In this document: positions 1 through 58,261 of the stretch, one piece after another | Layout of the letters: the number at the start of each line of letters is the position of its first letter | Numbering within the stretch: the stretch's first letter is position 1 | NCBI GenBank assembly: GCA_030688315.1 | Contig: JAUYIT010000030.1 | Location: 1 to 58,261, forward strand | Direction: 5' to 3' | DNA from: Candidatus Komeilibacteria bacterium | GTDB taxonomy: Bacteria > Patescibacteriota > Patescibacteriia > UBA1558 > UBA10009 | Length of the DNA stretch: 58,261 nt | Translations under genes and position numbers: made by a program | Notes under the pieces: model-generated | Told to the model about the DNA's origin: nothing | The model's input: the letters and a program-made list of their open reading frames with translations, nothing else | Databases searched by the model: none

Positions 1-1
1 A

Positions 2-394
2 AAGATTAAAATAAAAGACAGTAAAAGAAGAACGATTGAAGAGAAGATCTATCCGGGTTATGTCTTAGTGGAAATGATTGTGACCGATGATTCCTGGTAC
101 GTGGTTCGCAACACGCCCAATGTGACCGGTTTTGTGGGCAGTGGCACTACCCCTACTCCTGTTTCGGAAGAAGAAATTAAGGAACTGCAAAGAAGAATGG
201 GCGTGGAAGAGCCCACGTACAAAGTGGACGTTACCGTGGGCACGGCCGTTAAAATTTCCGACGGACCCTTCAAAGATTTTGAAGGCAAGGTTTCCGAAAT
301 TGACGAAGCTAAAGGCAAGGTTAAAGTTCTTATTTCCCTGTTCGGCCGTGAAACGCCGGTGGAACTAGATTCCCTTCAGATTAAAAAATTGTAA
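2..394 (+). CDS. nusG: Transcription elongation factor NusG (5' truncated by window edge)
   Basis: Frame open from base 2 (KIYPGYVLVEM..WYVVRNTPNVTGFVG); KOW motif GPFKDFEG; C-terminus FGRETPVEL; precedes rplK. Confidence 0.97.
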   Translation, partial: KIKIKDSKRRTIEEKIYPGYVLVEMIVTDDSWYVVRNTPNVTGFVGSGTTPTPVSEEEIKELQRRMGVEEPTYKVDVTVGTAVKISDGPFKDFEGKVSEIDEAKGKVKVLISLFGRETPVELDSLQIKKL

Positions 395-460
395 ATTTAC
401 CGAGCCGAGTGTTCGCTTCTAAACATTTCGGGTCAACCTAATCATTTTACACTTAATTAT

Positions 461-886
461 ATGGCTAAAAAAATCAAGACAGTCATTAAGTTGCAAATCA
501 AAGCGGCCGCGGCCAATCCGGCCCCGCCCGTTGGACCGGCTTTGGGCCAGCACGGTTTAAATATCGCCGAATTTTGCGCCAAATTCAATGAAGCCACCAA
601 AGACAAGGCCGGCGAAGTTACTCCGGTGGAAATTACCGTTTACGAAGACCGCACCTACACCTTTGTGCTTAAAACTTCTCCGGCTTCGGAATTGTTAAAA
701 AAGGCCGCCGGCATTACCAAGGGTTCGGGCAAACCGCTCACCGAAAAAGTGGGCAAAGTTACTAAAGCCCAGATTAAAGAAATTGCCGAAAAGAAAATGT
801 CCGATTTAAACGCCGTCAATATTGAAGGCGCCATGAGGATTATTGAAGGCACTGCCCGTCAGATGGGCATTGAAGTAAAGGACTAA
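461..886 (+). CDS. rplK: 50S ribosomal protein L11
   Basis: [18 protein letters not shown] and IEGTARQMG motifs. Confidence 0.98.
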
Positions 887-901
887 ACACTATTAATTAA
901 T

Positions 902-935
902 TGAGGGAGCGTGCCAAACACGCGCTATTACCTCA
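902..935 (+). promoter_or_regulatory. Probable L1-binding autoregulatory mRNA element
   Basis: TGAGG-GAG-CGTG..CACG-CGCTATTA-CCTCA just upstream of rplA; resembles the GGGAG...GCUAUAACC L1 operator with a GAGG/CCTC closing stem. Confidence 0.65.
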
Positions 936-953
936 TCAAGAAAGAAAACCAAG

Positions 954-1637
954 ATGTCTAAAACATCAAAAAGATTAGTGGAAGCCAAAGCCAAGGTTGA
1001 TAAAACCAAGGCCTACACCGTGGCTGAAGCCGTTAAGTTGATTAAGGAAACTTCCAAGGTCAAATTTGACGCTTCAGTGGAAATGCATTTTCATTTGGGC
1101 ATTGATCCTAAAAAAGGCGAGCAGGTGGTTCGTGGCTCGGTAGTTATGCCCCACGGCATCGGCAAAACCAAAAGAATTGCCGTGTTTACCACTCCGGCTC
1201 ATGAAAAAGATGCCAAGGAAGCCGGCGCTGATATTGTGGGCGGAAAAGATTTAATTGAAGCCATTAAAAAAGACGGCAAGTGCGATTTTGATATTGCCGT
1301 GGCCTCGCCCGAGATTATGAAAGATTTGTCGGTTATTGCCAAAACTTTGGGTCAAAAGGGTTTAATGCCCAACCCCAAAACCGGCACGGTAACTCCGGAT
1401 GTTAAAAAAGCCGTAGCCGAAATTAAAAAAGGCAAAATTGACTTTAAAAACGACGACACCGCTAATTTGCACGCTATGGTCGGCAAAATTTCTTTTGACA
1501 ACGCCAAGCTGGAAGAAAACATGAGGGCGCTGTTGGACGCCGTTAAAAAAACCAAGCCCGAAACAGTTAAAGGTATTTTTATTGAATCCTGTTACGTTAA
1601 TTCCACCATGGGTCCCGGCATTAAAATTCAATTGTAA
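954..1637 (+). CDS. rplA: 50S ribosomal protein L1
   Basis: KFDASVE, GLMPNPKTGTV and STMGPG motifs. Confidence 0.98.
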   Translation: MSKTSKRLVEAKAKVDKTKAYTVAEAVKLIKETSKVKFDASVEMHFHLGIDPKKGEQVVRGSVVMPHGIGKTKRIAVFTTPAHEKDAKEAGADIVGGKDLIEAIKKDGKCDFDIAVASPEIMKDLSVIAKTLGQKGLMPNPKTGTVTPDVKKAVAEIKKGKIDFKNDDTANLHAMVGKISFDNAKLEENMRALLDAVKKTKPETVKGIFIESCYVNSTMGPGIKIQL

Positions 1638-1650
1638 CTTGAAATAACAA

Positions 1651-1774
1651 AAGGCCTTGCCTTAATGGTCATTGCGAGGAGCGTAGCGACGAAGCAATCC
1701 CGATGTGCGTACCAGTACAACGGGATTGCCGCGCCCCTTTGGGGGCTCCAGAATGACGGTAATAGCAAGGCCTT
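1651..1774. repeat. REP/REPIN-like palindromic element (GTCATTGCGAG...GAAGCAATCC family)
   Basis: Nested inverted repeats bounded by AAGGCCTTGC/GCAAGGCCTT; closely similar inverted copy at 19196-19322. Confidence 0.85.
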
Positions 1775-1835
1775 TTTATGTTGCCAGCGAGCCGCCTTTC
1801 TGCTAGAATAAATTCAATTAATCACGCAATTCTAT

Positions 1836-2351
1836 ATGACCAATTTACCCCCCGGCCGCACCCAGCCCCGCCCCATTTGGGATGAATATTTTTTAAAACT
1901 GGCCATGATGGCCTCGGAACGTTCCACTTGTCCGCGCATGCACTGTGGTTGTGTGTTAGTGCGCAATAACAACGTTTTGGCCACCGGTTACAACGGTTCT
2001 TTGCCCGGGCATCCTCATTGCGAAGAAGAGGGATGTTTGGTGGAAGATAATCACTGTATTCGCACAAATCACGCTGAAGCTAACGCCATTTCCCAAGCGG
2101 CTCATAACGGTCATGAGGTAGCCGACGCCATTGCTTACATTACCAACATGTCGTGTACCAACTGCGCCAAACTGTTGATCGCCGCCGGCATTAAGCGCGT
2201 GGTGGTGTTCAGTGATTTTCATGATACCCGCGCCACGGAATTTTATCAGCAGTCGGGCGTTAAGATTGATAAACTGCCCATGCCGCCTCTTAACATTGAT
2301 TACGATTTAAAAAACTTTACTTCGGCCGTTAAAACCGAAAAAAGCAACTAA
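1836..2351 (+). CDS. dCMP deaminase (ComEB family)
   Basis: WDEYF, RSTC, TGYNG, HAE and CTNC zinc motifs. Confidence 0.92.
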   Translation: MTNLPPGRTQPRPIWDEYFLKLAMMASERSTCPRMHCGCVLVRNNNVLATGYNGSLPGHPHCEEEGCLVEDNHCIRTNHAEANAISQAAHNGHEVADAIAYITNMSCTNCAKLLIAAGIKRVVVFSDFHDTRATEFYQQSGVKIDKLPMPPLNIDYDLKNFTSAVKTEKSN

Positions 2352-2407
2352 AAACACCCCGCGACCCGCTCGGCTTCGCCTCGCCTGCGTAGTTGGGGAC
2401 CCCGAAT

Positions 2408-2968
2408 ATGTCCAAAATAATTTTAGGTTTTGTTGGTAAGCTGGCCAGCGGTAAAGGCACCATTGCCAAATATCTGGCGGAAAAACACGGCGCGCAAACG
2501 GTGATGTTTTCGCAATCCTTGCGCGACGTTTTGGATCGTTTTTATCTGCCTCAAACCAGAGATAACATGCAGGGTGTTTCCCGTGGTTTGCGCGAGGCCC
2601 TGGGGCAGGATGTAATTGCCAGAGTTGTAGCGCAGGATGCTCAAACAGCCGCTTCAACAATTGTGGCCGTGGACGGGGTGCGGCGCCCCATGGATATTGT
2701 TTTTTTAAAAGAACTGCCGGGTTTTGCCTTGGTGTTTGTGGAGACGGAACAAAAAGTTCGCCATGAACGCATGACCAAGCGCGGTCAAAATCCCGACGAT
2801 CATTTGATCAGTTTTGAAGAATTCCAAAAAAAGGACGTGGCCGAAGCCGAGAGTTTGATTGATGAAGTGGCTAAGGAAGCCAAGTTTACCATCAACAACA
2901 ACGGCACGCCGGAGGAATTATTCGCTCAGGTGGAAGATATTTTAACTAAAATTCAAAGTGAAAGTTAA
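2408..2968 (+). CDS. P-loop nucleoside monophosphate / dephospho-CoA kinase-like protein
   Basis: GKLASGKGT P-loop, VDGVRR, INNNGT; start moved to ATG 2408; lies between dCMP deaminase and dut. Confidence 0.75.
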   Translation: MSKIILGFVGKLASGKGTIAKYLAEKHGAQTVMFSQSLRDVLDRFYLPQTRDNMQGVSRGLREALGQDVIARVVAQDAQTAASTIVAVDGVRRPMDIVFLKELPGFALVFVETEQKVRHERMTKRGQNPDDHLISFEEFQKKDVAEAESLIDEVAKEAKFTINNNGTPEELFAQVEDILTKIQSES

Positions 2969-3380
2969 GATCAAAAAAATGAATCCGGCCGCGAACATGC
3001 CAACCTATGCTAACCCGGGTGATGCCGGATTGGATTTGTATTCCTTGGAGGATTTTGAATTACAGCCGGGCCAGCGGAACAGTTTTTTTGTGGGTTTTGC
3101 TTTGGAAATTCCGGATGGTTATGTGGGTATTATCAAGGATAAAAGCGGTTTGCCTAAAAATTTTGGTCTGCACACCCTGGGCGGGGTGTTTGATTCCTGC
3201 TACCGCGGCGAATACAACATCACGATGGTCAATTTAGGGCAGGAGGCCTATCAAATCAAAGCGGGCGATAAAATCGCCCAGTTGCTCATTATTCCTTGCC
3301 AGCAGGCGGAATTGGAAGAAGTTGAAGAATTATCAGCCACGCAAAGAGGCGAGGGCAGGTTTGGTTCCAGCGGAAGATAA
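2958..3380 (+). CDS. dut: dUTP diphosphatase
   Basis: DAGLDL, KSG, GVFDSCYRGE and RGEGRFGSSG motifs. Confidence 0.96.
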   Translation: MKVKIKKMNPAANMPTYANPGDAGLDLYSLEDFELQPGQRNSFFVGFALEIPDGYVGIIKDKSGLPKNFGLHTLGGVFDSCYRGEYNITMVNLGQEAYQIKAGDKIAQLLIIPCQQAELEEVEELSATQRGEGRFGSSGR

Positions 3381-3457
3381 AAAGATTTTAAGGTAAAACG
3401 CTTTTATTTTGTCTTAAAATCTTTTGATCTTTAGTTCAATTCTTTCAAGGAGGCAGT

Positions 3458-3652
3458 ATGCGCCGAATAAAGGAGATTATCGGCAAAACTTTCGTGACTG
3501 ACATTACCAGCCAGCCGTTTCCACCTCCGGTACCGCATCAAGCAACCGCTGCAGTGAGTAGTTTAATTACGTCCAATGGACAGTTGTTGATAAAAGTTGT
3601 TTTGACTAGAGATAATGAAAAAGAGGGTTTAAGAAAAGTATATTTTGGCTGA
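3458..3652 (+). CDS. Small hypothetical protein (64 aa)
   Basis: Strong SD AAGGAGG before ATG; terminator follows the stop. Confidence 0.55.
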   Translation: MRRIKEIIGKTFVTDITSQPFPPPVPHQATAAVSSLITSNGQLLIKVVLTRDNEKEGLRKVYFG

Positions 3653-3663
3653 CTGACGCGGTT

Positions 3664-3697
3664 TCCCCGGACTGAACACAGTTTCGGGGATTTTTTT
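3664..3697 (+). terminator. Intrinsic terminator
   Basis: TCCCCGGACTG/CAGTTTCGGGGA stem followed by T7. Confidence 0.75.
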
Positions 3698-3717
3698 ATT
3701 TATCCACAGGCGGGGAT

Positions 3718-3763
3718 TTGACAAGTTTTTTGTTTAGGTGTAATGTGTTAATACATTGATACA
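3718..3763 (+). promoter_or_regulatory. sigma70 promoter with candidate operator for the YerC-like repressor
   Basis: TTGACA at 3718; imperfect 20-bp palindrome TGTGTTAATACATTGATACA at 3744-3763 overlapping the -10 region. Confidence 0.5.
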
Positions 3764-3795
3764 AAATAGCGAAAAGCCCTATTTTACTTAACAAT

Positions 3796-4092
3796 ATGAA
3801 ACATGCCCATAGTTACAGCCCTAAAAAAGCCGATGAGTTGTGGCAGGCCGTGCTAGGCCTAAAAACAAAGTCGGAATGCGCTAAATTTTTTAGGGATTTA
3901 TGCACCATTGAAGAATTAAAGGCCATAGTTGACCGGTGGCAAGCCGTTAAAATGATCAATAAAGGCGTACCCTATCGGGAGATCGCCAAAAAGTTGGACA
4001 TGAGTTCCACCACCGTCAGCCGCGTGGCTCAATGGTTAAATAACGGCAAGGGCGGTTATAAATTAATATTAAAACGATTAAAATTATTATGA
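3796..4092 (+). CDS. TrpR-like YerC/YecD (HisR-type) repressor
   Basis: ECAKFFRDLCTIEEL..RW..YREIA..SSTTVSRVAQWLNNGKGGY. Confidence 0.92.
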   Translation: MKHAHSYSPKKADELWQAVLGLKTKSECAKFFRDLCTIEELKAIVDRWQAVKMINKGVPYREIAKKLDMSSTTVSRVAQWLNNGKGGYKLILKRLKLL

Positions 4093-4142
4093 CAGTCAAT
4101 ATTTTACAACAATTACATCATCATCAAATCATCTCTCCGTAG
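4089..4142 (+). CDS. His leader peptide MTVNILQQLHHHQIISP
   Basis: ATGA overlap with the repressor stop; three tandem CAT codons; attenuator follows. Confidence 0.8.
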   Translation: MTVNILQQLHHHQIISP

Positions 4143-4251
4143 GGAGGTTGGTTTGGTTTATATTTAGTCGAGCGTTGCTCTACTTACACCCTTAACTAAA
4201 CGAATCTCTCTTAACTACCCGGAGAGGTTTTTGTTTATCAAGGGTGTTTTT
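4125..4251 (+). promoter_or_regulatory. Ribosome-dependent transcription attenuator (His)
   Basis: 1:2 stem 4125-4156; antiterminator 4141-4158 pairs 4194-4211 at 17/18 positions including GU; terminator ACACCCTT...AAGGGTGT-TTTT at 4186-4251. Confidence 0.8.
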
Positions 4252-4268
4252 ATTAAGTAAAATAATTT

Positions 4269-5201
4269 ATGAAAATTCAATATAGAAATATTAAAACAGG
4301 AGAAATACCGGGCATGGATTTAACAATGCCCTATCTGGTTATAGGTAAAGGTAAGCCGATAGTTAGCTTGCTCTCCGGAGTTCATGGCGGTGAAGAAAGC
4401 GGTTTATTGATCATCAAAAATTTATTAGATGCTTTAAAAAGTGAAAAAATTACAGGCACTCTTAAAATCATTCCTAGTTGTAATGTGGTAGCACAGGCTT
4501 TTAAAACCAGGGTAGTCAATGGATTCGACTACGCCGATTTAAACAGGTCTTTCCCGGGCAAAAAGCAGGGCAACTATACCCAACAGGTGGCGGCTAAAAT
4601 ATTTTCTTTGGTTAAAGATAGTGATTGCGTTTTGGACTTGCACACTTTTACCATGATTAGTCCGTTAATAGGCATCTTAACAAAAAGCGCTGACCAACAA
4701 AAAGATGACAGGGCCTTAACAATCCTTAGATCAATGAATCTTGATTTAATCTGGTTGCTGGAAACAAAAGTTTTGGCCAGTAGTTATCTAGGAACTTTAG
4801 GTGATGCTTTTTCCGGATTGAAGGGGACTTATCTATGTCTGGAAACGCCAAATATTTACCGTTTAACGCCAGAGGAATTAACTAGATCAACTAAGGGTAT
4901 TGTTAACTTGTTAAAGCAATATGGAATTATCCAGAATGGTTTTGTTAAAACAAAATCTAAGGAGATTCCTGTGGTAAAAAGAATTGATCAAAAATCAGAA
5001 TCCGGCGGTTTGTTTGTTCCCTTAAAAGGATACATGCAACAAGTTAAAAAAGGGGATTTAATCGGTGAAATTTATTTTTTAAAGGATTTTAAACCTAAAG
5101 ATGTTAAAGCCACGTATAGCGGTTTAATAATGATGATCAGGAGTAAAAGTTTGATTTCCTCGGGAGATAAAATTATCGCATACGGACAAGATGTGGTTTA
5201 A
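4269..5201 (+). CDS. Succinylglutamate desuccinylase/aspartoacylase (M14-like) family hydrolase
   Basis: GVHGGE, DLNRSFPG, LDLH and LE motifs; C-terminal barrel-sandwich segment (VKKGDLIG). Confidence 0.9.
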   Translation: MKIQYRNIKTGEIPGMDLTMPYLVIGKGKPIVSLLSGVHGGEESGLLIIKNLLDALKSEKITGTLKIIPSCNVVAQAFKTRVVNGFDYADLNRSFPGKKQGNYTQQVAAKIFSLVKDSDCVLDLHTFTMISPLIGILTKSADQQKDDRALTILRSMNLDLIWLLETKVLASSYLGTLGDAFSGLKGTYLCLETPNIYRLTPEELTRSTKGIVNLLKQYGIIQNGFVKTKSKEIPVVKRIDQKSESGGLFVPLKGYMQQVKKGDLIGEIYFLKDFKPKDVKATYSGLIMMIRSKSLISSGDKIIAYGQDVV

Positions 5202-5454
5202 AATATTTTTGGGACGGTTATCATGGCTGTTTACTTAAATTCAGTTGTTAAAGTAAACAGCCAAATAACCTTTCTAATTCAGGAGAGGTTCCTATCACAT
5301 GGGAGGTACAAGTGCATCCGTTTAAACGGAAGTTTGGAGGAGCTGGCCCGCACTACTAAGGCCGGTTTCTTTACACGGAGGGGCTGTGGATTGATCTCAT
5401 TCAAGTCTACAGCCCTCCGTGAATGTTCTTTCACAAAAAACAAGAAGGAGAAAA

Positions 5455-6756
5455 ATGAAAAATTTTTCACTAGCTGAAGATCAAATTGATCGCTGTTTGC
5501 AGATTGAAAGCGATCTTTTGGCTCGCAAAATCGGCTTTGGAGATTCTTTGCTTAAAGGCAGAATTCCTTGGCTGATTTCGCCAGACGGCTATCAGTTTTC
5601 ACAAGCGCAAGTTCAGGAATTAAATAAGATTGGTTTCTGGGCAAAGCGTTTCTTGGAGGCTTCGGTAAAGCTTTATCAGCAAGAGCCATCGGTAAGGAGG
5701 ATATTGGACATGGGAAAGCCGGCGCCTGTGCTGGAATTCCAAAAACAGGCCCTTAAAGGAGGTCAGTTGCCTCGTCTTTTCAGGGTTGACCTATTGTTAA
5801 TGCCCGATGGCACTTTCAAGGTCGGTGAGTTTTCTTTGAAACCCGGAGGCACGGGTATCACCGCCGGTTTGCAAGAAGTTTATCGCGGAAAAATGGTGGG
5901 CCGCGGCATCCTTGATTGCTATAAGCGATTGTTAGATGAGGGTGGTAAAAGTTTGCTCATCGCCGTCGCTCAAGAAAAGAACAGGTCATTGAATGAATTT
6001 GAAGGCCTAAGCTTTATGCTGAAACGCGACGGCTATCAATGCCGCTGTGGTTACCCTGAAGACAATAAGGTGATTGATGGAGATGCCTTTTACAACTATT
6101 TGCCTCCGCGCACTTGGTTGCAATATCGGGATTTTCTCAATCAGGCCGTGCAAAGGTCAAAGACAATGATTCCGCCGACCTACGTGTTTCTTAAGGAGAA
6201 GGCGCTCTTTGGTCTTTTTTGGGAAGCGCATTGGGAAAAGTGGTGGGCAGCTGAACTCGGTCAAGAGGGATTTTGCTTCCTCAAAGACAAGTTGATAGAA
6301 ACCGCCATTTTTGATCACCGGGGAAAGTTTTCTCTTCCAGATCATGAGCTTTCGTTTAAAGAACTTCTTGAGTTAACTACCAGCCAAAGGGCAAGGTACT
6401 TAGTCAAGCTTTCGGGCTTTTCTCATGGCTCAAGCGGCGCTAAGGGCGTAGTTCTTGGTAAGGAAGTGGGCCGGACCAATTGGCAACAGGTGGTAAAACA
6501 AGCCAAGGAGTCCTTTTCTCGCCAAATTGGTCTGTACGTGCTACAGCCGTTCATTACCAGTCAAAAAGTTCCGGTAAATTGGCTGGATTGGAATGAGTCG
6601 GGGATCAAAACCGAACAGCGATATCTAAGGGTTTTGGCCTATTATTTCGTCTTTGATGATATGCCAGTTTTGGCCGGCGTGGAAGTCAATTCGTCTGATA
6701 GGTCAAAAGTCCATTTGCAGACCGATGTCACATCGGTTCCAGGGATTCTAACCTGA
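5455..6756 (+). CDS. Circularly permuted ATP-grasp (glutathionylspermidine synthase-like) amide ligase, substrate unknown
   Basis: FRVDLL..FKVGEFSLKPGG, LVKLSGFSHGSSGAKGVVLG, YVLQPF; ATG 5455 follows AAGGAG. Confidence 0.65.
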   Translation: MKNFSLAEDQIDRCLQIESDLLARKIGFGDSLLKGRIPWLISPDGYQFSQAQVQELNKIGFWAKRFLEASVKLYQQEPSVRRILDMGKPAPVLEFQKQALKGGQLPRLFRVDLLLMPDGTFKVGEFSLKPGGTGITAGLQEVYRGKMVGRGILDCYKRLLDEGGKSLLIAVAQEKNRSLNEFEGLSFMLKRDGYQCRCGYPEDNKVIDGDAFYNYLPPRTWLQYRDFLNQAVQRSKTMIPPTYVFLKEKALFGLFWEAHWEKWWAAELGQEGFCFLKDKLIETAIFDHRGKFSLPDHELSFKELLELTTSQRARYLVKLSGFSHGSSGAKGVVLGKEVGRTNWQQVVKQAKESFSRQIGLYVLQPFITSQKVPVNWLDWNESGIKTEQRYLRVLAYYFVFDDMPVLAGVEVNSSDRSKVHLQTDVTSVPGILT

Positions 6757-6761
6757 ATTTC

Positions 6762-6797
6762 AAAAGGGACGGTCTATCACAGATCGTCCCTATTTTT
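6762..6797. terminator. Bidirectional terminator between convergent genes
   Basis: AAAAGGGACGGTCT/AGATCGTCCCT stem flanked by A and T runs. Confidence 0.7.
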
Positions 6798-6803
6798 ATA
6801 AAT

Positions 6804-7310
6804 TTATTTTTCGTAAACGCAGAAGCGGAATTTGATGTTGTTTTCTTCGTTGAGTTCGCCGGTAGTGGTTTTTTTGAAAACTTCAGGAATAGGCGGAAAA
6901 AAAGCGTCGCAATCAAAAACGCCTTCAACTTCGGTCAAATAGATTTTATGGCAAGAGGGATGGGTGATGGAAAAGGCGTAGAGCATGCCGCCGCCAATTA
7001 CAAAGGCCTCGTCAACTTTAATTTCATCTAGTAATTCCAGGGCTTCGTCTAAAGATTGAAAATTATAAACTCCCTCCGGCAAATCATCGTATTTTTCTTT
7101 GGATAAAACGATGTTTAGGCGATTACGCAAAGGCCGGAATTTTTCCGGTAAAGATTTCCAGGTGTTTAAGCCCATAATCACGGCGTTGTTTTTATTGCCA
7201 ATGGTAATAGCGCTGAAATGTTTTAAATCAGCTTTTAAATCCCAGGGCAGGCGGTTGTTAATGCCAATGCCTAGTTTTTCGTCAGCGGCGGCTATGATTG
7301 AGAAATTCAT
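6804..7310 (-). CDS. folA: Dihydrofolate reductase
   Basis: GINNRLPW..DLKHF, IMG, RPLRNRLNIVLS, VIGGG, CDAFFP. Confidence 0.96.
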   Translation of the reverse strand: MNFSIIAAADEKLGIGINNRLPWDLKADLKHFSAITIGNKNNAVIMGLNTWKSLPEKFRPLRNRLNIVLSKEKYDDLPEGVYNFQSLDEALELLDEIKVDEAFVIGGGMLYAFSITHPSCHKIYLTEVEGVFDCDAFFPPIPEVFKKTTTGELNEENNIKFRFCVYEK

Positions 7311-7457
7311 AAGATTATTCGGCGCGGAAATAAATATTTTTTCGCTCGCTCAGTCAAGAAAATTTTTTTTGTCCTCGTCTCCGGCCTTCGCCGCGGCCGG
7401 CGGCTCGCCCGGTATTTTTCACTCGGCCCAAAAAATTTTTCTTGCCCTCGCTCGCGC

Positions 7458-8270
7458 TTAAATAGCGATGGGGGCTTTAATGCCCGGATCGGGATTATAA
7501 TTTTCTAAAGTAAAATCTTCAAACTTAAAACCAAAAATATCTTTAACTTCAGGATTGATTTTTAAGGTCGGCAATTCTTTGGGCGTCCGGGTAAGTTGAA
7601 GTTTAACCTGATCCAAGTGGTTGTTGTAAATATGGACGTCGCCAAAAGTGTGGACAAAGTCACCCAGCTCTTTGCCGGTCACTTGCGCCACCATCATGGT
7701 CAAAAGCGCGTATGAAGCGATGTTAAACGGTACGCCCAAAAATACATCGGCACTACGCTGGTATAATTGGCAGGATAACTTATTGTTAGCCACGTAAAAT
7801 TGAAACATGGTGTGGCAGGGTGGGGGAGCGGTTTTTTTGCCGGCAATCAAACTTTGCAAATCGGCCACGTTCCAGCCGGAAACTATCAAACGGCGGTCAT
7901 CAGGGTTCTTTTTGATTCTTTCAATAACGTCAGCAATCTGATTTATTTTAACGCCATCTTTGCCTTCCCAGGCCGTCCATTGCTTGCCGTAAATGGGGCC
8001 TAGGTCGCCATTTTCGTCCGCCCATTCGTTCCAAATGGTTACGCCGTTATCGTTCAAGTATTTAACATTGGTATCGCCCTGTAAAAACCACAGTAATTCA
8101 TAAATAATGGATTTTAAGTGGACTTTTTTGGTGGTCATCAACGGAAAGCCCTCAGCCAGATTATACCGCCTTTGAGAGCCGAACAGGGAAATAGTGCCTG
8201 TGCCGGTGCGATCGCCCTTTTCCACCCCCTTTTCTAGAATTTCTTCAAGCAGTGATAAGTATTGTTTCAT
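7458..8270 (-). CDS. thyA: Thymidylate synthase
   Basis: [29 protein letters not shown]; start moved to MKQYL. Confidence 0.98.
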
Positions 8271-8474
8271 AAGCGACGTAGAGCGAGTGCAATAGGCAAG
8301 CCCGGCTTGCATATTGCCGAGCCGAGGAGCTTATATGTACTCATATATAGCTTTATAGTTAGGTTTCTGTCTTTCTATTTTAACTGACAATTTACCCCCC
8401 GTCAATTTTTGAAAAAAATCGTAAAATAAGCTAAAATAGATGGTATGATTAGATGTAAGCTTCTATAATTGTTT

Positions 8475-9074
8475 ATGAAAGAAGGTTTATTTATTGTTAT
8501 TTACGGCATTAACAACCTGGGCAAATCAACTCAGGCCGAGTTGTTGGTGGAATCCCTAGAAAAAGCCGGGTTAAAAGCCCAGTATTTAAAATACCCGATT
8601 TATGATTTAACCCCGACCGGTCCGCTGATTAACGAGGTTTTAAGGGGAGCGGGTGGTCAAAAAATGTCAGAAGAAGAGCTTCAGGCCATTTACACCCAAA
8701 ACCGCCGTGACTATCAGCCGCAGTTGATCAAGTTGATTGACGAGGGTGTTAACGTGGTGGCCGAGGATTATGTGGGCACTGGGTTGGCTTGGGGCTGGAG
8801 TAAGGGCGCGGATTTGGAAAAGTTGATTGAATCAAATCGTGGTTTATTAAAGCCCGATATTGAAATTCTGCTGGACGGCGAAAGATTTATCCAAGCCAAG
8901 GAAGAAGGTCATTTGCATGAATCAAATGACGCGCTGGTGGAAAAATGCCGGGCCAATCATTTACAGCTGGCCGCCAGATTCGGCTGGGCCGTGGTTAACG
9001 CCAATCAGGAAATTGATGAAGTTCAGGACGAGATTTTAAAAGTGATTGCGGAAAAGATAAAATCACTGAAATGA
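8475..9074 (+). CDS. tmk: Thymidylate kinase-like protein
   Basis: FIVIYGINNLGKSTQ P-loop and KYP motif; divergent from thyA; the usual DRY motif appears as EDY. Confidence 0.8.
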   Translation: MKEGLFIVIYGINNLGKSTQAELLVESLEKAGLKAQYLKYPIYDLTPTGPLINEVLRGAGGQKMSEEELQAIYTQNRRDYQPQLIKLIDEGVNVVAEDYVGTGLAWGWSKGADLEKLIESNRGLLKPDIEILLDGERFIQAKEEGHLHESNDALVEKCRANHLQLAARFGWAVVNANQEIDEVQDEILKVIAEKIKSLK

Positions 9075-9084
9075 ATTTAAGATA

Positions 9085-9678
9085 ATGAGTCACCTTAATA
9101 AAAATGGCATTATTCAAGAAAACATAATCTATGTTTTTATTGACGCGTCTAATTTATGGCAAGCTCAGAAAGCCAAAGGTAAGATGTTTGATTTTGAGAA
9201 AACAGTAAGTTATCTAAAGAATAAATTTATAGCCACGGATATTAAAGTTTTTTATTATACGGCTTATCCAGCCGACGGCACAAGAAGTTACAGTATAGAA
9301 GGAAAGCATAAATTTTTTACTTATTTAAAGAAAGGCCTGGGGTTTGTAGTAAGAAAAAAAGAGTTAAAAAGGATTAGCATTGTTAGCGAAAGCGGCGAAT
9401 CCATAGAAGAAAAGGGTAATATGGATGTGGAGATGACCATTGACGCCATGTACCATTTTCAAAAGTATCATACGGCAATATTTTTTACCGGAGATTCCGA
9501 TTTTTTGGCTTTGGTAACTCATTTAAGGATTGGCGGTAAAAAGGTTTATATTTTTTCTTCCAGAAATAATATTTCCCAGGAGTTAAGAACTGGCGGGGAC
9601 GGTTATTTTGAAATTTTTAATATTAAAGAGGATATTTGGGGAAAAGAACTAAAGCACAGAGAAGCTAAAAGCGGCTAA
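9085..9678 (+). CDS. NYN (LabA/DUF88) PIN-like domain protein
   Basis: VFIDASN, EKGNMDVEMTID, TGDSDF. Confidence 0.9.
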   Translation: MSHLNKNGIIQENIIYVFIDASNLWQAQKAKGKMFDFEKTVSYLKNKFIATDIKVFYYTAYPADGTRSYSIEGKHKFFTYLKKGLGFVVRKKELKRISIVSESGESIEEKGNMDVEMTIDAMYHFQKYHTAIFFTGDSDFLALVTHLRIGGKKVYIFSSRNNISQELRTGGDGYFEIFNIKEDIWGKELKHREAKSG

Positions 9679-9809
9679 AATAAAACCACCCTCCGCAAGG
9701 AGGATGGCTCTAGGATGTAATACCCTTTTGGTCATATGTTAACCAAAAGACATTATTAGTATATCATTTCTAATTAATAAGTCAATAGTTATTAACAGGG
9801 TTAAAAAAT

Positions 9810-11309
9810 ATGAACTTGGAAACAGTTATCGGCTTAGAGATCCACATTCAGCTTAAAACTAAGAGCAAGATGTTTTGCAGTTGTTCCAACCAAGGGGAGA
9901 ATCAGCCGGCCAACACCACGGTTTGCCCAATTTGCCTGGGTCATCCCGGCACGTTGCCGTTTGCCAATCAGGAGGCCGTTAATATGGGCATTAAATTGGC
10001 TTTGGCTTTAAACTGCGAGATTAATAAAAAATCCGTTTGGGCGCGGAAAAACTATTTTTATCCTGATTTGCCCAAGGGTTACCAGATTTCGCAATTTGAA
10101 AGTCCGCTGGCCAGCAACGGCCACTTAACTATTTTTGCGGCCGATAAAGAAAAACGCATCGGGTTGGAGCGTTTGCATTTGGAAGAAGACGCGGCCAAAA
10201 ATTTTCATACGCCTGAAGCTGTTTTAGTGGATTACAACCGGGCAGGCACGCCGTTGGCGGAAATTGTGACTAGGCCGGATTTTAAAACGCCCGCCGAGGC
10301 CAAGGTTTTTTTGCAGAATTTGCGTTTGATCGCGCGTTACTTAAAAGTTTCGGATGCCGATATGGAAAAGGGTCATTTGCGCTGTGACGCTAATATTTCT
10401 TTGCGACCGATTGGCGAGGAAAAATTGTATCCTAAAACCGAAATTAAAAATTTGAATTCTTTCCGTTCAGTGGAACGGTCTTTGGAATACGAAATTAAGC
10501 GCCAGACCGAATTATGGAATTTAGGCACGCCACCTAAAATTACCACTACTCGTGGCTGGGATGAAAAAAAATTACAAACCGTGGAACAGCGGACAAAAGA
10601 GGAGTCGGCGGATTACCGTTATTTTCCGGAGCCCGATTTATTACCTTTGGTTTTTACCGAAGCGGACATTGCCGCTATCCACGCTTTATTGCCGGAATTG
10701 CCCCGGGCTAAGGTGTTAAGATTCATCAAAGAATATCAGGTTAACCCGGCTGACGGCCATGTTTTGGTGGAAGACGAACAGGTGGCCGATTACTTTGAGG
10801 CGGTAATGACTGAAACGCGGGCTTGGCTGGAAGCTAACGGCGATGTTTTAGGTACATCGGAAGAAGTTTGGGAACTGAATAAGAAAAAGATGACCAAATT
10901 GGTAACCGGCTGGCTGACCAGTGAGTTGTTCAAATTAATGAATGAGGCCAAGATTGGCGTTAAAGACCTTAAAATCAGCCCGGAAAACTTTGCGGAATTT
11001 GTGGTTTTGCTGTATCAAAGAAAAATGAACAGTTCGTCCGGACAGGTCATTTTGTACAAAATGTTCTTAACAGGCGGGGATCCATCTGCTATAATGGAAG
11101 AAGAGGATCTGGCGCTCTTGGATGACGGGGAACAACTGGCCAAAGTGGTGGCCAAGGTACTGGCTGAAAATCAGAATCAGGTTATGGACTATCGCCAGGG
11201 CAAAACGCCTTTGCTTAAATTTTTTATCGGCTTAGCCATGAAGGAAATGAAAGGCAAGGCAGATCCGGAGGCACTGGCCGAACTATTTCGTCAGCATTTA
11301 GATGATTAA
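9810..11309 (+). CDS. gatB: Asp/Glu-tRNA amidotransferase subunit B
   Basis: IGLEIH, RKNYFYPDLPKGYQISQ, HLEEDA, DYRYFPEPDL. Confidence 0.98.
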   Translation: MNLETVIGLEIHIQLKTKSKMFCSCSNQGENQPANTTVCPICLGHPGTLPFANQEAVNMGIKLALALNCEINKKSVWARKNYFYPDLPKGYQISQFESPLASNGHLTIFAADKEKRIGLERLHLEEDAAKNFHTPEAVLVDYNRAGTPLAEIVTRPDFKTPAEAKVFLQNLRLIARYLKVSDADMEKGHLRCDANISLRPIGEEKLYPKTEIKNLNSFRSVERSLEYEIKRQTELWNLGTPPKITTTRGWDEKKLQTVEQRTKEESADYRYFPEPDLLPLVFTEADIAAIHALLPELPRAKVLRFIKEYQVNPADGHVLVEDEQVADYFEAVMTETRAWLEANGDVLGTSEEVWELNKKKMTKLVTGWLTSELFKLMNEAKIGVKDLKISPENFAEFVVLLYQRKMNSSSGQVILYKMFLTGGDPSAIMEEEDLALLDDGEQLAKVVAKVLAENQNQVMDYRQGKTPLLKFFIGLAMKEMKGKADPEALAELFRQHLDD

Positions 11310-11384
11310 TAGAAATTTTATATTTTTGGCTGCGACTTCGTCAGATTTCGTAAAAACACTTTCAACGTAATAGTATTACGCCTT

Positions 11385-11412
11385 GTAGGGGCGGTTCATG
11401 AATCGCCCCTAC
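11385..11412. repeat. GTAG-type REP palindrome nested in a longer imperfect hairpin (~11310-11445)
   Basis: GTAGGGGCGGTTCATGAATCGCCCCTAC. Confidence 0.75.
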
Positions 11413-11472
11413 CTTCCTTGTCTCGCCTAAAAATCTAAAATTTCTTAGTGCGGTTGATAACCGCTTAATGGT

Positions 11473-12228
11473 ATGAAGAGATATTTCTTTATCATTTATA
11501 TAATTGCCGGATTGCTTGTTTTAGGCAGTCCGTTTTTAGTTCAAGCTCAGGCGCTTGATACCGACGGCGACGGTCTGACTGATGAGCAGGAAATAAATAT
11601 TTATTACACCAACCCCTATTCGGCCGATACCGATGCCGACGGGTTTACCGACAAAGTGGAGCTGGACACCGGTTTTTCTCCTCACCGGCCTTTATACAAA
11701 CTTTCGCAATTGGATTGGGATAAAGACGGCTTGTCGGACGAGCAGGAAATTAACCTGGGCACGGATTTAAAAAACGCCGATACTGACGGCGACGGTTTTT
11801 CCGATAAAATAGAAGTATACACCGGCTATGATCCTTTAAGCACCCAACGGATCAAGGTGGCCAAGAAAATTGAAATCAATCTGGCCGAACAGGAATTGTC
11901 GTATTTTTTCGGTAACGCCAAGCTGGGCAGTTTTGATATTTCCGGCGGTTTGCCCCGCACGCCCACGCCCAAGGGAGAGTTTCAAATTTACAATAAAATT
12001 CCCAAGGCCTGGTCCACGCGCTACAAATTGTGGATGCCTTATTGGATGGCTTTTTACCCCAGCGGTTTGTACGGCCTGCACGAACTGCCTTACTGGCCGG
12101 GCGGTTACCGCGAAGGTTCGGATCATTTGGGTAAACCCGCTTCGCACGGCTGTGTGCGCTTAGGCATTGGCCCGGCCAAGGTTTTATACGATTGGGCCGA
12201 AATCGGCACACCGGTCATTATTTATTGA
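11473..12228 (+). CDS. Secreted L,D-transpeptidase (YkuD) with DxDxDG calcium-binding repeats
   Basis: Signal peptide; four DTDGDG-like repeats; catalytic motif LHE..SHGCVRL. Confidence 0.9.
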   Translation: MKRYFFIIYIIAGLLVLGSPFLVQAQALDTDGDGLTDEQEINIYYTNPYSADTDADGFTDKVELDTGFSPHRPLYKLSQLDWDKDGLSDEQEINLGTDLKNADTDGDGFSDKIEVYTGYDPLSTQRIKVAKKIEINLAEQELSYFFGNAKLGSFDISGGLPRTPTPKGEFQIYNKIPKAWSTRYKLWMPYWMAFYPSGLYGLHELPYWPGGYREGSDHLGKPASHGCVRLGIGPAKVLYDWAEIGTPVIIY

Positions 12229-12304
12229 TTTTTCGCTGTGGATAAAAAAGGGTTGACGGCAGGTTTCTGAAAGAGTATTATTATCCACAGTATATAAATA
12301 CCAC

Positions 12305-12388
12305 ATGCAAAAATACTTTAAACACTTTAAGTGGAAAGAAGGGCTGAACGTTATTCCGGGTTTGGATTTTTCAAATTTTATCAATTGA
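12305..12388 (+). CDS. Candidate leader peptide MQKYFKHFKWKEGLNVIPGLDFSNFIN
   Basis: Lies after TTGACG-17-TATTAT (12253-12281); three Asn codons, one of them the last codon; stop abuts a terminator. Confidence 0.5.
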   Translation: MQKYFKHFKWKEGLNVIPGLDFSNFIN

Positions 12389-12417
12389 ATCTTCGACGAA
12401 AGTCGGGGATTTTTTTT
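12388..12417 (+). terminator. Terminator in the 5' leader of the AsnRS-like gene
   Basis: AATCTTCGAC-GAAA-GTCGGGGATT followed by a T run. Confidence 0.75.
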
Positions 12418-12446
12418 AAAACCTAATAATTAACCAAGAAATATTT

Positions 12447-13439
12447 ATGCATCAAAAAGTCGCCTTAATTTCGGAAATTATTAAAGCGGGCCGCAAATCT
12501 TTGGAAGAGCGGGGCTTTACCGAAGTGGTGGTACCTAGGATTGTGCGGGCAACAGGGGCCTGCGAAAACGTTAACACCTTGTTTGAGGTTTCCTCCAACA
12601 AGGATTTTAAGTGGTTCGGTTCCAACAGCTATCTGGCCCAAACCGGCCAATTGTATCTGGAGGCACTGGTGCCCAAACTGGAAAAGGTTTATTGCGCCGG
12701 ACCTTCTTTCCGCGCTGAACCGGCCGTGGATAGCCGGCATTTGACCGAATTTTTTATGATGGAAATTGAGTTTGCCGGTGATTTTAACAAACTGCTTAAG
12801 GAAATTGAAACCTTTATTAAAGACATTGCCAAATCTTTGGTCAACTTATCCGCTCAAAAAGACCTAGGTTTATCCGCTGAAACTATCCAGCGGCTTGCCA
12901 GCTGTCCGGATGTTTTTACCAAGCTGACTTATGATGAAGCTATTGCCAAGCTGACGGAACTGGGCGAACAAATAGAATGGGGCGATGATATTAGTTCCAA
13001 GCAGGAGAAAATTCTGGTAGAACATTTTGGCAACCAACCCATGTTTATTACCCGCTATCCGGATCCTATGACCGATCACGGTAAAGAAATTGAAGTGGAA
13101 AAATTCTTTAACATGCTACCCGATCCGGAAAATCCGGGCAGGGTATTATCCAGCGATCTTATTTTGCCTTTTGGCGGCGAATCGGTGGGCTCGGCGGCCA
13201 GGGTGCATTTGGCCGAGGAAATGGTGAAGCGTCTAAAAAATTCCCGGATGTTCCAGCGGCTGGAAAAATTGGGCGGTTCAATTGATGATTTTAGCTGGTA
13301 CATTGAACAGCTAAATCAGGGCAGTGTGCCGCACGCCGGCTGTGGTTTTGGCATGGCCCGCATTATCCAGTGGATCATGGGCACGACCGATATCAGGCAG
13401 GCCGTAACCTTTGCTTCCAATAAGGGCGGGATTATCTAG
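12447..13439 (+). CDS. AsnRS catalytic-domain-only paralog; probable archaeal-type asparagine synthetase A
   Basis: GACE, YLAQTGQLYLE, SFRAEP..RHLTEF, PHAGCGFGMAR; 330 aa with no N-terminal anticodon OB fold. Confidence 0.75.
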   Translation: MHQKVALISEIIKAGRKSLEERGFTEVVVPRIVRATGACENVNTLFEVSSNKDFKWFGSNSYLAQTGQLYLEALVPKLEKVYCAGPSFRAEPAVDSRHLTEFFMMEIEFAGDFNKLLKEIETFIKDIAKSLVNLSAQKDLGLSAETIQRLASCPDVFTKLTYDEAIAKLTELGEQIEWGDDISSKQEKILVEHFGNQPMFITRYPDPMTDHGKEIEVEKFFNMLPDPENPGRVLSSDLILPFGGESVGSAARVHLAEEMVKRLKNSRMFQRLEKLGGSIDDFSWYIEQLNQGSVPHAGCGFGMARIIQWIMGTTDIRQAVTFASNKGGII

Positions 13440-13527
13440 TAAAAAAGAAAGCGCCTCATTTTGTCCAAGTGAGGCGTTTTTTAATTGGACGTCGATATGC
13501 TAGAATATAACTAATAATCATAAAACA

Positions 13528-14613
13528 ATGAAGAAATCCAGGGTAATTTCAATAATAATCGCTGTTTTGGCAGTTAGCGCGGGCTATTTGTTTTTTTCCC
13601 AGCAAAAACAACTAAAGATTTTTTCGGCCCAACAGTCAATAACCGTTGATCAGACAGTTGTTGAAAGTCAAGAACCGCTGCCTGAATTGCCTAAGGAAGT
13701 TTCTTTGGTCGCGGTGGGCGATATTATGCTGTCGCGGGTGGTCGGTCAGAAAATGGTCAAGAACGGCTACGATTATCCTTTTGCTAAGCTCACCGATTTT
13801 TTGAGTGACGCCGATCTGACCTTTGGCAACTTGGAAACCGCCATTACCCCGGGCAGGCGGGTAGAAACGGGGGAGTTTATGTTTAGGGCGGACGCGGAAT
13901 CAGCCACGGCTTTAAAAAGGGCGGGTTTTGACATTGTGTCTTTAGCTAACAATCACAGTCCTAACTTTGGCGCCAAAGGATTGGAAGATACTTTTAAATA
14001 TTTAAACGATGCCGGTGTTAAATACGTGGGGGCGGGGAATAATCAGGAGGAGGCCAACCAGCCCGTTTATTTGACGACTAACGGCCTGACCTTGGCTTTT
14101 TTGGCTTATAATGACGATGATGTAGTGCCAGCGGGTTACGAAGCGGGCCAGAGCCGCGCCGGCACGGCGTTTATGAGGATTGAGGCCATGCAACAGGCGG
14201 TAACGGCGGCTAAAGCGGAGACGGATTTTGTGATCGTTTCTATGCATTCCGGCACGGAATACGTTAGCAAAGGCAACAGCTCGCAAATTGCCTTTGCCCG
14301 CGGAGCCATTGATGCCGGCGCGGAATTAGTGATCGGCCATCATCCTCACGTTGTTCAGAATGTTGAAAAATATAACGGCAAATATATTTTTTACAGTTTG
14401 GGCAACTTTATCTTTGATCAAATGTGGTCACAGGAAACCAGGGAAGGCCTGGCTGTAAAAATATTTTTTAACCGGGACGGAGTTGATAAAATTTCTCTGC
14501 ATCCCGTTTTAATTTCCGATTACTCCCAACCGGCTCTTATCACCGATAATTCCGGCCAGTCGATATTAAAGCGCCTTAATTATCCATTTACCAATAACGT
14601 GATTACGGATTAA
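13528..14613 (+). CDS. CapA (PGA_cap) metallophosphoesterase-family exported protein
   Basis: VGDIML, GNLE, LANNH, HSGTEY, IGHHPHV, YSLGNFIFDQ; N-terminal anchor. Confidence 0.92.
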   Translation: MKKSRVISIIIAVLAVSAGYLFFSQQKQLKIFSAQQSITVDQTVVESQEPLPELPKEVSLVAVGDIMLSRVVGQKMVKNGYDYPFAKLTDFLSDADLTFGNLETAITPGRRVETGEFMFRADAESATALKRAGFDIVSLANNHSPNFGAKGLEDTFKYLNDAGVKYVGAGNNQEEANQPVYLTTNGLTLAFLAYNDDDVVPAGYEAGQSRAGTAFMRIEAMQQAVTAAKAETDFVIVSMHSGTEYVSKGNSSQIAFARGAIDAGAELVIGHHPHVVQNVEKYNGKYIFYSLGNFIFDQMWSQETREGLAVKIFFNRDGVDKISLHPVLISDYSQPALITDNSGQSILKRLNYPFTNNVITD

Positions 14614-14741
14614 GTCGTCTGTTATTAAAAATACAAAAATCCCTCGAGCAAATGCGAGAGGGATTTTTAAAGCCACACATCTGCGTAAGCTGAAGTTTTC
14701 GAATCTATTCGAAAACGGAAGCTGAAGCAGATGATGGGGCG

Positions 14742-14818
14742 TGGTGTCCCCGGCAGGATTTGAACCTGCGATCTTAAGGACCGGAACCTTACGCTTTATC
14801 CAGCTAAGCTACGGGGAC
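14742..14818 (-). tRNA. tRNA-Arg(CCG) with encoded CCA
   Basis: GTCCCCG acceptor stem, D arm, TAAGG-TTCCGGT-CCTTA anticodon arm, GGTTCAAATCC T-loop, ACCA end. Confidence 0.95.
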
Positions 14819-15709
14819 TAGGTTGAGATTGCCTTTTATTATTTTTTTCGCTTCGTCGACATTTTCCAACCAAATAATTCTCTTATCTCTCTTAAACCAA
14901 GTCATCTGGCGTTTGGCAAACTGATGGATGGTAGTTGCTAATTTAGCAGTCATTTGTTCATAAGTCAACTTACCCTGTAAATATTGGGCGATAAAGCGGT
15001 ATTCCAGGCCAAATTCCTCCAGTTTTTTCCAACTTAAGCCCTGTTTTTTCAGCTTTTTAACCTCATTAATCAAACCCTCTTTGGCCAGCCGTTCTTTTAA
15101 CCGTTGGTCAATTTTTTGATCTAGTTCGGCTTTTGGCAAAGTCAGTCCTAGCATCATACAAGTGTATTTTGGATCCCTCGACTGCGCTCGGGACAAGTTT
15201 TGGTTTTTTAAATTCTTTACAATTTCAATTTTTCTAATCAGCCGTCTTTTATTATTTAAGTCAGATTGATTCAAGATCAGTCCATATTTTTTTACCAAGG
15301 CCTGTAGCTGGGCCAGAGATTTTTGATTCAGTTTTTTTCTTAAAGCAGAATCGGGTTTAACATCATCAAGTTGATAACCGTCAACAATCGCGCTGATGTA
15401 TAAACCGGTTCCGCCCACCAAAAAAGGGATTTTACCGCGTTTAATAATATCGTCAATGGCCCGGTAAGCCAGCTTTTGATAGTCCGACAAAGTAAAGCGT
15501 TTTTTGGGGTTGACCACGTCAATCAAATGATAGGGGACGCGGCCGTATTCTTTTAAATCTTTGCCCGTGCCAATATCCATGCCAACATAAACCTGACGGC
15601 TGTCAGCCGAAACAATCTCGCCGTTAAACGCACGCGCCAGTTTGGCGGCCAATTTGGTTTTACCCGTGGCGGTTGGGCCTAAAATAACAATCAGCTTTGG
15701 TAGAAGCAT
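14804..15709 (-). CDS. miaA: tRNA dimethylallyltransferase
   Basis: GPTATGKT, SADSRQVY, VGGTGLY, FAKRQMTWF. Confidence 0.97.
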   Translation of the reverse strand: MLLPKLIVILGPTATGKTKLAAKLARAFNGEIVSADSRQVYVGMDIGTGKDLKEYGRVPYHLIDVVNPKKRFTLSDYQKLAYRAIDDIIKRGKIPFLVGGTGLYISAIVDGYQLDDVKPDSALRKKLNQKSLAQLQALVKKYGLILNQSDLNNKRRLIRKIEIVKNLKNQNLSRAQSRDPKYTCMMLGLTLPKAELDQKIDQRLKERLAKEGLINEVKKLKKQGLSWKKLEEFGLEYRFIAQYLQGKLTYEQMTAKLATTIHQFAKRQMTWFKRDKRIIWLENVDEAKKIIKGNLNLVPVA

Positions 15710-15710
15710 C

Positions 15711-15896
15711 CTATTTTTTATTGCCGATCCGAGCTCGGTTGCCGGTTTTGGTTACATTTCGCCGTTTGGCGTAATACATGGAGGTCTGCGCCCGTTTGAT
15801 TTGGCCGGCCAAACTGGCGCCTTTGGGGGCGCGCTGTTCCTTTTCCCTTAGGTGCTGGCGTTTTTCCCCTTTGGTTATTTTTATGGGATTAGCCAT
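15711..15896 (-). CDS. Small basic hypothetical protein (61 aa)
   Basis: Fills the gap between thrS and miaA on the same strand (4-nt and 1-nt spacers); K/R-rich. Confidence 0.6.
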   Translation of the reverse strand: MANPIKITKGEKRQHLREKEQRAPKGASLAGQIKRAQTSMYYAKRRNVTKTGNRARIGNKK

Positions 15897-15900
15897 ATAT

Positions 15901-17649
15901 TTACAATTCCGCTGAGCGGTTGTTAATTGAATTTTTTATATTCGTAATAAAGTCATCATAACTAAGTTCCGCTAGATTTTCCTGACCCCTAACTCTGATG
16001 GCTAATTTGTCCGCCTGCATTTCTTTGTCACCAATTACCAAAGTGTAGGGGATTTTTTCACGGCTGGATTTTCTAATTTTATTGCCCACGGTTTCGTTGG
16101 CCAAATCCAGTTCCACTCTAATATTTTCCGCTTTTAGCTGGTCAGCCAGTTTTTGGCAATAGTCTTCGTGGACTTCGCCGACGTTGATGATTTTAACCTG
16201 AACAGGGGAAAGCCAGAGCGGAAATTCGCCGGCAAAATGTTCAATAATAATGGAAAGGAAGCGTTCAATTGAACCCATGATGGCGGCGTGAACCATGACC
16301 ACGCGTTCTGCTTTGCCTTCTTCGTTGGTGCAATTAAGATCAAATCTTTCCGGCATATTCATGTCAATTTGAATTGTGGCCACCTGCCATTCGCGGCCGA
16401 GCGAATCTTTACCCATAAAATCCAGTTTGGGGCCGTAAAAAGCCGCCTCGCCCACGCCCAAAAAAGTATCGGCTTTTTTTTCGTTGACTATTTCATTGAG
16501 CATTGATTCGGCAAACTCCCACTTTTTTTTATCGCCCAGATATTTTTCCGGCTGTTCGGGGTCGTGGACGGAAACACGGATGCGCAGGTTAAAGCCGAAT
16601 ACGCCGTAAAAAGCGTGGATAATATCCCAAATTTTCAAAAATTCTTTCTTAACTTGCCCAAGGCGGCAAAAAACATGGGCGTCATCCTGGGCAAAGCCGC
16701 GCACGCGCGATAAGCCGGCTAGTTCGCCGGATTGTTCGTCGCGGTAGCACATGGTGGTGGTGGCGTAACGCTGGGGCAAGTCGCGGTAACTCCAGGCCCG
16801 CCGGGCGTAAATTTGGGTGTGGTGCGGGCAATTCATGGGCTTCATGGCAAAAAGATGGCCCTCGCGGGTGGTAATTTTAAACAAATCATCCTGAAATTTG
16901 TCCCAGTGGCCGCTGGTTTCGTACAAATCCTTTTTGGTAATGTGGGGGATTTCCACTTTTTCGTAGCCGTATTTTTTCCGCAGTTCCCAAACAAAATCGT
17001 CCAGCAGGTTGCGCAGGATTGTGCCTTTGGGCGTCCAGAGCGGTAAGCCGCTGCCCACCAATTCGGAAAAAGTAAACAGATCCAAAGCCGGACCCAGTTT
17101 TTTATGGTCGCGTTTTTCGGCTTCCGCTTTCATAGCCAGATAATCGTCCAGTTCCTGTTTGGTGGCAAAAGCCAAGCCGTAAATTCTGGTCAGCATGGTA
17201 TTTTTTTCCGAACCGCGCCAATAAGCACCGGCGACTTTTTCCAGTTTAAAAGAAGCCGGGTCAATCTTGTTGAAATTTTCGGCATGCCCACCGCGACATA
17301 AATCCCTAAAGTCGCCGGACTGATAAATGGTTAGATTTTGCCCTTCGCCGGCAAACTCATTAATCAGTTCCAGTTTGTAGGGATTATCGGCAAATTCTTT
17401 TTTGGCTTCGGCCGCTGAAACCTCGTGTTTGTCAAAACTTTTCCAGGTGGTCAGCATTTTTTTCATCTGCTTTTCAATTTTGGGCAGATCGGCTTGGGTT
17501 AAAGGTTCGGCAAATTCAAAATCATAGTAAAAGCCGTTATCAATGGCCGGCCCAATGGTTCGCTTGGCCTCAGGTCTTATTTTTAATACAGCCGCCGCCA
17601 GCAAGTGGGCGAGCGAATGGCGTAATTGTTCCAACTGTTCTTGGTTCAT
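15901..17649 (-). CDS. thrS: Threonine--tRNA ligase (short form without the N-terminal TGS domain)
   Basis: LRHSLAH, DLCRGGH, KPMNCPHH, AFYGPK; start moved to MNQEQL because the longer ORF runs through a repeat. Confidence 0.97.
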   Translation of the reverse strand: MNQEQLEQLRHSLAHLLAAAVLKIRPEAKRTIGPAIDNGFYYDFEFAEPLTQADLPKIEKQMKKMLTTWKSFDKHEVSAAEAKKEFADNPYKLELINEFAGEGQNLTIYQSGDFRDLCRGGHAENFNKIDPASFKLEKVAGAYWRGSEKNTMLTRIYGLAFATKQELDDYLAMKAEAEKRDHKKLGPALDLFTFSELVGSGLPLWTPKGTILRNLLDDFVWELRKKYGYEKVEIPHITKKDLYETSGHWDKFQDDLFKITTREGHLFAMKPMNCPHHTQIYARRAWSYRDLPQRYATTTMCYRDEQSGELAGLSRVRGFAQDDAHVFCRLGQVKKEFLKIWDIIHAFYGVFGFNLRIRVSVHDPEQPEKYLGDKKKWEFAESMLNEIVNEKKADTFLGVGEAAFYGPKLDFMGKDSLGREWQVATIQIDMNMPERFDLNCTNEEGKAERVVMVHAAIMGSIERFLSIIIEHFAGEFPLWLSPVQVKIINVGEVHEDYCQKLADQLKAENIRVELDLANETVGNKIRKSSREKIPYTLVIGDKEMQADKLAIRVRGQENLAELSYDDFITNIKNSINNRSAEL

Positions 17650-17673
17650 AAATTGTTGGTTATTTTTTAACTT

Positions 17674-17782
17674 GTCATTGCGAGCGACCAAAGGGAGCGA
17701 AGCAATCTCAAATAAGATTGCGGAGCCTGTCCCGAGCGTAAGCGAGGGATCTGCCGTCGCAGGCGGCGTTCCTCGCAATGAC
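17674..17782. repeat. GTCATTGCGAG-family palindrome with a nested TGTCCCGAGCG..CGAGGGAT unit
   Basis: GTCATTGCGAG...CTCGCAATGAC termini. Confidence 0.85.
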
Positions 17783-17787
17783 TACTT

Positions 17788-17965
17788 AAAAAACTTCTCA
17801 TCCCTAAAATACCATTTATGATATTTTCAGGACGAAAGGTTTATTCTTTAAACCATCCGCGGTTCCACCTGTTTTATCGAGCTGAGCTCGACCGCTCGTA
17901 AATTGTTTCTAAACTTAGTCGAGCATCAGCTCAAGCTGGAGCAGGCGATTGGTAGTCGCCTCAAT
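17788..17965 (-). ncRNA. T-box riboswitch (Thr) with a very short Stem I
   Basis: CAGG-TGGAACC-GCGG...TCGT-CCTG antiterminator; downstream terminator with T run; 5' hairpin AGGCGA-CTACCAA-TCGCCT carrying ACC; promoter TTGACT-17-TATAAT at 18008-17980. Confidence 0.85.
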
Positions 17966-18012
17966 CGTTTAGTGTTTTTATTATAATTTATCTTATTCTT
18001 GAAGTCAATCAG

Positions 18013-19173
18013 CTATTCTTTGATTTGAATGTTGATTTTATCGGCTAATGCCGGTAAGTACTTAGTCCAAAAGGGGAGCGAAATGGATACTGCTTTAACG
18101 CCGCTTTGCGAAGCCAGTTTTTTAATGGCTTCGGTTTTGCTTAGCTTGGTTAGTTCGGACGGATTGATATTTAGAGTGGCGATTTGAATGCCGTATTCGC
18201 CTTTGACCTGCGCGATAAGATGTTCGGAATTGGCATCCAAAATGGTAATGTCGTAAGCAAAACTGTTCGCGTCCACTTTAATGTAGGTTTCGGTATTTTT
18301 GTAATTATCCGGCAAATTGTTTTGGGCGATTTCTTTCATTTTGGCTTCGTCAAATAGCACAGCTTTAACGCCCAAGCCCAAAGTAACGGTAAAATCCTTT
18401 TGCCCGGTACCCACTTTGGCGGTGGTGGAGGATTTAATCACTTCAGCCACTAAAGCGTCTTGCGATAAGGTTTGCCCTTCGGGTAGCTCCTTGCTGATTT
18501 CTGCTTTCGCTTTAGTTAATAATGAAGCTCGCAGTTCCTCTTTGGCCCGGTCAATCAACTGCTGGGTAATTTGATATTGGGTGCGGCTGGAAATTTTAAA
18601 ATCCGCCACGCTTTCAGCGTAAATTTTATCGCGTAAACCTTCCCACAAGCCGGGAATGGTAAATTTGGCTGGCCCAATTTCAAATTGCGTGCCCGGCTGA
18701 TCCGCTTCCACGCTAGCCGTCACTTGTCCGCCGGCCGGCACGTTAACGGTTTTGGTCAGGCGATACAGCTTATTATCGGCCGTTAGCAAACGGGTGGTGG
18801 CAATTAAGGGCTGGGCCTTGGAATAGCGGTTAAAAATAGTTACCTCGCCGGTGGCCTTGTTATTGCTGATTTGATTTTCGGCCGCCGCGAAGGTTTTAGT
18901 GTCTTCAACCGTTAGTTCTTTAATGGAACCGGTCAAACTGGCCGTGTTATTTTGATTTGCCGCCAGCAAAGGATTATTTTCGGTCACCTGAACGGCAAAG
19001 CCGATTTGCTGGGTTTGGTAATTAGGGGTGATGTAAACCGTGGCCTGCGACAAGGCAAAATAAAGAATGGCCAAAATTAAAATAATGGCCAAAACGGAAA
19101 AAATAATGGTGAACCAGCGGTAGCTGGGGGTAATGCTGTTTAGCGGACTTTGTCTGATTTGAAGTTCTTTCAT
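18013..19173 (-). CDS. Membrane-anchored protein with baseplate-J-like domain
   Basis: N-terminal TM helix, then ATGEVTIFN..TRL..VEADQPG..FTIPGL pattern; start moved to MKELQ. Confidence 0.6.
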   Translation of the reverse strand: MKELQIRQSPLNSITPSYRWFTIIFSVLAIILILAILYFALSQATVYITPNYQTQQIGFAVQVTENNPLLAANQNNTASLTGSIKELTVEDTKTFAAAENQISNNKATGEVTIFNRYSKAQPLIATTRLLTADNKLYRLTKTVNVPAGGQVTASVEADQPGTQFEIGPAKFTIPGLWEGLRDKIYAESVADFKISSRTQYQITQQLIDRAKEELRASLLTKAKAEISKELPEGQTLSQDALVAEVIKSSTTAKVGTGQKDFTVTLGLGVKAVLFDEAKMKEIAQNNLPDNYKNTETYIKVDANSFAYDITILDANSEHLIAQVKGEYGIQIATLNINPSELTKLSKTEAIKKLASQSGVKAVSISLPFWTKYLPALADKINIQIKE

Positions 19174-19195
19174 AATGAGTTTATTATAATACAAT

Positions 19196-19322
19196 AAGGC
19201 CTTGCCGCGCAATGGTCATTCTGGAGCCCCCGCAGGGGCGAAGCAATCCCGCTGTTTATGGTTGAAGCAACGGGATTGCTTCGTCGCTACGCTCCTCGCA
19301 ATGACGGTGAAGGGCAAGGCCT
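19196..19322. repeat. REP/REPIN-like element, inverted copy of 1651-1774
   Basis: Shares the GTCATTCTGGAGCCCC and GGGATTGCTTCGTCGCTACGCTCCTCGCAATGAC arms and the AGGCCTTGC flanks. Confidence 0.85.
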
Positions 19323-19331
19323 GCCCATGAT

Positions 19332-22300
19332 TTAAACAAACCTGACGTTTTGCCGGCCGATCAGGTTAGAGAGCTGGTCCACCAGTTCTGAAGTGATAGT
19401 TACTGTCTGCTGGGCCTTAACGGTTTTATTTTGAATTTTAACATGAACAACCAGATTGCCCGGGTGGTTTTCCAAAGTGCTTCTTAATTGCGGACCAAAG
19501 TCGCGTTGCTGATCCGGAGTAATGGTGATTTCCAACAATCGGAATTGCCGATTTTTATCCACCGCCTTAACGCTGTCGCAAATCAATTTGGACGAGCCGT
19601 CTTTGTCGGTAATTTTTCCGTCCACAATTAAAATCGCGTCTTCCTGCCACAAACCGCTGGTGATTTCCAAAATTTTGGGAAACACCAACACTTCCACATT
19701 GCCGCTTTCATCGGCCAGATTGGCAAAATACATGGCCTGGCCTTTTTTGGTCATTACGCGCTGAAGTTTTTGCACCAACCCGGCAATCCGTACCATTTTG
19801 CCGTTGCCTAAGGATGGCAAATGGGCAATCAACGCCCGTTCGGCCGGCAACAGATGCCTCACTTTATTCAACGGATGTTCCGAAAGATAAATGCCCAGCA
19901 ATTCTTTTTCCCATTTTAAATTTTCGTCGGTATTTTCTTGGGGCGCTTCATCCAGCTTAAGCACCGGCGTGTTGGTGATTTTGGAAGCGGTAAATAAATC
20001 ATTTTGACCGTTGGACGTGCCGTTTGGCTTTTTGCCAAACTTTAACAGCCGGTCAATATTAAACAGCATTTGGCCGCGGCTGCCAAACCTGTCCAAAGCC
20101 CCGCACTTAATTAGCGATTCCAAGGATTTTTTATTTAAATCCTTATCCTGGGTTCTTAATAAAAAGTTCTCCAGATTTTTAAACGGGCCGTTAGCGCGCC
20201 GATCCTGAATAATGAATTTAGTCAGATGTTCACCCACGTTTTTAATGGCTGAAAGGCCAAAGCGGATGCGCGGCTTAACCTGGGTTTCTTCGGCTACCAC
20301 CATGGTAAAAATGGTGTAGCTTTCATTAATATCCGGCGGCAACACATCAATGCCCATTTTGTTGCATTCGCTTATTTCCAAAGCCACGCGGTCGATGTTT
20401 TCGTTATCGGCCGTTAGCAAAGCGGCCATAAATTGGGTAGGGAAATTGGCTTTAAGGTAAGCGGTTTGGTACGAAATCATGGCGTAGCAGGCGGCGTGGG
20501 CGCGGTTAAAACCGTAGCGGGCAAAGGGCAAAATGTATTCCCAGATTTTTTTGGCCACTTTTTTATCCACGCCGTTTTTAATCATGCCGCTGACCATTTT
20601 TTCTTCCTGTTCCACCAGCAAGGACTTGATTTTTTTGCCGACCGCTTTGCGCAACACGTCGGCTTCGCCGTAAGAAAAGCCGGATAAGTCGCGGGCAATC
20701 TGCATAATTTGCTCTTGGTACACGGCAATGCCGAAAGTTTTTTTAAGAATCGGTTCCAGTTTGGGATGAAGATAGGTAACGGTGGTTTGGCCGCGTTTGC
20801 CGGCAATGTAATCGGGGATCAGTTCCATAGGGCCGGGGCGGTACAGCGAAATCATCACAATAATGTCTTCAATATCCGTCGGTTCCAATTGAATCAGATA
20901 ACGGCGCATGCCTGAAGATTCCAATTGAAACACGCCGGTGGTCTGGCCTTTTTTTAATAAACGAAAAGTTTTTTCGTCATTAAGCGGGAGCTTATCAATA
21001 TCAATTTTTTGCCCCGTTGTTTTGTTGATAATTTCCAAAGCGGTTTCAATGATGGTTAAGTTTTTTAAACCCAAAAAGTCCATTTTTAACAAACCCAAAG
21101 CTTCCACCGGATGCAAGGAGTACTGCGAGATAACGGTTTTATCGTCGCTGCCGGCGTATTGCAGGGGTACGTGGTTATCCAAGGCGTCGGGCGTAATTAA
21201 CACGCCGCAGGCATGAGTGGAAGCGTGCCGCGCCACGCCTTCCAGTTTTTTGGCAAAGTCAATTAGATTTTTGGCTTGCGGATCGGCTTCGTAAATTTCC
21301 TTGATTTCCGGTACTTTGGCCACGGCGTCGGTCAAACTCATAAACATGGGGATCAACTTGGCAATGCGGTCGCAAAAGGAATAAGAGAGGCCTAACACCC
21401 GGCCCACGTCGCGAATGGCGGCCCGGGCCGCCATGGTACCAAAGGTGATAATCTGCGAAACCTGATCCTGGCCGTATTTTTGCGAAACATAATTAATAAC
21501 TTCATCACGGCGGATATCGGCAAAATCCAAATCAATATCGGGCATGCTTACCCGTTCGGGATTTAAAAACCGTTCAAAGATCAGTTCAAACTTGATCGGA
21601 TCAATGTTGGTCACGTTAATCAAATACGAAACCAAACTGCCGGGCGCGGAGCCGCGGCCCGGGCCGACTACGATGTTGTTGCTCTTGGCCCAGTTGACAA
21701 AATCTTGGACAATTAAAAAATAGGGAGCAAAACCGGTTTTGGCAATCACGCCCAACTCGTAATCCAGCCGTTGTTTAATTTCTTCCGTTACGCCTTCGGG
21801 ATAGCGCTTACTCAATCCTTCCTGGCATAAGTTTTTTAAATAATCTTCCGGGGTTTGTCCGCCGGGAACTTCGTAAGAGGGTAAAAGAATCTTACCCAAT
21901 TCTATGCGCGCGTCGCATTGTTCGGCGATTTTTAAAGTATTCTCCAATGCTTGAGGTACATGAGCAAAAGCCGCCGCCATTTTTTCCGGCGACCAAAAAG
22001 AAAAATCTTCACCCAGCATGGTTAAGCGGTCGCTTTCGGCTTGCTTTCTTTTGGTTTGAATGCACAGTAAAATATCCTGCGCTTCGGCGTCTTCGGGGTT
22101 TAAATAGTGGACGTCATTGGTGGCCACCAAAGGCAGATTAAGTTCTTCGGCTAATTTAATCAGGGCATCGTTAACTTTATGCTGATCCGGAATATTGGGG
22201 TTATGCTGAAGTTCCAGATAAAAATTATCCGGACCAAAAACGGCGCTGTATTTTAAAATAATTTCCCGGGCTTTGGTAGGGCCTTCGGTTAATATCGCCC

Positions 22301-22727
22301 GTGCCACCTCACCCTGTAAACAGGCCGAAAGAGCAATTAAACCGTCGTGGTATTTTTCCAACAACTCCCAGTCAATTCTGGGCTTATAATAAAAGCCCTC
22401 CAAATGGGCGAGCGTGTTTAGTTTAAGCAAATTTTTATAACCCTGATTGTTTTTGGCCAGCAAGATCAAATGATAGGGATGAGTGTCGTTTTTGCCGTCT
22501 TTACCCAAACGGCTGTTGGGGGCCACATAGGCCTCCATACCTATAATTGGCTTAATACCCGCCTTTTGGCATTGCTCGTAAAATTCAATAATGCCGTACA
22601 TGGAGCCGTGGTCGGTTAAGGCCAAAGCCGGCATTTTAAATTCCTTGGCTTTTTTAACCAACTCCGGAATTTTAGGCAAACCGTCCAGCAAGGAATAGTG
22701 GCTGTGGGTGTGTAAGTGGACAAACAT
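19332..22727 (-). CDS. dnaE: DNA polymerase III alpha subunit
   Basis: HLHTHSHYSLLDG PHP domain, GPGRGS, MPDIDLDF, YGFNRAH. Confidence 0.98.
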   Translation of the reverse strand: MFVHLHTHSHYSLLDGLPKIPELVKKAKEFKMPALALTDHGSMYGIIEFYEQCQKAGIKPIIGMEAYVAPNSRLGKDGKNDTHPYHLILLAKNNQGYKNLLKLNTLAHLEGFYYKPRIDWELLEKYHDGLIALSACLQGEVARAILTEGPTKAREIILKYSAVFGPDNFYLELQHNPNIPDQHKVNDALIKLAEELNLPLVATNDVHYLNPEDAEAQDILLCIQTKRKQAESDRLTMLGEDFSFWSPEKMAAAFAHVPQALENTLKIAEQCDARIELGKILLPSYEVPGGQTPEDYLKNLCQEGLSKRYPEGVTEEIKQRLDYELGVIAKTGFAPYFLIVQDFVNWAKSNNIVVGPGRGSAPGSLVSYLINVTNIDPIKFELIFERFLNPERVSMPDIDLDFADIRRDEVINYVSQKYGQDQVSQIITFGTMAARAAIRDVGRVLGLSYSFCDRIAKLIPMFMSLTDAVAKVPEIKEIYEADPQAKNLIDFAKKLEGVARHASTHACGVLITPDALDNHVPLQYAGSDDKTVISQYSLHPVEALGLLKMDFLGLKNLTIIETALEIINKTTGQKIDIDKLPLNDEKTFRLLKKGQTTGVFQLESSGMRRYLIQLEPTDIEDIIVMISLYRPGPMELIPDYIAGKRGQTTVTYLHPKLEPILKKTFGIAVYQEQIMQIARDLSGFSYGEADVLRKAVGKKIKSLLVEQEEKMVSGMIKNGVDKKVAKKIWEYILPFARYGFNRAHAACYAMISYQTAYLKANFPTQFMAALLTADNENIDRVALEISECNKMGIDVLPPDINESYTIFTMVVAEETQVKPRIRFGLSAIKNVGEHLTKFIIQDRRANGPFKNLENFLLRTQDKDLNKKSLESLIKCGALDRFGSRGQMLFNIDRLLKFGKKPNGTSNGQNDLFTASKITNTPVLKLDEAPQENTDENLKWEKELLGIYLSEHPLNKVRHLLPAERALIAHLPSLGNGKMVRIAGLVQKLQRVMTKKGQAMYFANLADESGNVEVLVFPKILEITSGLWQEDAILIVDGKITDKDGSSKLICDSVKAVDKNRQFRLLEITITPDQQRDFGPQLRSTLENHPGNLVVHVKIQNKTVKAQQTVTITSELVDQLSNLIGRQNVRFV

Positions 22728-22859
22728 TATTGTATGAAAAAGTTAGTCAGTTTAAGCGCGATAATACGGTTGCGGAACTTTCGCGAGGGCTTAGGTATTT
22801 TGACTGAAAATTGAATTTTTAGCAACCCCGTTTTGGCCAAAAAATCCGCCGTAAAAAAA

Positions 22860-22889
22860 CGTAGAGACGCGCAATTGCGCGTCTCTACG
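22860..22889. repeat. GTAG-type REP, perfect 30-bp palindrome
   Basis: CGTAGAGACGCGCAATTGCGCGTCTCTACG. Confidence 0.8.
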
Positions 22890-22914
22890 GTATTTAATCG
22901 CAAACAATTTAAAT

Positions 22915-23217
22915 TTACGTTTTGCCGTTTTTTCCGGCGGCGGATTTTTTGGCCTTTTTATCGGAAACATATTCCGAAACCCTTTTACCTATTTCCACGG
23001 CCGTGGCCACGGCGTTGCCGAAATTATTGACCTTTTCCTTGGTTTTTTCAAAAAAGTCCCTGATGGCGTCCAAAGTTTTGGTAAATGTTTCCATAACCAT
23101 GTAAACGCGTTTTAAAATCATGGCAAAATAGTAAATCATCCAGCAGATAAAAATTGTCAGCCATAACACGCAAAAGGCGATCACGATATTTAAAAGGTCT
23201 TGGGAGTTTTCCAACAT
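22915..23217 (-). CDS. Single-TM, coiled-coil hypothetical protein
   Basis: Hydrophobic N-terminal helix, amphipathic tail, basic C-terminus. Confidence 0.7.
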   Translation of the reverse strand: MLENSQDLLNIVIAFCVLWLTIFICWMIYYFAMILKRVYMVMETFTKTLDAIRDFFEKTKEKVNNFGNAVATAVEIGKRVSEYVSDKKAKKSAAGKNGKT

Positions 23218-23294
23218 ATTTTTTTGTTTTAAGATTTAACCTTCGTATTATACCACAATTCACCAAAAGCGGAAAATATGTTAAAATAAACGGG

Positions 23295-24155
23295 ATGCCA
23301 GATTATCAAATCCATGATTTATCGGAGCGCCAGTTAAAATTCGGCTATTGGCTGTTAACCCACGCTCGGAATTTTAAAAAGGCGCTGATTATCGCTTTAA
23401 TTGCCGTAAGCGCGTTGTTTTGGGGTTTGGCCATTTACGGTTTAACCGTTTACCTGGTCAATAGTCAGCAAGATCAGCAGATTATTCAAGGCATTGCTGA
23501 TAATGACATTGATTTTGAAGGTTTTAGGCAGAGGCATAAGCCCCAGGATTTGGTTTTTGGACCGTCTCAGTTGATTTATACCGGCAATAACAAATATGAT
23601 TTTAGCGCCGAGGCTTATAACCCTAATCTTAACCGCGGCATCGTGGCTTTGTCATATTTTTTCACGGCCGGCGACTTTACCACCGCCACTGAAAGCATTA
23701 CCATTTGGCCCGGGCAAAAAGTTCTATTATTATCCCTAGCCAATCAAACAGTCAGGCGTTTAACCGAGGCGAACCTGCAAATCGATTCCCTGGTCTGGCA
23801 ACCGCTTGGTCAGCAGGCCATTGATCCAAGCGTTGAACCGGTTACGGTTTCAGAGATTGAATTTACCCAAGAGGCATCAAGCAAGCAAAGATCTTACGTT
23901 ACCTTTAACGCTCGCAACAACATTTTTAAAAATTATTGGACTGTTGATTTTCAAGCCGCGCTTTATAGCGGCAATAACCTGATTGGCGTTAACCAAATCC
24001 GGGTCAATGAATTTTTAGCCGAAGAAACCAGAGCTCTGGAAATGAGCTGGTTTGAATCATTGCCCAGAGTGAGCCGGGTGGAAGTAACTCCGCTGTTAAA
24101 TATTTACGATAGCGCTAATTTTTACAGCTTGCCCGGGCAGGCCGTGGAGGAGTAG
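23295..24155 (+). CDS. Membrane-anchored hypothetical protein
   Basis: One TM helix then beta-rich domains; start moved to MPDYQ; 6 nt upstream of rodA. Confidence 0.75.
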   Translation: MPDYQIHDLSERQLKFGYWLLTHARNFKKALIIALIAVSALFWGLAIYGLTVYLVNSQQDQQIIQGIADNDIDFEGFRQRHKPQDLVFGPSQLIYTGNNKYDFSAEAYNPNLNRGIVALSYFFTAGDFTTATESITIWPGQKVLLLSLANQTVRRLTEANLQIDSLVWQPLGQQAIDPSVEPVTVSEIEFTQEASSKQRSYVTFNARNNIFKNYWTVDFQAALYSGNNLIGVNQIRVNEFLAEETRALEMSWFESLPRVSRVEVTPLLNIYDSANFYSLPGQAVEE

Positions 24156-24161
24156 GGCAAT

Positions 24162-25280
24162 ATGCCAAAAAGATTTTTAATCTGGTTCCAGTATTGCGAC
24201 TGGTATTTAATCATCAATATATTTTTATTGATGATTTTCGGTTTGGCCACGCTGTATAGTTTGCAAATTAACGTGGATAATCCTAATTTTGAAGTTTTCA
24301 ATCACCAGCTGATTTTGGCCCTGGTTGGTTTGGGTATGTTTATTTTGATTAGCTCAATCAATTTTAAGGTTTGGGCGGATTATTATAAGATCATTTTATT
24401 CGGCGGCGCGCTCCTATTAATCGCCGTTTTGTTGTTTGGTACCGATGTCCGGGGCACCACCGGCTGGCTGGTTATTTTGGGACAGGGTTTTCAGCCCGTG
24501 GAATTTGTAAAAATCGCTCTGATTATTTTTTTGGCCCGGCTGTTTTCGCAGGGCGGTTATCAAACCAGCCCGGTCAAGGGTTTGCTGATCAGCGGTTCCG
24601 GCGCCGTACTGCTGATCGTGTTGGTACTACTGCAGCCGGATTTTGGTTCAGCCATGCTCTTGTTTGCCGGTTGGCTGGCAATGTATTTTTTATTGCCCAT
24701 CAGAAAAAAAACCGTTCTGATTATGGCCGTGGCGGGTCTGACTGTTGCCTTGGCTTTTGGCATGTTTTTCCTTAAGGATTATCAAAAAGACCGCTTGCTC
24801 ACTTTTTTAAATCCGCAGCAAGATCCGTTGGGTTCGGGTTATAACGTGAGGCAGGCGGTGGTGGCGGTGGGTTCGGGCCAGTTTTTTGGCCGGGGTTTGG
24901 GGCTGGGCTCGCAAAGCCAGCTGAATTTTTTGCCTGAACAGCAGACCGACTTTATTTTTGCCGTTATTGCCGAAGAATTGGGTTTTGTGGGCGCGGGACT
25001 GGTGCTGCTGTTGTTTTTCAGCTTGCTGGCACGCGTTTACGCTATTGCCAGTTTGGCCAAGGATAACTTTGCTCACTTTTTTTGCCTGGGCCTGATTTGC
25101 TTGTTAACCATACAAATTTTTATCAATATCGGCATGAATTTGGGCATTGCCCCGGTTACCGGCGTGCCTTTGCCCTTAATTTCCTATGGTGGCAGTTCCT
25201 TGCTGTCTGTGTTGATTTTTTTGGGTATTGTTCATAATATTCAAATCAGAAATAAGCGCTCGCTTTTTGCCAGAATGTAG
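24162..25280 (+). CDS. rodA: SEDS peptidoglycan polymerase RodA/FtsW
   Basis: FQPVEFVK, LQPDFGSA, DPLGSGYN, LPEQQTDFIF, PVTGVPLPLISYGGSS. Confidence 0.9.
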   Translation: MPKRFLIWFQYCDWYLIINIFLLMIFGLATLYSLQINVDNPNFEVFNHQLILALVGLGMFILISSINFKVWADYYKIILFGGALLLIAVLLFGTDVRGTTGWLVILGQGFQPVEFVKIALIIFLARLFSQGGYQTSPVKGLLISGSGAVLLIVLVLLQPDFGSAMLLFAGWLAMYFLLPIRKKTVLIMAVAGLTVALAFGMFFLKDYQKDRLLTFLNPQQDPLGSGYNVRQAVVAVGSGQFFGRGLGLGSQSQLNFLPEQQTDFIFAVIAEELGFVGAGLVLLLFFSLLARVYAIASLAKDNFAHFFCLGLICLLTIQIFINIGMNLGIAPVTGVPLPLISYGGSSLLSVLIFLGIVHNIQIRNKRSLFARM

Positions 25281-25367
25281 CCATTAGCCCAAAGCCAGTG
25301 GCCTTGACTTAATTGGTCGATTGTATTAGTATAGTACCCAAGCACAGTTAATTACTAACCTACAAAT

Positions 25368-26063
25368 ATGGTCAATCAAGAAATTAAACTTTCCGCCAAA
25401 ACCAGAACTTTACCCACCAAAGCCCTTAACGAGCAAAGAAGCAACGGCTTGGTGCCGGCTGAACTGTACGGTTCGGGCAAACCCAATCAGCATTTATTCG
25501 TCAACAAGCTGGAATTGGAAAAGGTCTATCATCAGGCCGGTTCCAGCAGTTTGGTTGATTTATCGGTGGATGACGCTGCTACTTTTAAGGTCATGGTGCA
25601 GGATGTTCAGGTTGATCCGTTGTCCGGCAAACTGGACCACGCTGATTTGTTTCAAATTGAAATGGACAAGGAAATGTTTGCTCACCTGCCTTTGGTGTTG
25701 CTGGGCGAATCCAAGGCCATTAAGGAACAGGGCGGCACGCTGGTTACTCCGTTGCAGGAAGTGGAAATTTCCTGTTTGCCCAAGGATTTGATTCCTCATT
25801 TGGAAGTTGATTTGTCCATGCTGGCCAATATCGGCGATTCCATCAGGGTCAAAGATCTTAAAATTCCTGCCACCATCAAGCTGGTTACTAACGAAGATGA
25901 AGTGGTTGCCTCGGCTATTTTGCAGAAGTTTGAAGCCGAAGCCGTGGTTGCTCCGGTGGCTGAAGCCGCTGTTGAAGGCGCTCCGGCCGAAGGTGCTGAA
26001 GCCAAAGCCGAAGGCGCCGGCGGAGCCGAAGCGGGCAAGAAAAAATCCGAAGAAAAAAAATAA
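25368..26063 (+). CDS. rplY: 50S ribosomal protein L25/Ctc
   Basis: VPAELYG, VQDVQVDP..HADL, acidic Ala-rich tail. Confidence 0.95.
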   Translation: MVNQEIKLSAKTRTLPTKALNEQRSNGLVPAELYGSGKPNQHLFVNKLELEKVYHQAGSSSLVDLSVDDAATFKVMVQDVQVDPLSGKLDHADLFQIEMDKEMFAHLPLVLLGESKAIKEQGGTLVTPLQEVEISCLPKDLIPHLEVDLSMLANIGDSIRVKDLKIPATIKLVTNEDEVVASAILQKFEAEAVVAPVAEAAVEGAPAEGAEAKAEGAGGAEAGKKKSEEKK

Positions 26064-26087
26064 GTTCTCTTTACTTTCTTAAAACTC

Positions 26088-26582
26088 ATGGATACCGGGC
26101 AGATAAAAATTATTTTCTCCAGGTTAATCTTGGTTTTAATAGTTGTCGGCTCATTGCTGTCGGCCATTTTTTACCTTAACTCCCGCTGGGAAAAAATCCG
26201 CGATATTCGGCGCCAGGCCGATGCCGGATCAATCGTTAAAGCCCTGGATTTTTACAACGTCCAGTTCGGCTCTTATCCCGATAATACCGATGACGACGGC
26301 GATGGTTGGGATAAAAGTAACGATCCCGCTGACAGAAAATTTTTGGAACCATTAAACAAGGTCGGCTTATTGCCGGCCTTGGCTTTTGATCCTAAAAACG
26401 ACGAAGTTTACCATTACCGCTATCAAAAGTTTTCTTCCGGCGATTTTGGCTGTGACCGGCCGTACGCCGTTTTTCAAATCACTAAATTTGAAGAAGTGGT
26501 TGATTTGGGCCGGGGCGAGTGCCCCGAAATCAACTGGACCAAGCTGGCGCCCAACGGCTACACCTGGTTTTCCTTGGAATAA
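26088..26582 (+). CDS. Pilin/pseudopilin (GspG-like) protein with degenerate prepilin motif
   Basis: Hydrophobic helix followed by RDIRRQAD..IVKALDFY..GSYP and DP; C-terminal Cys pair; no G|FxxxE. Confidence 0.6.
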   Translation: MDTGQIKIIFSRLILVLIVVGSLLSAIFYLNSRWEKIRDIRRQADAGSIVKALDFYNVQFGSYPDNTDDDGDGWDKSNDPADRKFLEPLNKVGLLPALAFDPKNDEVYHYRYQKFSSGDFGCDRPYAVFQITKFEEVVDLGRGECPEINWTKLAPNGYTWFSLE

Positions 26583-26588
26583 AATTTT

Positions 26589-27254
26589 ATGTCCGAAATC
26601 ATCAATACCTATTTGTTAAATGATCCCGAAACCGTTATTGCCATGGATCGGCAGGAGTTTTATGATGAGCAAATCAAGGCCTTTAAAAAAACCGGCCAGC
26701 CCATCAGAGCCAACGAAATAGTGGATATTTTTGTATTCAATTCATCAGGTGAACTTTTAGTTCAAAAAAGATCCGATGACAAAGCTCATAATCCTGGTTT
26801 GCTTGATAAATCAGTCGGAGGCCATATTTCGTTTGGCAATGAACCGGATTTTACGGTTATGGTGGAAACAGTCCAAGAGTTACAAGCTCCGTCAATTGTC
26901 TTGAAAAATGACGTTGATTATAGAAAAACTATTAATCTCTTAAATGATTATTTAAAAGTGGTTTCGGTAATAAAGTATGTCAATACCAAAATCTATAAAA
27001 TAGAAAAGATTATTAATGGACAAAAAATACTAATCGCTAATAGGATTCATGCTTACTTTGGGGTTTATGACGGCAGCGTTAAACCCGTGGATCGTGAAGC
27101 GAGGGGTATTTTATGGTATTCTTTGAAGGAATTGGATGACGAAATGAAAAGACTTCCTGAAACTTTTTCCTGCGATATGCATGCTTTGTTTAAAGAGCTC
27201 CGTCCGGAAATTGAGGAGTTTCTAGAATTATTGGCTAAACAGAAGAAGTCTTGA
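26589..27254 (+). CDS. NUDIX hydrolase (IDI-like)
   Basis: FVFNSSGELLVQKRS..K..PGLLDKSVGGH; degenerate Nudix box. Confidence 0.8.
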   Translation: MSEIINTYLLNDPETVIAMDRQEFYDEQIKAFKKTGQPIRANEIVDIFVFNSSGELLVQKRSDDKAHNPGLLDKSVGGHISFGNEPDFTVMVETVQELQAPSIVLKNDVDYRKTINLLNDYLKVVSVIKYVNTKIYKIEKIINGQKILIANRIHAYFGVYDGSVKPVDREARGILWYSLKELDDEMKRLPETFSCDMHALFKELRPEIEEFLELLAKQKKS

Positions 27255-27978
27255 TATTAATACCGGTCTTATCTTCATAGATAACGATCGGTTGAGGGTT
27301 TAGTTGAGCAACTTGTTGGAAAAATTTATCGTAAGTACCAACCAGAGCCAATTTTGGCTCTTTTTTGATTGAGGGTTCATTGAGGTCATTTGTATCAAGG
27401 TAGGGCAGATTGGCCAGAATCAGGTCAATTTTTAGGCCCTGGAGGGGTTTTAGCAGGTCGCCCTGAAGAAATTCAATGTATTGATCAACTCCATGAAAGT
27501 AAGCGTTTTTTTTGGCAACTTGAAGAGCTTTTGGACTAATGTCCACGGCGTAAAATTTAAAATCACTAAGGTCATAGTTTTGTTTTTGAAGTTCTTTGAT
27601 AATAGTGATAATGATACAACCGGAACCGGTGCCTAGGTCGCAAATCGTGTCGCCTGGTTTAATATTAGCTAGTGCTTTGGCAATCAGCTCTTCGGTTAGA
27701 GGCCGGGGGATTAACACGTTTTTATTAACGTAAAAATTTCGGCCGTAAAATTCCTTTTGACCAGTCAAATAAGCGATTGGCCAGTTTTTGGAACGCCGGC
27801 TGATTAAATAAAAAAAACGGATTTTTTGAATCCAGTTCAATTTAACTTCAGGATGGGTGTATAAGAATTCTTTGGATTTGTTTAAAACAAAGGCGAGTAA
27901 AATATCAGCGTCCAATTGAGCAGAATCAAATGACTCAAGTTTTTGAGCGGCCTTGGTTAAGGCGGATTTGATAGTCAT
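27235..27978 (-). CDS. prmC: Release factor glutamine methyltransferase (shortened C-terminus)
   Basis: PIAYLTG, VLIPRP, DLGTGSGCI, ANLPY; start moved to MTIKS. Confidence 0.92.
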   Translation of the reverse strand: MTIKSALTKAAQKLESFDSAQLDADILLAFVLNKSKEFLYTHPEVKLNWIQKIRFFYLISRRSKNWPIAYLTGQKEFYGRNFYVNKNVLIPRPLTEELIAKALANIKPGDTICDLGTGSGCIIITIIKELQKQNYDLSDFKFYAVDISPKALQVAKKNAYFHGVDQYIEFLQGDLLKPLQGLKIDLILANLPYLDTNDLNEPSIKKEPKLALVGTYDKFFQQVAQLNPQPIVIYEDKTGINIKTSSV

Positions 27979-28012
27979 GGTATTGGCATTGCCTCGCTCG
28001 GGCATGAAAAAT

Positions 28013-28110
28013 GTCATTGCGAGCGACCGAAGGGAGCGCGGCAATCTCGTTACTATTTTTATCATCGGGATTGCTTCGTCGCTCGCTTTCAGCTCGCTCC
28101 TCGCAATGAC
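28013..28110. repeat. GTCATTGCGAG-family palindrome between prfA and prmC
   Basis: GTCATTGCGAGCGACCGAAGGGAGCG..GCAATCTC ... GATTGCTTCGTCGCT..CCTCGCAATGAC. Confidence 0.85.
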
Positions 28111-28134
28111 ATTATTGCCCTCGCTCGTCAGTAC

Positions 28135-29190
28135 TTAATTCGTATCGGCTTTTCTTAATTCACTAATCAATTCATCAAGTCCGCCGTCCAAAATCGTGGG
28201 CATGTTATGCAAAGTCAGTTTAATGCGATGATCGGTAATGCGATCCTGGGGGTAATTGTAGGTTCTGATTTTTTCGGAGCGATCACCGGTGCCAATCTGG
28301 CTTTTGCGCTTTTCCGACATTTCCTGGCGTTTTTTGGCTTCGGCCGCGTCCAACAGGCGCGAACGCAAAACCGACATGGCCCTTTCGCGGTTTTGAATCT
28401 GACTGCGTTCATCCTGGCACTGGACCGTGATGCCGCTGGGAATATGGGTAATTCTGATTGCCGAATAAGTGGTGTTAACGGATTGTCCGCCATTACCCGA
28501 TGAAGTAGTGGCTTCAATTTTTAAATCAGCCGGGTTGATTTTAAAATCAACTTCTTCGGCTTCGGGCAAAACCACAATGGTGGCGGCGGAAGTGTGCACG
28601 CGTCCGGCTTTTTCGGTTTCGGGCACGCGCTGAACGCGATGCACGCCCGATTCGTATTTTAAGTAACGGTAAACGTTTTTACCCGTAACTTCAAAAATTA
28701 TTTCTTTAAAACCGCCCAAAGTGTTGCGGCTGGAAGTGATAATCTTGGCCTGCCAGCCTTTTTTTTCGGCATAATGCGAGTACATCCTAAACAGTTCGGC
28801 CGCGAATAAGGTGGATTCGTCGCCGCCGGTGCCGGCTCTAATTTCCATAATAATGTTTTTTTTGTCGCTGGGGTCGGCGGGATTCAAAATTTCAGCCAAA
28901 TGTTCGGTTAGTTCGTTTTGTTCTTTGGTTAAGCGCTGTTTTTCTTCCGTTACCATGGCCGCCAGTTCGCCTTCGGTTTCTGCGGATAAGGATTCGTCCA
29001 ACTCCGTTATTTCCCGTTCAATTTTTTCCAGTTTGCCGTAGTGCTCCAAAATTTCTTTGGCTTCGTAGTAATCCTTGGTCAACTTTAAAAGTTTTTCCTG
29101 GTCATTGATGATGGCAGGATCCTGTAAGTCCCTTTCCCAGGTGTCAAAATTTATCCTGATTTGTTTAATTTTTTCTGTTAGATTTTCCAT
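28135..29190 (-). CDS. prfA: Peptide chain release factor 1
   Basis: [18 protein letters not shown] (PxT), [12 protein letters not shown]. Confidence 0.97.
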
Positions 29191-29191
29191 G

Positions 29192-29247
29192 GTCATTCTG
29201 GAGCCGGCCGACCCGCCGAATCGGCGGGGAGACCGAGCGATAGAATC
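29192..29247. repeat. GTCATTCTG-type repeat arm with nested CCCGCCGAATCGGCGGG mini-palindrome
   Basis: Identical 17-mer at 29212-29228 and 29707-29723. Confidence 0.65.
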
Positions 29248-29328
29248 TTTTTTAATTATACATCGGACTTATTAAAACACAAAAAGGTTCCTGAAAACAA
29301 TCAAGAACCTTTTTAAAGATAATTTAAG

Positions 29329-29652
29329 CTATTTTTTGCCCGCTTCGACGGAGCGAGAGCGAGGCGAGTCGCCGGTTTCTTCCGCAACTTTACGGGCGGC
29401 TGATTTTTCCTTCTTGGCTTTTTTACCTTTTCTAACTCCGGAAGCGGTTACCTGCTTGGCGGCTTTGGCGCGGAATTTATCAACCATGCCGGCGGTATCT
29501 ACCAGTTTTTGCTTGCCAGTGTAAAAAGGATGGCAATTGGAGCAAATTTCAATATCCAGCTCTTTTAAAGTAGAGCCGGTGGTAAAGAGGTTGCCGCATG
29601 CGCATTTGACCTTAGCTTCGGTAAAATATTCGGGGTGGATAGATTTTTTCAT
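29329..29652 (-). CDS. rpmE: 50S ribosomal protein L31 (zinc-binding type) with extended tail
   Basis: [26 protein letters not shown]. Confidence 0.97.
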
Positions 29653-29792
29653 AGTTATAATAATGGTATTGAGGATATTCTAGGGGATTTGGACTAAATT
29701 GTCAAGCCCGCCGAATCGGCGGGCAAGTCCGGGCTGGTTTTGGGTAAAAGAGGGAGGTTTTGGCAAAAATGGAGTTTTCCACAGGTAGCCGC

Positions 29793-29832
29793 TTGACGGC
29801 CGTTAGCTTATCTTGTACTATTGTACTAGTAC
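29793..29832 (+). promoter_or_regulatory. Promoter with TrpR-type operator
   Basis: TTGACG-17-TACTAT; GTACTATTGTACTAGTAC (29815-29832) matches the consensus GTACTAGTTAACTAGTAC at 15/18 and overlaps the -10. Confidence 0.8.
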
Positions 29833-29841
29833 AGTATATAT

Positions 29842-30117
29842 ATGTCAAAAACTTCAAAAAAAGAAGCCGATTGGTCAGTAGAAAGAATTTTAACTAACAT
29901 CAAAGATGTTAAATTAATGTCGGTTTTTCTTAAAGATTTACTAACTCCGTCCGAATTAGAAGAAATCAAAAGGCGTTTAAAAATAATCGGCTTGCTTAAA
30001 CAGGGTATGCCGCAAAGGGAAGTGGCTAAAAAATTAAAGATCGCCATTGCCACCATTACCCGCGGCGCCCGTATGCTTAAAAATCCCAACGGGGGATTTA
30101 ATAAACTTTTTAAATAA
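29842..30117 (+). CDS. trpR: Trp repressor family protein
   Basis: DLLTPSELEEIKRR..MPQREVAKKLKIAIATITRGARML. Confidence 0.88.
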   Translation: MSKTSKKEADWSVERILTNIKDVKLMSVFLKDLLTPSELEEIKRRLKIIGLLKQGMPQREVAKKLKIAIATITRGARMLKNPNGGFNKLFK

Positions 30118-30124
30118 TAAAGTT

Positions 30125-30202
30125 ATGAATCATGCTAAATTAAACCAAAATTTCTGGCAAAGCCAAGCTTTTACATGGAAGGCTTCTTTGGTTATGTTAT
30201 AA
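30125..30202 (+). CDS. Trp leader peptide MNHAKLNQNFWQSQAFTWKASLVML
   Basis: Starts 7 nt after the trpR stop; two TGG codons; overlaps the attenuator stems. Confidence 0.72.
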   Translation: MNHAKLNQNFWQSQAFTWKASLVML

Positions 30203-30260
30203 AATAATTTTTACCACATAGTTTAACTTAAGAATCCTTCCATGGCGTGAAGGATTTTTT
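30162..30260 (+). promoter_or_regulatory. Ribosome-dependent transcription attenuator (Trp)
   Basis: 1:2 AAGCTTTT/GAAGGCTT; antiterminator 30174-30188 pairs 30230-30244 at 14/15; terminator AATCCTTC/GAAGGATT plus T run. Confidence 0.78.
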
Positions 30261-30287
30261 CGCACACTAAAACACACAGGGTTAACT

Positions 30288-30467
30288 ATGAATTCCAAGT
30301 CGTCATCCGCGGATCAAACGTCATCCGCTCCCTGGCCAAACGGCCAACCAAATCAATCTTCAACGCCAGCTAAACCGGCGTCAACTCACCCGATTGCCGA
30401 TAACGATCAACCAGTACCGATTGATCAGAATCAAAAAGTCGTCGGCGGGTGGAGTTTCAACGATTAA
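30288..30467 (+). CDS. Candidate 59-aa low-complexity peptide ending ...QKVVGGWSFND
   Basis: Translated by hand; first ORF after the attenuator; S/P/Q/N-rich; absent from the ORF track (<60 aa). Confidence 0.5.
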   Translation: MNSKSSSADQTSSAPWPNGQPNQSSTPAKPASTHPIADNDQPVPIDQNQKVVGGWSFND

Positions 30468-30488
30468 CCAATAGTCAGGAGGGAGAAA

Positions 30489-30992
30489 ATGTTTATGTCA
30501 GCCAACCAGGCAATTGCCTTGGTCATGGGTTATCCCATGGATCCGGTTATCTCTAAGCTTGTCAGAACGGGCATCAATCAAACTGAGGCCGTGATCTGCT
30601 GCCGCGAATTGCTAAAATTTCTCTTCATTTGCGTGCGCTATCCGGGCGACTGGCCTATGATGAGCCAGAAAGTGGACGCGGCCTGGCACGAAGCCATTTT
30701 GAACACGCCGTTCTATTTTGGCCTTTGTCGCCAACTTGGCGTCGGCTATCTTCATCATCAGCCCAGGGAGGGGTTTGACGATCCTAAGGGCATCCAGGCG
30801 CTCTATGCGGAATTTCGGGGGCATTATCGATATTACTTTGGCGAACCGCCCATCAGCGTCTGGCCGATTAATATTTATCACGCGACCTTTACGGCCTGGT
30901 GCTGCCGATCTTCCGAGCCCCTGCCACCAGACAATGAAGGCGACGGTCAGGGTGATGGCGACAATACTTCTTATCAGTCAGCGGCTGCCTGA
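30489..30992 (+). CDS. Glycine-rich-domain-containing (GRDP/DUF1399-like) protein
   Basis: KFLF..SQKVDAAWHEAILNTPFY..LC..LHHQP pattern; strong SD AGGAGGG; acidic Gly tail. Confidence 0.7.
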   Translation: MFMSANQAIALVMGYPMDPVISKLVRTGINQTEAVICCRELLKFLFICVRYPGDWPMMSQKVDAAWHEAILNTPFYFGLCRQLGVGYLHHQPREGFDDPKGIQALYAEFRGHYRYYFGEPPISVWPINIYHATFTAWCCRSSEPLPPDNEGDGQGDGDNTSYQSAAA

Positions 30993-30999
30993 TCAGCAT

Positions 31000-31030
31000 G
31001 GGCGGTAAATCATTACCGCCCTCTTTTTTT
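31000..31030 (+). terminator. Intrinsic terminator
   Basis: GGGCGGTAA/TTACCGCCC followed by a T run. Confidence 0.8.
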
Positions 31031-31208
31031 GTTCTCAATTTTCAACTCTTGCCAAAAAAAGAAGATTATGATATCATAGCGACACGTTAGAAATTTAATT
31101 AATCCCTCACATTTCCGGAATTAAACTCCTCCCTTAATATAGGGCGAAACGGAAATGGCGGTTAAATCGACCCGGCCGAACATGGCGGGCGATAAAAAGG
31201 AGAAAAAT

Positions 31209-31913
31209 ATGACAAAAGTACCAGAATTATCAGTGTTGTTGCACGCCGGTGTCCATTTTGGCCACCAGTCCTCAAAAAGGTACCCGCAAATGGGTTCCTT
31301 TATCCATTCCACCCGCAATTTGGTGGATATTATCAATTTGGAAGAAACTTCCAAAAAGATGCAGGTTGCTTTGAATTTTATTACGGAAACCGTAGCCCGC
31401 GGCGGCACGGTTCTTTTTGTTTCGTCCAAGCGCCAAGCCAAAGCCGTGATTGAAAAACACGCCGTGGCTTGTGGCATGCCGTTTGTAACGGCTCGCTGGC
31501 TGGGCGGAACTTTTACCAATTTTGCCAGCATTTCCCGCTTGGTTAAAACTTTGCGCGAACTGGAACAAAAATTTGCCGGCGGTGAAATGGACAAGTACAC
31601 CAAAAAAGAACAGTTGGATTTTGAACGAGAAATGACGCGTTTGCATGAATTAGTGGGCGGCTTGAAAGAAATGCGCAAATTGCCCGAAGCCATTTTTATC
31701 GTGGATATTAAAAAAGACAAAACCGCCACGGCCGAAGCCAACAAGAAAAATATTCCCATCGTGGCTTTGGTTGATTCCAACGTTAATCCGTCAGTGGTGC
31801 AGTACGCCATTCCGGCCAACGATGACGCGGTTAAATCCATTGAACTTATTACCAGTTTGGCGGCCGAAGCGGTTATGGAAGGTAAGAATAAGGTTGAAGT
31901 TGCTAAGAAATAA
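31209..31913 (+). CDS. rpsB: 30S ribosomal protein S2
   Basis: AGVHFGH, RWLGGTFTN, IPANDDA; start moved to MTKVP. Confidence 0.98.
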   Translation: MTKVPELSVLLHAGVHFGHQSSKRYPQMGSFIHSTRNLVDIINLEETSKKMQVALNFITETVARGGTVLFVSSKRQAKAVIEKHAVACGMPFVTARWLGGTFTNFASISRLVKTLRELEQKFAGGEMDKYTKKEQLDFEREMTRLHELVGGLKEMRKLPEAIFIVDIKKDKTATAEANKKNIPIVALVDSNVNPSVVQYAIPANDDAVKSIELITSLAAEAVMEGKNKVEVAKK

Positions 31914-31917
31914 TTGA

Positions 31918-32036
31918 TAAAATAACAAATAACAAAAAACAATTTACAAATAATAACCAAATTCCAATAATCAAACTAGCTTGTAATTTGCGGTTTGAAA
32001 TTTATTTGGAAATTGGAATTTGTATCTTGGAAATTT
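31918..32036. repeat. Degenerate 7-mer tandem repeat forming an A-rich/T-rich inverted arrangement
   Basis: AAATAAC-like units followed by TTGGAAA/TTGGAAT units. Confidence 0.6.
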
Positions 32037-32042
32037 AATTAT

Positions 32043-32627
32043 ATGATTTCAGCTGAAGTAATCAAAAAATTAAGAGAACTGACCGGCGCGGGCATGGCCG
32101 ACGTTAAAACCGCTTTGGATGAAGCCAAAGGGGATGAAGCCAAAGCCGTGGAAATTTTGCGCAAGGCCGGTCAAAAAGTGGCGGCTAAAAAAGCGGATCG
32201 TGCTACCAATGAAGGCTTGGTGGAATCCTACATTCATTTGGGCGGTAAAGTGGGCGCGTTGGTTAGCGTGGCCTGTGAAACGGATTTTGTGGCCCGCACC
32301 GACGACTTTAAAAATTTTGTTCATGAAATCGCTTTGCAAATCGCGGCCGCTTCGCCGATGTATCTTTCTCCCGAACAAGTGCCGGCCGAAGTGATTGCCA
32401 AGGAAAAGGAAATTTACGCCGAACAATTAAAAAAAGAAGGCAAGCCCCAAGCCATGCTGGAAAAAATTATGGAAGGCAAGATTCAAAAGTATTACTCCGA
32501 AGTTTGTTTGTTAAAACAGCTTTATATTAAGGATGATAAATTGACCATTGAAGGGCTAGTAGAACAAAACATTGCCAAACTGGGCGAAAATATTCAGATT
32601 AAGGATTTTAGCCGGTTATCGTTATAA
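32043..32627 (+). CDS. tsf: Elongation factor Ts (short form)
   Basis: LRELTGAGMAD, CETDFVA, KLGENI. Confidence 0.96.
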   Translation: MISAEVIKKLRELTGAGMADVKTALDEAKGDEAKAVEILRKAGQKVAAKKADRATNEGLVESYIHLGGKVGALVSVACETDFVARTDDFKNFVHEIALQIAAASPMYLSPEQVPAEVIAKEKEIYAEQLKKEGKPQAMLEKIMEGKIQKYYSEVCLLKQLYIKDDKLTIEGLVEQNIAKLGENIQIKDFSRLSL

Positions 32628-32691
32628 CCAGTAAAGCGGTCAGATAAACTGGCCGCTTTTTTGTTACGCCTAAGTATGATAAAATATCGTC

Positions 32692-33387
32692 ATGGTTAAA
32701 TATAAGAGGATTCTCGTAAAATTCAGCGGTGAGGCGTTTGGCCAAAAGGGCGGTAAAATTGACTTAAACAGTGTGGGTCAAATTGTTTTGGAACTCAAAA
32801 AGTTAAGGCAGGACGGTGTTAAAGTGGCCGTGGTCAGTGGTGGCGGTAATGTATCGCGCTGGAAAGATGCCGGCAAAGGTAATCGGGTGGCGGTGGATTA
32901 CAAAGGCATGAACGGGACTTTGCAAAACGTGGGCGCTCTGGAAGCGGCTTTAAAAAAAGCGGGCGTGCCGGTTAGTGTTTACGTCAGTTTTTCTATAAAT
33001 TCAAAGTATCCACACTATTCATACGCCAAAGCTAAGAAAGATTACGAAAGCGGTAAAATTGTGATTTTTGCCGGCGGCACCGGTTATCCGTTTTTTACCA
33101 CCGATACGGCGGCGGTTTCCAAAAGTTTGGAAATGGGCGCGGAAATTTTTATCAAGTCAACTAAGGTCAGCGGTTTGTATACGGCCGACCCCATTAAAAA
33201 TCCTCAAGCCAAATTGATTAAAAAGATTTCCTATAAAAAATTGGTCAGTGATCAATTAAAAGTTATTGATTCTGTGGCTGTATCTTTGGCCTGGGAAAAC
33301 AAGTTGCCGATCCGCATTATCAAATGGGAACAGGGGAATGTGGTTAAGGCGGTTAAGGGTGAGAACTTAGGGAGCTTAGTTAGTTAA
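32692..33387 (+). CDS. pyrH: UMP kinase
   Basis: KFSGEA, SGGGN, PFFTTDTAA, YTADP. Confidence 0.95.
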   Translation: MVKYKRILVKFSGEAFGQKGGKIDLNSVGQIVLELKKLRQDGVKVAVVSGGGNVSRWKDAGKGNRVAVDYKGMNGTLQNVGALEAALKKAGVPVSVYVSFSINSKYPHYSYAKAKKDYESGKIVIFAGGTGYPFFTTDTAAVSKSLEMGAEIFIKSTKVSGLYTADPIKNPQAKLIKKISYKKLVSDQLKVIDSVAVSLAWENKLPIRIIKWEQGNVVKAVKGENLGSLVS

Positions 33388-33425
33388 CTATTTTTTTAAA
33401 CCATTAATTATTAAAATAACCTTTT

Positions 33426-34424
33426 ATGAAAAAAATCAAAGTTGCTATTAACGGTTTTGGCCGGATTGGCCGGGCCGCGTTTAAAATCGCTTTAACCCAT
33501 CCGGAACTGGAAGTGGTGGCCGTTAATGATTTGTCCGATACCAAAAGTTTGGCGCATTTATTAAAATACGATTCCGTTTACGGACGTTTTGGTCAAAGCG
33601 TGGAAGCGGGCGAGGGCTTTATCAAAGTCGGCGCCGATAAAATCAAGTTTACCGCCATCAAGGAACCGGCCGAACTGCCTTGGAAAGAATTGGGCGTGGA
33701 CGTGGTTTTGGAATGCACCGGAATTTTTAGAACCAAGGAAAAAGTGATGTCGCACATCACTTCGGGCGCGCGTAAAGTCATTTTGTCCGCGCCGGCCAAG
33801 GATCATGACGTTAAAACTTTTGTGTTGGGCGTTAATGACCAAGATTATCAGGATGAACAAATCATCAACAACGCTTCCTGCACCACCAACTGCGTGGCAC
33901 CGGTTATGGCTGTGTTAATGGCGGAATTCGGCGTTAAAAAAGCCATGGTAACCACCGTTCATTCCTACACCGCCGATCAAAATCTGGTTGACGGTTCGCA
34001 TAAGGATTTGCGCAGAGCGCGCGGCGCGGCCATCAACATTGTGCCGACCTCCACCGGCGCCGCTACTGCCACCGCCGAAACCTTGCCGGAACTGCTGGGC
34101 AAATTTGATGGCCTATCATTGAGAGTGCCCACACCGGTCGTTTCCTTGTCCGACTTCACTATCTTACTGTCAAAATCGGTAACTAAAGAAGAAGTTAACG
34201 CGGCCTTTGTTGCATCCGCGGCCAGCGCCAGGTACAAAGGCATTTTAACGGTTACCCAAGATCCGATTGTTTCTTCCGATATTATTGCCGACCCCCATTC
34301 CTCCATCGTCGATTTGGATTTAACCCAGGTGGTGGATGGCGATCTGCTTAAAGTTATTTCTTGGTACGATAACGAATGGGGTTACGCCAACCGCTTGGTG
34401 GAAATGGTTAAGGTCGTGGCTTGA
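33426..34424 (+). CDS. gap: Type I glyceraldehyde-3-phosphate dehydrogenase
   Basis: INGFGRIGR, NASCTTNC, WYDNEWGY. Confidence 0.98.
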   Translation: MKKIKVAINGFGRIGRAAFKIALTHPELEVVAVNDLSDTKSLAHLLKYDSVYGRFGQSVEAGEGFIKVGADKIKFTAIKEPAELPWKELGVDVVLECTGIFRTKEKVMSHITSGARKVILSAPAKDHDVKTFVLGVNDQDYQDEQIINNASCTTNCVAPVMAVLMAEFGVKKAMVTTVHSYTADQNLVDGSHKDLRRARGAAINIVPTSTGAATATAETLPELLGKFDGLSLRVPTPVVSLSDFTILLSKSVTKEEVNAAFVASAASARYKGILTVTQDPIVSSDIIADPHSSIVDLDLTQVVDGDLLKVISWYDNEWGYANRLVEMVKVVA

Positions 34425-34506
34425 CATATTTTTCAGAAGGTTTAAAATAGAATAAATTAAAATAAGGGTCACAAAACAGGCGTTATCACCTGGCGTGACC
34501 CTTTTT
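34421..34506 (+). promoter_or_regulatory. Promoter plus AAGGGTCA...TGACCCTT hairpin element, copy 1
   Basis: TTGACA..TAAAAT then AAGGGTCAC-AAAA-CAGG-loop-CCTG-GC-GTGACCCTT-TTT. Confidence 0.6.
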
Positions 34507-34525
34507 GTTTAAATTTTTAACTAAT

Positions 34526-34554
34526 TTGACAACATATCATATATGATATATATT
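34526..34554 (+). promoter_or_regulatory. Promoter with perfect 16-bp palindromic operator
   Basis: TTGACA at 34526; ATATCATATATGATAT at 34534-34549; TATATT -10. Confidence 0.6.
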
Positions 34555-34585
34555 AATAATAATGTAATTAATAACCCTGAATCTT

Positions 34586-34879
34586 ATGAATAAAAAAATT
34601 GAAAAGGCCTTGGATTTTGAAGACGTCCTTAAAGAGGATTTAAAGGATCCAGAATTTAAAAAGTGGTTTGATTATTACGGCAAGCAGTTGGAAGTTTCGT
34701 TGGCAATTTTACGGTTGAGGAAAAAGAATCATATGACCCAGGCCCAGATGGCTAAAAAGCTCGGCACCAGCCAAAGCAACGTGGCCCGGCTGGAAAGAGG
34801 CCAGCAAAATTTTACCGTGGAATTTTTGGATAAAATCGCCACCGTCTTCAACAAGGAGCTTAAAATAAGTTTTCGATAA
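34586..34879 (+). CDS. XRE-family HTH protein (HigA-like antitoxin/regulator)
   Basis: LKDPEFKK..LRKKNHMTQAQMAKKLGTSQSNVARLERG. Confidence 0.88.
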   Translation: MNKKIEKALDFEDVLKEDLKDPEFKKWFDYYGKQLEVSLAILRLRKKNHMTQAQMAKKLGTSQSNVARLERGQQNFTVEFLDKIATVFNKELKISFR

Positions 34880-34937
34880 TTTTAGCCGTTTGACAATTAT
34901 TTCCGGAAAAGCTAAGATTAAATAAATCAGGAAAAAT

Positions 34938-35003
34938 ATGAAGATATCAAGGCAAAACAACGTTTTCCCCGTCTGCCCGCCTATTTTAGGCAGGGCCTTT
35001 TGA
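34938..35003 (+). CDS. Pro-containing leader peptide MKISRQNNVFPVCPPILGRAF
   Basis: Follows TTGACA-17-TAAGAT (34890-34918); Pro codons CCC, CCG, CCT; upstream of proC. Confidence 0.72.
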   Translation: MKISRQNNVFPVCPPILGRAF

Positions 35004-35065
35004 CATAGGATAAGTTACGATAAATTTATTCTAAAGCCCTGCCATTTAATTGCGCGGGGCTTTTT
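34975..35065 (+). promoter_or_regulatory. Ribosome-dependent attenuator upstream of proC
   Basis: 1:2 GCCCGCCTA/TAGGCAGGGC; antiterminator GGCAGGGC pairs GCCCTGCC; terminator AAAGCCCTGC/GCGGGGCTTT plus T run. Confidence 0.75.
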
Positions 35066-35168
35066 GTTTTGCCCTGAATATTTTTAAGATGAAAATTAAA
35101 AATTTCAGGGAAGGGCATAAGGCATGTTCCTTCAACAACGCACATTCAAAATAAGGAGGATGCGGATT

Positions 35169-35984
35169 ATGAAAAGTAATCTGCGCCTAGGTTTCATCGG
35201 ATCGGGCAAAATGGCGGAGGCCATAATCAGCGGCCTGTTAAGGAAGAAGCTGATTAAGCCCAAGAAGATCATCGCCTGCGGACCTCAAGAGTTGAGGGCA
35301 AAAGATCTTCAAAAGAGGTTTCGCGTCAAAGCAATGATAGATAATCTGTCGGCCGTGGAGAGCGAGATTGTTATTCTGTCGGTTAAACCGCAAAGTATGG
35401 CTAGGGTTTGCCGGCAGATAAAAGGGAAGATCGCAGTAGAATCACTCGTCATTTCCATCGCGGCAGGAATTCCTTTGGAGTTTCTGAAGGCAGAGCTGGA
35501 GCATGACCGAATTGTCAGAGCCATGCCTAACACGCCCGGGTCTATCGGCAAGGGTATCACGGGCTGGACCTGTACTCCCGAAGTATCTGCAGAGCAGAAA
35601 AGCCAAGTGGCTAATCTGCTTGAATCCTTAGGGGTTCAGATCTTCATGGATGATGAAAAAAAGCTGGACATGGTCACGGCCGTTTCCGGCACTGGACCGG
35701 CTTACGTTTTCCTGTTCATGGAAGCGTTTATAAATGCCGCTGTCGAAATCGGACTTTCCAGGGATGAAGCCAAACAGCTGGTTTTGGAAACCATAATCGG
35801 TTCCGCCGAGTACATTAAGGAGTTTCCTCAAAAGCATCTGGCTCATCTGCGCGATGAGGTCACTTCGCCGGCCGGCACAACCGCGGCCGCGCTGTATGAG
35901 CTGGAAAAAGCCGGTTTTAGAACCGCGATTGCCGACGCCATCAACGCGGCTTATCAGCGTTCCATCAAACTGGGAGGAAAATAG
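35169..35984 (+). CDS. proC: Pyrroline-5-carboxylate reductase
   Basis: GFIGSGKMA, VKPQ, SIAAG, RAMPNTP, SGTGPAY, VTSPAGTT; SD AGGAGG. Confidence 0.96.
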   Translation: MKSNLRLGFIGSGKMAEAIISGLLRKKLIKPKKIIACGPQELRAKDLQKRFRVKAMIDNLSAVESEIVILSVKPQSMARVCRQIKGKIAVESLVISIAAGIPLEFLKAELEHDRIVRAMPNTPGSIGKGITGWTCTPEVSAEQKSQVANLLESLGVQIFMDDEKKLDMVTAVSGTGPAYVFLFMEAFINAAVEIGLSRDEAKQLVLETIIGSAEYIKEFPQKHLAHLRDEVTSPAGTTAAALYELEKAGFRTAIADAINAAYQRSIKLGGK

Positions 35985-36093
35985 CCGCAATCGGGCGTTT
36001 ATCTTTAAGGTAAACGCCCTTTTTTATAATTAAAAAGCATTCTTGACACTGCTTTAGTCAAGATATATTATAATGATAATATTCAAGAAAATT

Positions 36094-36396
36094 ATGTCAT
36101 TAAAATTTAAAAGAACCAAAGAGGATTTTGATTGCGAAAATTGCCAGTCCCATGTCAAAGGCGACGGTTATACCAACCATTGTCCGTCTTGTTTATACAG
36201 CAAGCATGTGGATAACAATCCCGGCGATCGCGCGGCTGTTTGCGGCGGTTTAATGAAGCCCGTGGGTCTGGATTTGGAAAAAGAAGTTTATAAAATTCGC
36301 CATTGTTGCGTAAGATGCGGAGTAATTAGAAGAAACAAAGCCGTGCCCGGGGATGATTTTAATAAGCTGATTGAGTTAAGCAAGTTGAAGAAGTAG
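36094..36396 (+). CDS. RNHCP domain zinc-finger protein
   Basis: FDCENC..YTNHCPSCLYSKHVD..PGDRA..CGGLM..HCCVRCG. Confidence 0.88.
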   Translation: MSLKFKRTKEDFDCENCQSHVKGDGYTNHCPSCLYSKHVDNNPGDRAAVCGGLMKPVGLDLEKEVYKIRHCCVRCGVIRRNKAVPGDDFNKLIELSKLKK

Positions 36397-36494
36397 GGTT
36401 TTCTTTACTATCATTAAAATCCACAAAACTATTGACATTTTAACATTAATATGATATATTTAATTAAGAATTTTTGATATGTTAACTTAATAAT

Positions 36495-36815
36495 ATGATT
36501 AAAAAAGAGAAAGAGATTATAAATCAAAATTTAATTAATGATTTTGTTGCCCGGTTGACGCGGGAGCGCGGACTGGATAATCTGGAAGCCGAAGTCATAT
36601 CCCAGATAAAAACAGATTTGGCGGATAGGGTTTCTAATAAGATAAACGCTGCGATTATTGAAAAAATGCCCATAGACAAATTAACTGATTTTGAAAGTTT
36701 ACTGGATACGGGTACGAGCAGTGAAGTCCAGGATTTTTGCGCCACTCATGTTCCGAATTTAAACAGCGTGGTCGCCGCGGCCTTGGCTGATTTTGCCGAC
36801 AGTTACTTAAAATAA
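36495..36815 (+). CDS. Small acidic helical protein (DUF5663-like)
   Basis: Helical acidic pattern recalled from CPR DUF5663-like proteins; 6 nt upstream of the giant gene. Confidence 0.6.
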   Translation: MIKKEKEIINQNLINDFVARLTRERGLDNLEAEVISQIKTDLADRVSNKINAAIIEKMPIDKLTDFESLLDTGTSSEVQDFCATHVPNLNSVVAAALADFADSYLK

Positions 36816-36821
36816 TAAAGT

Positions 36822-39800
36822 ATGCTTGAAAACCGGCAGTTAAGCCCCGAGAATAAAAATCCAGACAGATTGAAGGCGGTTATGGTTGACGTGTCGTCTC
36901 TGGCCGCCGACGCGGCTAGGGATGTGGCCATGGAAAATTTATCCAAAGACCGTCTGGAAGCCAATGGTTTTGGGGGTTTTCTCAAAAAATTGTGGAAACA
37001 TAATCTTTTTGCCGAATATTACCAGCAAAAAGAAATTATAAAAGCCAAAGAAAGCATTATTTCTTCCGGTAATGTTTTTGTTGATGAAACCGACGATAAG
37101 CAGTATCACGCGGCAGCCATGTCCGCTATTATTGAAAGATTCAGTTCTGACTATCATGATGCTTTGCACTTGGAAACAGGCGAAACAAAAGAAAATTTCG
37201 GCGCTTCGCCGGAAGAAGATCGGATAAAACGGCAATTAGTTGATTTGCTAAAAGAGTACGCGGAAAAAGATTTAAGCGATAAAAATATTGCTGATACTTT
37301 TGAAGCGGAAAAAAGCAGGATTTTTTCCCAAGTGCAGGATAAAAAAGCTAATATATTGTCCGGCGGCCACATGTACGCGGATAATCTTTTTGAAATCGCC
37401 AAGCAGATTCAACAGGCGATCATAGAAGGGCAGAGTATGGAAGATTTGACGGCTGATCTGGAATTTACCATCGGCCGGGCCAAAGCGGGCGTGAGGACCG
37501 AAGCGCAATACAACACGCTGGAAAGAATTTTTAATAAAATTTCAGAAACCAAGCCGGGCAAATATTTGGTCAGCAACGGCGTTTTGGCGTCGGGCTTGGC
37601 CCTGGCTTATTGTTTGTCATCCAAATTATCGCAATCGTTTGTGCGCAGCAAAGCGGCGCAATGGTCCACTTTTGGCGCCACTACTTTGCTGGCTGGGGGC
37701 TTATCCGGATTAAAGGAAGCAAAAAAGCTTGAAGAAGAGCGCGGTCAGTATTTCCGCCAAATGGCGAAGTCAAAAAGTTTTCGCGAGCAAAATCAAAATA
37801 ACGCCAGCGAGTATGAGGCCTATCGTTATCAGGCGGTTGATGCCGGCGCTTTAGCCGTAGCGATTGGCGGCGCGATGTACGAGCCTGGTCAGCCCGATGA
37901 AAAATTAAAAATGAAAGATCTTGACGCGGGCGGCTTGGAAGCTGCTTTGTCCGGTTTGGCGGAGTTGGAGGCGAGGGTTACGATGTCTGATAGGCAAAAA
38001 ATAGATTTAATCAGTTTTAGTGATGCTAAGTTGATTGAGCAGGAACGCTGGCAGTTGGATATATTGCGCGCCAAAGCCAAGATTGATTTAAAAAAATATT
38101 TTGCTCAAGCCGATAAAAAAAATATTTTACGGCAGGTTTGCGGTGATAGGGATTTGACGGAATTTTTAAATTCGCTCACGGAAGCCAAAATTTTTGGTCT
38201 GTTAAAAGGCACGGCTGGGGATGAAAACGGAATTGAGTTTAAAAACCGCTTGTTTAACAAAATGAAAAATAAAAAGGTGGCACAGGCGGTAATTAAGGGG
38301 GTACTAACCGCTCTTACAGTGGGCACGGCTGTGCAGGAAGGCATAGCATTGGCCACCGATCAGACCGGTTTTATTGAACGTATGATTAATGAGCATAAAG
38401 GTGATTCCGGTAAATACGCCACGGCATTGGAATCCTTGCGCCGTTGGATTAATCCCGAGCCCGATCAAATAATTACCACCGAACGGATTATAACCGAGAT
38501 AGTTGAACATGTTCCGTCCGAAGAATTAACCCAAGCGGCGGCTGAAAGCGCTTTGCCGCAAGCGGAGCCGCCAGATTTTAAAGACATTCATCGCGACCTG
38601 TGGTATGACAACGAAACCATTAAAGCTGATTTTAATGAATTAAAATTGCGCGGCGCGGGTATTAATCAGGCGATGGTTGACCAACATGGCAACTTTATTT
38701 TTTCGGTCAAGGAAATGGCCACAGACGGTTCCTTTGCAGGCGGTGGTTCAGCTGACGTTCCTAAGGCGCTGACCGAAGGAAAAATCAAGCTCTTGCTTTC
38801 TTTGAGCAAAGACACGCAGAACCAGGTTTTAGAGGTACCGATTGGCCCCGATGGTTTAGCTGTCATTACTAAAGACAGCCAAGCGGCCAGGATTTTATTT
38901 GATGAACAGGGTAATTTTTTGGGCCAGTATGCCGAAGTGGTTGAGGAGGGCCTGGTGGATGAAAACAATGTCCAGCACGTTAACGTTATCGCCACTATGG
39001 TCGGCAAGGGCGTGGAACCGATTGAAATTTTACCTGCCACGGCCGAACAGGTCGTTCCGGCACCAGAGCCGATTACGGAAACTAAAGAAAGATTGGTAAC
39101 CGAACAAACAATTATTCCCGGCCAAAAGTACCAACATGGTTTTCCGCCTCCGGCCATCGGTTTTTGGCAACGCTTAAAAACTTCCGTCAATTCCAAAGTA
39201 AAAAACAATTTAGAGGATCAAATTAAACCAGCAACAACCATGGAAAAAACGCCAAACCAACCAGTCCAAAATCCTGAAAAGCAAGAAAATATAAAAGTTG
39301 TTGAAGAGAAAACAATTGAAGAGAAGCCGAAGGAGGAGCAAAGAGATAATCCTGTATCCGCGCCTGCCGTTGTTGCCGCGCCGGTTATTGTGGCGGGAGC
39401 CATTGCTTTAAAATCAGCGGAACAAAAACAGGAAACTTCTGTTGAGAAAAAAAATATTGCGCCAACGGAAACGCCTGTTGTTAATGCAATGCAAGAGACA
39501 GGATCGACCAACAAAGAACAGTCAAAAGCGGAGCCCGCTAAACAGCCGGAGCCAGCCAAAAAAGAGCAGTCAGATTTGGCTCCGATGCCAGCTCAACAAC
39601 AGCCAGCTTTACCTGCCAGTCCGGAACCAACGCCTGCTCCGGCGGATAAAAAAGCCAAAGCGGCACGCGTAAAAAGAGAGCCAGCGGGCTTAAAGACGGA
39701 ACCTCAAAAAACAGAACCTCCTTTGCCGGTTGAATCAAAAACTCTAGAGCCGGAAAATATTGTTGTTGAATCGGAACCAGCCGCGCCCCAGCCGTTACAG

Positions 39801-41633
39801 CAAGCGCCTGCCTCGGCTCCTTTGCCGTCGCAACAAACTACGCCCGTCAAGGTGTCAACTGCTGAAATTAAAACTATGCCAGCTAAGGAACAAATAACTC
39901 AAGAAGGGAAGATTAAAACTGATGAAGTTATTAAGGAAGCTTTAGAAGGTGAGGCAAGTAAAACAATGTGGGATAAAGCCAATAAAGACAAGAGACAGAT
40001 AGTAAAAAATATCCTGGGTAAATTATTTTCTGATCCGGAATCAGCCCAAATGGCTAACAGATTAAATCTTAGTTTTGAAAAAGAACCAGGGGGTTTGATG
40101 TATTATTTTGAACATAATTTGTTGACCGTTGATTTAACTGAGATATCAGAAGTAACTTTAGAAGGTTTTAAAAAAAATATTAAACGTGGTCTATTTTTGT
40201 ATTTAAATAATTTATCAGATAGCACCCTTTCCTCTGATGATGTTCAAGAGTTTCGGCATTTTACTTTCAAGAGTTTCGGCAACTATACGGTGGACCAACT
40301 TTACAATGCAATTTACAAGGTAAAGGCGGTTTTTGGTTTTTTTATTAAAATAAACAATAAAACTTCTAACCAAAATAAGGAACTGGAGCATATCGTTGAA
40401 GCCGCCACTGGTTTTGCCGGCAAGTACCAGTTGTCCTTTTTTTGGGGGGAAGAAAATAAGCTGGACGCGGAGCATTTTAAGGTTACTTTGGATATCAATA
40501 ACGATATTAACCAACTAACCGAGTTTTTACTGTCTTTAGCCGATGTTTATCAGACAGAATTGAAAAAATTGGATGAATTAGCCCAGCAAAACAGATATCA
40601 AGAACGTGATTACAAGGAGGTGGTCCGTGAAAGCCAGGTGGAAATGGCTGGGGATGTAGACGGACGTTTGCAACGGCTGTTTAATGAACTAAAAGATTCG
40701 GATTTAGTCAAAGTTGAAGATGAAAATCTTATCTGGCAGGGAGGCAAAGGCCGGTTGTTGTTTGCTGGCGATATTTGCGGTGACCGCGATATGGACGGGT
40801 TTGAAATCTTGTCTAAATTGGCATATTTAAAACAGCAGGCCAAAAAAGAGGGTGGCACGGTGGACTGGCTGGCTGGCAACCACGAACAATTTTTGTTCAA
40901 TTATTTTTTCTTTGGCCGCACCGCTAACACCGATCCGGAAGTAACTAATAGCCCTTATGTCGGCATTTTGGAACCCGGCTTATTTTCCGCCGATAAAAAT
41001 TTTAAGCGCGATTTGGCCGAATTTAAAAAGCAATGGTTTGATGATGAAAGCGCGGCTGTTAATTTTGCGATTGGTAAAAAAATTATCGGCCGTTTTAGCG
41101 CAAGCCGACAGGAAATTTTAGCCAATATGCGCGCTAATTCGGAAGGCCGGCAGGTGCTGAAAAATCTGTGCCAGTATAAACTACTGGTTAAAAAAGATGA
41201 CACCCTGTTTTTGCACACGCCTATTACCCATAAAATAGCCATCATTTTAGCCAAAGCCAATGATTTGGATGTCAAAATAGACGAGATAAATGGCGTGTTC
41301 CGGACCGGCTTGTGGCGGTTTTTAATTGAAGGCAAAGAATTTAGCAGGGATGACAATCAGGAGTTTTTCTTTTACTACGATACTTTTTTGGAAACCGAAA
41401 ACCGCCATAATTTTACCGATCAGGTTTTGGAAACCCGTTTGCGCCAATTAGGCGTTAACGCCATCGCTCACGGGCATAATTATGAACTTAAATCGTCTAC
41501 AACTCGTCAATTACCGATAATTTCCGCTGATAATAATAAAGGCCAGCTGGGAATAAAAATTAAAACTGACGGGAATATAGAAGATTATGAACACAAAGGA
41601 GACAAAAGAATTGTCCGGCCAATTAAAAAATAA
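36822..41633 (+). CDS. 1603-aa multidomain protein: helical N-terminus with hydrophobic segments, Pro/Gln/Glu linker, C-terminal calcineurin-like metallophosphoesterase
   Basis: FAGDICGDRD, LAGNHEQ, LFLH and IAHGHN motifs in the last ~300 aa. Confidence 0.75.
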   Translation: MLENRQLSPENKNPDRLKAVMVDVSSLAADAARDVAMENLSKDRLEANGFGGFLKKLWKHNLFAEYYQQKEIIKAKESIISSGNVFVDETDDKQYHAAAMSAIIERFSSDYHDALHLETGETKENFGASPEEDRIKRQLVDLLKEYAEKDLSDKNIADTFEAEKSRIFSQVQDKKANILSGGHMYADNLFEIAKQIQQAIIEGQSMEDLTADLEFTIGRAKAGVRTEAQYNTLERIFNKISETKPGKYLVSNGVLASGLALAYCLSSKLSQSFVRSKAAQWSTFGATTLLAGGLSGLKEAKKLEEERGQYFRQMAKSKSFREQNQNNASEYEAYRYQAVDAGALAVAIGGAMYEPGQPDEKLKMKDLDAGGLEAALSGLAELEARVTMSDRQKIDLISFSDAKLIEQERWQLDILRAKAKIDLKKYFAQADKKNILRQVCGDRDLTEFLNSLTEAKIFGLLKGTAGDENGIEFKNRLFNKMKNKKVAQAVIKGVLTALTVGTAVQEGIALATDQTGFIERMINEHKGDSGKYATALESLRRWINPEPDQIITTERIITEIVEHVPSEELTQAAAESALPQAEPPDFKDIHRDLWYDNETIKADFNELKLRGAGINQAMVDQHGNFIFSVKEMATDGSFAGGGSADVPKALTEGKIKLLLSLSKDTQNQVLEVPIGPDGLAVITKDSQAARILFDEQGNFLGQYAEVVEEGLVDENNVQHVNVIATMVGKGVEPIEILPATAEQVVPAPEPITETKERLVTEQTIIPGQKYQHGFPPPAIGFWQRLKTSVNSKVKNNLEDQIKPATTMEKTPNQPVQNPEKQENIKVVEEKTIEEKPKEEQRDNPVSAPAVVAAPVIVAGAIALKSAEQKQETSVEKKNIAPTETPVVNAMQETGSTNKEQSKAEPAKQPEPAKKEQSDLAPMPAQQQPALPASPEPTPAPADKKAKAARVKREPAGLKTEPQKTEPPLPVESKTLEPENIVVESEPAAPQPLQQAPASAPLPSQQTTPVKVSTAEIKTMPAKEQITQEGKIKTDEVIKEALEGEASKTMWDKANKDKRQIVKNILGKLFSDPESAQMANRLNLSFEKEPGGLMYYFEHNLLTVDLTEISEVTLEGFKKNIKRGLFLYLNNLSDSTLSSDDVQEFRHFTFKSFGNYTVDQLYNAIYKVKAVFGFFIKINNKTSNQNKELEHIVEAATGFAGKYQLSFFWGEENKLDAEHFKVTLDINNDINQLTEFLLSLADVYQTELKKLDELAQQNRYQERDYKEVVRESQVEMAGDVDGRLQRLFNELKDSDLVKVEDENLIWQGGKGRLLFAGDICGDRDMDGFEILSKLAYLKQQAKKEGGTVDWLAGNHEQFLFNYFFFGRTANTDPEVTNSPYVGILEPGLFSADKNFKRDLAEFKKQWFDDESAAVNFAIGKKIIGRFSASRQEILANMRANSEGRQVLKNLCQYKLLVKKDDTLFLHTPITHKIAIILAKANDLDVKIDEINGVFRTGLWRFLIEGKEFSRDDNQEFFFYYDTFLETENRHNFTDQVLETRLRQLGVNAIAHGHNYELKSSTTRQLPIISADNNKGQLGIKIKTDGNIEDYEHKGDKRIVRPIKK

Positions 41634-41712
41634 TCCTTGCGTTTTACTTTGTTAATAAAATAGAGCCCTGTTTAAAAAACAGAGCTCTTTTTAACCGTTT
41701 GGCGGTTAAGTT

Positions 41713-42687
41713 TTATGTCCACAGCGCCGCGGCGCAGTAAGGGCAAACGCCGGGTTTATAGTTGACCTCATTGCCGCAGTTGTGGCAGGGGGCCGCGTAC
41801 CGGTACAGTTCGGCCAACAGCCAAAGCGGATATTGTCCGCCGCTTTTAGCGGTCAGCAACCGGTCCAGCGAGATCATTTGGGGCTTGCCGATGGCCAGTA
41901 TCCGCCGGGCATTATCAGGGTCCTGCTGGATATCGGGGTAGCGAACCGTGAGCTTGCCCAGGATCCGTTCCGTTTCTTCCAGTAGTTCGCCCTTATTGTC
42001 CGTTTTTGCTCCCGAAAAAGGATCGCACTTGGTCAAGGAGCAAAACAGCAGGTAAGCAAACGACCACCAGTCGTGCCCGGTTTTTACTGGCGGCAACGCC
42101 TGGTTGTTGACGATGGCTTGGTACAGTTCCGGATGCTGGGCCTGGCCCGGTTTGATCATTAACGAGTAATAGTTATCGGCCGGTTTGTTCCAGCTGTCGG
42201 TATCCACCAGGCAAACCTCGCAGTTTTGGCCGTTAAGCCGGAACATGATGTTGCCCGCGTTAAAGTCGCCGATTACCAGGCCGGCCGAGTGCGCGGCGGT
42301 TAAGGCCTGGTGCAAACGGCAGAACACCCAAGCCACTTCCTTAAAGCCGAATTCGGCTTCATCATCCTGTAAAAGATCGCCCAGATTGCTCCAGCCCAGG
42401 CATGATTGCATGGTGTAGCCGGCCAGCTGGTCGTTTTGATCAAAGATCAACTGCCACGGCAAAGCGGCTCTGTTGAGCAGGTTGTCGGCGCGCGAAAGTT
42501 CCACCAGGTTTTTTAAAAAACCGTGTTTGGCGGAATTTAGCGACAGGGCTTGGTGGAAGATTTTGGCTATCTGCGGCAAGCCGAACACCGAAATATCATG
42601 AAGATTGCCTTCGCCGCCAAAAGCGAACGGCTCGCTGTCCAGTTTTAGCTGGTCAGTGGCTCCCGGAGCTCCCAGATGGTAGTTCAA
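41713..42687 (-). CDS. Ser/Thr kinase-like protein (YegI/TerY-associated type) with C-terminal zinc ribbon
   Basis: GGEG, IAKIF, ALPW, VIGDFNAGNI, LVDTDS, HPEL, DWWSFA, CHNC..CPYC; TTG start with AGGAG. Confidence 0.8.
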   Translation of the reverse strand: MNYHLGAPGATDQLKLDSEPFAFGGEGNLHDISVFGLPQIAKIFHQALSLNSAKHGFLKNLVELSRADNLLNRAALPWQLIFDQNDQLAGYTMQSCLGWSNLGDLLQDDEAEFGFKEVAWVFCRLHQALTAAHSAGLVIGDFNAGNIMFRLNGQNCEVCLVDTDSWNKPADNYYSLMIKPGQAQHPELYQAIVNNQALPPVKTGHDWWSFAYLLFCSLTKCDPFSGAKTDNKGELLEETERILGKLTVRYPDIQQDPDNARRILAIGKPQMISLDRLLTAKSGGQYPLWLLAELYRYAAPCHNCGNEVNYKPGVCPYCAAALWT

Positions 42688-42729
42688 GATTAACTCCTGT
42701 GGTTGTTGGATTTTTTACGCGGCCGCGGT

Positions 42730-43353
42730 TCAGCTGATTAACAGCAGTTCGGCATCACGCAGTTCCAGCTCGTGGCTGGCCGCGGGCAGATTGTCAAGCC
42801 CGGGCAGATTGTTGTGCTCAAGCAGCGGCTGGCGGCCGTCAAAGTTGAAGCTTGGGTAGTATTGCCCGGCTACCAGCACGTGATTGTCGTAATATGGATT
42901 GCGAAAAGCGCGGATTTGCCAGTAGGCGGTTTGGCATAAGCCGGCCAGTTCGGCCAGCAAAATGCCGCGCAACGGCTTGAGTTCCGCCACCCGCGGTTCG
43001 TCTTGCTGTTCGTATTCTTGGCGGACCAGTAGGAAACGAACCATGTGGTAAGTTGCCTTACTGCGGCACTGATCAATCCGTTCCTGGTATTTGGCGTTGA
43101 CCAAAACATAACCGGCTTTGATCAGTCCGGCCGTCAACTGTGACGGCTTTACTCCCCGCGGTTTGCTTGGCAGAAGATCAATACCAGCGGCAACGGAAGG
43201 TTTGTTTTGCTGCCTTCTGGCGCGCGAATCTTCCACCTTTTCCGGCGGCATATTGCGCAGATTCCAGGGTACTGCCTGTTCGTTGGTAAAATCAAACTGC
43301 AGGCCGATCATGCGATCGGCGGCCGTCAGTTTGGTGATTAACTGTTGTGCCAT
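42730..43353 (-). CDS. Hypothetical protein
   Basis: ATG 43353 preceded by ACAAGAAAGGG, the RBS shared with neighbours; no recognisable motif. Confidence 0.7.
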   Translation of the reverse strand: MAQQLITKLTAADRMIGLQFDFTNEQAVPWNLRNMPPEKVEDSRARRQQNKPSVAAGIDLLPSKPRGVKPSQLTAGLIKAGYVLVNAKYQERIDQCRSKATYHMVRFLLVRQEYEQQDEPRVAELKPLRGILLAELAGLCQTAYWQIRAFRNPYYDNHVLVAGQYYPSFNFDGRQPLLEHNNLPGLDNLPAASHELELRDAELLLIS

Positions 43354-43479
43354 TGTTTGCCCTTTCTTGTTTGGCGTTGTTGGTTGTGAACGAGCTGTTT
43401 TATCCTTGATTGACAAAACTTTCTTCCAGGCAGTATTTAAAAAATAATATCCAGAAGAAAATCTTGTTTAAAAAAGTTC

Positions 43480-43515
43480 GGGAGCAGACAGCATCTTGCG
43501 ATGTTGTCTGCTCCC
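43480..43515. terminator. Strong intergenic hairpin
   Basis: GGGAGCAGACAGCATC/GATGTTGTCTGCTCCC. Confidence 0.6.
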
Positions 43516-43534
43516 TTGGGGATGAGATTGAGAA

Positions 43535-44320
43535 TCAGCCCTTGTTTTCCAGTTGCTCCTTTGACCAGAGATCAAAGAAGTGACAGAACATTTGTTGTGG
43601 CGTCTGCTTCTTTCCGTTCACGATTTTCTCGGTAGTCAGGTCATAGAAGCCGGAAAATTCAAAGCCGGTGGCTTCGGCTACCCGTTGAGCGCTTTGTTCC
43701 GTCAGCCCCTGGCCGGTTTTGAGAAAGGCCAGGGTGCATTGGATTTTAGGATTCCCTTGCTTATCCCTCTGTAGGTGCTGGTTTAGCGCCTGCCGTACTA
43801 CCGCCGCATCCAGCGGTTCGCGGTTGTTGGCGCCGTCAGTCAGCACGCAGATTTTGCCCCGGGGCTGAACGCCCAGATTATCCTTGGCCAGTTTGTCCAT
43901 TTCCAAACGCGTCCAGCTTAAGGCGGAAACCATGGCCAGGTACAGAGCGGTTTGCGCGCGCAAACCATCAGCGTTGATCCGGTTGATGTTCAGAGGGGCG
44001 TCGTCCAACCCTTTGACCGGTTTAAAACCGGGCCAGAGTGGAATTAGTTTGTCGGAAAACAGGATGCCGCCCACCAGCACGGTATTCAACTGGTTTTGCT
44101 TAACGCCTTTAAGGCCCGGAACCATGATGGTGTTGAACGAATCCACCAGAGTGCGGTAGTACTCGCTCATAGAGCCGGAAACATCCATCACGAAGTTGAA
44201 CACCGTCGGCTTATTGCCGCTGACGCGGACTTTTTGCCGTTTTTTTTCATCCACCAGCAGTTCGGGCGCGAATTCCTTGACGAATTCTTCGTTGCTGGGT
44301 AGAGTCCAGGTTTTGGTCAT
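43535..44320 (-). CDS. von Willebrand factor A (TerY-like) domain protein
   Basis: MIDAS DVSGSM, TALY, LTDGANN. Confidence 0.85.
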   Translation of the reverse strand: MTKTWTLPSNEEFVKEFAPELLVDEKKRQKVRVSGNKPTVFNFVMDVSGSMSEYYRTLVDSFNTIMVPGLKGVKQNQLNTVLVGGILFSDKLIPLWPGFKPVKGLDDAPLNINRINADGLRAQTALYLAMVSALSWTRLEMDKLAKDNLGVQPRGKICVLTDGANNREPLDAAVVRQALNQHLQRDKQGNPKIQCTLAFLKTGQGLTEQSAQRVAEATGFEFSGFYDLTTEKIVNGKKQTPQQMFCHFFDLWSKEQLENKG

Positions 44321-44344
44321 TTCTTTCCCTTTCTTGTTTTGTGG

Positions 44345-44557
44345 TTATCCGCGTCTGACGCGGACGTTGTTGCAGAAGTACTTGTAGCACTTACCGCACA
44401 TTAATTTGTTGTGCCAGCGTTGCAAGGGCTTGTTTGGCCTTTTGCAGACCGTGCAGGTGCCCCGGATCATTTTAGGGGGCTGCTTGTGCTGCTGGCGCGC
44501 GCTGTTGCCGGACACTAGTTTGAGTAGTGTCCTAAGGAGTGAGGGCTTGTTCCTCAT
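44345..44557 (-). CDS. Small basic zinc-finger protein
   Basis: CTVC..MCGKCY; RBS ACAGAAAGGG. Confidence 0.6.
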   Translation of the reverse strand: MRNKPSLLRTLLKLVSGNSARQQHKQPPKMIRGTCTVCKRPNKPLQRWHNKLMCGKCYKYFCNNVRVRRG

Positions 44558-44577
44558 TTTCTTCCCTTTCTGTTACG

Positions 44578-44796
44578 TTAGTAACGGCTTTTGGTGTAGT
44601 GGCCGGTTATTTTACGGCCTTTCCAGCGCAGAGTGGAATTGCGTGGCACGGAGTGCCACCAGCAATAGATCCACTCATAAATGTTGAGCCAGACGTCTTC
44701 TAGACTCATCCAGCTCGATTGCGGGTGCCGGCGGTTGCGGAATATTGACCGCTTCCGTCTTTTTTGCCCCGATCGCCTTCGGTGGGGTTTTCCCAT
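44578..44796 (-). CDS. Small Arg/Trp-rich hypothetical protein
   Basis: First ORF of the minus-strand operon; RBS TAAGGGG. Confidence 0.45.
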   Translation of the reverse strand: MGKPHRRRSGQKRRKRSIFRNRRHPQSSWMSLEDVWLNIYEWIYCWWHSVPRNSTLRWKGRKITGHYTKSRY

Positions 44797-45011
44797 GTTT
44801 TTCCCCTTATTTTTGTTGTATAAAGAGCAGTTTTTGATGCATTAAATCCTTGAACACACATCAAAAGTACTCAAACCTTAGCATAAAAATAATATTTGTC
44901 AAGCGTGTTTTATTAGGCATTGGTTGACAAAATACCCCGTTTGGGGTATTTTTTAGTTGCGCCGTCGCTATATTGCGCGCCGTCGCGATTTTGAAAATAT
45001 CTCAATCTTTA

Positions 45012-46001
45012 ATGAAGCTTAAAAATAAAAAAATTTGTTTATTATTGGCCGGTGGCACCATTATTTCCGAGCAGGATCGGCAGGCCGTTAATACCCCCCA
45101 AGATATTGAACCGTGGCTCAATAAACTGCCGGAACTCAACATTATGGGCGAACTGACGCCGGTGTTTATTTGCGGAGAAGAAAATCATCCGCACGGCCCG
45201 GCTTTATGGCAAAAGCTTTCAGCCGAGGTGTTTAAGCGCTACAATGATTTTGACGGTTTTATCATTACCAACGCGCCGCACGATATGCTCTACAACGCCA
45301 TCGCCCTTTCGTTTGCGCTTAAAAATATCAGCAAGCCGGTGGTTTTTACCGGATCGCCGCTCGGAGCCGTCAATAAATACATGGCCGAGGTTAAAAAGTT
45401 TTCCATGAGCAATTTGGGCGTTAGGGCCAATTTAATCAACGCCGTGCAAATCGCCGGCATGCCTTTTGGCGCGGTGGGCATTGTGTTCGGTAAATTTTGT
45501 TTGCGGGCGGTTAAGGCGCACCGCACCGAATTGGGTTCGCTTAATATTTTTACCGGTCTGGACGATTCGTATCTGGCTAAGATTGATTTCAGCTTTAGTT
45601 TGTTTGATCCCTGGATTCCGCCCAGCCGTCCGCCGGAATTAAAAAATAATTTTGAAGGCAAAGTTCTGGCTTTGGATTATTATCCGGGACTGGATTTTGA
45701 ATTTTTCAGCCGATCGATCGGCGAGGCCAAGGGGATTTTGCTTAAAAGCGTGCCCTTGGAACCTTTTGATAAAAAGTTTTTGGCTAATTTAAAAAAATTG
45801 CCCGTGCCCGTTTTGGTCTACAATCGCTTTTTTGTCCCGCCTTTAAACGCCGACAATTTGTTTGAAGTTTTCAATTTAACCAAGGATACGGCTTTGGTCA
45901 AGTTTATGTGGGCTTTGGGGCAAAGCAAGGATTTTTCCGAAATCAGGGATTTAATGGTTAACGGCCAAGCCAATGAATTTTTAAAAAATTCGCTTATATG
46001 A
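45012..46001 (+). CDS. Type I L-asparaginase-fold protein with degenerate active site
   Basis: LAGGTI, LSFAL..KPVVFTGS, ALVKFMWALG; the HGTDT motif reads NAPHD. Confidence 0.8.
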   Translation: MKLKNKKICLLLAGGTIISEQDRQAVNTPQDIEPWLNKLPELNIMGELTPVFICGEENHPHGPALWQKLSAEVFKRYNDFDGFIITNAPHDMLYNAIALSFALKNISKPVVFTGSPLGAVNKYMAEVKKFSMSNLGVRANLINAVQIAGMPFGAVGIVFGKFCLRAVKAHRTELGSLNIFTGLDDSYLAKIDFSFSLFDPWIPPSRPPELKNNFEGKVLALDYYPGLDFEFFSRSIGEAKGILLKSVPLEPFDKKFLANLKKLPVPVLVYNRFFVPPLNADNLFEVFNLTKDTALVKFMWALGQSKDFSEIRDLMVNGQANEFLKNSLI

Positions 46002-46564
46002 AAATATATTTTCACGCTAAAGAAAGTTCTGATTCGGAACAGCAAAAAATCCAGCGCCAGATTATTGATTTTTTGGAAAACAACGGCGTTTTGCTTTTAT
46101 CCAATCTTATCAAAGGCGAGTTAAAAGATGAACGGCTGGCTTTTGAAAATATGGACGGCCTGGTTATTGAAGGCAAAGATTCCGCGCCCGACGCGGGTTA
46201 CTTAATTGCTTTGGCTTTGGCGCAGGGCAAACGCGTTTTATTTTTACTGCCCAAAGGTTCAATTTTGCCCGATCAATTACGAAGTTTACAGGAAAACGGC
46301 AAATTAAAAAAATTAATCTTATTAAGATTTTATACTGACCGGACCTTAATCAATCAGCTGGTGGATTTTATTGATCTGATTGAAACCGGCGAGTTAAGAA
46401 GGGAAGTGCCGTCCGTTAAATTTACTTTGCGTTTTACGCCCCGCGCTGACCGGTATTTAACCTGGCTCAACCGCAAAAAGAAAATCAAAAAAGCGGATTT
46501 TTTGCGCCAGCTGATTGACGAGAGCATTAAAAATGATGAAGAATATCATACTCAGTTGAGGTAG
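45998..46564 (+). CDS. Nucleoside deoxyribosyltransferase-like domain with C-terminal ribbon-helix-helix
   Basis: MKIYF..DGLVIEG..AGYLIALALAQGKRVLFL; C-terminal KFTLRF..YLTW..KADFLRQLI; ATGA overlap. Confidence 0.6.
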   Translation: MKIYFHAKESSDSEQQKIQRQIIDFLENNGVLLLSNLIKGELKDERLAFENMDGLVIEGKDSAPDAGYLIALALAQGKRVLFLLPKGSILPDQLRSLQENGKLKKLILLRFYTDRTLINQLVDFIDLIETGELRREVPSVKFTLRFTPRADRYLTWLNRKKKIKKADFLRQLIDESIKNDEEYHTQLR

Positions 46565-46623
46565 GGCGAGGAAGGTGAAATTTAGTATTTATTTATAATT
46601 AGCCCACTAGTACTTATTTATAT

Positions 46624-48972
46624 ATGAAAGAAAATAATATTGAAGAAATAACACAACATAAAATAACAGAAGAGGACGAGGATAAGGATCAGAATCAGGA
46701 AAAAAATCCCGTGTTGATTCTTGGTCATCCTCGGTCAGGTACAAATTATCTCAAATCCCTCGTATCTATACATCCAGAGGTGAGTTCTTTAACGGAACCA
46801 TACTCTCTCCATAGCACATTTTTTACTGAAAAAGATGCGGAGGTTTGGAAAAAACATGATTTTGATCCAGAAATTTTTGCCAAAGAGCTGCGAGACTTTC
46901 CATCACTTCAGGAGATGATGAAAACTCTTCAAAATTTTCTAACGCCATCTAAAGAAAGGGTCAATTTAGTTAAGGAGACAACTTTCCTATTAAAACTAGA
47001 GTGGGCCAGAGAATATCTTGAGCATGTGAAAATAATTTTTCTAATAAGAAGCCCTTTCGCGGTAATCTCGTCTTTTCAGGCAAATAATTTATATGATAAA
47101 TGGGGTTACGAAGAGCGCTTTCATACAATTCAAGGACAACTAGATACTAATCTCGAAGAATATAAAGACCTCTCTAGCGCCGTCAATACAGATAGCGAGG
47201 TTAGTAAGCTGGCTTTTTTATGGATTGTGCAGAATTTTGAGGCGATGAAAAACTTAGATCAATTTGAAAATGTCATTGTTAAATACGAGCAACTCCTAGA
47301 AAATACCAAGGTTGAATTGGAACGAATTAATGATTTTATGGATTTAGATTTTAAAGAAATACAAGATCAGTTTATTAAAGAATCTCGAACAGAAACGCTG
47401 GGTAATATGTATTCAACGTTTAACGCGAAAGCGGGTGATAAAGATAAAGCTGGAACATATTTAACACCCGCTGAGATTAGTGAAATAGAAAAAGTTTTGA
47501 ATGCCGCGCGAAAAACAGCGGAAGATATGGGAATTGATTTTGATAAATATTTTTCTTATTCAACTCCTGTTGAGACAAAAAATAATCCTAAGATAAAAGA
47601 TCAAGGTATCCGACCTGAACAAAAAGAATTTAACGCCGATAGTTGTCTCGATTCAAAAGAGCTCATTTTACAAGACATTCTAAGAAATCCCATCGAGTTT
47701 GATAAAATATACTTTTCCCGTTTTCCTATAACAAATACTCAGTTTTGTAGTTTCTTAAATGCCGAAAAGATAAAGAATGAAGAAGATTTAACCTATAAAT
47801 ACTTAAACACTTTTGGAGAGCGTTGTCGTATCCAATTTAATGATGGAATGTATATGGTACAACAGGGGTATGGCCAACACCCCTGTGTCTACGTTAACTG
47901 GTTTGGTTGCAAGGCCTTTTGCGATTGGCTGGGAGTTAAGCTGCCAACATCTGAAACAATTGCGCCTGTCTTAGATTATATTACTTCTAAGGATCAGGAT
48001 TTGAGCGAGGTCAATATTGGTGAAAAGATTGGCGGAATCGTATCTGTTTTAGATATGAATTACCGGAATGAACTATTAAACTTTATTGGAAATACATGGA
48101 AATGGACTGACGCTCCTGATCAGGAAGCTTCGGCTAATAAATATGGCGGCGCCTTTAACTCTTCAAAATACGCTTGGAATACCCTGCCGAAAAGACATAA
48201 GCGCTTCGGTGCTTCAAATCTTGGATTTCAAGTTAACATCCCTCAAATAACAATGGATAAATTATTAATCCCCGATGAAAAAATTTCACATCTGAAAGAC
48301 TTAGTCGGCGTACTCTCGCAAGAGGATTTTGCCGCAACAGAAAACATTTTTTTTGATCTTGATGGGACTTTGCACGACTTCAAAGCCACTGCTCGAATAG
48401 CAATGAGTGAGGTGTATAAGGAAATTAAAGAAAAATTTTCCTTACAAGTAGATAGTTTACAAAAAGCATACGGAGATATTTTAGCGCAAGCAGAAAAACA
48501 AGCCTTTCAAGACGGTAAAACGAGTTTCGATTACAGAACCGAGAGGTTTACGGCTTTATTAAAGGATTTTTCTATTGAAGATGATAAATTTGTTCGCGAA
48601 TTGGTCGAGGTTTATGGCAATATTTTAGAAAAAAATCTGACTATTGATGATACAACCGTGGAAACTTTGCGTTATTTGTCTGGCAAGTATAAACTATTTC
48701 TTCTCACTGAAGGGCCATTGGACGCGCAAATCAGGACTATCGAGAAGTTGGGTATAAATGACTTTTTCACTAAAGTATACACCTCCGGTCAATATGGGGC
48801 GATTAAAGAGACGGGCGATCTTTTTGAAGTGGCCCAAAAAGATTTACAACTTCAAACGGATAGTATTGTTATAGTTGGCGATACTCCATCAAAAGATATT
48901 AGAGGAGCGAATCTTACAGGTATCAAATCAATTTTGATGAGAATTGATAATACAATCAAAGATGCTAAATAA
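46624..48972 (+). CDS. Fusion: sulfotransferase + FGE-sulfatase (SUMF1-like) domain + HAD hydrolase
   Basis: GHPRSGTNYL and IRSPFAVISS; PITNTQFCSFLN, HPCVYVNWFGCKAFCDWLGVKLPT, GNTWKW; FDLDGTL, VGDTPSKDIRGA. Confidence 0.82.
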   Translation: MKENNIEEITQHKITEEDEDKDQNQEKNPVLILGHPRSGTNYLKSLVSIHPEVSSLTEPYSLHSTFFTEKDAEVWKKHDFDPEIFAKELRDFPSLQEMMKTLQNFLTPSKERVNLVKETTFLLKLEWAREYLEHVKIIFLIRSPFAVISSFQANNLYDKWGYEERFHTIQGQLDTNLEEYKDLSSAVNTDSEVSKLAFLWIVQNFEAMKNLDQFENVIVKYEQLLENTKVELERINDFMDLDFKEIQDQFIKESRTETLGNMYSTFNAKAGDKDKAGTYLTPAEISEIEKVLNAARKTAEDMGIDFDKYFSYSTPVETKNNPKIKDQGIRPEQKEFNADSCLDSKELILQDILRNPIEFDKIYFSRFPITNTQFCSFLNAEKIKNEEDLTYKYLNTFGERCRIQFNDGMYMVQQGYGQHPCVYVNWFGCKAFCDWLGVKLPTSETIAPVLDYITSKDQDLSEVNIGEKIGGIVSVLDMNYRNELLNFIGNTWKWTDAPDQEASANKYGGAFNSSKYAWNTLPKRHKRFGASNLGFQVNIPQITMDKLLIPDEKISHLKDLVGVLSQEDFAATENIFFDLDGTLHDFKATARIAMSEVYKEIKEKFSLQVDSLQKAYGDILAQAEKQAFQDGKTSFDYRTERFTALLKDFSIEDDKFVRELVEVYGNILEKNLTIDDTTVETLRYLSGKYKLFLLTEGPLDAQIRTIEKLGINDFFTKVYTSGQYGAIKETGDLFEVAQKDLQLQTDSIVIVGDTPSKDIRGANLTGIKSILMRIDNTIKDAK

Positions 48973-49507
48973 TCCAAAAAATCAAGGTATGGTCTTATGG
49001 TTTACGGGATTATCCGGAGCTGGAAAAACAACTATAGCTAATAAGATTGCCAAAATTTTATCTGAAGAAGGATCTAAGTATGAATTGATAGATGGTGATG
49101 TTCTCCGCGAACAATTAAATTGGGATTTAGGCTTTGACGAAGATGGTCGTAAAAAGAATGTTAATATAGCTGGTTATACGGCAAATTTATTATCTAAACA
49201 TGGTGTGATAGTTTTAGTTACATTAATTTCTCCTTTTAAAGAGCAGCGTGATAGAATAAAAATGTCAATCAATAATTTTGTGGAGATATATGTTAATACT
49301 CCCTTAGAAGTTTGTATTCAAAGAGATCACAAAGGATTATATAAAAAAGCTTTGGCTAATGAAATTCCTAATTTTACCGGCATCTCGCATCCTTACGAAG
49401 CGCCATTGAAACCGGATGTCGAAATAGATACATCGATAATTAGTATCGATGATTGTGTTAAAAAAATTATAAATTTTTTAAATGAAAAAATTGCCAGACT
49501 TGATTAA
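48962..49507 (+). CDS. cysC: Adenylyl-sulfate kinase
   Basis: WFTGLSGAGKTT, IDGD, ISPF, KGLYKKA, NFTGISHPYEAP. Confidence 0.95.
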   Translation: MLNNPKNQGMVLWFTGLSGAGKTTIANKIAKILSEEGSKYELIDGDVLREQLNWDLGFDEDGRKKNVNIAGYTANLLSKHGVIVLVTLISPFKEQRDRIKMSINNFVEIYVNTPLEVCIQRDHKGLYKKALANEIPNFTGISHPYEAPLKPDVEIDTSIISIDDCVKKIINFLNEKIARLD

Positions 49508-49649
49508 GTGTTAGATTTTCCTCACCGGAAATCTTTATTTCACCCAATGATTATTTGGCTAAAACTTTAAAGCTTGTTCCAACTGGGTAGGTATACCCCA
49601 GTACAAACTCTTGACAAAACCCTTTGTTTTTGGTAGTTTAAGATATTAT

Positions 49650-50414
49650 ATGGAAGACCAAATCAAAGAGAGGGCTAAGCCGTATTTTTACCAAGGCACA
49701 GGTGATTCCTTGGCTATTTTGTTTCACGGCTTTACCGGCTCGCCGGACGATTTAAAGGAACTGGCCAAGTTTTTAAACGAGCAGGGTTTATCAGTCAGCG
49801 TGCCGCTGTTGGCCGGCCATGGCCGGCACTGGCTTAATCTGCAGTCATCTTCATACTACGACTGGTGGAAATCCGCCGACGACGAGCTTAAAAAATTTCA
49901 AGGCCAATATAAAAAAATATTTTTGGTCGGCTATTCGTTTGGCGCCAATTTGGCTTTGGATTTGGCGGCCCGTTATCCGGCCCAAGTTATTGGCGTGATC
50001 AGTTTGGGCATTTCGGTATTTTTAAGAAATGAACTGCTCAAAAAATTCCTTTTGCCCATTGTCCATCTGTTTTTAAGCAAATACCATAAGCGCTACGTTA
50101 AACGCCAGCATCTTAATGATTATGAAGATAGCGGCAGTTACGCTTACATTCCCATCAAAAGTTTGCGCGAGTTTTTTTACTTCATCAAAAATTTTACCAA
50201 GCGCGAACTGGCTAAAGTTAAAATGCCGGTGTTAATCATTCATTCCAAAGATGACGCCATTACTCATCCCTTAAGTTCGCAGTTTGTGTATGAGCGCGTT
50301 GGTTCGGGCCGTAAGGAACTGATGTATTTAAACGACCTTAACCACAACCCTTTAAGCAGTAAGCGCAAGAATCTCATTTTTGGCAAGATTGAGGAATTCA
50401 TCAAAACTTTCTAA
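49650..50414 (+). CDS. Alpha/beta-fold carboxylesterase/monoacylglycerol lipase-like protein
   Basis: FHGFTGSP, LAGHG, GYSFG nucleophile elbow, HSKDD, C-terminal His. Confidence 0.9.
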   Translation: MEDQIKERAKPYFYQGTGDSLAILFHGFTGSPDDLKELAKFLNEQGLSVSVPLLAGHGRHWLNLQSSSYYDWWKSADDELKKFQGQYKKIFLVGYSFGANLALDLAARYPAQVIGVISLGISVFLRNELLKKFLLPIVHLFLSKYHKRYVKRQHLNDYEDSGSYAYIPIKSLREFFYFIKNFTKRELAKVKMPVLIIHSKDDAITHPLSSQFVYERVGSGRKELMYLNDLNHNPLSSKRKNLIFGKIEEFIKTF

Positions 50415-50475
50415 ACTTTTTGCAAATCTTGACAGTCAAATTGATTAGCTTTTAAATTGATAATTTTTTCGCATT

Positions 50476-50928
50476 ATGGAACAAGATCATTTTTCGGTAT
50501 TCGTATCGGTTCATATTTTATTTTTAAAGGATGAACGGATTCTTCTTTCACTTAGAAAAAACATCAGTTCCGACGGGTTATATGGATTAGTCGCCGGACA
50601 TTTAGACAAAGGAGAAACCGTAACAAGCGCCATAATTCGCGAAGCAAGGGAGGAAGTTGACGTGGTCATTGAACCCGAAGATATTAAGATAGCGACTGTT
50701 TGCCATAGCTATAACCAGAAAAACGGTAAAGAATTCATACAATTTTATGTCATCTGCAATAAATGGCAGGGAGAATTTAAAAATAATGAACCTGAAAAAT
50801 GCGGCGAACTGAAGTTTTTTCCTCTGAAAAACTTGCCTGAAAATATAGTGCCTTATATAAAAGACGCGATTGATAAAACCATAAACGGAGTTAAATATTA
50901 TGAATATGGCTGGCATGGAGAGTCATAA
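50476..50928 (+). CDS. NUDIX hydrolase
   Basis: AGHLDKGETVTSAIIREAREEV, NNEPEKC. Confidence 0.92.
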   Translation: MEQDHFSVFVSVHILFLKDERILLSLRKNISSDGLYGLVAGHLDKGETVTSAIIREAREEVDVVIEPEDIKIATVCHSYNQKNGKEFIQFYVICNKWQGEFKNNEPEKCGELKFFPLKNLPENIVPYIKDAIDKTINGVKYYEYGWHGES

Positions 50929-51018
50929 TAGTTAAAACGTCTATGTCGCATTTTCGCCTCGATTAGTAACTAAGGGCTGATGATATTGATTTTTTGATTT
51001 TTGTGATAAGATTACGTT

Positions 51019-52761
51019 ATGTCTGAAAACCAAACAATTTTTAATAAATTTGAACAGGCGGTTAAAAAATACCCCAAAAACATCGCTTTGGGCTATAAAC
51101 ACCACAGCCATTTTAAAACCTTAAGCTACGGCCGGTTGCTGGATAAGGTCAACCGCGCCGTGACCGGTTTAAAAAAGCTGGGCGTTAAGCCCGGCGACCG
51201 CGTAGCCATTTTTTCCCGCAACCGGCCGGAATGGGTCAAACTGGATTTGGCTCTAAATAAAATCGGGGCCGTGTGCGTGCCCATTCATACCACGCTTTCG
51301 CCGCGCCTGATTAAACACATCATCCAAAATTCCGGCGCCCGTTTTTTAGCTATCGGCGATTTGTTTTCCAAATATCAGGAAATCGCGGATCAGCTTCAGC
51401 TGGCCTCCGTGATCACTTTCAACCGCATTGAGTGGAAGCAAGGTTTGGTTTATTTTGAAGATTTAATGAAGGAAAAGCCGGACCAAAACGAACCGTCGGA
51501 TTTTTCCGCCTCAAACGGCGTGGCCAGCATCATTTACACTTCCGGCACCACCGGCGACCCCAAGGGCGTGGCTTTAACCAATCAGAATTTTATCTCCAAT
51601 ATTTACGCCGCCACCCAGTACGTGCCTTACAACTCGCGCGACGTATTTTTGTCTTTTTTGTATCTCTCGCACGTGCTGGAAAGAACCGGCGGTTATTTGG
51701 CGCCTTTGTTCCATGGCGCGTCCGTTTATTTTGCCGAAAGCGCCAAAACCGTGGCCGAGGATTTAAAAAAAGTAAAACCCACCATTTTACTTTCCGTGCC
51801 GCGGGTGTTTGAAAAAGCCTACGATAAGGTTATGGACCGCGTCCGCGCCTCCTCTTTTTTCAAGCAAAAACTGTTTTTTAGCTCGCTGGAAATTTCGCGC
51901 ATGTATTTAAAGGCTAAAAGAGACAGTTCACCGTTAAAACCGTTTTTTAAGATAACGCATTTTTTGGCGGACCGGCTGGTGTTAAAAAAAGTCCGGCAGG
52001 CCCTGGGCGGGCATTTAAAATTTTCCATTTCCGGCGGCGCTCCCTTAAATCCTTCGGTGGCCAGATTTATTGAAGCCATCGGCGTTAAAATTCTGGAGGG
52101 TTACGGCTTAACCGAAACCTCGCCGATAATTTCAGTTAATCCTTTAAACGGCTATCGTTTTGGCACGGTGGGCAAAGTAATCCCGGGTGTGGAAGTAAAA
52201 ATCGCCGAGGATAAGGAAATTTTGGTTAAAGGCCACAACGTTATGTCAGGTTATTTTAACAACGAGGCCGGTACTCAGGAAGTTATTCAGGACGGTTGGT
52301 TTAAAACGGGGGATTTGGGTTTTTTGGATAAGGATAATTTTTTGACCATTATCGGCCGTAAAAAGGAAATGATCGTCACTAGTAACGGCAAAAACGTCAA
52401 CCCTAACAATATTGAAAACGCATTAGTGGAAAACAAGTACATTATGCAGGCCATGGTTTACGGCGACAAACAAAAGCATATCAGCGCGCTTGTTGTGCCG
52501 GATTTTGAGCAGTTAAAATTATGGGCCGAAGAAAACAATCTGGCCGGCGAAATTTACGAATTGGTTAAACAGCCCAAGGTGGTGGAATTGTATCAGCGTG
52601 AAATAACCGAAAAGCTTAAGGATTTTCCGGAAAACGAGCAGGTTAAAAATTTCATCCTGCTGGATAGGGAATTTAAGGAAGAAAAGGAAGAGCTGACGCC
52701 CACCCTTAAACTCCGCCGCTCCAAGATCCTTGCAAATTTTAAGGATTTGCTGGATAATTAA
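51019..52761 (+). CDS. fadD: Long-chain fatty acid--CoA ligase (FadD15-like)
   Basis: IYTSGTTGDPKGV, EGYGLTETSP, WFKTGDLG, GRKKE, ELTPTLKLRR. Confidence 0.9.
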   Translation: MSENQTIFNKFEQAVKKYPKNIALGYKHHSHFKTLSYGRLLDKVNRAVTGLKKLGVKPGDRVAIFSRNRPEWVKLDLALNKIGAVCVPIHTTLSPRLIKHIIQNSGARFLAIGDLFSKYQEIADQLQLASVITFNRIEWKQGLVYFEDLMKEKPDQNEPSDFSASNGVASIIYTSGTTGDPKGVALTNQNFISNIYAATQYVPYNSRDVFLSFLYLSHVLERTGGYLAPLFHGASVYFAESAKTVAEDLKKVKPTILLSVPRVFEKAYDKVMDRVRASSFFKQKLFFSSLEISRMYLKAKRDSSPLKPFFKITHFLADRLVLKKVRQALGGHLKFSISGGAPLNPSVARFIEAIGVKILEGYGLTETSPIISVNPLNGYRFGTVGKVIPGVEVKIAEDKEILVKGHNVMSGYFNNEAGTQEVIQDGWFKTGDLGFLDKDNFLTIIGRKKEMIVTSNGKNVNPNNIENALVENKYIMQAMVYGDKQKHISALVVPDFEQLKLWAEENNLAGEIYELVKQPKVVELYQREITEKLKDFPENEQVKNFILLDREFKEEKEELTPTLKLRRSKILANFKDLLDN

Positions 52762-52766
52762 GAACA

Positions 52767-53438
52767 ATGTCATACCAAAGCGTAATTTTACTCGGAGCCG
52801 CGGCCATGAATTTGTATCTGGCCGGCTTTGTCTTTTTTAGGAACCGATTAAGCGCGGTTAATTTTTATTATTCCTTGATGGTTTTGTGCGGCACCTTTTG
52901 GATTATGGGCTTATTGGGCTATTCATTGTCTTTAGATAACCCAGTCAACCGTCTGGCTTTTGTTAATATTTTGTATATCGCCACTTTACTCACCGGTTTT
53001 TATTTTTTTATTTTTACCTGTCATTTTCCTTATCCGACTTTTAGATTGCCAAAATGGCTGACAGCCGTTTTATACGCGATTGTTTTTGGCTTTTCTTTTC
53101 TGTTAAGCGTTAAGCCGGATTTTTTGCTCAATTTTAGTTTATTGGATACAAACGTGGAAGTAACGCAAATGTTGAATTATCTGATTTTTTCAATATTTTT
53201 TGGCGCGTTTGTTTTAGCTGGATTTATCGTTTTGTTTAAAAAGTATAAAAGGTCAGAAGGCATCCACAAAAGACAGATTGTTTATGTTTTATGGGGCACA
53301 GCCCTGACCTACATCTTAGCCACCATAACTAATTTATTGCCCTCGTTTTGGAATTCTTACCAGACCTACTGGCTGGGACCAGTTTTTACTTTGTTCAACG
53401 CCTTTGCCATCGCTTATCTTATTTTCAGAAAAAATTAA
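52767..53438 (+). CDS. Stand-alone 7TM receptor-like membrane protein (HisKA_7TM-like)
   Basis: Seven hydrophobic helices; N..L...VF.RN, FTCHFP and IAYLI patterns; no cytoplasmic kinase. Confidence 0.72.
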   Translation: MSYQSVILLGAAAMNLYLAGFVFFRNRLSAVNFYYSLMVLCGTFWIMGLLGYSLSLDNPVNRLAFVNILYIATLLTGFYFFIFTCHFPYPTFRLPKWLTAVLYAIVFGFSFLLSVKPDFLLNFSLLDTNVEVTQMLNYLIFSIFFGAFVLAGFIVLFKKYKRSEGIHKRQIVYVLWGTALTYILATITNLLPSFWNSYQTYWLGPVFTLFNAFAIAYLIFRKN

Positions 53439-53442
53439 CCGT

Positions 53443-53534
53443 TTGACGGAATTTAGCGAAAGTTCTATACTTTAAATAATTGAATATAAAGGGTCAAAAA
53501 ATCCTAGCCAAACTAGGGCATTTTGACCCTTTTT
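53443..53534 (+). promoter_or_regulatory. Promoter plus AAGGGTCA hairpin element, copy 2
   Basis: TTGACG-17-TATACT-TTAAATAATTGAATATA-AAGGGTCAAAA-AAT-CCTAG-CCAAA-CTAGG-GCA-TTTTGACCCTT-TTT. Confidence 0.7.
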
Positions 53535-53664
53535 GTAACAAATTAGGTTTATTTACGTCTTATTATATAAGCGACCATTAAATTTTATAAGTTCTTTAAA
53601 TTGCCATTAACCCGGTTATTAACTGGGTTGTATCAATTAGCAGGTCTGAAAGGAGGTGATAAAA

Positions 53665-53808
53665 TTGACCAGTCAGCCGATCGATGATCAGGCTTTGCCG
53701 CGGTTTTCACTTTTCGCTTCAATGAGCGCCGCTTTGCAAAGTCAGCAGGCAGATTGCGACTGCGATTGCGACTGCGATTGCGACGATGGCAACATCGACG
53801 ATTACTAA
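53665..53808 (+). CDS. RiPP precursor candidate MTSQPIDDQALPRFSLFASMSAALQSQQADCDCDCDCDCDDGNIDDY
   Basis: TTG start 4 nt after AAAGGAGGTGAT; (GAY TGC)5 repeat with alternating synonymous Asp codons; upstream of a radical SAM/SPASM gene. Confidence 0.85.
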   Translation: MTSQPIDDQALPRFSLFASMSAALQSQQADCDCDCDCDCDDGNIDDY

Positions 53809-53821
53809 TCGTCCAACATCA

Positions 53822-53858
53822 GCGGGGGAGAGCATGTCCGCTTCCCCCGCATTTTTTT
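53822..53858 (+). terminator. Terminator-like hairpin after the precursor gene
   Basis: GCGGGGGA..GC/GCTTCCCCCGC followed by ATTTTTTT. Confidence 0.75.
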
Positions 53859-53861
53859 CAT

Positions 53862-54527
53862 ATGGAATTGCAATTCACATACGATGCGGATAAAGAGTTT
53901 CATAATTTTTATAACTCTTTCAAGTCAGTTAACCATTTCGCTTGGAGTAAAAGGCAGAAAGATTTTTTTTCCGTTTTCCCGAAACTAACAAAAGAATCCG
54001 CTCGGCAGTTTTCCCAACATTATATCGCGGATAATAAAATTAATGTTCCTCGTGTTCTGCAAACAATTAAAAATCAATGGTCAATGGTGGGAAAGGAATT
54101 TTTTAAGAGGGCGGATGGTATTTATAAAACTTCCTTGCCGCAAAAATCCATTAACGTTTATTTGACCGTGCATGACAGATGTTCCTACAGTTTTAAAAGA
54201 AGCGAATTTTTTATACATTTTAATTTGGAAGCGACCAACAAAACAATTATGCACGAACTTTGGCACTGGTATTTTTATTTCACGGTCGGGAAAGAAATTG
54301 AAACGCGATCTGGTATCAAAATTTACAACGATATCAAAGAAGCGTTGACCGTTTTGCTAAATGTTGAATTTAATGATCTGCTGGGCGGCGCGGAAGATAA
54401 GGGTTATCCGCAGCATGGCGACTTACGCGAGTTTATCGTCGGCGCTTACGAGGAAACGAATAATATTTATAAAACCATCAATCGCACTTTACAATATCTG
54501 AAGTCAAACAGAGAGGAGATATCGTGA
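53862..54527 (+). CDS. HExxH (gluzincin-like) metallopeptidase-family protein
   Basis: TIMHELWHWYF plus DIKEALT third ligand; start reassigned to ATG 53862 (MELQF); GTGA overlap with the next gene. Confidence 0.75.
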   Translation: MELQFTYDADKEFHNFYNSFKSVNHFAWSKRQKDFFSVFPKLTKESARQFSQHYIADNKINVPRVLQTIKNQWSMVGKEFFKRADGIYKTSLPQKSINVYLTVHDRCSYSFKRSEFFIHFNLEATNKTIMHELWHWYFYFTVGKEIETRSGIKIYNDIKEALTVLLNVEFNDLLGGAEDKGYPQHGDLREFIVGAYEETNNIYKTINRTLQYLKSNREEIS

Positions 54528-55804
54528 TTCCGGCATTAGTCCAGTGGGAATTGACCGAGCGATGCAATTATCGCTGTCAGCATTGCTACCGGTTGGATAC
54601 AACCGGCGCTCCGGGACCCGCGCAAGAACTGAGCGACGGGCAAATGTGGCAAATCGCCCGCAAATTGATTGAGAACCGGCTGTTTTTTGTGACTTTAACC
54701 GGCGGAGAGCCGCTGGTTAGGAAAAATCTGGCTGTTGATTTGTGCCGTTTTTTGACAGAAAACGGCGTCAGGGTTTCGCTGAACACCAACTTACTCCTAA
54801 TGGATGAGGTGTCGTTCGGCAAATTCCAGTTGCGAGGACTGTTGATTTCCTGTCCGTCAGCCAATCCGGTTCTGTACCGCTTGGTTACCGGCAATGGCGA
54901 TTACCGGAGGTTTGAACGAAAACTGAAATTCGTTCTTTCTTCCGCCGCTCATTGCACGGTCAATATGGTCGTCAATCGCCTTAACTTAGGCGATATCCGC
55001 GCCACGGCTCTCAAACTGGCCAAACTCGGCGTCAAATCTTTTGCCGCGACTCCGGTCAGTTTAAATCCTCGCGCGCCGCGGCCGGATCTGCTATTATCCC
55101 TGGAAGAACTGCGAGGGGTTTTGGAAGATTTGATCTGGGTTAATCAGGAGCTGGGTCTGGAGGTTGATGTTATGGAAGCCCTGCCAAAATGCGCCATTCC
55201 CGTCAGGGCTTTTGAATTAAAACTGCCTTTTATCGGACGTTCCTGTTTTGCGGGCAAGCGCAATGGAACAATTTCGCCAGCGGGCGAGGTCAGGCCATGC
55301 GGACATAACCCTAACAGTTTCGGCAACATTTTAAAGGAGGAGGTGTCGGATATTTGGGAGCGACTTGGAAACTGGCGGGAAAATACCGGCAACCATCACC
55401 GCAATTGCCTGGCTTGCGATATCCAAAGCAGTTGCGACGGCGGTTGTAGGTTTAGCGGACATCCTCAAGATCCTTCAGCCGTTACGGTTCAAAAGTATTT
55501 AGAGGTTTCTCCTGCTTCCAACCGCTGCTCGGCGCAAATTTTATTCACGCCCCAAACAATAGTCCGGCCTTACCGCCAGATCTTGGCCCGCCGCGAAGGC
55601 GATAATTGGCTGTTATGCTCAAATTCGCCCAGAAATTTGCTGACGGTCAATCAGGATTTGTACGGGTTTATTCTTCAAACCCGCCAAATTCAACCCACCG
55701 CCATAGCCGATCTGGCTGAAAATTTCGGATCTAACTTCAATGATCCTGATTTCCAATCGGTCATGACGACCCTGATTTCCAAGTCGTACTTCCTGGTTTG
55801 CTGA
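54524..55804 (+). CDS. Radical SAM/SPASM peptide maturase with probable C-terminal RRE (PqqD-like) domain
   Basis: CNYRCQHC, TGGEPL, SPASM cysteines CFAG..VRPC..CLAC..SCDGGC; C-terminal three-strand/three-helix-like segment. Confidence 0.9.
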   Translation: MIPALVQWELTERCNYRCQHCYRLDTTGAPGPAQELSDGQMWQIARKLIENRLFFVTLTGGEPLVRKNLAVDLCRFLTENGVRVSLNTNLLLMDEVSFGKFQLRGLLISCPSANPVLYRLVTGNGDYRRFERKLKFVLSSAAHCTVNMVVNRLNLGDIRATALKLAKLGVKSFAATPVSLNPRAPRPDLLLSLEELRGVLEDLIWVNQELGLEVDVMEALPKCAIPVRAFELKLPFIGRSCFAGKRNGTISPAGEVRPCGHNPNSFGNILKEEVSDIWERLGNWRENTGNHHRNCLACDIQSSCDGGCRFSGHPQDPSAVTVQKYLEVSPASNRCSAQILFTPQTIVRPYRQILARREGDNWLLCSNSPRNLLTVNQDLYGFILQTRQIQPTAIADLAENFGSNFNDPDFQSVMTTLISKSYFLVC

Positions 55805-55851
55805 ATTTCATCAAACAGAAGCGCGAATATCAGAACGGGCATCAAACAATC

Positions 55852-55882
55852 CGGCGTTTAGCAATAGACGCCGATTTTTTTT
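55852..55882 (+). terminator. Intrinsic terminator ending the RiPP cluster
   Basis: CGGCGTTTA-GCAA-TAGACGCCG followed by a T run. Confidence 0.75.
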
Positions 55883-55888
55883 ACGCGT

Positions 55889-58261: not shown

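Follow-up and report, generated by a model that had tools for sequence, protein, structure and literature searches.

A candidate proline-sensing leader-peptide attenuator upstream of proC in Candidatus Komeilibacteria and its counterparts in related genomes

Transcription attenuation by leader peptides is textbook knowledge for tryptophan, histidine, leucine, threonine, isoleucine/valine and phenylalanine. A stretch of 58,261 nucleotides from a Candidatus Komeilibacteria genome (GenBank assembly GCA_030688315.1, contig JAUYIT010000030.1), here referred to as the window, raises the question whether the same principle is applied to proline, as had been proposed from the sequence of this locus. 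In the window a short open reading frame with clustered Pro codons and an intrinsic terminator are located in front of proC, and the locus was analysed here by folding, statistical and family searches as well as by comparison with genomes of the same phylum, in which gene regulation is, to our knowledge, almost unstudied. The element is probably a leader-peptide attenuator of transcription that acts through the ribosome, with charged tRNA-Pro as its signal and proC as its target, and it most likely switches this gene on when charged proline tRNA is scarce.

The proC gene, encoding a pyrroline-5-carboxylate reductase of 271 amino acids, was located on the plus strand at positions 35169-35984 and identified by Pfam matches (P5CR_dimer, 4.8e-38; F420_oxidored, 4e-20) and by the NCBIfam model TIGR00112 (265.6 bits, curated cut-off 196.75). 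The most likely start codon is the ATG at 35169 and not the one at 35124, because the ribosome binding site AAGGAGG (35153-35159, plus strand, by sequence reading) is located 9 nt upstream of the former and homologues align from that residue; the ATG at 35124 is merely the start of the longest open reading frame. The gene is followed by its own terminator (35993-36019, plus strand), which consists of a 12-pair stem and TTTTTT. Upstream of the leader, a gene for an XRE-type HTH protein (Pfam HTH_3) occupies positions 34586-34879.

The leader elements are all located on the plus strand. A sigma-70-like promoter, TTGACA and TAAGAT with a 17 nt spacer (34890-34918; 10 of 12 consensus matches), starts directly past the stop codon of the HTH gene. 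It is followed by the leader ORF listed at 34938-35003 (MKISRQNNVFPVCPPILGRAF; 21 codons and TGA), in front of which the sequence reads a weak Shine-Dalgarno-like AGGA (34929-34932), 5 nt 5' of the ATG. Three Pro codons, CCC (34968-34970), CCG (34977-34979) and CCT (34980-34982), are found within six codons. Segment 1 (34975-34983) and segment 2 (34987-34996) form the 1:2 hairpin, or anti-antiterminator, with -14.7 kcal/mol for 34971-35005. In the 2:3 antiterminator, positions 34989-34999 pair with the terminator 5' arm at 35034-35044 (-23.7 kcal/mol for 34986-35046) and enclose an AU-rich middle hairpin between segments 2 and 3 (35007-35032; -7.8 kcal/mol). The intrinsic terminator (3:4) is a stem-loop at 35034-35062 followed by TTTTTGTTTT, with the U-tract at 35061-35070 and an energy of -17.7 kcal/mol; having a bulged stem and a loop of 9 nt by the scan's rule, it was missed by a simple terminator scan and found by a looser one. 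Between the terminator and the proC ribosome binding site two more hairpins are located at 35073-35109 and 35110-35133 (-20.1 kcal/mol for 35066-35135). All parts of the original prediction, that is the promoter, the 21-aa leader and the three stems 1:2, 2:3 and 3:4, are present in the sequence, and the Pro codons lie at or just before segment 1 as it had described, with CCC preceding the segment and CCG CCT, the last two, inside it.

For the region 34922-35075 the folding energy is -52 kcal/mol (z = -5.04), a stability reached by none of 200 shuffled sequences. The minimum-energy fold of the leader comprises the 1:2 hairpin, the middle hairpin, the terminator and a closing helix, in which an A-rich stretch within the codons R-Q-N-N (GGCAAAACAA, 34951-34960, plus strand) pairs with the U-tract and the adjacent GCC (35064-35073). 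This long-range helix closes a four-way junction. The energy of the 2:3 duplex of the window was -19.3 kcal/mol, compared with -10.9 +/- 2.5 kcal/mol for 1000 dinucleotide shuffles (p = 0.007). Structurally, the element corresponds to a trp/his-type attenuator in every feature examined.

According to the mechanism proposed here, the transcript would start approximately 12 nt before the 21-codon ORF and a ribosome would load immediately. When Pro-tRNA(Pro) is plentiful, this ribosome would reach the stop codon at 35001 and cover segment 2 (34987-34999), upon which the terminator (35034-35062 with its U-tract) would form and the transcript would end near 35065-35070. When Pro-tRNA(Pro) is scarce, the ribosome would stall on segment 1 with one of the Pro codons (34968-34982) in its A site and leave segment 2 free; the free segment 2 would then pair with the terminator 5' arm (34989-34999 with 35034-35044), the terminator would not form, and transcription would read through into proC. 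On a transcript that carries no ribosome, 1:2 and 3:4 would form and transcription would terminate. Translation of the leader ORF, stalling at its Pro codons and the response itself are steps that we infer from the arrangement of the parts.

Computation established the presence of the parts, the complementarity between them and the fact that they recur in relatives. The survey of proC covered 75 places, distributed over 74 genomes within the phylum, and every upstream region was inspected. The gene is patchily distributed: within the order 7 of 86 genomes have it, as do 44 of the 401 genomes sampled from the class and 26 of the 401 sampled from the phylum; the same-genus genome G001 has no proC. 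The majority of the surveyed proC genes lie in an operon behind proB or proA. In nine genomes, which represent six families within the same class, proC stands alone and is directly preceded by a short ORF with clustered Pro codons and by a terminator. These are G000, which holds the window, G005, G040, G043, G301, G211, G220, G116 and G162. The leader of G220 is accompanied by a second unit in tandem, and in G050 a candidate leader (MKKLFSNNQAPHPREIDFSAR) precedes proB-proC; the nine genomes and G050 together constitute the ten leaders considered below. The original prediction had named the lack of related leaders in relatives as the outcome that would speak against it, and leaders were found in eight genomes besides that of the window.

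Beyond these genomes, no further leader was detected in the orders of G211, G220 and G301 (3, 7 and 9 genomes). In a contig search by ProC alignment, none of the 80 matches listed, which were mostly from Chloroflexi, Acidobacteria and Proteobacteria, was assigned a Pro leader by script, and reading the 17 closest outside loci among these matches by eye revealed no leader either. Cyanobacterial 'Pro ORFs' before proC were rejected as the C-termini of an upstream gene of about 200 aa. A metagenome scan with a pattern of segment 2 and terminator returned 119 stretches; none of the 80 loci fetched has ProC nearby, and the matches were discarded as chance terminators.

The leader peptides are 8 to 28 aa long, contain two to four Pro codons each and are dissimilar in sequence, as seen from those of G040 (MKLAFCLISSSPIPAPRNLRLGHI), G043 (MKMSVYTIFFSPVPTPDILRSGYIRCSQ), G211 (MNMNYQNTITSPVPAPTLLRQGHFSLFM), G005 (MNNIFPPI), G301 (MKQNNINFYTLPPSKGIVFA), G220 (MRQILPPKLTVTQST), G116 (MNTRTHNQNPQPTNVSRWR) and G162 (MQKQSYRYQKTAPVPPADPSLTMSVVLA). 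In a MAFFT alignment of four leaders, the ATG of the window was misaligned. A terminator is present in all ten leaders, and a sigma-70-like promoter was scored in eight of them (not in G040 and G162). Between the end of the -10 box and the leader ATG lie 6-19 nt, so that most of the leader ORFs are predicted to be leaderless or nearly so, and the ORFs other than that of the window mostly have no Shine-Dalgarno sequence. Because Shine-Dalgarno sequences are weak or absent, translation of the leaders is an assumption of the proposed mechanism.

The effect of ribosome position was modelled by folding the transcript as far as the terminator loop, and the sequence reaching to 12 nt beyond the first A-site base was treated as covered by the ribosome. 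When the first Pro codon occupies the A site, nine of the ten leaders pair their terminator 5' arm with a segment in the 3' portion of the ORF; in the window, 34989-34999 is the partner of 10 of the 11 arm bases. When the stop codon occupies the A site, this ORF segment is masked, and in seven of the ten leaders 0-1 arm bases are still paired upstream. The second unit of G220 behaves in the same way as the other leaders; G301 is the exception and shows no clear antiterminator. In G040, G043 and G211 as well, the folds were read as placing the last Pro codon or codons on the 5' side of the first hairpin. The trp/his-type geometry that had been described for the window alone thus recurs across the leaders in this model. 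Individually, the antiterminator duplex beats shuffled sequences in just three of the ten leaders (p = 0.007, 0.010 and 0.029) and is non-significant in the remaining seven (G301, p = 1.0), with a combined p of 0.005 by Fisher's method. If no ribosome is present and the 3' arm is yet to be transcribed, the antiterminator is already the minimum-energy fold in six of the ten leaders, which means that a default 'off' state must depend on the 1:2 hairpin folding first. A crude and noisy kinetic proxy, in which early helices were frozen, placed permissive stalls on or at the Pro cluster in six of the ten leaders; no permissive position was obtained for G040 or G162, the range was broad for G050, and the position was misplaced for G301.

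The clustering of Pro codons was evaluated in a region of 165 bases around each terminator start. A P-x(0-2)-P motif in an ATG ORF ending near the terminator was found in all ten leaders, compared with 1.18 expected from dinucleotide shuffles; when the other 19 amino acids were put to the same test, only Asn stood out (6 versus 0.73). Since the leaders had first been chosen by eye, a terminator scan blind to Pro was run 40-300 nt before proC as well; it returned ten loci, eight of them with a leader, missed G211, and contained as its other two loci an ORF antisense to a tRNA gene and an upstream gene's own terminator. Across the whole of G000, the Pro-cluster criterion is satisfied by 89 of 857 terminator-like sites (10.4%). 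Against this background, the chance of at least 8 in 10 is about 5e-7 with the genomes treated as unrelated, and the Pro-cluster figures somewhat overstate the case because related genomes are not independent. Pro accounts for 26 of 212 leader residues, compared with 4.0% in the long ORFs of G000.

The genome context bears on the role of the regulated gene. G000, obtained from a groundwater sample, has a size of 1.02 Mb, in keeping with the original assumption of a CPR bacterium, and at a completeness of 93.55% no match to proA, proB, proline dehydrogenase (Pro_dh) or arginase was found in it. An aminotransferase of the ArgD/OAT family and three tRNA-Pro genes are present. The retention of proC under apparently proline-specific control without proA and proB argues that the orphan ProC really makes proline, and the precursor would be P5C or ornithine got elsewhere. 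In a quick IQ-TREE phylogeny of 73 ProC proteins, the nine leader-linked ProCs grouped with ProCs of the Chloroflexi and Acidobacteria type (89% SH-aLRT), a nearness that is given by construction because the outside proteins were selected for being the best hits. A clade with 99% support unites five of the nine, and the proB-linked ProCs of the phylum are located elsewhere in the tree. In G585, which belongs to another class of the phylum, a T-box-like leader precedes proC with a sub-threshold score (41.8 bits, E 7e-8) and suggests control of proC by tRNA charging elsewhere in the phylum.

Three other readings of the locus were weighed against a proline-specific attenuator. The parts could have come together by chance: the hairpin would then terminate either the HTH gene (34586-34879) or a gene for a small protein, and proC would have an unregulated promoter of its own. 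The terminator scan detected no terminator between the HTH gene and the leader, and about one in ten terminator-like sites of G000 has a Pro-cluster ATG ORF nearby by chance; on the other hand, the promoter scan found no promoter-like site within 35070-35169, and the arrangement recurs in eight other genomes with different or divergent upstream neighbours. The neighbour in G040 and G043 is transcribed divergently, and the leader terminator there can therefore not belong to an upstream gene. A chance combination is considered very unlikely. It is also very unlikely that the short ORF is incidental to a riboswitch, a protein-binding attenuator or an independent small RNA, with the terminator standing before proC by chance. 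The strong structure of the leader (z = -5.04), its four-way junction closed by the long-range helix, the extra hairpins at 35073-35133 and the weak or absent Shine-Dalgarno sequences of the leader ORFs would fit such an element. However, no Rfam family reached its threshold on the leader of the window when 34400-36300 was searched with E up to 10. The best match, the PyrG leader (RF02371; 28.1 bits with a gathering threshold of 65, E = 0.4), was rejected, its paired columns being mostly the terminator stem. The same search gave no match to the T-box model (RF00230), and a specifier loop or T-box sequence is absent from the leader of the window, in agreement with the original distinction from T-boxes. 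The Rfam models for Trp, His, Leu, Thr and Phe leaders did not match 34938-35070 with E up to 10; the minus strand carries a lone Thr_leader match at 35992-36097 (15.7 bits). On 15 related loci, nothing was found at the gathering threshold in any leader. Within G000 the 201-base leader is single-copy, the next best match having 17 bases, and a crude scan of short ORFs before 5' terminators (59 candidates) revealed no second convincing amino-acid leader. The comparison between genomes also argues against an incidental ORF: outside the Pro codons and the terminator, leader sequence and fold vary across genomes, but the in-frame Pro cluster is conserved with synonymous third-base changes. The window, G040, G043 and G211 share three in-frame Pro codons (CCC/CCA, CCG/CCA and CCT/CCG/CCA), and the retention of CC with a free third base points to selection on decoding and not on an aptamer.

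The third reading retains the same architecture and changes the signal, such that the Pro codons, especially Pro-Pro, would report EF-P or general translation capacity; the original prediction had allowed that the PP motif may report EF-P status in addition to proline. A PP motif is contained in five of the ten leaders, namely the window (as C-P-P), G005, G301, G220 (both units) and G162, and G000 encodes EF-P. It is absent from G116, from the proB-linked candidate G050 and from the S-P-[VI]-P-x-P type of G040, G043 and G211; the P-x-P spacing of these five leaders is a weaker EF-P-dependent context than PP. According to the accessible part of a study of the Salmonella mgt leaders, these Pro-codon leaders respond to circumstances in which Pro decoding slows (PMC3641672). 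A gene that makes proline, however, fits the sensing of proline itself, and with the last Pro codon of the window in the A site, segment 2 is partly covered and 6 of the 11 arm bases remain paired. We regard an EF-P signal as unlikely. A related and likewise improbable idea, drawn by analogy, starts from the peptide N-N-[VI]-F...P-P, which recurs in the window, G005, G301 and the second unit of G220. It might be a programmed arrest peptide made from a near-leaderless mRNA, which would sense free proline or the EF-P state within the ribosome and be used by bacteria without proA and proB to turn on an orphan proC for the salvage of P5C or ornithine from a host. The model for this idea is TnaC, which senses free tryptophan within the ribosome. 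Sensing of charged tRNA-Pro by an attenuator of the classical kind is the reading preferred here, and the classical Pro attenuator on a proline biosynthesis gene that had been predicted from the window is supported by the comparison of nine genomes with their recurring geometry.

A full-text literature search, with subscription journals outside its scope, returned no description of proline biosynthesis genes under a leader-peptide attenuator, nor of any such attenuator in this phylum. The word 'proline' is absent from the accessible part of Naville and Gautheret 2010 (PMC2965389), in which word starts with 'proC' were 'procedure' or 'process', and it has 0 occurrences in the accessible part of a survey of attenuators in Actinobacteria (PMC1262725). 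The unit is short and self-contained and has a near-leaderless ORF, so that reporter tests would be straightforward.

The candidate leader shares with the classical attenuators (trpL, hisL, leuL, thrL, pheL and ilv) a short ORF with clustered codons for the end product, the alternative 1:2, 2:3 and 3:4 hairpins and an intrinsic terminator before a biosynthetic gene. Moreover, the regulatory codons are located in or just before segment 1, and a ribosome at the stop codon would cover segment 2. Classical leader-peptide attenuators are found in Proteobacteria, with examples also in Actinobacteria and Firmicutes. The Bacillus genes proBA and proI are controlled by T-box leaders, which resemble the candidate in that charging of tRNA-Pro is sensed and a terminator before proline biosynthesis genes is controlled, whereas sensing in the window would proceed via the ribosome. 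In mycobacteria, leaderless polycysteine sORF attenuators are located upstream of genes for the same amino acid. They have in common with the window a short ORF that is leaderless or nearly so and in which codons for one amino acid are clustered, and differ from it in amino acid, phylum and, as generally described, downstream mechanism. In Salmonella mgtL and mgtP, translation of Pro codons in a short ORF selects the RNA structure and thereby downstream transcription, as described in the accessible part of PMC3641672. These leaders, unlike that of the window, control mgtA and mgtCBR (Mg2+ transporter and virulence) and act within long leaders with multiple signals; an Rfam search gave no sequence or Rfam similarity between them and the leader of the window. 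From the classical attenuators the element differs in its amino acid, its target proC, the tiny-genome phylum and the near-leaderless ORF, and it would for these reasons represent a new variant, in which proline specificity, the proC target and the tiny-genome lineage would be new for classical attenuation.

A cluster of Asn codons located just upstream of the Pro cluster was found in 6 of the 10 leaders, against 0.73 expected, namely at positions 34953-34961 of the window and in the leaders of the same-phylum genomes G005, G301, G211, G116 and G050, the last of which is the candidate upstream of proB-proC. Moreover, an N-N-[VI]-F motif ahead of the prolines is common to the window, G005, G301 and the second leader unit of genome G220. 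The Asn cluster and the motif could stem from common ancestry, from a constraint on the RNA or from some action of the nascent peptide.

In G220 (locus L104), two Pro leaders are arranged in tandem between 303 and 60 nt before proC, and each of them possesses a separate terminator. The second ORF of this tandem includes the sequence K-N-N-F-L-T-R-P-P-K, and the modelled stall and stop geometry of the second leader is that of the other leaders.

According to the minimum-energy fold of the window leader, the leader ORF is predicted to pair through its A-rich start (34951-34960) with the U-tract of the terminator (35064-35073), and the resulting helix would close a four-way junction. This putative pairing may be incidental, or it may stabilise the leader RNA after termination. 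Between the terminator and the ribosome binding site of proC, two stable hairpins are predicted at 35073-35133, with a joint folding energy of -20.1 kcal/mol. At the equivalent position in the same-phylum genomes G040 and G043, a hairpin occurs together with another terminator-like stem that has a T-run.

The proC gene of the window genome is an orphan, and no match to proA, proB, proline dehydrogenase or arginase was obtained in this genome, which is 93.55% complete. Ornithine could be converted to glutamate semialdehyde by a predicted ArgD/OAT-family aminotransferase encoded elsewhere in the genome (locus L289, 1333-2610), which scored 378 bits, below every subfamily cut-off. Downstream of proC, genes for an RNHCP-domain zinc-ribbon protein (36073-36396) and a DUF5663 protein (36495-36815) are followed by an ORF of 1603 aa (36822-41633).

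Upstream of the stand-alone proC genes of G437 (locus L120) and G455 (locus L123) no Pro leader was found; about 70 nt upstream of each gene, a purine-rich/pyrimidine-rich hairpin is followed by a T-run, and this structure could represent a different type of attenuator or be no more than an upstream terminator. In G585, which belongs to another class of the same phylum, proC is located directly downstream of a T-box-like leader (locus L132, 2328-2495, minus strand; 41.8 bits, E 7e-8, below the gathering score of 93). This leader carries a terminator as well as the conserved box GGUGGUACC.

What the first reader, a model, noticed from the sequence alone, without database searches (positions are those of the whole stretch)
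53665..55804. Unannotated RiPP cluster: (Asp-Cys)5 precursor, HExxH peptidase and radical SAM/SPASM-RRE enzyme in a CPR-like genome
Seen: a 47-aa ORF missing from the ORF track, with a very strong SD (AAAGGAGGTGAT), a leader-like N-half and the core DCDCDCDCDCDDGNIDDY. The Asp codons alternate GAT/GAC, which suggests selection on the protein rather than simple slippage. A hairpin follows, then coupled HExxH and radical SAM/SPASM genes and a terminator. Known: SPASM maturases such as PapB and QhpD form Cys-to-Asp/Glu thioethers, and hairpins after precursor genes are common in RiPP clusters. Inference: a ranthipeptide/sactipeptide-like product with a strictly alternating Cys-Asp spacing I do not recognise from described classes, possibly a phytochelatin-like metal binder. 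No exporter is adjacent.
Basis: partly seen in the sequence, partly recalled or inferred. Interest (0 to 1): 0.92.

Follow-up and report, generated by a model that had tools for sequence, protein, structure and literature searches.

The report
Cys-Asp repeat peptide maturation operon
A small operon in a tiny groundwater bacterium encodes a short peptide made of repeated cysteine-aspartate pairs, a zinc-protease-like protein and a radical SAM enzyme, and the same trio or pair recurs in many other microbes, so it is very likely an undescribed family of enzyme-modified peptides.

Summary
The operon is: 47-aa ORF (53665-53808, strong SD, core DCDCDCDCDCDDGNIDDY), terminator-like hairpin, HExxH protein (53862-54527), overlapping radical SAM/SPASM gene (54524-55804), terminator.

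A same-strand Cys/Asp-rich short ORF lies within 900 bp of the rSAM gene in 72 of 116 homologous loci. The whole 1.02-Mb home genome has only 2 such ORFs. The loci come from CPR bacteria, DPANN archaea and rumen Bacteroidales/Bacillota.

Relatives keep CDCDCDCD with scrambled synonymous codons.

The family-wide unit is a Cys-Asp pair with variable spacing: the residue after Cys is D 65%, N 12%, E 5%.

rSAM residues ~346-425 model as a strands-then-three-helices domain resembling PqqD/RRE by fold only. No Pfam or NCBIfam family model reaches its cutoff for any of the three proteins beyond the generic Radical_SAM, SPASM and Fer4_12 domains.

The chemistry is untested. Cys-to-Asp thioethers are my best guess. 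I rate this a new variant of a known kind.

The parts
53443..53471 (+). sigma-70-like promoter TTGACG-17-TATACT, candidate operon promoter
   Evidence: 10 of 12 matches. It is part of a ~95-nt element that recurs at 55889 and on contig C29.
53488..53536 (+). promoter-proximal hairpin with a T run (leader, attenuator or tiny RNA)
   Evidence: I2: 20-nt arms, 85% complementary; dG -23.9, z -5.75. No Rfam match.
53649..53660 (+). Shine-Dalgarno AAAGGAGGTGAT
   Evidence: Comparable AGGAG-type purine-rich sequence precedes the first Met of most of the 10 homologous precursors (my reading of the printed upstream 15-mers, L089 is weak).
53665..53808 (+). precursor peptide gene (47 aa, TTG start). Leader carries the invariant F17-x-x-M20. 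Core DCDCDCDCDCDDGNIDDY is at 53752-53805.
   Evidence: (A3: F17, M20, Y47 invariant)
53822..53858 (+). hairpin plus U7 between precursor and enzyme genes (terminator/attenuator-like)
   Evidence: dG -21.6, z -4.0
53862..54527 (+). 221-aa HExxH protein, putative zincin/gluzincin-like leader peptidase. Conserved residues: H131, E132, H135, E160, H185.
   Evidence: pLDDT 95.7; only weak gluzincin matches
54524..55804 (+). 426-aa radical SAM/SPASM enzyme. CX3CX2C at residues 14-21. SPASM cysteines are C241, C259, C295, C298, C304, C308.
55559..55801 (+). C-terminal domain of the rSAM enzyme (residues ~346-425): four strands then three helices, RRE/PqqD-like by fold
   Evidence: pLDDT blocks 86-96 over residues 351-426; TM 0.61/0.57 to a PqqD cluster. 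Sequence searches were negative.
55852..55883 (+). intrinsic-terminator-like site ending the operon
   Evidence: 9-bp stem, 5 GC pairs, T run

Best explanation
This is a three-gene RiPP-type operon.

Proposed steps:
1. The 47-aa peptide is translated from a strong SD. The hairpin/U-run after it lets more precursor than enzyme message be made (inferred).
2. The leader, with the conserved F-x-x-M motif, is held by the C-terminal winged-helix (RRE-like) domain of the radical SAM/SPASM enzyme (inferred from fold and conservation).
3. The enzyme uses 5'-deoxyadenosyl radical chemistry and SPASM auxiliary clusters to modify the repeated Cys-Asp units of the core. Most likely it joins Cys sulfur to a carbon of Asp as thioethers, ranthionine- or sactionine-like (inferred; not shown).
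4. The HExxH protein, a zincin-like metallopeptidase, removes the leader (inferred).

The operon-level reading (a peptide modified by its neighbouring rSAM enzyme) I put at about 0.85. The specific Cys-to-Asp thioether chemistry I put at about 0.45, which is the confidence given here.
For: Shown by sequence or tools:
- Gene order, SD, overlap coupling, hairpin and terminator.
- Radical_SAM and SPASM domains above cutoff, with invariant CX3CX2C and CX2CX5CX3C cysteines across 28 homologs.
- The nearest solved folds are peptide-modifying rSAM enzymes: SkfB 6efn at 4.5e-16, then SuiB, CteB 5why and anSME.
- Linkage: Cys/Asp-rich short ORFs sit beside the rSAM gene in 72 of 116 loci, and in 57 of the 89 loci with >=300 bp on both flanks. 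The home genome has 2 per 1.02 Mb. Parts of those loci more than 1.5 kb from the rSAM gene have 6 per 293 kb. Six of the loci the filter missed hold weaker Cys/Asp peptides.
- The precursor lies upstream in 14 loci and downstream in 58, so the linkage survives rearrangement.
- Synonymous codon scrambling over a conserved CDCDCDCD core.
- The residue after Cys is D 65%, N 12%, E 5% across 646 Cys in 87 peptides. I recall these as the acceptor residues of known ranthipeptide enzymes. QhpD's Cys-Asp S-C-beta links are cited from passages of PMC13692751.
- Sister loci pair the same kind of peptide and an HExxH protein with a different rSAM enzyme. Its best NCBIfam hit is the PapB ranthipeptide maturase model, at 142-151 bits.
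- Peptidase partners recur. HE..H-motif ORFs occur in 34 of 116 loci, and one is Peptidase_MA_2 at 37.8 bits against a cutoff of 32.4. A transglutaminase-like ORF (58.5 bits) follows the rSAM gene in 9 related CPR-type loci that lack the upstream HExxH (a tenth, L028, has both).
Against: - No experiment and no RNA data. No RNA run holds the locus (this is no evidence either way).
- The rSAM enzyme scores only 38.8 bits on the PapB model (cutoff 340). Its best NCBIfam hits are heterogeneous: GeoRSP 74.9, NirJ2 74.8, AhbD 74.4, MftC 69.5. Sequence therefore does not single out thioether chemistry.
- In a strictly alternating DCDC core there is no CX3D spacing, which I recall as the PapB motif. 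Only i+1, i+3 and i+5 Asp are available.
- Pfam PqqD does not match the C-terminal domain. A profile of 38 such domains finds only weak generic winged-helix chains in the PDB.
- The HExxH family has no Pfam match. It has no significant solved structural neighbour: 0 matches at E <= 0.001.
- No SD precedes the HExxH start codon.
Confidence: 0.45

Rival explanations
1. Same operon logic, different chemistry. The rSAM/SPASM enzyme does something other than Cys-Asp thioether formation. Options include oxidation of Cys (anSME-like), a C-C or C-S link to the conserved C-terminal aromatic residue, or MftC-like oxidative decarboxylation of the C-terminal Tyr. The product could be a small redox cofactor or a metallophore released by the peptidase.
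For: - The CPR-clade precursors all end in D-[ND]-Y, and Tyr47 is invariant in 11 of 11.
- Across 87 peptides the last residue is W in 21 and Y in 12.
- The mycofactocin maturase model is among the top NCBIfam hits (69.5 bits), and anSME is among the structural neighbours.
- The MftB chaperone cluster appears among the feature neighbours of the C-terminal domain (score 0.79, a lead only).
- No exporter is adjacent, which would fit an intracellular cofactor or chelator.
Against: - All those family scores are far below cutoff (69.5 against 265 for MftC).
- The C-terminal aromatic residue is not universal: D ends 20 of 87 peptides. The C-[DNE] pair is the feature shared by all clades.
- The sister rSAM type is closest to PapB.
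Confidence: 0.35
2. The peptide is not covalently modified. It is a small Cys/Asp metal- or Fe-S-binding peptide (metallothionein- or phytochelatin-like) that merely works with, or supplies, the rSAM enzyme.
For: - Core composition is C 27% and D 26%, typical of metal ligands.
- No exporter is adjacent.
- The window's SPASM region lacks a conserved eighth Cys after CX3C.
Against: - A conserved leader motif is separate from the core: F-x-x-M in 41 of 88 peptides, and either that or the [YF][DE]F[SG]N[LI]-type motif in 74 of 88.
- An RRE-like domain is present on the enzyme.
- Peptidase genes recur in the loci.
- 16 loci hold two or more such ORFs near the rSAM gene. I recall multiple precursor genes as typical of RiPP clusters.
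Confidence: 0.08
3. The short ORF is not a gene. It is a chance frame over a 12-nt DNA tandem repeat in an intergenic region.
For: - The core is a perfect 12-nt repeat, 2.8 copies.
Against: - Strong SD at the correct spacing.
- The same peptide with different codons occurs in 10 other loci.
- The linkage statistics.
Confidence: 0.02

Closest known systems
PapB/PapA (freyrasin) ranthipeptide system; NCBIfam NF047865
   Same: - rSAM/SPASM enzyme acting on a repetitive Cys- and Asp-containing core.
- Acceptor residues Asp/Glu (recalled).
- The sister loci's rSAM enzymes have PapB as best model, 142-151 bits.
   Different: - The window enzyme scores 38.8 bits against a cutoff of 340.
- Its peptide-binding-like domain is C-terminal. 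I recall PapB and other ranthipeptide and sactipeptide maturases as having N-terminal RREs.
- The core unit is an adjacent C-D pair, not CX3D (recalled).
- A dedicated HExxH partner is present.
SCIFF/CteB, SkfB, AlbA thioether-forming maturases (sactipeptides and ranthipeptides)
   Same: - These are the best solved structural neighbours: SkfB 6efn at 4.5e-16 and CteB 5why at 1e-12.
- Cys-rich short precursor next to the enzyme.
   Different: - All NCBIfam scores are far below cutoff: AlbA 53.8 against 850, StsB 52.7 against 625.
- Different leader and core.
- TM by query is only ~0.53-0.54.
QhpD/QhpC (quinohemoprotein amine dehydrogenase small subunit)
   Same: SPASM rSAM enzyme that makes Cys-Asp (S-C-beta) and Cys-Glu thioethers and uses an RRE (passages of PMC13692751).
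   Different: - The substrate there is a protein subunit with distant Cys/Asp partners.
- TIGR03906 is not among the window enzyme's 25 best models.
Mycofactocin system (MftA/MftB/MftC/MftE)
   Same: - Short peptide ending in Tyr.
- SPASM rSAM enzyme, an RRE function and a peptidase.
- MftC model among the top hits at 69.5 bits.
   Different: - The cutoff is 265.
- The RRE-like domain here is fused to the enzyme.
- The core is Cys/Asp repeats.
- C-terminal Tyr is restricted to the CPR clade.
Bioinformatically defined Cys-rich rSAM target families in NCBIfam (FibroRumin TIGR04135/TIGR04136, CcpM, CXXX-repeat, Cys-every-fifth)
   Same: Short Cys-rich peptides encoded next to SPASM maturases. One Bacteroidales relative gives a faint FibroRumin-target hit (E 0.048, 13.6 bits).
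   Different: - The cutoff is 45, and 5 of the 6 precursors scanned had no hit.
- None of these maturase models reaches cutoff on the window enzyme or on two relatives.

Membership tests
Radical SAM superfamily (PF04055) | CX3CX2C cluster motif and a Pfam score above the gathering threshold | tested here: met
   56.2 bits against 29.5. C14, C18, C21 are invariant in 28 sequences.
SPASM domain (PF13186 / TIGR04085) | C-terminal Cys-rich domain with CX2CX5CX3C; score above cutoff | tested here: met
   34.3 bits against 21.5 and 38.2 against 27. C295, C298, C308 are invariant and C304 nearly so. The trailing eighth Cys is not conserved.
PapB-family ranthipeptide maturase (NF047865) | equivalog score >= 340 bits | tested here: not met
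   38.8 bits
Sactipeptide maturases (AlbA NF012164, StsB NF045574) | equivalog or exception score at cutoff | tested here: not met
   53.8 against 850; 52.7 against 625
Ranthipeptide/sactipeptide RiPP class | enzyme-installed S-C thioether between Cys and an acceptor carbon | not testable with these tools
   Needs mass spectrometry or NMR of the modified peptide.
RiPP gene cluster (general) | short precursor gene conserved next to the modifying enzyme, with separate leader and core | tested here: met
   72 of 116 loci. Leader motifs in 74 of 88 peptides. Codon scrambling over a conserved core.
RRE / PqqD-like domain (PF05402) | sequence match to PqqD, or a winged helix-turn-helix with a three-stranded sheet that binds the leader | tested here: inconclusive
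   - Pfam gave no hit even at E 10.
- A PDB profile search gave only weak winged-helix chains.
- hhalign to the N-termini of the sister rSAM enzymes was not significant.
- The fold fits: strands 346-375 then helices 377-419 at pLDDT 86-96.
- Atlas structural neighbours include a PqqD cluster (TM 0.61/0.57) and ThcOx (flagged under the bar).
- Leader binding is not shown.
Zincin/gluzincin metallopeptidase (clan MA) | HExxH on a helix plus a downstream Glu ligand; family model match | tested here: inconclusive
   - H131, E132, H135 and E160 are invariant in 28 sequences.
- Pfam gave no hit for the window protein. Among the 28 members scanned there were only sub-threshold SprT-like (3), DUF5700 (3) and DUF3267 (2) hits.
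- Foldseek found 0 matches at E <= 0.001. The top weak hits are nearly all M1/M4/M61 peptidases.
Mycofactocin maturase MftC (TIGR03962) | equivalog score >= 265 | tested here: not met
   69.5 bits
FibroRumin Cys-rich RiPP (TIGR04135) | subfamily score >= 45 | tested here: not met
   The window precursor has 0 families. The best relative scores 13.6 bits.

The most novel reading that the evidence does not exclude
Each adjacent Cys-Asp pair is the reaction unit. The rSAM enzyme would fuse neighbouring residues, for example Cys sulfur to the alpha- or beta-carbon of the very next Asp. That would give a string of small S-containing rings carrying carboxylates. It would be a RiPP class with a crosslink geometry not described so far, made by ultra-small CPR bacteria and DPANN archaea as well as rumen Bacteroidales, and possibly acting as a metal-binding or inter-microbial molecule.
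Probability: 0.2. Interest if true: 0.85.

Novelty: new variant of a known kind. Interest (0 to 1): 0.62.

Why it matters
- CPR bacteria and DPANN archaea have about 1-Mb genomes with little spare coding capacity. Keeping a dedicated peptide-maturation operon therefore suggests an important role, such as metal handling, interaction with hosts or competition.
- The enzyme family is rare. It was found in 36 loci among one genome each of 185,579 species. In a sample of 400 other genomes of the same phylum, 1 matched at E <= 1e-100 and 13 at E <= 1e-20.
- It is nonetheless phylogenetically wide.
- The precursor is extremely simple: repeated C-D pairs, with a leader as short as about 17 residues in L038. 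That makes it an easy system for working out what a SPASM enzyme does with adjacent Cys/Asp residues.
- It would also allow a test of whether a C-terminal RRE-like domain works like the usual N-terminal one.
- None of the three proteins has a family-specific model (equivalog or subfamily) that reaches its cutoff in Pfam or NCBIfam.

Tried and rejected
- Complex prediction: rSAM residues 338-426 (alignment A1) against the precursor (A3). No verdict (score 0.23, mark 0.32). I count it neither for nor against binding.
- The look-up of sequencing runs: two DNA holders from one groundwater metagenome study, and no RNA holder listed.
- Rfam on 53300-56100: no match.
- Pfam on the C-terminal 93 and 133 residues at E 10: nothing.
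- PDB profile search with A4: only weak winged-helix chains and spurious protein A repeats.
- hhalign of A4 against the N-termini of two PapB-like sister enzymes: probabilities 4.7% and 0.2%.
- hhalign of A2 against the Peptidase_MA_2-type HExxH of L100: only the HExxH motif aligns.
- The search for homologous proteins, region 338-426, shorter proteins: no candidate. This is a word-limited search, so it does not prove that no stand-alone form exists.
- Literature: ten full-text searches. I read passages of PMC13692751 and PMC10352776. No description of Cys-Asp repeat precursors turned up. Listings are BGC surveys; I saw titles and abstract openings only. The library lacks most subscription journals, and supplements were closed. 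A family entry in large rSAM-RiPP atlases or SSN supplements could therefore exist unseen.
- Rejected: the idea that the window's HExxH family is exclusive to this rSAM family. In the phylum sample, HExxH relatives occur in 22 of 400 other genomes and the rSAM enzyme (E <= 1e-20) in 13 of 400. Only G062 and G104 have the two genes adjacent. Three of four such loci that I widened, and a partial fourth, carry a different rSAM type with an N-terminal extension.
- Caveat on counts: the 116 loci are not independent. Some are the same contig in two collections (L007/L046, L004/L039) or near-identical (L005/L042). My composition filter selects for C and D/E, so only the positional preference is informative, not the overall composition.
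Full report
**What is in the window**

Searches show the layout on the + strand:
- SD AAAGGAGGTGAT at 53649-53660.
- TTG at 53665 opening a 47-aa ORF, MTSQPIDDQALPRFSLFASMSAALQSQQA-DCDCDCDCDCDDGNIDDY, with its stop at 53806-53808.
- A hairpin at 53822-53850 followed by U7 (dG -21.6 kcal/mol, z -4.0, 0 of 200 shuffles as stable).
- ATG 53862 opening a 221-aa protein with HELWH at residues 131-135.
- GTG 54524, overlapping that gene's stop, opening a 426-aa protein.
- A terminator-like site at 55852-55873.

The 426-aa protein has Radical_SAM (56.2 bits), SPASM (34.3 bits) and Fer4_12 (25.0 bits) above Pfam cutoffs. No NCBIfam equivalog comes close. The best are GeoRSP 74.9 against 400, NirJ2 74.8, AhbD 74.4 and MftC 69.5 against 265; PapB scores 38.8 against 340. 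The peptide and the HExxH protein match no Pfam or NCBIfam model.

The home assembly is 1,024,295 bases in 41 contigs, 93.55% complete. Its nearest rSAM relatives are titled Falkowbacteria, Kerfeldbacteria and Patescibacteria. The 'CPR-like genome' label therefore fits.

**Is the short ORF a gene, and is it tied to the enzyme?**

The rSAM protein has 384 relatives at E <= 0.001 among the 6,672 word-sharing candidates scored. With an alignment of 28 of them (A1) I fetched 36 loci from species-representative genomes. I also kept the best 80 of 342 confirmed metagenome loci.

A strict pattern ([DE]C or C[DE], three or more times) hits 30 of 117 loci, the window's own copy included.

A looser composition filter requires >=4 Cys, >=4 Asp/Glu and >=10 of 20 residues, in an ORF of 20-130 codons. 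It gives these counts:
- A same-strand hit within 900 bp of the rSAM gene in 72 of 116 loci.
- 57 of the 89 loci that have at least 300 bp on both flanks.
- 14 loci with the ORF upstream and 58 downstream.
- 16 loci with two or more such ORFs.

The same filter finds 2 ORFs in all six frames of the 1.02-Mb home genome, one of them this ORF. In parts of the fetched loci more than 1.5 kb from the rSAM gene it finds 6 in 293 kb.

Of 14 flanks of 10 'missed' loci that I inspected, six loci hold weaker Cys/Asp peptides: L007, L008, L019, L028, L029 and L061. So 72 is a lower bound.

The loci are not all independent. Some contigs occur in both collections (L007/L046, L004/L039).

In the window's own clade, ten distinct precursors align with the window peptide (A3). 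Invariant positions include F17 and M20 in the leader, several Cys and Asp of the core, and the C-terminal Tyr47. Most of the ten have an AGGAG-type purine-rich stretch just before the first Met.

Their CDCDCDCD cores use different TGC/TGT and GAC/GAT codons at nearly every position. That is the real evidence for selection on the protein.

The window's own array is a perfect 12-nt tandem repeat, GATTGCGACTGC x 2.8. It has five Cys where most relatives have four. It is not evidence against slippage.

**What defines the peptide family**

Over 87 non-redundant peptides with 646 Cys:
- The residue after Cys is D 65%, N 12%, E 5%. No other offset exceeds 35% D.
- Cys-Cys spacing is 2 in 194 cases and 3 in 201.
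- The core is 27% C and 26% D.
- The last residue is W in 21 peptides, D in 20 and Y in 12.

The conserved unit is therefore a C-[D/N/E] pair with variable spacing. Strict alternation is a feature of the window's clade only.

Leaders carry F-x-x-M in 41 of 88 peptides. They carry a [YF][DE]F[SG]N[LI]-type motif in 48 of 88, and one or the other in 74 of 88.

**The enzyme**

CX3CX2C (C14, C18, C21) and the SPASM cysteines C241, C259, C295, C298 and C308 are invariant in 28 sequences. C223 and C304 are nearly so. The Cys that follows CX3C in the window (C333) is not conserved.

The AlphaFold model built from A1 has mean pLDDT 83.4. Residues 290-336 are unreliable.

Foldseek's best solved neighbours are peptide-modifying enzymes: SkfB at 4.5e-16, SuiB, CteB and anSME, with viperin and MoaA alongside them.

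Residues 346-425 form four strands followed by three helices, at pLDDT 86-96 over residues 351-426. This is the order of elements I recall for PqqD-type RiPP recognition elements.

The ESM Atlas structure search with residues 338-426 returns:
- the enzyme's own family;
- a PqqD cluster (TM 0.61 by query, 0.57 by target);
- ThcOx;
- actinobacterial nitroreductase- and TylF-type proteins aligned over an unannotated part;
- an MftB cluster among the feature hits (0.79).

All of these are flagged as leads.

Sequence methods do not confirm an RRE:
- Pfam gives nothing.
- A 38-sequence profile (A4) finds only weak winged-helix chains in the PDB.
- hhalign to the N-termini of the sister enzymes is not significant.

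I therefore call the domain RRE-like by fold. Its position at the C-terminus is unusual as far as I recall.

**The HExxH protein**

It has 443 relatives at E <= 0.001, and none of the 120 listed carries a Pfam domain. In 28 aligned sequences H131, E132, H135, E160, Y182 and H185 are invariant.

The model is confident (pLDDT 95.7). It has no significant solved neighbour, with 0 matches at E <= 0.001. The weak top hits are nearly all M1, M4 and M61 gluzincins. The nearest named Atlas cluster carries Peptidase_M78 on 21% of its members.

Genomic linkage is the stronger argument:
- tblastn finds a homolog beside the rSAM gene in 16 of 116 loci. These include a Pacearchaeota archaeon, a Mariniphaga and Komeilibacteria, where the order is rSAM-precursor-HExxH rather than precursor-HExxH-rSAM.
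- Clustering all ORFs of >=80 aa shows HE..H-motif proteins of four sequence clusters in 34 of 116 loci.
- One of them (L100) matches Peptidase_MA_2 at 37.8 bits against a cutoff of 32.4. It is not detectably related to the window's family beyond the motif.
- Nine CPR-type loci that lack the upstream HExxH have a transglutaminase-like ORF after the rSAM gene (PF01841, 58.5 bits in L004). L028 has both.
- Rumen Bacteroidales loci instead carry one to three DUF4760-related membrane proteins (29 loci) and CsgG/FlgO-like proteins (9 loci).

In a sample of 400 other genomes of the phylum, HExxH relatives occur in 22 and the rSAM enzyme (E <= 1e-20) in 13. Only one of the 13 matches at E <= 1e-100.

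Some distant HExxH loci also hold C/D/E-rich peptides. I widened four of them. L161 and L162 read rSAM-peptide-HExxH, with an rSAM enzyme that has an N-terminal extension. L160 has a SPASM-like fragment in that position. L163 has the peptide and the HExxH gene but no rSAM gene next to them.

The best NCBIfam model for the L161 and L162 enzymes is the PapB ranthipeptide maturase, at 142 and 151 bits against a cutoff of 340. The peptide and HExxH pair thus partners with two different rSAM types.

**Distribution**

A maximum-likelihood tree used 34 rSAM rows. L034, L035 and L036 were left out because their matches were shorter than 380 residues.
- The window sits with a Falkowbacteria sequence (support 100/99).
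- Both lie inside a six-row CPR clade (100/100) whose precursors end in D[ND]Y.
- That clade lies inside a 13-row clade (96/93) that also holds a Pacearchaeota row.
- Sixteen rumen or gut Bacteroidota and Bacillota rows form a separate clade (99/99).
- The tree is midpoint-rooted for drawing only, and I infer no direction of transfer.

**Mechanism and its limits**

Shown:
- the gene set and its signals;
- the cofactor-binding motifs;
- the conserved peptide-enzyme linkage;
- the leader/core architecture;
- the C-[DNE] unit.

Inferred:
- leader binding by the C-terminal domain;
- radical modification of the core;
- leader removal by the HExxH protein;
- attenuation at the hairpin.

Thioether formation between Cys and Asp is my preferred chemistry (about 0.45), for three reasons. 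The invariant pairing is Cys with D/N/E. The sister enzymes are PapB-like. The nearest solved folds include thioether-forming enzymes. However, the window enzyme's own sequence affinities are non-specific, and a strictly alternating core offers no CX3D spacing. Other chemistry, including action on the conserved C-terminal Tyr, remains a serious rival (about 0.35).

**Novelty**

Ten literature searches and two papers read in passages gave no description of this family.

I rate this a new variant of a known kind: an rSAM/SPASM-modified Cys-rich RiPP. Its distinguishing features are the C-D pair unit, the C-terminal RRE-like domain, the un-modelled HExxH partner, and its occurrence in CPR and DPANN genomes.

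Noticed in passing
window 53436-53545 and 55882-55992; third copy G000:C29 ~14170-14270 (L120 1470-1578): A ~95-nt element occurs three times in the genome. It consists of a sigma-70-like promoter (TTGAC[GA]-17-TATACT), then within ~15 nt a long hairpin (GGGTCAAA...TTTGACC), then a T run. The inner stem differs between copies but still pairs. The fold z-scores are -5.75, -4.71 and -4.81. The copies precede the Cys-Asp operon, the RHS-core gene and an unknown 138-aa ORF. There is no Rfam match. It could be a shared attenuator/leader or a ~55-nt RNA.
   Followed up: partly
window 56009-56911 and 56922-57395: Directly downstream, behind the second copy of the promoter-hairpin element, lies a 300-aa protein. 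It has a signal-peptide-like N-terminus and an RHS repeat-associated core domain (TIGR03696, 64.6 bits). A 157-aa ORF follows it. The layout looks like a small polymorphic toxin with its immunity gene.
   Followed up: no
window 52767-53438 and 57907-58260: The region is bracketed by two membrane proteins. The first (223 aa) matches HisKA_7TM at 43 bits and has no kinase domain in the ORF. The second, which I judged similar by eye only, runs off the window end.
   Followed up: no
G000:C8:7612-7731 (- strand): This is the only other Cys/acid-rich short ORF in the genome: 39 aa, rich in CxxC, CC and CEC. It sits among ORFs that looked glycosyltransferase-like by eye (not scanned against any library). 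No rSAM-like ORF was evident in the 6.5 kb listed.
   Followed up: partly
L010-L024, L048-L059 and others (rumen Bacteroidales loci), downstream of the rSAM gene: The Bacteroidales version of the system often has two different tandem precursors. One to three DUF4760-related membrane proteins and CsgG/FlgO-like proteins follow. This may be an export or immunity module that is absent from the CPR version.
   Followed up: partly
L161 5415-6994, L162 3050-5360, L160 4178-5756, L163 4865-5700: A sister system occurs in other CPR genomes. A PapB-like rSAM enzyme with an N-terminal extension is followed by a 37-60-aa C/D/E-rich peptide and an HExxH protein. In L163 no rSAM gene is adjacent; that genome's rSAM match lies ~370 kb away.
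   Followed up: partly
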